Of a DNA stretch of 48,581 nt, positions 1 through 48,581 are shown piece after piece. The translations under genes were made by a program, and so were the position numbers. Under the pieces are notes generated by a model. It was given only the letters and a program-made list of their open reading frames with translations. It had not been told where the DNA came from and searched no databases. Each line of letters starts with the position of its first letter. Within the stretch, counting starts at the first letter, position 1. Source of the stretch: Guillardia theta CCMP2712 (taxonomy: Eukaryota; Protista; Cryptophyta); NCBI RefSeq assembly GCF_000315625.1, contig NW_005434548.1, positions 1 through 48,581 of the forward strand, written 5' to 3'.

Positions 1-741
1 TCTCAGAGATCTGAAGGTCGTAGTAAGACTTCATGTTGCCCTCGTAGTTTCCGATTTGTTGCTATGAACCGTCAGGTGCGAGACAGAAGGGAAGAAGAAG
101 GGAAGAGAGGGGAGGGGAGGGGAGGGGAGGGGGGAAAAAGGAGGGGAGAGAGGAGAGGAGAGGCGACCGAAGGGGGAAGATAGAAGAGAGAAGAGGGGAG
201 GGAAGAGGAGGGGAAAGAGGAGAAAGGAGCAGAGCTGAAGGGAAGAGAGGGGAGGGGAGGGGAGGGGAGGGGAGGAGAGGGGACGAGAGAGGGAAGCAGA
301 GAAGACCAGGAGAGAGGAGAGGGAGTGAACGGGAAAGAGGAGGAAACGGGAGAAGGGCAAAAGTTGATCACTTGAGTTTCTCTGTGCTGTTGGTGTAGAG
401 CCTGCAGCTCCATCTCGAGAGCCTGCAGTCGGGAAGGAAAAAGAGAAGGTGAGCAGAAGCAATTGATGGCAGGGAAAGGAACGCAGGAGGAGCGAAGAAT
501 GACGAGGAAGAGGACGGGAGGAGAGCGGAAGTTGGAGCCGCAGAAGAAGGAGAAGATGAAATGGAGCAGCAGTAGTGGGACAGAAATGAGGAGGGCCAGA
601 AGTTCAACAACAAAACGAGCAACACCACCAGCACCAGCACCAGCAGCTCCAGCTCAGGGAGGACTAGGACTAGGACAAGGACAAGGAAGATATCAAGGAG
701 GAGGAGGAGGAGGAGGAGGAGGAGGAGGAGGAGGAGGAGGA

Positions 742-777
<36 letters not shown>

Positions 778-3700
778 AAAGTATCACCGAGCAGTAGGTC
801 TGGAGCACTTGGCTCTCATGATCTGACGCCTGTTCGACGTCAGCGTGTCAAAAATTGGAATCGACCGATGAAAAATCAGAAAGAACAGAAAGAAATCAAA
901 AAATCAACCAAAAGTGCAGTCAAATCGAGCAAACCATCACAAAAATCGAAAAAATTCAAGTAGAATTCGAATGCAATCTTGCCTGTTGCTGGTGCTCCAG
1001 GTCAAGGTTGACTTGACGGACTTTTGACTCGAGCTGGTCTAAGTCAACGCCCAGCACGGCAAAAGTCAAACTTTTGACACCTGCTGGATGACCCTCTTGC
1101 GGTCCAGCAGCTCAGCGTTGAGGGTGTCAAACTTCGATTTCTCCGCGGAGAGCTCGATCTGTTTGACAAGTTTGACAACGTCGCAACCTTGCCCGCAGCC
1201 CTACCTGACTCTCGTGGAGGGTCTGCTGGAGGTCGTGGCCTGATTTCTGCGGAACAAGACGGTGAGTCAGCCGGGTTGAGAGAACCTGAGAAACATAACA
1301 AGCTCGAGGCTAGAGGGGGTGAAGAAGAGGAAGGGAGAGCAAGGGAGAGAGAGGGAGAGCAAGGAAGAGGAGGGGGGTGGGGGAGAGGGAGGGAGAGGCA
1401 AGAAGGGGATCGGGAGGTGTCGCCAGCACAAGCTCCTCTCCGACGGGTCTCACCCTCGCGTTTGTGTCCTGTAGCATGATCTGAAGGTCCTGGACATTCC
1501 TCTTTGCAATCGAGAGCTGAAGGGCGAACATCAATCAGAGGAGACCTGCTGAATGCAACTTTCTTCTCTCCTCAACTTCATACGCTCCTCTCCACTTCTC
1601 TCTCCCTCTCCATCCCTTTCTCCACTTCCCCCCCTTGTCTCCTCGTTCCCTTGCTCCACCTGGAGAGCTTTCTGTTGTTGTTCCATCTTGAGGCTCTCGA
1701 GCTTGCAAACAACGTATCAAACAAGGTTGAAGGAGCAAAGAGATTTGACACCTGCTCGAACTTGCTGTCGAAATCTCGCTGCAAAGAGCTGCTCCCCATG
1801 ATCAACAGCAGCACAAGAAGGCAAATCAAGGGAGGGGGGGAAGAGAAGGGAGGAGCAGAAGCGGAGGATCAGGATCAGGATCAGGATCAGGATCAGGATC
1901 AGGATNNNNNNNNNNNNNNNNNNNNNNNNNNNNNNNNNNNNNNNNNNNNNNNNNNNNNNNNNNNNNNNNNNNNNNNNNNNNNNNNNNNNNNNNNNNNNNN
2001 NNNNNGATCAGGATCAGGATCCAGGATCAGGATCAGGATCAGGATCAGGATCAGGATCAGGATCAGGCTCAGGATCAGGATCAGGATCAGGATCAGGATC
2101 AGGATCAGGATCAGGATCAGGATCAGGATCAGGATCAGGATCAGGATCAGGATCAGGATCAGAAAAGAAGCAATGTGAACAGGCTGCGATGCAGCGAAGC
2201 AACAGAGTCTCCTTACTTCCTTTGCTCCTCAGCTTCTCGCACCTGCCAACCCACAGACACCCGACCAAGGAAGAAACGTCACGGCCACACTCGAGGAGGA
2301 GCATGCAGATGATGACGTCACCGATTCTCGCAGTTGCTCGGCCTTCCTCCTCTCGTCCTCCAGGATGCTCCTCAAGTCCGCGATCTTGCTCTGCGGTAAC
2401 GGAGCCCTTGAGTCCCCAGCGCCAGGTCAGCACGTGCCCAGTCTGCTCACCTTCTGCATCTCGAGCGACCTCGCATTGTGGGAGATGGCAGCTTCTAACT
2501 CACGCTCCTGGCACTCGATGAGACCGTGATGAGCTCGACGTGGAGAGTTTTCTCACCCTGTAGTCGCTCTCTGACTGAAGACTCGAAGGCTGACATGAAG
2601 GAATCAGCGCTTATTTCTTTCTTCTCGCCCCATCTCTTTCCCCTCTCCCATTTCCTTTCCTCCCTCTCCTCACACTTACCCCAACTACTCCCACATCATC
2701 CCTCGTTCTCCCCTCCTCAATTCTCTCCTAGACCATCGTCTCCTCTCCTCCTCGCCCCTTCATCTCCTCTCACCTCAGGAGCCTCCCGGAGCTGCTCGAG
2801 ATGCTGCTCGAGCTCTGCCACCTTGGCCGTTTGAAAACGGATGAACTCAGCCTGCAGTGCTCATGAGACGGCATCCTGCCCTGCAAACGACTTCACCTGC
2901 TTCTCCACCCTAGTGCGAAAGTCGCTGATCATGGTTTCCTTGGCGTGGATCTCGTTCTGTTTCAAGTCAAGTCAACGTAGGGGTTCGTCATGCGGAAATA
3001 AGGAGAGGAGAAGAAGGTGAGGAAGAGAAGGGGAAGGAAGAGAAGAGGGGGGTGGGGGAGGGGGAGAAAAGGAAGAGAAGGACGAGGAAGAGGGAGAGAG
3101 GGGAGAGAAAAACTAGGAGGAGGAGGAGCAGGAGGAGCAGGAGGAGCAGGAGGAGAAAGGGTTTAAGAGAGAAATCTTGCTTTGAGAACAAGCAAGAGAC
3201 GTGGGGGGATTGTGAATGTCGTACTTGGATATCACTCTGATTTCCTGATCGTATGCTTGCCAACTTGATTCAGATAACATGTCAGTGACTGGCCCTCTCA
3301 ACACCCTGACGGCTCGCCACCTTCGCCTCCAGATCTTTCTTCTCCGTTGATAACGCGTCAGCCTGAACATATTGAGTGTCAAGGATAGATACTTGAGTAA
3401 GGCATTGAATAACATAACAAAGAAGACAAACTGTGCACAACAAAGTTGCTCACCTTTCTCTCCAGATCTCTGACGACAGAGCGCAGTCCATCGAGGCGAT
3501 GAAAACCTTCATTGAAACATCGGTCAGCGTGTCGTGCACGGCACTGGGTAGGACTGACCATTCTCACTCCTCCCTTCCTCCAGCTGCGCCCGTCTGTTCG
3601 CCAGCTCGTCCTGTCCAACCGAGCAAATCAGCTCCTGCAAGCCTCGATCCATGAAGAGAGAGGCGAGAGGAGAGAAGAAATGAAACGAGGAGAGAAGAGA

Positions 3701-5350
3701 GCGCAGGAGGGAGGAGGAGGAGGGAGGAGCAAGGAGGAGCAAGGAGGAGCAAGGAGGAGCAAGGAAGAGGAGGGAATAAGATGAAGAAGGAAAGACGAAG
3801 AGCGAAGAAGAGGAAGGGAGAGGAAGAAAGTCCGGTCTCGCCTTGGACGCTCTCAGTTGGGCCTCGAGCTTTCGGCATCTGCAGGGCGTCAAGACTAGTT
3901 GGCATGCTAGGGATGGTCGAGTACCTTGCATCGGTCTCATCTGTTTTCGATCGAACCCCTTCCTACCAGGAAGAAGTCACTGCCATCGGTTTGAAGTGAA
4001 GCCCGGACAGTTCGGGGTCCGAGGAGTGATCGTGGTAGGGGGACAGCAGCAGCAGCAGCGAAAAGAGAAGCAGGAGGAGGAGGAGGAGGAGGAGGAGAAA
4101 AGTGAGGAGGGAGAACGAGAACGAGAACGAGAACGAGAACGAGAACGAGAACGAGAACGAGAACGAGAACGAGAACGAGAACGAGAACGAGAACGAGAAC
4201 GAGGAGACATGTAACATGAGGAGCAAACGGGTGAGCGTCCAACATGAGAACGGGAGTCATACCCTGAATAGAATGAACTTTTCTCTGAACGCCTCATGGT
4301 TTCGCTGAAGCTCGAGTAGCTCCTCATTCCTGACGCGGGGCAATCGAGATTGAGGACGAGGAGCCAAGAATCAGAACATTTCAAAGAGAGGAAGCGCGAT
4401 CGCACAGCATATACCTCCTCCTGATCTCTAACGTCTGCCGGTCGACGACGCCTTCGGTCGCCGTCAGTACAGGTCGTCACCTATCCACCATGCTCACCCT
4501 GCAGCTCGTCTGCCTGCGCTTTCAGCCTCTCCTTGTCCATATCGAGCCCAGGTATCTTGAGGCAGACTTATCAGCACACGGTCGCAGCATGCGGCTGAGA
4601 ACGTCAACCTGATTCGAAGGCGGTTGATGCAAGCGAAGATCGGAGCTGCAGGGCCAAAGCAAGACAGAAACATCAGAGTGTCTTACGTGATGAGGAAGAG
4701 AGGTCAACAGAGGTCAACAGAGGTCAAGAGAGGTCAAGAGAGGTCAAGAGAGGTCAAGAGAGATGGATAGACATAGAGAAAAGTTCCAACGTTGTTGAGC
4801 GCATGTCAGGGAAACTTGTCATGGATGGTCTCCTGAGGGAAAGTCTCACTCTCCCTCGCCCTCTATTCTCCTCCACGCTTCTCACCCTTGCTGCCATCGA
4901 TCCTGCTGCTGGCTCTGCGCAGAGTTCTGCTACAACTCTGTCACTCACTAGCAAACAACACCCTATCCCTACTTGCTGCTGAAGCTCCTCATACATCTGA
5001 TCAAGACACAGTCACCCTCTTGTCGCTGGCGCAAGGGAACAGCACAGCACTCACCGCCCTCTGTACGTCCAGCTGGCTCACTCGATGCACTTGAGGCTGA
5101 GAGTTGAACGACATGGGGTTCGAACTTGAAGGCATGGGAGCTCCTCGCTGCCACCTCCTTTCAGTGCTCATCTCAATCCCTCACGGCAGCGTACCCCAGT
5201 TTGCTGCAGGTAGGATGGCTGGTAAGGGTTCCCTTGAAAGGAATTGACGCCGTTGTACCCCTTTGTGTGTCGCGTCAGTCTACGGCAACATGGCATTGCA
5301 TGCACTACCGGCATCGGCATCTGAGGGGCAGGACTGGTGAAAGAGTACAT
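1..5350 (-). CDS. Multi-exon coiled-coil protein of unknown function, 3' end runs off the window
   Basis: Likely start MYSFTSPAPQMPMP at 5350. A chain of small GT-AG exons gives heptad-rich peptides: IPGLDMDKERLKAQADELQ, NEELLELQRNHEAFREKF, ADALSTEKKDLEAKV, NEIHAKETMISDFRTRVEKQ, SKIADLRSILEDERRKAEQLRES, LQLSIAKRNVQDLQIMLQDTNAR, IELSAEKSKFDTLNAELLDRKRVIQQ, ALEMELQALHQQHRETQ, QIGNYEGNMKSYYDLQISE. No family recognised. Confidence 0.6.
1866..2163. repeat. (GGATCA)n intronic microsatellite interrupted by an assembly gap
   Basis: Near-perfect GGATCA hexamers on both sides of the N run. Confidence 0.95.
1906..2005. other. Assembly gap (100 N)
   Basis: Run of N characters. Confidence 0.99.
4113..4203. 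repeat. (GAACGA)n intronic microsatellite
   Basis: About 15 tandem GAACGA units. Confidence 0.95.
4699..4760. repeat. 10-bp tandem repeat AGAGGTCAA(C/G), about 6 copies, intronic
   Basis: agaggtcaac and agaggtcaag units in tandem. Confidence 0.9.
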
Positions 5351-6321
5351 GCTCTTGTAAAAACGTCAGTCGTAATCTCGGCATGTGAGCAATATGCCCC
5401 CTCCCCTTTTCCCCCCTCTCCTCCTCTCCTCCTCTCCTCCTCTCCTTTTCTCCTCCTCTCCTCCTGCCAGCAACCATCCTTTGACTCCCTCCAACCTGGA
5501 CCTCCATATGACCGTCTCACCGGCTACCCACCCTTCATGCGCTTCTGTATCCCTGATCAACCAGGGACGGCTTTCCCCCTGCCTCACCTCGCTCTCCTCT
5601 ATATCAAGACTCCTCCTCTCTCATCCCCTCCCTCCCTCCTCTCATATCTTCCTTCCATTCCTCATCCTCCCCCTCCCGTCTCTTCCCCTCCCCTCCCCTC
5701 CCTCCCTCCCTCCCTCCCTCCTATCCGCGTCACTCCACTGCCATTTCCGTTACGTCTGAGGGGCGTAAATAACGAACTAAAAGTAGCCCTCATCCCCCTC
5801 CGTAAAATTGTAAAAACAATTTTTTGCGGGGGTATTGCGGCGAAATTTCGCAGGGATGGCAGGGGAGGAGGGAGGGAGGGGAGGGAGGGAGGAGAAGGCA
5901 GGGGCAGAGGGAGGGAGGAGAAGGCAGGAGGAGGATGCAGAAAGGTAGACAGAGGGTATGTAGAAGGAGCAGGAAGGCAAATATTGGTTCACAGGGTGAA
6001 AGATGTGTTGGTTTGTTTGTTGGCAATCAACCTAAAGGATGGGGGGAAAGGGGGTGGAGGAGGGATGCGGTAGAAATGCAGACATTGGCGTGATACATTC
6101 GCGGTTTCAATGCGATAGAAACGAGGATGAGATGTGCAGCAGACGTGACACTGTGTTGGTCGCGGTCGACAGCAAAGGTTTGTGAATCGCACGTGAGAAA
6201 CAAGAAAGCTGAGGGAGGTCAAGGAGAGAATGTGCAGAACTCGTTGAGAGGATGAGGAATGGAGCGGGGGTGATAGATAACTGAGCTTGCCGTGCTTGAC
6301 TTCGTCCATCGTAGGGGAGAG

Positions 6322-6667
6322 ATGAGCTCTTCGTGGGCGGAGCTGTTTGATCAGATGTGCAACATCAGCGAAAGGTCAGCCGGTTCGTCGATGGAGGGAG
6401 AGCAGGCGAAGAATGAGAAGGATGCGTACTACGAAGAGGTCTTCCTCTCTTGCTGTGCATGCGCATTGTTGTTGATGGAAAGTTCAAAGATGTTGAGGCA
6501 AGCCAGGATGCATGCGTCGGAACAAACTTACGACGGGACGTTGAAAGCCCTGGCCATGGTGAGGAGGAGGAGGAAAGAGGCAGGTGGTGGTCAGAAGCAG
6601 GAGGGGGCTGGAAGGTGCAGGAGGGGGCTGGAGGAGGAGCGAGAAGCAGGGTGGGGAGACGGGGAGA

Positions 6668-6724
<57 letters not shown>

Positions 6725-7643
6725 CGTGAGAGTTTGATCGGCAGGTGGTCCTGATGTTTCTCAGGTCACTGACGTGATCAGAGAACGAGGGGGGGGTGAG
6801 AAGGCTGTGCTAGAGGCTCTCAAGAATGCTCGTGAGAACCATCAGCGGGTTGTAGCCTCGTCTGCTCGCCCTGGCCCCGAATGGTTCCTCCTGCAGCCTG
6901 TGGGGACTGAGAGTGAGCTGGGGACTGAGCAGTCTCTCCTTGCAGACAGCGGGAGGGAGCGGGTAAGGAGCTTTCTCCCCGGCATACGAGCATGTGAAAC
7001 ATTGACGGCTGGTTCTTCAGATCATCATGGACGCGGCGGAGGACGGGAGCAGCGTGCTGTGCCGGGCGTGCGGGGCGCTGGTGAATGCGAGTAGGATGAT
7101 GGCACATCAGCAGGTGCTGGATGTGTTAGTGTGGGTGCTGGTGTTGTTGAGATGATTCCGACTGTGCGGTCTCATGAGTTGTGCGATGCTTCAACGCGTT
7201 GTGTCAACGTGTTGTTTCAACGTGTTGTTTCAACGTGTTGTTTCAACGTGTTGTTTCAACGTGTTGTTTTGTTTCAATGTGTTGTTTCAATGTGTTGTTT
7301 CAATGTGTTGTGTCAACGTGTTGTTTCGACGCGTTGTTTCAATGTGTTGTTCAACGTTTTGTTTCAATGTGTTGTTTCAACGTGTTGCCTTGCCCCAGCA
7401 CTGCCTCCTCTGACAGTGTTGTTAAAGTTCTGGTGCAACGCACTTGCAAGCGAGGATGCGGAGATGGAGGTCGACAGCAGCGAAGTCCCGCCGCAGCTGC
7501 TCTCAACTCCCAACGTGCAACCGAGCAGGTCAGGACGGCATCCGTTCATGCTCCTGCCTCGTCCGCTGAAGCCTTTCAGCAGCAGTCTGTTCGAGGAGGT
7601 CCGACTGAGACCTGGGCCGATAAAGTTCATGTACGAGATATGA
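6322..7643 (+). CDS. Small multi-exon protein with a C2HC zinc-finger-like motif
   Basis: ATG at 6322 (MSSSWAELFDQMC...). Exons KMLRQARMHASEQTYDGTLKALAM, VTDVIRERGGGEKAVLEALKNARENHQR, PVGTESELG..., IIMDAAEDGSSVLCRACGALVNASRMMAHQQ | FWCNALASED...FMYEI*. Splicing out 7112-7427 yields C-x2-C-x11-H-x4-C. Confidence 0.6.
6669..6724. repeat. (GCAGGA)n intronic microsatellite
   Basis: Tandem GCAGGA units. Confidence 0.9.
7190..7387. repeat. 13-bp minisatellite (CAACGTGTTGTTT, variant CAATGTGTTGTTT), intronic
   Basis: Period-13 repeat, about 14-15 partly degenerate copies. Confidence 0.9.
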
Positions 7644-7855
7644 CCGGGAGGGAGGAGTTTGCCATGGTGTCTTGTTGAGCTCTTGCTCAGCGGAGATACC
7701 TCGATAGTTCGATCTTGTTATTTCTCCCTCCCTCTCTCCTCCTCCCTCCTCTAGTCTTGCTGTGCTGCTGCCGGTCCCTTGCCCCTTGCTCCTTGCTCCG
7801 CCTGTACCAACTCATCCTCTTCCTCGTGCGATAGACAGCAGCTTTCCTGCTTGCA

Positions 7856-8865
7856 TCACTGAGATGACGGGGAGGACGACTTCACTCGCTCCAGCAGACT
7901 CTGGAGGGTCTGGTAGCCCTGCTCTGAAATCAGGAGAGACAAGTAGCGGAATGAAAGCCAAACCCCCACTGTTTCATACATCCCCTTCATCCCATCCTTT
8001 CACTTCGCCTTTCCCCGCACACCTTCCACAATTCCATCCCCTTCCCTACCTCTTCTCTGCCCACCTCTCCCCTTCTCCTCCCCCTTTCTCCTCTCCCCTT
8101 CCCTTCGTCTTCCTCCTCTTCCCCCTCCCCCCCTGCTCTTCCCTCCACTTCTTTCTTCCCCCTCCTCCTCCCTCCTGTTCTTCTCTCGTCTCGTCCCCTC
8201 TCGTGTCCTTACCTCGTGCCCCTCGAACGCATCCTTGGACTTAACGAGGGCGGAGCTGAGAGCTGAACGAGCTGAGAAGAGTTTCTGCGAGCTTCCTTCC
8301 CTGGGCGAGGTAGACAAGTTAGCAGGAGGAGAAAGTTGAAGAGATGGTGAAGGTCGACAAGGAGACCTTGGGAGGGAGGGGGAAGAAGAACAGAAGAGTG
8401 AGGGAGGGAGAGGGGAGGAGGAGGGGGAGAGCTGCAGAGGAGGAGGTGAGGGAGGAGGACAGAGTGCGGAGGGAAGAGGGAGGAGGGTGAAGGGTGGAGA
8501 AGCGAAGAGAAGGGAGGGAGGGAGGGAGGAAGTACCTCAGGTAAGCGTCTGTCAGGCGCGACAGCACGTCCACGACTTGCTCGAACTTGTTGGCATCTGA
8601 CTGCCATCCAGCTGACTGACTCGCCCTGAGAGCCTGGGGAGGGAGAAATCAGATAGAAGAGAGGAGAAGGGAAGAGGAAGGAATGGGAGAGCTCGCACGA
8701 TAATGCAGAAGCGAGATGGGGTGAGAAAACTTGAAGATATCAGGTGAAAGGAACTTGTGTTGGGGTGGGAAGATCCTATTCTGCTCCTGCTCCTCCTCTT
8801 GCTCCTGCTCCATCCTCTATCCTCCTGCTCCTGCTCCTGCTCCTGCCTCTGATCCTGATCCTGAT

Positions 8866-8897
<32 letters not shown>

Positions 8898-8911
8898 CTC
8901 TGCTCCTGCCT

Positions 8912-8981
<70 letters not shown>

Positions 8982-11404
8982 CTCTGCTCCCGCTCCTGCT
9001 CCTCCTGCTTCTGAATCAGCTGCTCTTGCTGACCTTGCTGTGGCAGTCGAGCTCATGCGCAAGATTTCCTTCTTCCTTGAGCCACTCGGCGTAGATCTGA
9101 ACGAAATTGAGAGAAGTGAAGAGGAGAGGAAAGAGCGGAAGGAAGGGGGAGAAGCGGGGGGGGTTGCAAGAGAGCAGGGAGAATGAGAGAGGAGAGAGGA
9201 GAGAGGAGGAGAGAGGAGGGAGAGGAGGGGAGAGGTGGGGAGAGAGGAGGAAAGCTGCAGACCAGCCAGTAGCGATGATTGTCTGTAATGCCTCCAAGAG
9301 TGCTGCAGGTCTAAAGGAAGATTTAGAAGGATGCGGGAAATAAAGGACAGGAGCTCGAGCACGAGCACGAGCACAAGCAGCAGGAAAAATAAAGTTGAAG
9401 GAGTAAGGAAGGGAGAAGGGGCGAAGAGGGAGGAGGAGGGAGGAGGAAGGAGGAGGAGGGAGGAGGAGGGAGGTGAAGGGAACGGAGGATGGAGGAACCT
9501 TGAGTAGCTTCTCGACCCCCATCACGAAGCTTGTATTCTTCTCCTCCTCCTCTTGTTTCTTGCCGATGGCACATCTAACAAGCACCTCGAGGATCTGCCA
9601 ATTACCCTCAACACCAGCACCAGCACCAGCACCAGCACCAGCACCAGCACCAGCATTAGGAGGAGGAGCTTGGGAGGAGGAGCATTGGGAGGAGGAGGAG
9701 GAGAGTCAGACCTCGATGTCAACTTCTTTTTCCTTGAGTGACAACAACTCTACAGTAGCGTTGAGGACAAGCTGCCACCTCTTGAGACGAATGGCTGCTG
9801 TACGGTAGTTCTCCCAGATCTAAAGTAAGAGATCAGGGGGAGAGCAAAGTGAGGTCGTCATCATCATCATCACCACCACCACCACCACCACCACCATCAC
9901 CACCATCACCACCACCACCACCACCACCATCACCATCACCATCACCATCACCACCACCATCATCAGCACCATCATCATAACCACCACCACCACCACCACC
10001 ACCACCACCACCACCACCACCACCACCACCACCACCACCACCACCATCATCATCACCACCACCATCACAATCACAATCACAATCACCATCACCATCACCA
10101 TCACCATCACCATCATTATCACATCTATCTTCATAATGACACCTGGACAGCTCCCCAGCGCATCTTCGGCATCCTTCCACAGTTCGAATAACCTCTCATG
10201 CAGAGTAGAGCTCCTTCCCTGATCTTAAAATCTCAAACTTGTCGAGCAGAGCAGAACATGAGAGATCTGACATGGAGGAGACGCTGCTGAATCCCAACCG
10301 CTCTCGCCGACCACCATGGCAGGGACAAGGGACGGACTCTCGACTCTGACATCACGTCGAACAACAGGGTGATCGCGGCTCGAAGGTAGATGGGCTTCTC
10401 CGCTCCATCGTAGAACATTTCACTGCCGGGATGTGTTAGCAATTCAAGGGGAAGTCTTCAACGCTCATCATCGTCATCGTCATCTCCATCATCATCATCA
10501 TCTCCATCATCATCTCCATCATCCTCAGAAGCAGCATCAGCATCTCACTCGCAATCAGCCTTCTTATGAGTGACAAAACGATCTAAATGCAAACTATTTC
10601 CAGGATTGCATTATCAACTTCCAAACACAACGCCAAGACAACAACAACAGCTTCGCTAAGCAACCAACAAGCTACAAACCTGTCTTGCTCCAGCGCATGC
10701 TGGCTCGCCGCGTTCAACTTCGCCGCCGTCTCGCTCGAGCTCTCTACCTCGGCATGGCAGGGAAGGGGAGAGAAATGAATCTTCATGGGAGGGCCAGTCC
10801 AGTTGCTTGCAACAAACACGTTCAAGAATATCGCTCCCATCCACATGACAGCCAAAGCACGCGACTGCACGTCCTCTCCTCCTCCTCCTCCTCCTCCTCC
10901 TCCTCCTCCTCTCACAAACTCCTGCATCCGCTCCTTCAAGTCCGCAAAATCCCTCGACTCGCACTCCTCTGCGCTCTCCTCCTTGAACTCGTACGCCCCT
11001 TCAAAGGAGCAGGTCCGCTTCAGAAATTCCCTGGGCAAGTCAGGTCACGACAGAGGACACAGCCGCTGCTTCACCTGGCAAGGAGCAATCCTCGAGCAAT
11101 CACGCCATCCTTCAGCGATTGGCACAGCAGCAGGGCCGCCTCTGCCATGTCCTCAGCCTTGTCGAGCTGCAAGCCTGCGAACTTTGACAGCACTCGCTCT
11201 TCCTCTGCGCGCTCGGACGCCTCCCGCTCCTGCACGAGATTCTTGATCCTCCTCGCGTACTCAGCAGCTGTCTCCCGTCCTTGCACTTTGACAGCAGACA
11301 GTCAGGCGTGGGCCACTCACCTCCTCCCCCTTACCTTGGTTGATCCGCTCGCCATCGTTGCCTGAGATCGCTTGTAGCTCGTCGAAGACGCTCGGTTGAG
11401 GCAT
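7856..11404 (-). CDS. TTC27: TTC27/Emw1-like tetratricopeptide repeat protein, central exons apparently missing
   Basis: ATG at 11404 (MPQPSVFDELQ). Family-like motifs FVASNWTGPP, LPWWSARAVGIQQRLLH|GRSSTLHERL, IWENYRTAAIRLKRWQLVLNATVELLSLKEKEVDIE, ALRASQSAGWQSD, LFSARSALSSAL. Last exon GYQTLQSLLERVKSSSPSSQ* stops at 7856. Confidence 0.7.
8822..9008. repeat. (CTCCTG)n intronic microsatellite
   Basis: Tandem CTCCTG with CTCTG and ATCCTG variants. Confidence 0.9.
9858..10118. repeat. (CAC/CAT)n compound trinucleotide microsatellite filling an intron
   Basis: Continuous CAC, CAT and CACAAT units. Confidence 0.95.
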
Positions 11405-11724
11405 CCTGCCGAGCAACTTTCAACAAGAGACACGAATGTACTCGTCTCCTCTCTTTCGGCAATGAGAAGAACGCAACGCATCCCCAAGTGCTTCAGTTCC
11501 CTGGTTCTTGCTGCTGCTCATCGGATCAGAGCCCTAAGCTGATCGCAGCATGCATCTCCACTCCTCTTCTCCCTCCTTCCTAGAACTTTCTGAGCTAGCT
11601 TGGACAGCTACTGTTAGCAGCACGGTCTAACCTCATACTATGCCATGCCATGCCATGCCATGCCATGCCCTTGCTTGCTTCGCCCCCTTCCCTCTTCACG
11701 TGCCATGGCGAACATTCTGCAAGA

Positions 11725-12130
11725 TTTGCATGGGCCCCCCTCAGGTCCGGCCGGGCCCGGGCTGCAACCGGCGGAACTGAAAAAGCGCCGGGCCGGGACT
11801 GGAAGTATCCTGAAGGATACATGTGATCCTCTTCATTTCTCGTACCTCAAGGTGACCCCCGTTCCTGGGCGATTCCAGACCCCACCGTGTTCGTGGACTG
11901 AAAAGTACCCCCCCTTTTCCCCGCCCCGTAGTGTGGTATTGCAGGAAATGATAACCCTACCCTCAAATTTCAAGATCTTTCTGAGCACCTACGTATCCTG
12001 TAACATTTTATTATTGAAGTCATAGGTAAAAATGGTCATGCGATCATAGACTACCACCCCTTCATTCCACTACCCCACATTAATGGGACCCACCCGTCCA
12101 CTTCCACCCACCTTTCTGCCTTGACACCAC
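11725..12130 (+). promoter_or_regulatory. Putative upstream region between divergent TTC27 and Sin3: CCGG-rich block followed by TACCCC-motif block
   Basis: ggtccggccgggcccggg at 11744-11761 and several TACC(C/A)C words at 11905-12078. The same order recurs elsewhere in the window. Function is inferred. Confidence 0.4.
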
Positions 12131-13093
12131 AGGATCCCCGCCGCCGCAAACCATGCAGCTCTCCCGAGATGGCCGCAACGCGCATGCACGACTGAAATCA
12201 TCATATTACTCCTCTGACATGACGCCATGCATACTCCTCTGACTACCCTCAATCCCTCTAGCGTACATGGTCCCATCCAAAAGCTTGCTCCACCACATTG
12301 ATCGCAACTTGCAGCGCATTTTTCTTAGCTGCAAGCGTGCATATAACAGGGAAAGTTACTATGCCATCATCTTCTGCTCTTCATCTACAACACAAAGTTC
12401 GTGTCATCCTCCTGTTTCTCTACTCTCCCACACCTTCTGATCATGCTGTACACTCGTTTTATCCAAAATCTTTTGCTACCAAGTTGCTGCCGTACTTTGA
12501 GTCCTGACTGTTCCTGGTGATCCAGTCGACCTCATGTGCTCCTTCACCTTCCTTCCATCACTCTAGAGAACATACTATCTGTAATCTTAACGAAATTCCC
12601 CCCTCTCCTGTCCCCTGTTCGGTCTTTCCCTGATGCCGACTGTGTCTCTTCACTTCTGACAGACCTGTGGCTCGCTCGTTTTTGCATTTTGCGAAACATC
12701 CTTGTGTGGCTCTTTCATAGTTGACAAGTGTATGATGTGTCTGTGTCTCCATAAAAATACTCCCTTCAATGCTGCAGTTTCGATCCGTTGCTAAATTTTG
12801 GTAGATTTACCTTCCAACCGATGCAACTCAAGCGAACGTGCTTCAATTTTGACAAAATATGTCTGCGCATTGCACTTTGGTGATTTTTCAGGCATCTATG
12901 GTTCATTAGATACAGCTTACAGCTTTGTTGAGTGGATTATCTAGCCTCCATAGACTTTCACACCATTCTCTCAGACCACTTCTGTTTCTCTGCATAACGT
13001 CCCTTGCCGCCCATTCTCAGCGCTTTCTCCTCCTCGGATCCTTTCATGCGATACTAACTGCTTCCTCAGAGTGCAGGCCAAATTGGTGTCGCC

Positions 13094-16000
13094 ATGGATC
13101 AGCCTTCAGAGACGGGGGGCTTAGGCAGCAAACGACCTGCAACCAGCGACCCCCCTGGTACGGTCCCAGAAGCGAAGATCGCCCGAACGACAGGAAGCGT
13201 CACTGAAACCTTCGGTGAAGGAGCCTCTCCCCCCATCTCGCTGCCGCCTATAACGACTGGTGGGAATGGTGGACTCGGAATCCTACCCAAACCTGGCTCG
13301 CTGCCTGCAACTGTTCCTCAGGGCCTCAGCGCGCAGGTCACGCCGTCCATGCTGCATCAGGCAAGCACGTTGCAGAGGAACGTGATCCCGTCCGGCAAGC
13401 CTGTCTTGTCTCATCCCAGCCCTTTGGCCTCCTCTGTGACTCCTCAGGTCCTTCCTTCGCCTCTCATGCTCAACCCGCAGGCAGGTGGAGCAGGACAGTC
13501 GCCACTGACTCCGGGCCTCACGGGCCCAACCTTGCAGCCACTTTCAAGTCTCACTCAAGCAACAACGGGACCTCTAGGTCCAAAGCCTGGCAACCCGGGT
13601 ATTGCTCCTATCCAGCAATCCGTCCCGCACATTGGAAGCTTGCCGTCAGCACCGCAGCCCAACAAGCCCCCGCAGCAGCATGTTCCACAGGCTCTGAGCA
13701 GCATTGCTTCGTCGGCAGGAGACGGATATGTCGTCAGAAGCCCTGGAAATCCTGGAATGGCCGGTCGGGTCAACGATGCGAAGAAGCAGCTGAAGGAAAC
13801 AGATGCTCTGGACTATTTGAACCAAGTCAAGAGTCAGTTTGGAGACAACCCTGAGGTCTACAACAAATTCTTGGATATCATGAAGGACTTCAAATCCCAT
13901 TCTATCGACACCCAGAAGGTGATTGAAAGGGTGTCGAAACTTTTCTCGGGCCATCAAAATTTGATTTTGGGATTCAACACGTTTCTTCCTCAGGGTTACA
14001 AGATTGAAATCCGGCAGCCGACAGGTCAGGCCCCGACTGGACCCAACAATCCAATGGCCTCTGCAATGCCACAAATGCAAGCAAACAAAAAACCGACTCA
14101 AGCAGCGAAAAAAAGTGCCCCTGAATTCGATCATGCTTACTCATATGTCTCGAAGATCAAGCAGCGATTTGCAAACGACCAGGAAGTCTACCAGAAATTT
14201 TTGCAGATCCTTCAGAGGTACAAGGAGGAAGGATCGGCGATTGCGCAGGTCAAGCAGCAGGTCGCTGAACTTTTTGCTGGTCATGATGATTTGCTTGGAG
14301 AATTTGGAAACTTCCTGCCAGACCCCGCAAACAAAGCAACGAATCCGCAGAAAACTGTCAAGAAGAACAAGCCAGTTACAGTCAAGACTGAAGGCGACAA
14401 GAATGCAGGTCAGAGCACAATGCAGGCTACCGCCTATGCTTCTGCGCAATCAACGTCGCAACCACAAGATTCTAACGCAAAGCAACAAACGAGCGCAGTA
14501 AAGTCCAAGACAGAGTCAACGAAACAGGAGCAAGGCTCGTCGCAATCCTCGTCGTCCAAGTCTAAGAAGGTTGAGAAGAAGTCGGAGGCTGTGGATCTAC
14601 ACAAAGAAGTAGCCTTGCTGGAAAAACTGAAGCAGAAACTGATGGAGCAAGGATCGAATTGCTACTCGGATTTTTTGAAGTGTGTCAGTCTCTACATTCA
14701 AGATGTTTTGTCTGCACATGAGTTGGTGACAGTTCTTGAGGATATGATGGTCAGCCCAGGCATCCGCGAAATTTTTGACGACTTGAAGGGTTTCCTGGGT
14801 ATAAGAGAAGGTTCAGGAAACAAGTATAAGTACCACATCCCAATCAGCGAGATCGATTTCAGCAATTGCCTTTCGGCTGGAATCAGCTACAAGAGCCTCC
14901 CGAAGGACTACCCACTACCGGCTTGTTCTGGGAGAACAGAATTGTGCGAATTTGTCCTCAACGATGAATGGGTTTCGGTTCCATCCGGATCAGAAGACTT
15001 CAATTACACTCATTACAGGAAAAACCAGTACGAAGAGTCACTATTCAAGTGTGAGGACGATCGATTCGAACTGGACATGTTGATTGAAGCAAATGCTTCA
15101 ACTTTGAGACTCTTGGAGCAGATTGTGGATGAAAATGACAAGGATAGGAGCCGAGCTCAGAAGCTGAATCTGTCTTCACTCAAGGCAATCCACTTCAAGG
15201 CGATCGAACGAGTCTACGGAGATTATGGTCCGGAAATTGTTGAACATCTCAAGAGAGCTCCTCGTGTTGCGCTCAATGTCGTCTTGCCGAGACTGAGGCA
15301 GAAAGATGATGAATGGAGGAAAGCGCGACGAGACATGAACAAGATCTGGCGAGAAGTATACAAGGACAACTACTACAAGTCGTTGGATCATCGCAGTTTC
15401 TACTTCAAGCAGGTAGACAAGAAGGGATTGAGTGCCAAGAACTTCCTGTATGAGATCCGATCTGCGTACGACTTTGGGATGTCGAGCCAAACGGAAACTC
15501 CTTTCTTGACATTTGACATGGGAAGGAGGGATATCCACATGGACATTCTCGAAATTGTGAGCAAAAGCGCATCAACTGAATTCCTGGAAGGAGCCGAAGC
15601 AAGAGTTACGAAGTTCTTCACTTCATTCGTTCATGTCATGTTTGGATTAAAGAAGCGAAGCCTCGAGGACTTGAAGGCGAAGGCTAGATGCCTTGGACGC
15701 AAGGAGAGAAGGTATGAAACCTTGACAGAAAGACAGAGCAGCTCGGCTACGAAGAAGTCGACTCCTCTTGAAACGAAGGATCAGGATGAGGAGATGAAAG
15801 ATGAAGATGAAGAACCGAAAACTGAGAATGCGGGTGAAGGCGTGAGTGCCAAGGAAACGGAAGAAGCGGACGATCTCGCTGAAGAAGAGTCCTTGAAAGG
15901 TAGCAAGAGTGGGAAGGCCAAGGATGACGAGGACGACGAGGACGAGGACGACGAGGATGCGGAAGAAGAGGAAGAGGGCTCGGAGGAGGAGGAAGAAGAT

Positions 16001-17949
16001 CTGTGGCAAGCTGTTCACAATCTTTCGCCTGATTGGATCCCGTTGAAGATATATTCCGATGCTGAGGAACGAGACCTCGATCCTAATGCGATCAAAGTCG
16101 ATCAAGGCGTGAAGGTCTTCTATGGGAATCTATCATGCTACGTCTTCTTCCGGCTGTATCAGAAGCTGTATGAAAGGCTTCTGAAAGCCAAGGAACTTTC
16201 TGCAGCGATGCAAAAACAAGCCGACGATGACGCAGATCTGCGAGAGGGAAACGAAGGCAAAGCTGGCAAGAAGAGCACTGAGGGAGAAGAGGAGGAGGGC
16301 AAGGCAGGAGGTGACTGCGCGATGTCTGCTCAAGAGTCGGTGTACGACAAGTTCATGCGGATGCTGGTGCAGCTAGTGGAGGGAAGCATAGATACCTCCA
16401 AGTTCGAGGATGACTGCAGGATGCTTCTGGGGACCAACTCTTACGAGCTGTATACTCTAGAGAAAGTGGTCGAGAAGCTGCTGGGTCAGGTGCAGGCCCT
16501 GACTTCGGAGATAAGCACGCAGAGCGGCTCTCGGCATCTCGCGCTGCACGAGTATGAACGTGTACGAGCTGGGATGGAAGCGTCGGAGGCGGAGCTCGAT
16601 GAGAAGTCGTCGACGGAGTACTTCAGCAACGCTTCGTACCTGACCGGAGAGGACGGGTGCTTCGGTTTCTTCTTCGATACCAAGCGTGACGTCCTGACGC
16701 TCGCCCTGCTGGAGATGAAGCATAGTGGGAAGTGCGATCACAAGTGCGAGAAGAGAAAAGAGGACTGGTTCGACGATTTCGTCGCAATCGGCAGCGTGAT
16801 TGAAGACCGAGAGAAAGTTCCTTATCTGATCAGGAACCTCGAGAAGAAGTCAAGTGACGAAGCCAGTAAGCGAATACTTGTTGAAGAGCTGGAGCAGTAT
16901 GCTGGGTTGGAGATGCGATATGGCGAAGACAAAGTGACTTTCTGTGCTCACACCTGGGACTACCAACACAGACCAAAACGTTTCAGGTGTCCTGCAAATT
17001 TCAATACCAGCATGCGATCCGAGAAGGTGAGGATGTGGCAAGAGGAGCGCCTGAAGAGGATACCGATGGAGGTGGAGGAGGAGGAAGCGAGAAAGAAGCT
17101 GGAGGTGAAGGAGGCCGAGAACAGCCCGGACAGTGAGGAGGAGGCAGGGACAGATGCGGAGATGACGAACACGGATGTCGCGAACGATGCTGAGGATGAG
17201 CAGAACGACAACGAGCAGGAAGACGATGGAGGTTTCGACCACCTGGTGGAGGAGGCCGGGCGATACAGCAAGGAGCTGAGTGAGAATGACTTGCAGCCAG
17301 ACGAGAACTCTCAGGTAAGAGGTGCTCGATGATAGTCCTTGCTGTGAACTTGCGTGCAGGACCAGGCAGAGAGGTCGGAACAAGCTGAGCCTGAAGCTCA
17401 AGCCGAGGAGGGGCCGGAGGAGGGACAAGAACAAGGTGGGGAGCCCGAGCAGCAGCAGCAACAGGAGGAGCAGGAGGAGCAGGAGACGAGGCCGCGACGG
17501 AGCTCAAAGAGGGGAGAGAGGACCTCGAGGAGGGAGAAGGGCAAAGTCGTTGAGCAGACCAGCCCAGCAGAGGTGAGAAGTGTGCGCTGCTTGTGCTGGA
17601 GATGACCTTGGCTACCCTCAGCCCGAGAGCAAGGGAGAAGCAGAGAGCAGTGGGGACGCGAAAGGAAAGACATCCAAGACAGAGGTGAGGAAGAGGAGGC
17701 CTGACAGCGGCGGGGGAGAGAGGATCGAGAGGGGTAGGAGGGAGAGGGGAGGGGTCCAGGGGAGGCGCAGTGCAAGTTGGGGGTCAGAGGAGGGGGTGGG
17801 AGAGTTGGCAGGGAGAGCAGGAGGGAATCTGAAACCATGGCGTTTGATAGGAGGAGAAGGGCGAGAGCGAGGAGGGCGAGAGGAAAGCCGGAGCAGAGAA
17901 AGACTCTTCGTCTCGACAAGGGAGGAGGAGCAGCCGGTCAAGGAGATGA
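13094..17949 (+). CDS. SIN3: Sin3 histone deacetylase co-repressor scaffold
   Basis: PAH1 (DALDYLNQVKSQF...YNKFLDIMKDFKS...LILGFNTFLPQGY), PAH2 (EFDHAYSYVSKIKQRF...), PAH3, HDAC-interaction domain (CSGRTELCEFVLNDEWVSVPSGSED...KNQYEESLFKCEDDRFELD; YYKSLDHRSFYFKQ) and Sin3_C (YVFFRLYQKLYERL; FEDDCRMLLGTNSYELYT). One ~4.2-kb exon to 17313, then three short exons ending ...GRRSSRSRR* at 17949. Confidence 0.96.
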
Positions 17950-18132
17950 CGGGCAAGCTGCTCGCTTCTTGCCCCCTGAGCTCGTCCTGTGCTAGCAGCA
18001 CGATCGATGAGAGCTCTGGCGAGCCAGTCACGGCAGCAACTCGTAAAGACCTCGTGACATTCATATCAACCTTGAAAATTTTGAAACATGACAATCTCCC
18101 TCCCCAGCACCATCTCAGCTATCCACAGGCCT

Positions 18133-20752
18133 CTAGAGCTGGCTGGTCTCAGCCTCGGCGACCCGCTGGTCGATCACCCGCTCGATCTCCTCCCTCACGT
18201 GCCTCGTCTGGGCCTGCTGGGGGTCAGGTGGAAGACGAGCAGGGGAGGAGAAGTTTCACCGCCTGGAGGTTCATAACCTTCTCGAGGTTGCGCATGCTCG
18301 AGTCGATGCTCTTGCCGAGATTCTGTTGAGAGGTCAAGAGGAGGGACGCGGAAGATGCCAAGTCCTCCTCCCCCTCCTCCCCCCCCCCCCACTCCTCCTC
18401 CTCTTCCCTCTTCCTCCATCTACTCTCCTCCTCCTGTCCGCACGCTGACCTCATCTTTTCCTCTTTCGTCCCCCTTATTCCTCTAACTCCACCCTCCACC
18501 TGACTCTCACACACCCAGTCTCCCTCCTCCCCGCACCCGCTCTCCTTCTCATCCCTCTCTTCTCCCCTCCTCAGACCTGCAAGCTCTCATGCAGGGAAGC
18601 GGCTTCCTCCTTGCTCAAGCTGCAGTTGATGGAGCTCAGCTCGTTCTCGCTGCGGTATCTCTCCACGTTCCGAATGACTTGCTGCACCTCCTCCTCGAAA
18701 CTTTCGCTGCCTGTCAGCCGCGTCAGCCGCGTCCCCTCCCTCCTCCCCGTCACCCCCGTTGAGTATTTCCGACAGCCTCTTGGACGGCCTGCCAAGTTTG
18801 TCAGGCAGGAAGGAGGAGGAGATGGGGGAGGAGGGAGGAGAAGAAAGGAGGGAGCGAGGTTGGAGATCAAGAGCAGGAACGAGAGGAGGAGGAGAAAGGA
18901 AGGAGGGAGACGCGAAAACCAGAGTGAACGGGGCAAAGAGCAAAGAAAAGCCAAAGGAGGAGGAGGTAAAGGTGCTGGGGAGGATCGAGAAAAGGTACCG
19001 AATAGCCGGATGTTCTAGGGCCTCTCCCTCCCTCCCTCCTCCTCCTCCTGTAGCCGCGAACTTCTTGGCCGTAGAGGGGAAGACAGACAAGGGCGACGAG
19101 ATGGACCGCATGCTGAGGGAGATGGGAGACATCCCGCAGAACTCCATCAAGTCGTTCTCCACCTCCCTCCTTGCGAGCTTGCTCGTCCTGGCCTTCATGC
19201 GCATCCTCCCACTCCATGCACTGGAGCTGTCTGCGTCTCCTGCCGCCGTCCCGACCATGTCCTTGAACAGGTCTTGCTGTACCGCATCATCAGCTTGAAG
19301 CAAGCCCGACCCTCCGTCCTCCGCATTCGATCCCTCCTCGTCCTCCTCCTCCCTCCCAGCACGAAACCAGACTCTGCTCCTCCCGCTCGCACTCGTGACT
19401 CCATCCCCTCCCGTCTTCAAGGCTGTCGACCAGGGGGGCTGCAGGGCGGGAGGGTCTGGGCTGGTTTGATCGCTCATCCTCCATGTCTGACTTCTCTTCG
19501 CTCCCGTCCTGCTCAGCATCGCGTCCATCACACGCGATCGCTCGGGGGTGAAAGTCAAGCTCGCTCCTCGGAAGGAGTCCATCCCCATCAAAAGTTCCGC
19601 TGCATCTCCATTCTCCTCCACCACCGCCTCTTCCTCCTTGTTCCTCCCCTTCCTCATCTCAGCCGTCTCCGTCTCATCCTTGTTCTCCTTCTCTTTCTCC
19701 TCCTCCTTCTCCTTCTCCTTCTCCTTCTCCTTCTCCTCCTTCTCCTTCTCCTCCTCAGCTTCATTCTCCTGCTCCTCTTTCCTCCAGCTCTCAGCACCAG
19801 CCACGTCTACGTACGCAGCTTCTGGGGGTCAACCGTCAGGTCAAGGAGCAAGGCGAGGCGAGCCCACCTGACTGTCGGCTCCTCCTGCTGCTGGGAGCAA
19901 GCTCGGCATCAGCATCAGGATCCCTGCGGTGAGCCATCGCTCCGCCTGACTCGCCTCCTCGGCTGTGGTAGGAAGTGGTTTCCTCCAGTCGAGAAGAGCT
20001 GGTGTCGTTCGGTGGGTGAGAAGGAGCGACGGGTCTGGAGGAGATGGAGGGGGAGGCGTGCAGTGATAGCGCTCCTGGTCCTGCTGGTGACATGTCATTG
20101 CTATCAACAACGACGAGACCTCAGTAGATCGCGCGCACGAAGACAAACGGGACATGAACACAGTGACATGCAAGATGATCGCAGAAGCAACAAGGTGTGA
20201 GACAGTCAGACAAGGAAAACGCAGAAGCAAACAAGATACACGGCAGCAAACAACATGTTCACAGTCTCAACAAGCTTTGCGACGTTCACACTCTTCCTCA
20301 TCCCCACCATCTCCCTCACGAGTCTGTCGGTAGACGCTTGTCCTGTCTGTGACATACGACAAGATCCCGTCTATCCTCCTGCTCAACCCAACCATCCCCT
20401 CAGTCATCTACATCGTCACCTTCACACCCTCACCTTCCCGTCCTCGTGATCGACCGCTCGAGCGTATCCGCTACCTGCGCTGATATCCCTCCGTCATTGG
20501 ACTGCTCGATCCCTTCCAGCGTCTGTTTCGCTCTTCTCAGAGCATCCTGCACCGCATGCTGCAAACGACGTCAGGCAGGGAAGCTGCCGCAAGAGGACCA
20601 GACGTGGTCATGGAAGCTGAAGTTGGCTCCTGACGTCGACCCCGACGAGAACAGGTCGCTCCTCCTCATCGATCACGCGAGCATGATAGGGAAACTGACG
20701 GCAGCAGCGAGGTCAGGACGAGTGCCAGCCAAACTGCACCAAGCAAATCCAT
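18133..20752 (-). CDS. Multi-exon protein of unknown function with predicted N-terminal signal peptide, acidic low-complexity middle and coiled-coil C-terminus
   Basis: MDLLGAVWLALVLTSLLP at 20752. Exons HAVQDALRRAKQTLEGIEQ, ASTDRLVREMVGMRKSVNVAKLVE, a long exon within ORF 18587-19804, SFEEEVQQVIRNVERYRSENEL, NLGKSIDSSMRNLEK, HVREEIERVIDQRVAEAETSQL*. Confidence 0.5.
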
Positions 20753-21522
20753 GACAGGAGGGAGGAGGAGGAGGAGGGAAATGGTTGAAACATCCAGGTT
20801 GGTACAGATTTGTCGTGGGAGGAGGAGCAGAGGGTACATGGAGCCTCCTGGCGACCCAGGGGACCCCAGCAGAGGAAGTGGAAGAGAGGAAGGAGTGAAG
20901 GTGCAGAGGAAACAATTGAAGAGCAGGGAAACAGAGGTCAGCGGCAAGGGATCGTAGGCATTGAGGAGTATGGACTAGATGATGGAAGGCTGTCTAATCC
21001 ATCGGGAAAGGAAGGCGATGAGAGGGGAGGGATAGAGACGGTAGGAAAGACATACGTTGAAGAGGAAGGGTGAAAGCAATAAGAGTTTTGGCAAGTAGAA
21101 AGTGAGATCGAGTGGGTTGTTGAAACGTTGGCGAAGAACGGAAAGTGCAGGTGAATATCAGGGGGAAGCAACGAGGCGGGTCCGAAGTATGACGAGGAGG
21201 AGTTGGAGCTGGAGCACGTCGGGGATGAGTAGGAGCAGAAAAAGCAAAGGAGGGGGAATAGACAACAATAGGAACAGCAGCAACGAGGAGAACGAGAAGA
21301 CGAGGGCAAGGACGAGGAGGAGAAAGAGGAGGACGAAGACGAGAAGGAGAAGGAGGAGGAAGAGGAGGATCAGGAAGACGAGAAGGAGAAGGAGGAGGAT
21401 CAGGAGGACGAGGAGGTGGAAGTGGTGGTGGTGCCAGAAGCCGAGGTGGTCAAGTTTCGCAATGGGCAGCCATGATACTCGATTTTTTACTCAAGTGAGA
21501 ATATTTTCAAAAGACTACTAAA

Positions 21523-21845
21523 GCCATCCGAGAGTCGGATCCCACTGGGCCACTCAGTGACTGTCCGGGCCGCGCCGGCGGCCGGCGGTCACTGCCGCGG
21601 CCGCGCCAGTGACAGTGACCACCGGGTCACTGGTTTCACGCCGGGCGCGGGGCCGCCTTTGAACGTGGCCGCATTCAAATTCAATTTCAAATCTCCCCAT
21701 TCATATCTTGTCAAAGCCACTGTAAGTTTCAAACCTATTGAGAGTGGGACCGGGCGGCACAGCCCCCTACGTGACTACTAAAAACTAACTTGCAACGGTA
21801 CGGTGGCCTTGAAGGGTGACAAACTTACCACCCCTACCCCTTTCA
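21523..21845 (+). promoter_or_regulatory. CCGG/GTGAC-rich intergenic block plus TACCCC motif upstream of the Myb gene
   Basis: Dense CCGG, GGCC and (CA)GTGAC words, then ttaccacccctacccc at 21826-21841. Confidence 0.4.
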
Positions 21846-22143
21846 GTGACGGACCAACTGGCATGCAGACTCGCTGCCTCTGATTTCTCCTGCTCCCCGA
21901 CCCTCTCTAGGCTCCTCCTCCAAGCCCTACAAGAACCGTCCAGTCTCCTCTGCCTTCGTGTTTCTCCACCAGCCACTGCCCCCCTCTACACCGCCAGATC
22001 CCCTCTGTGTCCCCGACCTCCTCTCTACCCTCCTCCCTTCCTCTCCTGCAGTCCCCCGCCCCCCCCGCCTGTCGCCATACGCGCAGCCGTCGTCTCGTCG
22101 GTCCTATCCAAGCCACGTCCCCTTTTGACGCGACGCTCTCGCC

Positions 22144-22611
22144 ATGGACCCAGAGCTGCCTGCGCCCTCCGACGAGCCATGGAACTACTCGCTCGTCGCC
22201 TTCGTCCTCGCCTACGACGAGGCTCCTCCTCCTGCCCCTCCTCAAGACCCGTCGCCCAGCTCCGGAGCCCCCGCCGCCCCCGCCGCCCCCGCCGCCCCCG
22301 CCGTGCCCAGCTCGAGCCAGGCTGAAGAGCGGCAACGCGACCCTCGTAACCGCTGGACGCCTCTCGAGCATGCTCGCTTCGTCAAGGCCCTGCGCGCCTA
22401 CCAGTCGACGACGAGTACGAGCGAGACCAGCGACGGAGGACGAGGAGCGGTGCTGGGGCCCGGGGTCGCGCGGAAGATCGCCGAGTACGTCAAGACTCGC
22501 ACGGAGTCGCAGGTGCGATCGCATGCGCAGAAGTACTTCCGTCAGCTGCAGAAGGACCGGGAGGAGGGGAGACCCGCGGGGAGAGGTCAAGACGGAGCGG
22601 GAGAGAGCTGA
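22144..22611 (+). CDS. Single-repeat Myb-like (SHAQKYF class) transcription factor
   Basis: Intronless 155-aa ORF with RNRWTPLEHARFVKAL...KIAEYVKTRTESQVRSHAQKYF. Confidence 0.9.
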   Translation: MDPELPAPSDEPWNYSLVAFVLAYDEAPPPAPPQDPSPSSGAPAAPAAPAAPAVPSSSQAEERQRDPRNRWTPLEHARFVKALRAYQSTTSTSETSDGGRGAVLGPGVARKIAEYVKTRTESQVRSHAQKYFRQLQKDREEGRPAGRGQDGAGES

Positions 22612-23154
22612 GGGGGCTCTCTCGAGGATGAGATTGGTATTTCTAGCCCTGGCTCAGCTCTGATCATGAAACTGAGTCAAGATGAACATTCCTAGCGGAT
22701 GAATCTGTGTGTCAGGTTTGCAACATCAACGAAGAATGCTCGTGCCGCAATCCAGGTTTGTCCAACAGTTTGAGAAGCACTCGTTCAGCCTTTAAGGGTT
22801 GTTACTTTTCTTGTTCCATGAGTTGCTTATATCCGAGTGGGTTTTCAGTCTCTCTCTTTGCTCCTACATATCTTTCAATCTCAGTCAAGCCCGGACGCAT
22901 CAAGTTCGTCTCAGTGATGCAGCCCTAGCATTGATGCATCTGCAAGCTTGGAGCACCATCGCGCCTGCGCAGGCCTCCGAGCAAACATAGCTGCCTTGGA
23001 TACTAACAGATACCCGCATTGACGATGTTTAGTCACAATCCCTGTCGCTATGTGACAACTTTGAGTCTGAACTGTAACGTGAGATAAAACTTGCAGTGAG
23101 CATGGATGAGTCATCAACCTCACCGTAAACCACTCCGACTCAGCTTTCTCTTTC

Positions 23155-23408
23155 CAGATGATAGTCGTTGACTTCTCGTTACATCCTTCAGCTTCTCTTC
23201 TCAGATGATAGTCGTTGACTTCTCGTTACATCCGTCAGCTTGTCTTCTTCAGATGATAGTCGTTGTCTTCTTGTTACATCCTTCAGCTTGTCTTCTTCAG
23301 ATGATAGTCGTTGTCTTCTTGTTACATCCTTCAGCTTGTCTTGTCAGATGATAGTCGTTGTCTTCTTGTTACATCCTTCAGCTTGGATGTAACAAGAAGA
23401 CAACGACT
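23155..23408. repeat. Five tandem 47-48-bp units ending in a 24-bp perfect fold-back
   Basis: Units start at 23155, 23202, 23250, 23298 and 23345 (CAGATGATAGTCGTTG...ACATCCTTCAGCTT). 23385-23408 is the reverse complement of 23353-23376. Confidence 0.92.
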
Positions 23409-23520
23409 CTGCTCCTCCTCTGGCCGTATATCCCTCCAATCCCTGTCCTCAACTTCCTCTCTACCGCCTCTTAGCGCCTTCTGATCAGCTCATCCTCTGT
23501 CTTCCCTCACTGCTCTCTCC

Positions 23521-23898
23521 CTGGACCCAGAGCTGCCTGCGCCCTCCGACGAGCCATGGAACTACTCGCTCGTCGCCTTCGTCCTCGCCTACGACGAGGC
23601 TCCTCCTCCTGCCCCTCCTCATGACCCGTCGCCCAGCTCCGGAGCCCCTGCCGCCCCCGCCGTGTCCATCAAGGCCCTGCGCGCCTACCAGTCGACGACG
23701 AGTACGAGCGAGACCAGCGACGGAGGACGAGGAGCGGTGCTGGGGCCCGGGGTCGCGCGGAAGATCGCCGAGTACGTCAAGACTCGCACGGAGTCGCAGG
23801 TGCGATCGCATGCGCAGAAGTACTTCCGTCAGCTGCAGAAGGACCGGGAGGAGGGGAGACCCGCGGGGAGAGGTCAAGACGGAGCGGGAGAGAGCTGA
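23521..23898 (+). pseudogene. Tandem duplicate of the SHAQKYF Myb gene: ATG changed to CTG and in-frame deletion of Myb helix 1
   Basis: Near-identical to 22144-22611 but starts ctggacccagag and reads ...PAVSIKALRAY, lacking SSQAEERQRDPRNRWTPLEHARF. Confidence 0.8.
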
Positions 23899-33845: not shown

Positions 33846-36800
33846 ATGAATGCTGATCCCTCTCCTGCTACCATGCATAATGAGCATGTCAGCGCCGATC
33901 AGACAGATGATGATCTTTGCGAAGAGGAACCTCCGGACGATCCTCCGGAAGCCAAATGGAGGTTTGTGTATGTGGTCGTTTTAGTGAGGCTTGACTCTGT
34001 TTTTCATTGACAGATCGAATGGGAATCATGTAGATATTCACGCGAATGTAAGTAAGAGGAAGACGGCTCTGCTTGATAAGAGGCGTAAGCCCCCATCACC
34101 AACTAGCAGCTCTGTGAATGGAAATGGTCTGAATTCGTCGTTGGACTTTCTATCTAACATCCGTCTTGATGTTCATGAGATTGTTCCAAAGCAGCCAACT
34201 GCGGTGGTAAACAATGGAGTCGTAAAACCTTTACCACACACAGAAAACAAGAAGAGCTTTGTACAGACAAAACCACCCAAAGCTGTGACAATCAAAGACA
34301 GTGACAGGAACCTAGAAAACGGGAAGAGAGAGATTCTATCGAACTGTTCGAGGTGCACACAAGAACTTTCACCCAATTACAAAGCAAGTGTGGAGTTTTT
34401 GAATAGCATCTCGCTGGATGCAGTTCCCGAAAACCAGAAACAAACCAAATTCACTGACGTAGTGAGCCCCTCTCTCTATGCAATAAGGAAAAGCAGCGCA
34501 GGAACCAAAACTTCGAATTTAAAAATTCAGCTTCCTGAAGTTTTCAAGAGCCCCGGGGTTCATCCAGAGCGTTGTGTCATTGAAATCACTGGCGGACTTC
34601 CAGTTTGTTCCAATACTCCGACTGCAGTCGAGCGATGTGCTTCGCTGCCCTTGCAGAGTACGACTCCAGCCAACCTTGTGAGGGAAAAGTCTGCACGTGA
34701 AAGCCTGGATTTTTTGACTAATATCAGCCTCGGAGCACCTGCAACAGGGTTGTATGAGGCTTATCCTCCGCCCAGTGCAAGAGTGGGCGAAGAGAACAGC
34801 AAGTTTCCGGCACCAAGCCCGCGATGCGATAGTTGGAACGTTGGATCTCCACAGAAATACGTGGGCTCTAGAAATCACTCCGTGGACATTCCTCCTATGT
34901 CGCCTAAGTTGCTGCCAAGAGCAAAGCAGCTCAGCTTTTCCGAAGAGGACTCTACCCCACCCCCTAAATGGAGCAACAAGATGGAATGGGGTACGTTTGA
35001 GGGATTCATGGGATCCATCGGCATGGTGTCCACAAACAATCGTCGAAAAGCCGGGTTGGGTGCAGATGTTCACAACAGACAATTCAAAAACAAGCAAGAC
35101 TGGGAAAGAAGGCATATTGGCGGCTTCTTGCTTGTTCCCAGAAATCAGAGTGAGCGAAGGATACGAATGCGGAAAGCAAGACGGTCTTTTGGAAGTTATC
35201 AGGAAAGCCATGAAGGTGACTCGTATGAAGATCCCGCTATCGAGGCTGAGACTGGAACGAGAAGTGCTCGATCGAGCATGGACAGCGAAGACTGCATCTT
35301 ACAGGATCGATGCATTTTCCCGGTTGACGAACAGAGGCAAACTGATCCCTTGTCGCTTGTCCCACAGGATGAAAACCAGTATGAGAAAAAGGAAAGGGGC
35401 AAAGAATTTGTCCTGAGTGAAGGACATTGCAACTTGGCGTTGTTTTCCAACCTATCGAGTGCTCATTTGTTAGATTCACGAATTATGTTGTATCCTCAAG
35501 ACATGCACGCGCCTGCAGTTGTTACCGGGGCTCTCCGAGCCCCTATCAGTGTTTTCTCAGTTATTAAGTTTCGTCAAGACGATTTTTGCCCTCAAGGCGA
35601 CCCTGGTGAAATTGTTCATTCAGTAGAGACACAACTGAGGCTCAAGCATGGTAGTTATGCAGAACTTTTGGAAAGGAGATCGAGCAGTGACAGTGGAAGT
35701 GAAGACGAGAAGCCAAAGTACAACCCTTACTTTCTTGATGATCCAGAGATGAGGATCAGCAAAGACCGCACTGTAATCAAGCAAGAAGGCTATATGGTTT
35801 CTTGCATTCCATATGTGAAGCCTTTGGCCATGAAAGAAGAGCTCAATGGACTATTTCTGGCCAAACATGGAGACTGGTTGGAAGGAAGGGAGATCACGCT
35901 TTCAAAGATCAGAGCGCTGAAATCTGGCATCGTCACAGTCGTAAAACTTCTGGTGAGTTGTGCATTCTTCGCATCCTGTGGTTGGTTTTGTAAATGCTTT
36001 TGAATTTACTTGGATCCTCAGGATCTTGAGTTATCAACGGCAGCCATGGCACACGTGTACTTGGAAAAGCTCATCTTGAAGAACTTGGTTCGCAAGCATA
36101 GGTTTTTGTCTCTTCTTTTACTTGTCCTGACATTTTCAATAATTTGATACTGATTTTTCTTGCTTGTAGCCGCAAGGTCACTGCAGCGGTTTGCCTGCTT
36201 CTGGCCGTCAAGTTCAATGAGGTTCCCAGGGACACGCGGGTCTGTGCTATTCAGGTTTGATTTATTTCGTCCATGGAGAGCACAGCGAGACTCAAGGTCG
36301 GTGCAGGATGTGATCGAAAGGCAAAATCGCTTCGACTGTACTCTATTCATTGCTTCTACGGACCCTGGAGTCTTCCTCCCAGCTGACTTGCTGAAGTACT
36401 TTGAGGGGCTGCTGGTATTTCAAGTGTTGGTGCTCTCGTTCTCGTCTGATCGCTGTTGCAAGCCAAACCATGATGACGCCAAGAAGCAGCTCTTGTCAAA
36501 GCGCCCATACATTGTCGTCACTCTACGTGATCGTGCGTCAGCGATCAAGGCGAAAGAGGCCATTTCAAAAGTCACGCTGCCTTCCAACCAATCGATCGTT
36601 GCCGACTTTGTCCCTTCCAACTACGTTTCACGCGAGGTTTTCTCATTCAATTCGACTAGCAACGGAGTGCTAACCTCCTTTCCTTGTCCAGGGAAAAGTT
36701 GGACGAGGAAAAGCTTGCAGCGTCACAGATTTGCTCTCCTGCATGAATCGTGTTCTTGGTGTTGACAAGCGGGCGGTTCTCGATGAGGAGTTTCCTACTT

Positions 36801-37338
36801 TTGTGGACTTGGTCACTCTGCCGTCTTCTGTTGGGGCTGAGCTGACGACACAAACAGGAGCTTTCACTGCACATTGGAGCTGAGGAGCTGCTGCCTCACT
36901 TTCATAGGATCCTTCAGTCCCTTGACACAACGCCGGCCGCCTACATGGTGACGCTGCTTGCTCCTCTTGCATGGCTCTGATGAGGTAACAGGGACAAGAC
37001 AACCCTTCAATGCTCGAAGCCGAGAGCCTCGCGCAGTTCTCTGTGATCAAGGTTGGACCTGACTGTACCTCCTTCCCTCGTTTCCTCTGATACGCCTCTA
37101 ATATCCTCCCTCCTCATACAAGGAGTTAACCCCATAGCAAAGCAGATGCTGACTTTTCATGTTCCAGGAACTGGAAGAGAACGGCGTAGAGCAGGGTGAC
37201 CTCGACAGGGTGAGGAGAACGAGCTTGGGAGGCGAAGGAGTGAGACTGTGATCGTCTAACGGTCTTCTGCTTCAGGTGCGAGGCGTGCTCATGGATCATG
37301 CGCAGAAGTTGATTCCTTGGTTGGCGGAGGCTCAATGA
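33846..37338 (+). CDS. CABLES: CABLES-type (Cdk5 and Abl substrate) cyclin-fold protein with an inserted RRM-like domain
   Basis: Exon 1 MNADPSPATMHNEH...EAKWR splices into ORF 33991. Motifs YNPYFLDDPEM...YMVSCIPYVKP...KEELNGLF...ITLSKIRALK | DLELSTAAMAHVYLEKLILKNLVRKHSRKVTAAVCLLLAVKFNE ... VTDLLSCMNRVLGVDKRAVLDEEFPTFVDL|ELSLHIGAEELLPHFHRIL match the CABLES cyclin box. The 3' end (about 37250-37338) is uncertain. Confidence 0.85.
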
Positions 37339-38052
37339 TGGGCATCATCATCAACTTGATGCTTTGAATCTCATTTTGAAATTGTAAAATAGCAGAATGA
37401 ACTTGTGACACTGTGACTCTGTCCGGTCAAGACTCCGTTCCTGTCCGATGGAAGTGGAAGTTTGCTGACTCTCACATAGTGCGGCAGTTGCCCCCGAGAG
37501 TCGGCGGCAGGCAACTTCCGAGTCAACCGGCCCTGCAACTCTGAATCATTGTGGACGGAACCGTTGATCAGGATGTCGCCGACGGCGGCGAACTTGACAG
37601 GCGGGTCCTTTGATAAACCCGCCGTCGGGGCCCGCCACCCGGTTACCGAGTCCACGCAGTCCGGCCCTCCGAGCAGGGCCCCGGGGCTGACAGTGAGAGC
37701 CTGTCTAAGGGCCCTAAGGCCCGGCCCGGCCCGGCGCTGCCATGATGATCATGGATGGCACTGGCAAAAGTTCGAAACTTTGAGAATGGGTCAAAACTTT
37801 GTTCGCAAGTTTCAAACTTTGCAGCAGAAGCGCGTGAGAAGATGCTGAAGAGGAGCGGGGAGGGTGGGGGGAGGAAGTGAGGGTGGGGGGGAGGGAAGGA
37901 GGAGAGACGAAGAAGAGGAAACAGGAAGTAGGAGAGGAGAGGCAGGGGATTTCGATCATGCAGGACTTTAACGAGTTCAGAGCATTGAAATACAAGAAGA
38001 GGATGACAGTGACGAGCGTCCTGCCAGGGTGAAGTAGAAGCAAGAGGACGGC

Positions 38053-39411
38053 ATGGATCTCTACGCAGACCTCCCAGCTGCCTCCAACTCCACAGGTTGA
38101 ACATCATCATCATCATCATTCCCATTCCCCTTCCCGTCTTGCTCTTGCTTCCTGGACCTCAGGATCACGTTGTCTCTAGGCAAGGAGGTGAGTGGCTGGA
38201 ATGCCAGTGTGGCGGAAAAAGTTGCAAAGGAGAACATCGGTGAGTTGCTCTCATGGCGGCGAAACTGCGGTCGGTGAGAATGGCGCGACAGAGGCAGCAA
38301 AGGCAGAGGAAAAGGTCGAGCCTCCTCCTCCTGCTCCTGCACCGCCCGCGTCGACGTCTGCATCCCATTGGAGCGCAGGTCCGGCGAGGTTAGTATGCTA
38401 TGGATCCTCGTGCTCAAGTCAGGCGCAGCGACGAAGATGATGGCTCCTACTATCCTGAAGAGACCGTCGCAGGCACCCAGGTAACTCGATGCATCTTCAT
38501 CTTCCTACCGTCCCTCTCCCTTACCTCGTCTCCTGCAGGGCAGCTCCTCCTCCCGTCAAGAGGCCGGTCACCAACACCGTGGTGACTGTAGTGCACAAGG
38601 TGAGCGGCGGGTCAGCCGTCGTGCGAGGAGTAAGGGGAGAGCTTTCAGGAATCGCAGCTGTCGGACAGTTCAAGCGCGTTCTCTTCAAGGTACAAGTGCC
38701 GTCGTGCTGTCCTGGATCTTGTTGATGTGAGTGCAGGGGACAAGCAGGAATAGACTCGCTCACTGCTCAGAACCTGGTGAATGAGTACGATCCCGCCCGA
38801 CCCAATGAGTTCTCAACCTACATCACTGAAGTAAGTCTTGTCGTGAAAGATGTACGATGGAAATTGAGATGGAGAGTTGTTGATGATGATGATGATGATG
38901 ACGACGACGACGACGACTGTGTAGTATCGTCGTCGTTATCGATGATTGAGATGGGTTTTGTGGAGTGGTTGTTGTAGTTGCTGTTGATTTCGGAAAACGG
39001 GCACTCATTGTGAATGTTCCTCTTGCAGAAGAACGAAGAGCTCAGGAAAAAGGAAAGCAGAGGAGGAGGTGAGCAGATTTTCAACTTCCTTCCCTCCAGT
39101 TCAATCTCCTTCCTTCCTCTCTGTTTCCGCCAGCGCCGAGAGGATCTTTGTTGACCCCTGTCTTCGTGTAGGAACGCCGACGGGCTGGCCCAGCTCCCTG
39201 GGAGTTGGCAGACGAAAGAAATCGGGAAAGGAACCGATCAAGAGACAGGGACAGGGACAGAGACAGGAGCAGGGATAGAGAGAGAGCGCGCGATAGGAGC
39301 AGGGATAGGGATAGGGATAGGGATAGGGACAGGAGCAGAGATAGAGACAGGGATAGAGGACGAACGAGGAGCAGGAGCAGGAGCAGGAGCAGGAATAGCA
39401 GGAGCAGGAAT

Positions 39412-39454
<43 letters not shown>

Positions 39455-40755
39455 ATAGCAGAAGCAGGAATAGCAGGAGCAGGAGCAGGAGCAGAGGGGA
39501 TCGGGACGACTTCGGAAGGTGAGTGTGCCGGTGCGGGGAAGGAGGGAGTGACTTGAATCCCCAGGGACCGCGACAGAGGGTCTGCTCGCTCCCCTCCCAA
39601 GGAGAGGTCGAGGACCACCAGCAACTTCTCGGACCCTCCGCCTTCCGCTTCATCTCTTCCTCCTCCTGCTGAAGCAGCGCCTGCTCCTGCAGCAGGCAGA
39701 GGAAGGGGAAGGCCGGTTCCTGCATGGCAGCAAGGCGCCAGCACAAAGCCGCCGCCCATGCCGTCAGACACACTTCCTGCTGCTCCTGCTGGCCGCGGCA
39801 TCAACAACCAGCCCTCATGGAAGGCGGCGGCTGCCCAGATTGCTGCGAAGGTGAGGAGGAGGGAACTTGGAATCCCGCTGGTGAGCTTTTGGTTGCAGAT
39901 CGGAGCTCCGGGAGGAGGAGGAGGAGGAGGAGGAGGAGGAGGAGGAGGAGGAGCAGGGGACGAAGAAGGCGGAGGTTCGTTTGCAGAGAAGATGATGAAG
40001 AGGATGGGCTGGGAGGAAGGGAAGGGGCTCGGGGCGCAGAGCCAGGGGATCACCGCAGCTCTGCAAGCGCACAAGACTGGCAACAAGACCGGGAGGATAG
40101 TGAGCAACGAGCTCGGACAGCTCGGAGCTCCCAGCCGCTGCGTCCTGCTGACGAACATGGTCGGGGCGGGGGAGGTGGACGAGCGGCTGGAGGAGGAGAC
40201 GAAGCAGGAGTGCTCAAAGTACGGCTTCATCTCCCGCTGCGTCATCCATGAGCTGCCTCCTGGAGCTCCGGAGGACCAGGCGGTCAGGATCTTCCTCCTC
40301 TTCGGCAAGCAGGTAAGCGCCTCCCCCTCCCCTACCTTCCCTCCCTACTGGTTGCTCGCTGCTGCTGCGCTGCCTCTTCTGCACCCTACTTGTCATTTTC
40401 ACTTGCTCTGTCTGTGCATACTCCAGCTCCTCCTCTCCTCTCCTTCTCTCCTCTCCTCTCCTCTCCTCCCTCCCTCCCTCCCTCCTCTCCACTCCTCTCC
40501 TCTCCTCTCCTCTCCTCTCCTCTCCTCTCTTTTGCAATGCACTGCTCTTCTCTCCTCCTCCGTCTCCTCCTTCTCTTCTCTCCCTCCCGCCGCAAGTTGC
40601 AGGACGTGACGGAGGAGCAGGAGAGCGCCATGAAGGCTGTCATGGACCTCGACGGCAGGTTCTTCGGTGGCCGACAAGTCCGCGCGAGCTTCTTCGGGGA
40701 AGATGACTTTGCGAACAAGAAACTGGACCCCAAGGAGACGGACGACGAATTATGA
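38053..40755 (+). CDS. RBM17: Splicing factor 45 / DRT111 (SPF45 motif, RS/RD tract, G-patch, UHM)
   Basis: MDLYADLP start; NEYDPARPNEF; G-patch FAEKMMKRMGWEEGKGLGAQSQGI; UHM VLLTNMVGAGEVDERLEEETKQECSKYG...VRIF...AVMDLDGRFFGGRQVRASF. Confidence 0.92.
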
Positions 40756-40920
40756 AGGACAATCCATATTCTCCTTCTCCTCCTTGACCTTAGCGTAGTT
40801 GTCCTTCCCCTTTCCTTCTCTTGCTGCTTCTGCTTCTACTCTGCAACGTGCAGGGGTGGAGGAGGAAGGAGCAGTGGAAGATGAGCTGACAGCGGTAGTG
40901 GAAAAGGAGGTGGGAAAGTC

Positions 40921-40958
<38 letters not shown>

Positions 40959-41142
40959 GATATGAGTTGCATTACTTGACGTGTCTAGCTCAGTACATTC
41001 ACAATGATCAACCTTGTTGAAACGAGAAGAAATGCTTCCGAGGCTTGAGAGTTGAAGAAGAGCAGGAGGAGAGAGAGGGCAAGGAGGAGGGGGAGGGGGA
41101 GGAGGAGGATGGGATCAGGTTTCTATGCTAGACTGGACTCTC

Positions 41143-44100
41143 TTTGGACATCTGAACTCGTTGCTTCCTGCATTAACATTCAGAAAGGAAGCAAACGACG
41201 TAAGGCTAGGGGAGGGGGGGGAGAGAAGAGCAGGAGGTGGAGCAGGAGGAGCAGGAAGACCTGCTCTTCCTCGAGTAGATTGGGATGCCGAGTTTCTTGC
41301 CGGAGAGAATAAGCCGAAGAGTCCACTGGAAGAATTAGCGAGTGAGATCAGAGCAGCAGAGGTGGTGGTGGAGTTGGAGGAGGAGGAGGAGAGGGAGGGG
41401 GGGATGAGAAGTTAAGTGGGACAAGGGAGGAGAGGAAAGAAGAGCCCAGTAAGGAGGAGAGGAGGAGAAGGGAGGTAAGGGGAAAGGGGGAGGGAGGTAA
41501 GGGGGGAGGGGGAGGGAGGTAAGGGGGGAGGGGGAGGGAGGTAAGGGAGAAGGGGCGTCGGGCTTACCACAAGGGCTCTGATGTATTGCAGAGCCATCAT
41601 ACCCTTCCAGAGGACGTTGAGATTCTGAGAAAAAACGATCAGAAGGAAGAGAAGGAGGAACAGAAGAATTGTGAGGTAAAGGAGGACAGGAGGGAGCTGA
41701 GGAAAGGAGGAAGGACGGGTGTGGGTGTACGTTGGAAGGTAACGATATGGAGTGAGTGAGTGAGTGAGTGAGTGAGTGAGTGAGTGAGTGAGTGAGTGAG
41801 TGAGTGAGTGAGTGAGTGAGTGAGTGAGGGAGGGAGGGAGGTGGGGAGGTGAGGAGGAGGAAGAGCGTCTAACCGCGTGCTGGTCGGCGAAGTGCTTGAG
41901 GGTGACGGTCCACAAGACGCTCTTGACGATGTAGGCGCCGCCGAGGAAGTCAAGGTCCTTGCTGTTGAGCAGAAGAGCCTGGAGGAGGACGTGAGGAGAT
42001 GCGGAGGGAAGGGAACGAGCGCAGAGGTGTTGGGTGAACAGAGAGAGAGAGAGAGGAGGGAAGGAGGGAGAGGACGGAGGGGTCGTCTGCCTGCCTGCCT
42101 GCCTGCTGCCTTCTGCCTCCCCCCCCGGGGGGGGGCTTCCTCTCTCCCTCCCTCGCTCCCTCGCTCTTTTCCTACCTCGATCGCGATGGTGATGCAGTGC
42201 GGGAAGATGGCGAGCGCGAGGTTGAAGGCTTGGTTCTTGACCTCCTGAACCTACAAGGGCCACGTCATACGAGAAGTTCGTGTTCAGGTACCAGACAAGT
42301 TCATCGCGTGGGTTGTCAGGTACATGAGAAGTTCAGGTAGAAGACAGGTCTCTTACCACAAGCTTGTCCTGAGCAAAGATACCTGGGAACACGTACGTCG
42401 GGATCAGGCTCAACACGCTCTGCAGAAATGCTGGTCAGGAGAAGGAGAAATCGGTGGAGCAACACAGAGCAATCAACGATGTTGTCAAAGTTGTCAAAGT
42501 TGCGCACAAGGTACATGTCCTCCTCCTCCTATCTCCTCGTCTTCCTCCTCGGCCCTCTTTTGCCTCCCTCCTCCCTCTCCTCCTCCCCCCCCTTTCCTTC
42601 TCCTCCTCCTCCTCCCTTCTTTTTCCATCTCCTCCTCCTCCCTCTTCCTCCCTCTCCTCACCTGCAGGACTCCAATGATGGCCGAGATAGAAAGAATCTT
42701 CTTCGCCAGCTTCTTCACCCGCGCCGTCGCCTGCTCGTGCAGTTCACCGCCCATGGCCTTCGTCCGCAGCTGCTCCTCCTGGAACTCCGGCATGAACGCC
42801 TGAGCCGTCTGGAAGACCGACTCTCCTGCGATGGTGAAGAAGAAGAAGATGTTGATCACAATCTGGTGCGCTGCCAGGGCGATCGTTCCGGCCGCGGCTG
42901 CCGCAGGGGTACAGATGTTCCAGCAGTAGCCTCGGCCAAAGGAGATGAGGAAGATCGGGCCGGCGAACTGAAAGAACTTGACGAACTCCTTCATGGTGGG
43001 GATCACAAAGAGTCCTTTTCTCTTCTGCTCCGGCTTCTTTTCTTCTCCTCCTTCCCAGGCAGGATGTTCCCGTCCCAGTCCAGTTCGTCTTCGATCTTGC
43101 CGAGCGTTGAATCCACTGCCAGGTACAGGTAGAACGCTCCTGCGAACTGCGAGATGGTGGTAGCGATCGCTGCTCCTCCCACTCCCGTCTTCAGGGGACC
43201 AACGAAGAGCCAGTCCAGGAAGATGTTCACTCCAGCCAGGATCGCCACGGCTCTTAGCGGAGAGTCGGCGTCCTTGGCCCCGATGCACGCGGCCTGCGCC
43301 ACCATGCAGAGGAGGGTGGGAGCGGACCCGAGCCCTCGGATCAGCACGTAGCGCATGGAGAGGTCGAGCGTGTCTGCTGCCGCCTGCCCGCTCCCCGTGA
43401 ACCAGCCCAACATCACCCTGCCAAAGGCCGTGAGCGCCGCCGTCATGCCCAGCCCGATGAGGGTGGAGATGGTGAACGCGCAGGCGACGACCCTCCTGGC
43501 TCCCTCCTTGTCGTTCTTGGCGAGTGCAGAAGCGAGCAGGGACGTTGTTGCCACCGCGAGGAAGTTTGCAAGGTACGTCACCATATCGCACAGGGCAGCT
43601 CCTGGCCCCAGCGCAGCTAGCTCCTCCCTTGAGCAGAACTGACCGACGCAAGCTGTGTCAACGAGGGAGAGGATGGGGTTGGCGAGGTAGATGCCGAACG
43701 TGGGGACCATGAAGGCGAGGAGGTGGATGGTCTTGGGCACCCTGCGCATGCCGAGGCAACCAATCTCCATCTGACTCATCGAGGTAGTCGAGGCAAGGGA
43801 GCTCAGGCCGTCGACCCTGCTGAACTCATACAGGGACGTGCTTGACATCAGAGTCGACACGTTCACCTTGTGAGTGTTGCCAAGAGGGTCAAACGTCTGC
43901 AGGGGAGACAGCCTCGCCGCTGACGTACTCTTCTCCATTTCGTCAGACGCCGCCTTCCCTATTGTGTATGCCTCCTTCTTCACATTGGAGGAGGGCCCAA
44001 GAGCGCACAAGACAGGGGCAGCTCCCTGCTCCGTTGCTCCTCCCTCGGCAGCGCATGCTAGTCCTCCAGCATGCCTGGCCCTCTTGAGAGCCAGGGAGGC

Positions 44101-44211
44101 AAAGGGAGAGCGAATTGCCTTCCTATGATACTGCAGGGGCAGGGAGGACGTCGCTGTGACCAGAGAGAGGAACAAAAGAGCTAGAGCTCTCCCATGGCAG
44201 TGAGATGGCAT
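41143..44211 (-). CDS. MATE family (DinF/EDS5-like) efflux transporter with N-terminal signal and presequence
   Basis: LANPILSLVDTACVGQ...LAALGPG; YVLIRGLGSAP; DADSPL...NIFLDWLFV...GVGGAAIATTISQF; GTIALAAHQI...GESVFQTAQAFMP; later exons PHCITIAIE|ALLLNSKDLDFL and NLNVLWKGMMALQYIRA. Frame change near 43040. The 3' end is approximate. Confidence 0.88.
41751..41828. repeat. (TGAG)n tetranucleotide microsatellite, intronic
   Basis: About 19 tandem units. Confidence 0.95.
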
Positions 44212-44479
44212 GGTGAGATAGAAACGACGATGAAGTGACGTGAAGGGTCAAGGAAAGAAGGTGTTCAGCGGAGCAGAGAGAGTAAGGAACAACGAAGCAG
44301 GGTCTGGAGATATTGTTGCAGACCAGGGGAGGAGAACGGGGAGGGGGAGGACACGGAGCGAGTGCTGGGAGTGAGGGAAGCAGAGACACGAAGAGAGTAC
44401 AGGAGGGAGGAGGGAGGAGGACGATGGAAGAGGAGGAAGCAAGGCTGCGGTCACTGGACTTCCCACGCCATGGCGCGGC

Positions 44480-45190
44480 CGAGCGGGGTGGGGAATGGAA
44501 GACCCAAGGAGGATGGGTGTTATCGATTGGGGGGTGGGGGTGATGGTGTAAGGGGTGAACTTTCAATGTCGTACCCTGGATCATATGAAAATGGGGTACA
44601 AAATACTGTGAAAAGTGGGGTATTGACAGGAAAAAACTAATATGGGTGGGGTGGGTGCTTATTGATAGGGGTTGATTCTTCAGCGAAACAATTTGTTATT
44701 CGTTTAAGTCATTGAAATAGAGTAAACTTCTGTATGACAGATTTTTATTAGTTAAGTTTTTCATATAGGAAAAATCTGATAGCACAGGGTAAGTAAGTTT
44801 CAGAGGTGGTAGTAGTTGTGATGGGTGATGGTGGTACAGCGTTGGAAATGGGGGAAAGGACGGAAGTCAGAATGGGGGTGGGGGTGATGGAACACAAAGA
44901 AAATGAGGGGTATTTGATGAATGTTTGAGGTAGTCAGGTATTGTAGAGGTTCATTACTCATTGGGGTGGGTATTCATCAAAGGAACGTTCCTTTCTCCAC
45001 AACGTACGTGGCGAAATAGGGGTTAAAGATTGGTAAATGAAGGGGTAAGGGTGTACACCCCCAGCGAGAACGGCATGATTTTTCACCTGTAGCGTAAAAC
45101 TACCGGTACCAATTTCGATGGAGGGGTGGAAGGTAACGAGTGTGAGTACTATTGGGTTGGGGTACCTGTAGGGTCAGTGGGGTGCTTGCT
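44480..45190 (-). promoter_or_regulatory. GGGGTA-rich (TACCCC on the minus strand), AT-rich block between divergent MATE and FAD synthase genes
   Basis: GGGGTA at about 44593, 44617, 44907, 44967, 45042 and 45159, plus many GGGGTG words. Confidence 0.45.
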
Positions 45191-45421
45191 CTTGCGGCCT
45201 TATCAAACAAAATGGCGGAGGCGGAAAGCAAAGGAACGTGAGGGTGAAAAGGAGAGAGGAGGAGAAGAAAAGAGAGGAGAGGAGGAGGAGAGACATACCC
45301 CAAGAGGCTTACAGTGATATACTGAGAGCTCAGTGACAGCAGCGAGCAGGCAGAACATACAGCAGATCCTCTAGTCGGGGCACAAATCCGGCGCCGTCTT
45401 TTGGGGGAGAGGAGGAGAGGA

Positions 45422-47397
45422 ATGGCGTTGATCAATAGACTACTTCCTGTAGGTCTTCGCCAGGTTGGAGGATCTCTGTCTATCCTGTATCCGGTTTCTC
45501 TCGTGTCTATCTCGCACACGAGACGGTGGGATGATGGTAGGAGGGCGTTCGCCATGGGAGCGCTACGTGAGAAGAAGTACCCTCTGTACGAGAAGATCCG
45601 ACAGAGTCCTGGCAATGAGAACACGGCAGAAAAAGTTCTGAAGGCGATCAAGGAAATCGACAGGCTGCTCGACATCATGGAGCCCGGGACTCTGGCGCTG
45701 TCATTCAATGGCGGGAAGGACGCTTGTGCAGTCATGCATCTGGTCCGGGAGGCGTGCTCACTTCATAGGACCCACAAGTTCACTCATGTGCAGCCCATCT
45801 GGTTCAAGAACCCAACAGACGAGTTCCCACAGCTGATCAGCTTCGTGCAGCAGCAGGCAGGCCAGTTCTTCACGCACCCCGGGCAGGTCCGCTCCATGGA
45901 CGGAAAGCCGCTCTCCCGCCTATGGACGCTGCACATTGCGAGCGAGAAAGATTTCATCTCTGGCATTTCAAAGATACAGAGGCAAGTCCCTCTGAGATGT
46001 ATCATCATGGGAACGCGGAGAACAGACCCGGGCTGCGCCAAGCTATCTGCACTGACTGCCTCGACTGGCAACTATCCTCCTTTCCTGCGGTTCAATCCCA
46101 TCCTGGAATGGTCGTACAGGGACGTCTGGGATTTCATCATCTCGTGCGAGCTACCTTACTGCAGCCTGTACGATGAAGGCTTCACCTCCCTGGGGACTGT
46201 GAATGATACGATTAGAAATCCAGCTCTCCGCATTCAGACGAAGGGAGGGGTAAAGGATACTCAGGGCGATCCGCGCTCCAAGGACCTCGTGCCGTTCCTG
46301 GCGCTCGCTCACAACGTCCCAGGTGAGGATGGGATGACAGTTGGTTGCCATCCTGTTTGTCCCTTGCTGCAGTCTCTCTCTTGACAAGTCTGTGCTGGGC
46401 AGGGATGCAATCGGCTAAACCTGAGGGAGTGAAGTACAAACAAGCCTGGTTCCTGATGGACGAGACGCTCGAGAGGGAGTCTCGTCTGAAGAACGCAAGG
46501 GCGACTCCCCACACTCGTGGTGAGAAAGCTGCGATCCTCGTGATAGGAAACGAGATCATGGGTGGAGTGACAAGGGACGAAAACGGCCATTTCTTGATTC
46601 AGGAGCTTCGCAAACTTGGCCTGGACACAGTGGAGGTTGTCATGATCCGCGATGACCAGAACAAGATTGCAGAGACTGTGAGGCGACTGAGCGACAGTCA
46701 CAAGTACGTCTTCGTGACAGGAGGCATCGGCCCAACCCATGATGATGTCACCCTCCCGGCCGTGGCCCAGGCCTTCGGCTGCGGGCTCCAGACGCGGACT
46801 GAGATCCTGGAGCTGTTGAACCAGCACCTGCCCAACGAAGAGATCAACGAGTACCACGTGAAGATGGCGTCCATCCCGCAAGGCTCCCAGCTCATCCGCA
46901 ACACTGAGGGCCCGGACAGGTGGCCCCTCATAGTCAAGAACAACGTCTACATCCTCCCCGGAGTCCCCCAGTACTGCAAGGCCAAGTTCGAGCTCGTGCG
47001 GGATGACCTGAAGCGAGATCCCTTCTTCGTGGCGAAGCTCTACATCAACGAGTCGGAGACGAGCATCGCTCAGGTCCTCCAGGACGCCGACCATGACCAC
47101 AAGCAGGTCGACGTCGGCTCCTACCCCATCATGGGCAACCAGGACTACCAGGTCGTGGTGACCCTGGAGAGCAAGGATCAGTACGCGTTGCAGAATGCGC
47201 TGGCGCAGGTGAAGGATGGGTTGGCCCCCCACACGATCTTCAAGGTGGAGACGTCTGCTCCCCAGTGGTTCCTCCACCCCGGGTCCCTCTGGTCTTCAGT
47301 GCTGACCAAGGCCTTCAAGAAGAAAAAGCAGAACCCGCAGGGCCCCAGTAAGGGCCCGCCATCAGATCCGCCGCTGCCGGAGGCGGGTTACAGATGA
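45422..47397 (+). CDS. FLAD1: Bifunctional FAD synthase: PAPS-reductase-like FMN adenylyltransferase plus molybdopterin-binding (CinA-like) domain
   Basis: LSFNGGKDAC, GTRRTDP, RFNPILEWSYRDVWDF, YCSLYDEGFTSLG and ERESR; intron at about 46323-46401; then AAILVIGNEIMGG..DEN, TGGIGPTHDDVT, ILPGVP, VGSYP. Confidence 0.92.
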
Positions 47398-47829
47398 GGA
47401 GCAAGGCGAGGAGTGTGTTACGAGATTGATCGAGCAAAGACACGCCTGTCGGCTCCTTGTTGCTTCATGGCGCGTGCTTGACGAGCTAAGGGCGGAGGGA
47501 GCGAGCAGAGAAGTGGGAGGAAGATCATGAGTAGTAGTAGGAGGAGGAGGAGGTGGAGGTGGAGGTGGAGGTGGAGGAGGAGGAGGGAAATCGATATGAT
47601 CAATTCTTCAAGATCTTTAAGACTGGAGCAGGCTGCTTGCCGATGTTTACCTTCCATCCTGTCTCCGGTGGGACCTGTCGGAAAGATAAGGGGAGCATGT
47701 ATTAACGCAGACAGAATGAAGTGAAGTGCAAGGATAACACGGTCTTGAGAGCTGTCTTCATGAAACACTCTCTATCATTCACATTGTGCGCATGATGTTC
47801 CTTCTTTCTTGTTTCAAATGAGTACCAAT

Positions 47830-48581
47830 GTCCCATCATGGCAAATCATTCGGAGAGAAAAAAACAGGAATGTTTGCACGGGTGATGAGAGGCGGACAAG
47901 CGATTGCTAGTGCTGCAGCTGACGAGATGTAGATGTAGATGTAGATGTAGATGTAGATGTAGATGTAGATGTAGATGTAGAGATGTCGACAAACTTGTTG
48001 TGTTTTCTTCTGATTTTGAGATGTGCACTCATCGTTGCGTGACAACACATGTTACTTTTCCCATCACCTCAGACCCAGCAGCAGAATCGTTGAAGTAGGC
48101 AGGGTAAAGCCACCAAACTGCTCCTCTCGTATTCACGTCCCTGCACAATGACAGCAATTCAGCCTTACTGCGATTTCATACATCTGCCTGCTGTTTCCAC
48201 TACCGCTCTCCTATCTCCTCTACCTCCCTCTACCTCCCTCTTCTCCTCCTCTTCCAGATGTCCACGTCTTGCTGTCCTCCGATAATCTCTCTATTCATCT
48301 CTTGCTTCCCTTTCTTAAGCTGCTGCTGCTCCTCTCACAATCAAGATCGACCTGAAGATGACCCGGCTGGTATCAGCATCCCCAAACCTGATATCCGAGC
48401 TGACGAGCTTTGACATGTCCTCTTTAGTCTCCTCCCACATCAAGCGGAGAAGGAGGAGGAGGAGGAGGAGGAGGTGGAGGAGGAGGAGGAGGAGGAGGAG
48501 GCAGGGGAAGGGGAAGGAAAATATCACCTCAAGCTCGCAAGCTCCGTTCCTCCTCCCCCTCTGCATGAAGACTCCATTCCA
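47830..48581 (-). CDS. Probable 3' exons of a gene entering from beyond the window, unidentified
   Basis: Exon-like segments bounded by AG/GT, e.g. LVSSDIRFGDADTSRVIF, EIIGGQQDVDIWK and NTRGAVWWLYPAYFNDS, separated by repeat-rich introns. Confidence 0.3.
47925..47980. repeat. (GATGTA)n microsatellite
   Basis: About 9 tandem units. Confidence 0.9.

Follow-up and report, generated by a model that had tools for sequence, protein, structure and literature searches.

A gene in the analysed stretch of Guillardia theta DNA (48 581 nucleotides, hereafter the window) was found to encode a CABLES-like protein whose cyclin box is interrupted, in our reading, by an RRM-like domain that is real, expressed and conserved, a conclusion to which we assign a probability of about 0.7. 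The insert is ~110 residues long and separates cyclin-box helix 3 (LLLAVKFNE) from helix 4; at its core is a compact alpha/beta domain of ~80–90 residues, preceded by a tether and followed by a Gly/Lys tether. Exons 5 and 6, with the end of exon 4, code for the domain itself. Features of the gene are listed below in window coordinates, where P0007 denotes a transcript-encoded protein of 873 amino acids, P0008 the homologue of the fungus Dispira, L004 and L005 metagenomic lineages, L010 an insert-free lineage, X1 and X10 two runs with spliced transcript contigs and X22 a run of raw reads.

33846-37338, forward strand: CABLES-like coding region of Guillardia theta, 11 exons, 958 codons, stop at 37336-37338
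33962-34013, forward strand: intron 1 of the gene, predicted from sequence only
35713-35952, forward strand: conserved pre-box region at the end of exon 2 (Y-N-P-x-F-L-D-D-P-E ... R-T-V-I-K ... T-L-S-K-I-R-A-L-K)
36022-36101, forward strand: exon 3, region of cyclin-box helix 2 (DLELSTAAMAHVYLEKLILKNLVRKH), from joints 35952/36022 and 36101/36170 and alignment to P0007, P0008 and L004
36170-36254, forward strand: exon 4, from joint 36254/36307 in contigs and alignment; the Cyclin_N match stops here in orthologues
36171-36221, forward strand: cyclin-box helix 3 (RKVTAAVCLLLAVKFNE), in exon 4
36222-36254, forward strand: first 11 residues of the insertion, VPRDTRVCAIQ, in exon 4
36255-36306, forward strand: intron of 52 nt, GT..AG (GTTTGA..GTGCAG), skipped in the X1 and X10 contigs
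36307-36414, forward strand: exon 5, 36 codons, with the E-R-Q motif, strand 1 and helix 1 (LPADLLKYFEGLL), from similarity to the P0007 and L004 inserts
36340-36357, forward strand: RNP2-like T-L-F-I-A-S on strand 1, in exon 5, in register with RRM strand 1
36415-36462, forward strand: in-frame intron of 48 nt, GT..AG, skipped in the X1 and X10 contigs
36463-36636, forward strand: exon 6, 58 codons, with a variable loop, the RNP1-like strand, helix 2 (DRASAIKAKEAISKV) and the last strand, from similarity to P0007, L004 and L005
36499-36522, forward strand: RNP1-like strand K-R-P-Y-I-V-V-T, in exon 6; RNP1 and helix 2 are in register with RBM39 and 2dis
Ending at 36615, forward strand: last strand I-V-A-D-F-V-P, in exon 6
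36637-36691, forward strand: intron of 55 nt, GT..AG, skipped in contigs
36692-36811, forward strand: exon 7, 65% identical to P0007 and aligned to the insert-free Dispira and L010 sequences
36692-36718, forward strand: Gly/Lys linker GKVGRGKAC closing the insertion, in exon 7, followed by cyclin-box helices 4 and 5 (SVTDLLSCMNRVLGVDKRAVLDEEFPTFVDL)
36858-36947, forward strand: exon 8, end of the cyclin box (ELSLHIGAEELLPHFHRILQSLDTTPAAYM), from joints 36811/36858 and 36947/36992 and alignment
37401-37416, forward strand: poly(A) addition sites, with A-run loose ends at 37401 (X10) and 37416 (X22, 18 reads)

When the exons were joined by script, the reading frame ran uninterrupted across all of them to the stop codon, giving the 958 codons listed. 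The motif EEPPDDPPE of exon 1 has an N-terminal counterpart, GEPPDEPPE, in P0007. In the predicted protein a long low-complexity N-terminal part precedes the conserved pre-box region, the only cyclin box lies at the C-terminus, and no other Pfam domain was found in the 654-residue product of exon 2. Based on the single C-terminal box and the pre-box region, we designate it a putative CABLES-type atypical cyclin of 958 residues. The pre-box region is shared with the fungus and other eukaryotes (95% identity to Hanusia, 75% to P0007 and 42% to Dispira, with 32 invariant columns), and human CABLES presumably carries the same pre-box motif (..LDDP.. / LTLSKIRSLK) as well as the LLAAK helix. The language-model look-alike clusters nearest to the fungal homologue were chordate proteins containing Cyclin_N only; none of the searches brought up an animal CABLES sequence, and the Pfam set scanned contains no profile specific to CABLES.

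Searches with the G. theta gene were run exon by exon, with the spliced orthologues L004:696-995 and P0007 used in place of the joined protein. In Pfam, single G. theta exon products were too short to score for Cyclin_N (PF00134) on their own, yet they were 65–75% identical to the box of P0007. Scores above the gathering cut-off of 23 bits were obtained for P0007 (27.2 bits, a single match at residues 586-657 of 873), L004 (29.5) and Dispira P0008 (35.3). The location of the insert within a cyclin-box loop, as proposed from the sequence alone, was borne out by the extent of these matches: in insert-bearing proteins only, the match halted at profile position 90-95 of 127, whereas in the fungal homologue it continued from position 12 to 126. 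The uninterrupted box of Dispira also matched cyclin T2 (E 8.7e-5), with LLLAVKVNE paired with LFLAAKVEE. In an AF2 model of P0007:527-850, helices at 63-80, 84-99 and 105-123 were followed by the insert and then by helices at 257-268, 272-287 and 294-307; the box helices on both sides of the insert had pLDDT values of 75–89, and the insert itself was below 50, which leaves its orientation towards the kinase-docking face a matter of conjecture. Foldseek matches of this model were mostly cyclins and TFIIB, every one of them with E >0.5. The insertion of a domain into a cyclin box is very probable.

Homologous inserts were found in Hanusia phi, in P0007 and in the metagenomic lineages L004 and L005/L006, the last two differing by 1 base in 1350 and therefore treated as one lineage. 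Exon 5 was 44% identical to the P0007 insert (E 3e-8) and 62% identical to that of L004, and exon 6 was 30% identical to the P0007 insert (E 4e-4) and also matched L004 and L005. Positions invariant among the inserts were E-R-Q, L-F-x-A, P, Y, D, A-x-x-A and A-D-x-x-P, and the segment linking helix 1 to the RNP1 strand differed among lineages in length and sequence. Short insert fragments misplaced by MAFFT in long alignments were removed as rows before folding. Three independent mRNA contigs of 3.3 kb encode P0007 with the insert in frame. The transcript of Hanusia phi contains the same insert DNA, thrown out of frame by a retained intron; P0001, the public Hanusia phi protein entry and the sole match of a word search with exon 2, is truncated owing to retained introns and was not suitable as a substitute for a spliced orthologue. 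At the same site between helices 3 and 4, 4–5 residues are present in the fungus Dispira and in L010, and L012-L014 have a short loop split by an intron. The insert is thus conserved in five lineages and missing from a fungus and two other eukaryotic lineages. When the read-through was compared exhaustively by phmmer with 1.84 billion representatives, the sole matches were the unspliced Guillardia ORF P0002 and three chance matches to repeat or low-complexity sequence; the insert is too divergent for searches with one sequence, and relatives may well exist that such a search misses.

Similarity of the insert to RRMs was detectable at the sequence level. A phmmer search of the L004 insert against PDB sequences gave as top match the RRM 2dis (deposited as 'unnamed protein product'; E 0.0075), with the pairs CRLFIAS/CRLFIGG, KNRPYVIV/KNRGFAFV and GHRLTADF/GHQIAVDW; RNP2, RNP1, strand 4 and also helix 2 line up with those of 2dis. 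In a profile search of PDB sequences all seven matches were RRMs (RBM39, RBPMS), at E 0.27–1.5 and none significant singly. The elements that had been picked out by eye as RRM hallmarks, namely RNP2 (TLFIA), RNP1 (YIVVTL), helix 2 and IVADF, do stand in register with those of true RRMs. In Pfam, neither the G. theta read-through nor P0007:640-770 nor L004:696-995 matched RRM_1 or a related family at E up to 10. The 117-residue G. theta read-through gave nothing by phmmer against PDB sequences, the P0007 insert on its own gave no RRM match, and an atlas feature search with that insert gave no usable match. The only Pfam family found with the L004 insert was Calcipressin, weakly (E 0.2). Across the four aligned lineages the RNP2 motif L-F-(I/V/A) is invariant, and RNP1 keeps R/H-x-Y; its position 2 is occupied by Pro, His or Arg, and positions 4 and 5 are aliphatic. 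RNP1 is degenerate, positions 2, 4, 5 and 8 being non-canonical and only the first aromatic (Arg-x-Tyr) being retained.

RRMs also came first in structural comparison, with scores in the middle range. An AF2 model of the insert (pLDDT 64, pTM 0.50) contained strands at 16-22, 56-61 and 85-90 and helices at 31-40, 45-50 and 64-81, that is, three strands, with a short helix at the position expected for strand 2. Foldseek again placed 2dis first (E 5e-3, probability 0.99), with many further RRMs below it, and a VIA fold search gave Z scores of 7.7 for the calcipressin RRM (rmsd 3.2 over 87 residues), 7.2 for NELF-E, 7.0 for Puf1 and 6.8 for RBM39, all values being ≤7.8 in a tool that regards Z <8 as uninformative. 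The Z scores of RRMs in this search were 7.7–6.2, and ferredoxin-like folds other than RRMs (ACT, PII, ClpS, YajQ) scored alike; an atlas fold search returned generic ferredoxin-like clusters only. For the RRM fold that had been anticipated, the leading place of RRMs in the fold searches speaks in favour, and the middling Z, the three strands and the pLDDT of the model speak against. With moderate support from sequence matches and fold searches combined, the inserted domain is most probably a divergent RRM, and it seems likely that it adopts the RRM fold.

A different account of the same data, only a little short of even odds in our estimation, is that the insert is a folded ferredoxin-like module with no functional RNA binding, offering instead a protein–protein or small-ligand surface that regulates or localises the cyclin-box protein, after the model of the RRM-type domains of calcipressin and Nup35 or of ACT and PII domains. 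Such a module would fit the reduction of RNP1 to its R-x-Y positions, the lack of a predicted strand 2, the weak Pfam match to Calcipressin and the composition of the top structural matches, which include the calcipressin RRM (Z 7.7), Nup35 MPPN, ACT, PII and ClpS. Base stacking by RRMs mostly uses the Phe of RNP2 and the Tyr at position 3 of RNP1, however, and both are invariant in all four aligned lineages; moreover, the matches obtained at the sequence level were to RNA-binding RRMs only. RNA binding by the inserted domain is doubtful.

The insert is part of the mature mRNA. Nine short GT..AG introns from 35953 onward were absent from spliced transcript contigs in two studies, and contigs from runs of both (X1, 3210 nt; X10, 1008 nt) retained the insert with the flanking introns gone. 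All neighbouring introns of 44–116 nt had been spliced out of the insert-bearing contigs, including two within the insert region. The in-frame insert claimed in the sequence-only reading, flanked by the LLLAVKFNE and ...DLLSCMNRVLGV helices, was kept in the X1 and X10 contigs, with its junctions corrected in part. The joints 36636/36692 and 36811/36858 were exact, but the first intron, placed at about 36240-36286, was found at 36255-36306, its junction being 15–21 nt further downstream, so that the protein reads ...VPRDTRVCAIQ/DVIERQNRF... and not ...VPRDTR/RDSRSVQDVIERQ.... A further in-frame intron, 36415-36462, which the sequence-only reading did not state, is spliced out of the part abbreviated there as '...', leaving 16 residues fewer, and the mRNA of L004 has no counterpart of the residues that would be read through there.

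The share of 31-mers found in ten runs from five studies was 0.56–0.57, close to the 0.577 expected with the insert and not to the 0.457 expected if it is skipped, which fits an insert-containing mRNA. These values, together with the occurrence of the insert in mRNAs of P0007 (three runs) and L004, make it improbable that exons 5 and 6 form an alternatively skipped cassette, giving rise to plain and insert-bearing proteins of which the latter would be conditional. Exons from exon 5 onward start and end in phase 0, so skipping would preserve the frame, and the transcript evidence consists of assembled contigs, which drop rare variants and are blind to minor isoforms, with a single raw-read run (X22) covering the 3′ end only; the skipped joint was seen in no contig. 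That the insert is intronic or unspliced sequence open by chance in a gene for an ordinary cyclin box is very improbable, since, even though position 36239 or 36254 joined to 36692 would also be in frame and the Hanusia entry proves that unspliced transcripts get assembled, the insert-bearing contigs are fully spliced nearby and lack two introns from inside the insert region, distant orthologues preserve the amino-acid sequence of the insert, as they do not for introns, and profile and fold searches return RRMs. Transcripts skipping the insert as a single intron, the finding that had been named as telling against an inserted domain, did not occur among the contigs, and a gene model that treats 36240-36691 as a single intron would be in error.

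The cyclin box is a compact fold for kinase docking and is highly conserved. Since the two ends of an RRM are adjacent, an RRM-like domain could bulge from a loop of the box and leave the cyclin fold undisturbed. The insertion point comes immediately after the conserved Lys-x-x-Glu that closes helix 3. The end of helix 3 is, in canonical cyclins (cyclin A-CDK2), at the kinase-docking face, so the inserted module would adjoin a bound CDK, if the CABLES-like protein binds one, as we infer that it does. Next to a CDK the module might provide an extra binding surface, and could bring RNA, an RNP or a partner protein to the kinase or influence how the kinase docks. If it binds RNA or a specific partner, the protein would be a CDK adaptor with a direct connection to RNA metabolism or to a new class of substrates; such a CDK–RNA tie would have arisen by insertion, and in an ecologically important algal group. 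The full form of this proposal, in which a working RNA-binding RRM beside the kinase-docking face of a CABLES-like box makes an RNA-guided or RNA-gated CDK adaptor in cryptophytes, is unlikely on present evidence. Literature searches retrieved no report of any whole extra domain in the loop between helices 3 and 4 of a cyclin box, and we know of none.

Among known systems, the insert resembles RRMs such as 2dis, RBM39 RRM2 and RBPMS in the order of strand 1, helix 1, RNP1 strand, helix 2 and last strand, and in having RNP2 L-F-I, RNP1 R-x-Y, helix-2 A-A-x-x-A-R and last-strand G-H-x-L/I-x-x-D-F/W in register. It differs from them in falling below the Pfam threshold, in its variable strand-2 region and in being set in a loop of another domain. 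By structure its best RRM match is the N-terminal domain of calcipressin (RCAN1; PDB 1wey, the solved calcipressin 1 domain, titled RRM), an RRM fold that serves a signalling regulator and is not known for classical RNA binding; the two share no significant sequence similarity, the host proteins are different and the calcipressin domain is terminal, not inserted. In cyclin L/K systems RS domains are appended, whereas the extra module of the G. theta protein is inserted. Animal CABLES1 and CABLES2 (Cdk5 and Abl enzyme substrate; ik3-1/ik3-2) are atypical cyclins with one cyclin box (PMC6971155). The G. theta protein is similar to them in its long, poorly conserved N-terminal part and its single cyclin box at the extreme C-terminus, but in proteins of the cryptophyte type the connection from helix 3 to helix 4 of the box is longer by ~110 residues.

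Assemblies of two RNA runs that came from separate studies, a raw RNA run biased towards the 3' end and a DNA-like run were compared with the region 35600-37500 of the CABLES-like cyclin-box gene. Nine GT..AG joints were identified in spliced contigs of the assembled runs X1 (contig of 3210 nt) and X10 (1008 nt). As read from the sequence over 35200-37800, this is a forward-strand gene with very short introns, in which a long exon leads into a run of small exons; for the long exon, the databases contained a single close relative, a protein of Hanusia phi (78% identity). An additional upstream exon is predicted, whose acidic/proline motif was seen again at the N-terminus of an orthologue.

Features of the gene
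33846, + strand, ATG of upstream exon (predicted from sequence)
33962-34013, + strand, first intron of the gene, 52 nt (predicted from sequence)
33991-35952, + strand, open reading frame of the long exon
35953-36021, + strand, intron (X1/X10 contigs)
36102-36169, + strand, intron, 68 nt (X1/X10 contigs)
36255-36306, + strand, intron (X1/X10 contigs)
36415-36462, + strand, intron, 48 nt, in frame, inside the insert (X1/X10 contigs)
36637-36691, + strand, intron (X1/X10 contigs)
36812-36857, + strand, intron (X1/X10 contigs)
36948-36991, + strand, intron (X1/X10 contigs)
37052-37167, + strand, intron (X1/X10 contigs)
37210-37275, + strand, intron (X1/X10 contigs)

With the exons joined as in the transcript contigs and the predicted upstream exon included, the open frame comprises 958 codons and ends with a stop at 37336-37338; the poly(A) tail starts at about 37401-37416. 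Exons 5 to the last, including the 36858-37338 region, all start in phase 0, with introns of just 44-116 nt, and the C-terminal 80 residues past the cyclin box are split among four tiny exons of 14-30 codons each (36858-37338, + strand). Just upstream of the putative transcript start, a long stretch rich in pyrimidines (C/T), in which CCCC/CCCT runs recur, spans 33150-33560. Coverage in the raw-read RNA run was confined to the last 700 nt. The DNA-like run X15 was colinear with the window; its contig lacked one base each at 36103, 36116 and 36154, all within the 68-nt intron; these gaps may stem from differences between strains or from errors in homopolymers, and they leave the coding sequence unaffected.

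Since the spliced contigs of both X1 and X10 keep the stretch proposed as an insert, it is exonic and part of the mRNA, as the sequence-only reading had held. That reading placed the joints 36636|36692 and 36811|36858 exactly, but it overlooked the in-frame 48-nt intron that is also removed from within the insert, and it put the first intron at about 36240-36286, whereas the actual intron lies 15-21 nt further downstream, so that the protein reads ...VPRDTRVCAIQ|DVIERQ.... For 35400-37400, the computed share of 31-mers contained entirely within exons was 0.577 if exons 5 and 6 are included and 0.457 if they are left out; the observed share was 0.56-0.57 in ten runs from five studies.

The claim that the insert lies within a cyclin box was supported. 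Searches were run exon by exon, with the referenced orthologues standing in for the spliced G. theta protein. The exon products on either side of the insert aligned at 65-75% identity with the cyclin box of P0007, an orthologue of 873 residues encoded by three independent 3.3-kb mRNA contigs. Pfam Cyclin_N scored above cut-off in P0007 (27.2 bits), in the metatranscript L004 (29.5 bits) and in P0008 from the fungus Dispira simplex (35.3 bits). The Dispira match is unbroken (profile positions 12-126 of 127), whereas in P0007 and L004 it ends at position 90-95, the exact start of the extra residues. The Dispira box matched the PDB structures of cyclin T2 (E 8.7e-5) and T1 (E 1.3e-3), its LLLAVKVNE pairing with LFLAAKVEE of cyclin T at the end of helix 3. 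From ...VKVNE to the next helix Dispira has 4 residues; at this position there are 5 in the AT-rich metagenomic homologue L010 and 114 in G. theta; homologues of a distant GC-rich lineage (L012-L014) have a short loop at this site, broken by an intron. In an AF2 model of P0007:527-850 the box helices on both sides were confident (pLDDT 75-89) and the insert, in that context, was below 50. The L004 contig carries a frameshift within cyclin-box helix 4-5 (1063-1067): from 1063 onward the matches lie in a different frame, which probably reflects an error of assembly or sequencing.

The two exons of the G. theta insert matched the P0007 insert with identities of 44% (E 3e-8) and 30% (E 4e-4). The pre-box region is strongly conserved and common to the G. 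theta protein, a fungus and other eukaryotes; used as the seed for scanning metagenomes, it yielded L004, a spliced transcript, and L005/L006, which differ at 1 position in 1350 nt and represent one GC-rich genome. All of these have the insert. Judged solely by similarity to Guillardia and Hanusia, P0007, L004 and L005/L006 appear to be cryptophyte. The Hanusia phi entry P0001 (EukProt) contains the same insert DNA, out of frame past a retained intron, and its tail matches an alternative-frame ORF of the window (36273-36386). Over residues ~656-772 its source transcript has retained introns: past box helix 2 the entry reads intron sequence, and past ...VCAIQ the insert is read in the wrong frame up to a stop; the entry is therefore truncated and its insert hidden. 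Invariant in the four alignable lineages were E-R-Q, L-F-x-A, the Pro before helix 1, the Tyr of the third element, an Asp, A-x-x-A of helix 2 and A-D-x-x-P of the last strand; the stretch linking helix 1 to the Tyr strand differs among them in both length and sequence.

The insert has an RRM fold with a probability of roughly 0.7. With the L004 insert, phmmer against all PDB sequences gave one match below E 0.05, the RRM 2dis (E 0.0075), with strand 1/RNP2, RNP1, helix 2 and the last strand in register; all seven matches of a profile of the insert alignment (E 0.27-1.5) were RRMs (RBM39 RRM2, RBPMS), again in register. AF2 modelling of L004:696-995 with a small alignment gave an alpha/beta domain (pLDDT 64), for which Foldseek found 2dis first (E 5e-3, probability 0.99), then many RRMs. 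VIA-align Z values were 7.7 for the calcipressin RRM, 7.2 for NELF-E, 7.0 for Puf1 and 6.8 for RBM39, within the range that the tool warns is common. The proposed RRM likeness does not extend to every feature: Pfam RRM_1 was not matched (Calcipressin, weak, was the sole Pfam match), the model shows just three strands and RNP1 is degenerate. ACT, PII, ClpS and YajQ folds scored like RRMs in the fold searches, and a sequence search with the P0007 insert alone found no RRM. RNA binding, which the sequence-only reading had suggested as an alternative to peptide binding, seems rather unlikely.

RRMs of established structure have the beginning of strand 1 beside the end of strand 4, an arrangement that would suit insertion in a loop. 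The insert flanks resemble tethers, above all the Gly/Lys-rich C-terminal flank in G. theta and P0007. In cyclin A-CDK2 contacts with the kinase are made by a conserved Lys, located at the end of helix 3, and by a Glu in helix 5. The G. theta protein retains both residues (AVKFNE, DEEFP) and the insert begins a few residues past that Lys, so that the module would sit near a bound CDK, where it may provide an extra docking surface for RNA or protein or gate kinase binding.

In the N-terminal half the short motif S-[LV]-[DE]-F-L-[STN]-[NS]-I-[SR]-L-[DG] occurs three times (34138-34170, 34387-34419 and 34702-34734, + strand; coordinates counted by hand). P0007 and Hanusia each have three copies as well, and the fungal homologue has one close to its N-terminus (A-L-Q-F-L-T-G-I-R-L-T); the motif resembles a conserved linear docking element of this family. 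A literature search turned up neither a cyclin box interrupted by an RRM nor a link between CABLES and RRMs, and no relevant Guillardia cyclin paper. The G. theta protein may be termed CABLES-like by layout: as in the CABLES class, in which one C-terminal cyclin box follows a long variable region (PMC6971155), its single cyclin box is C-terminal and preceded by a long variable region.
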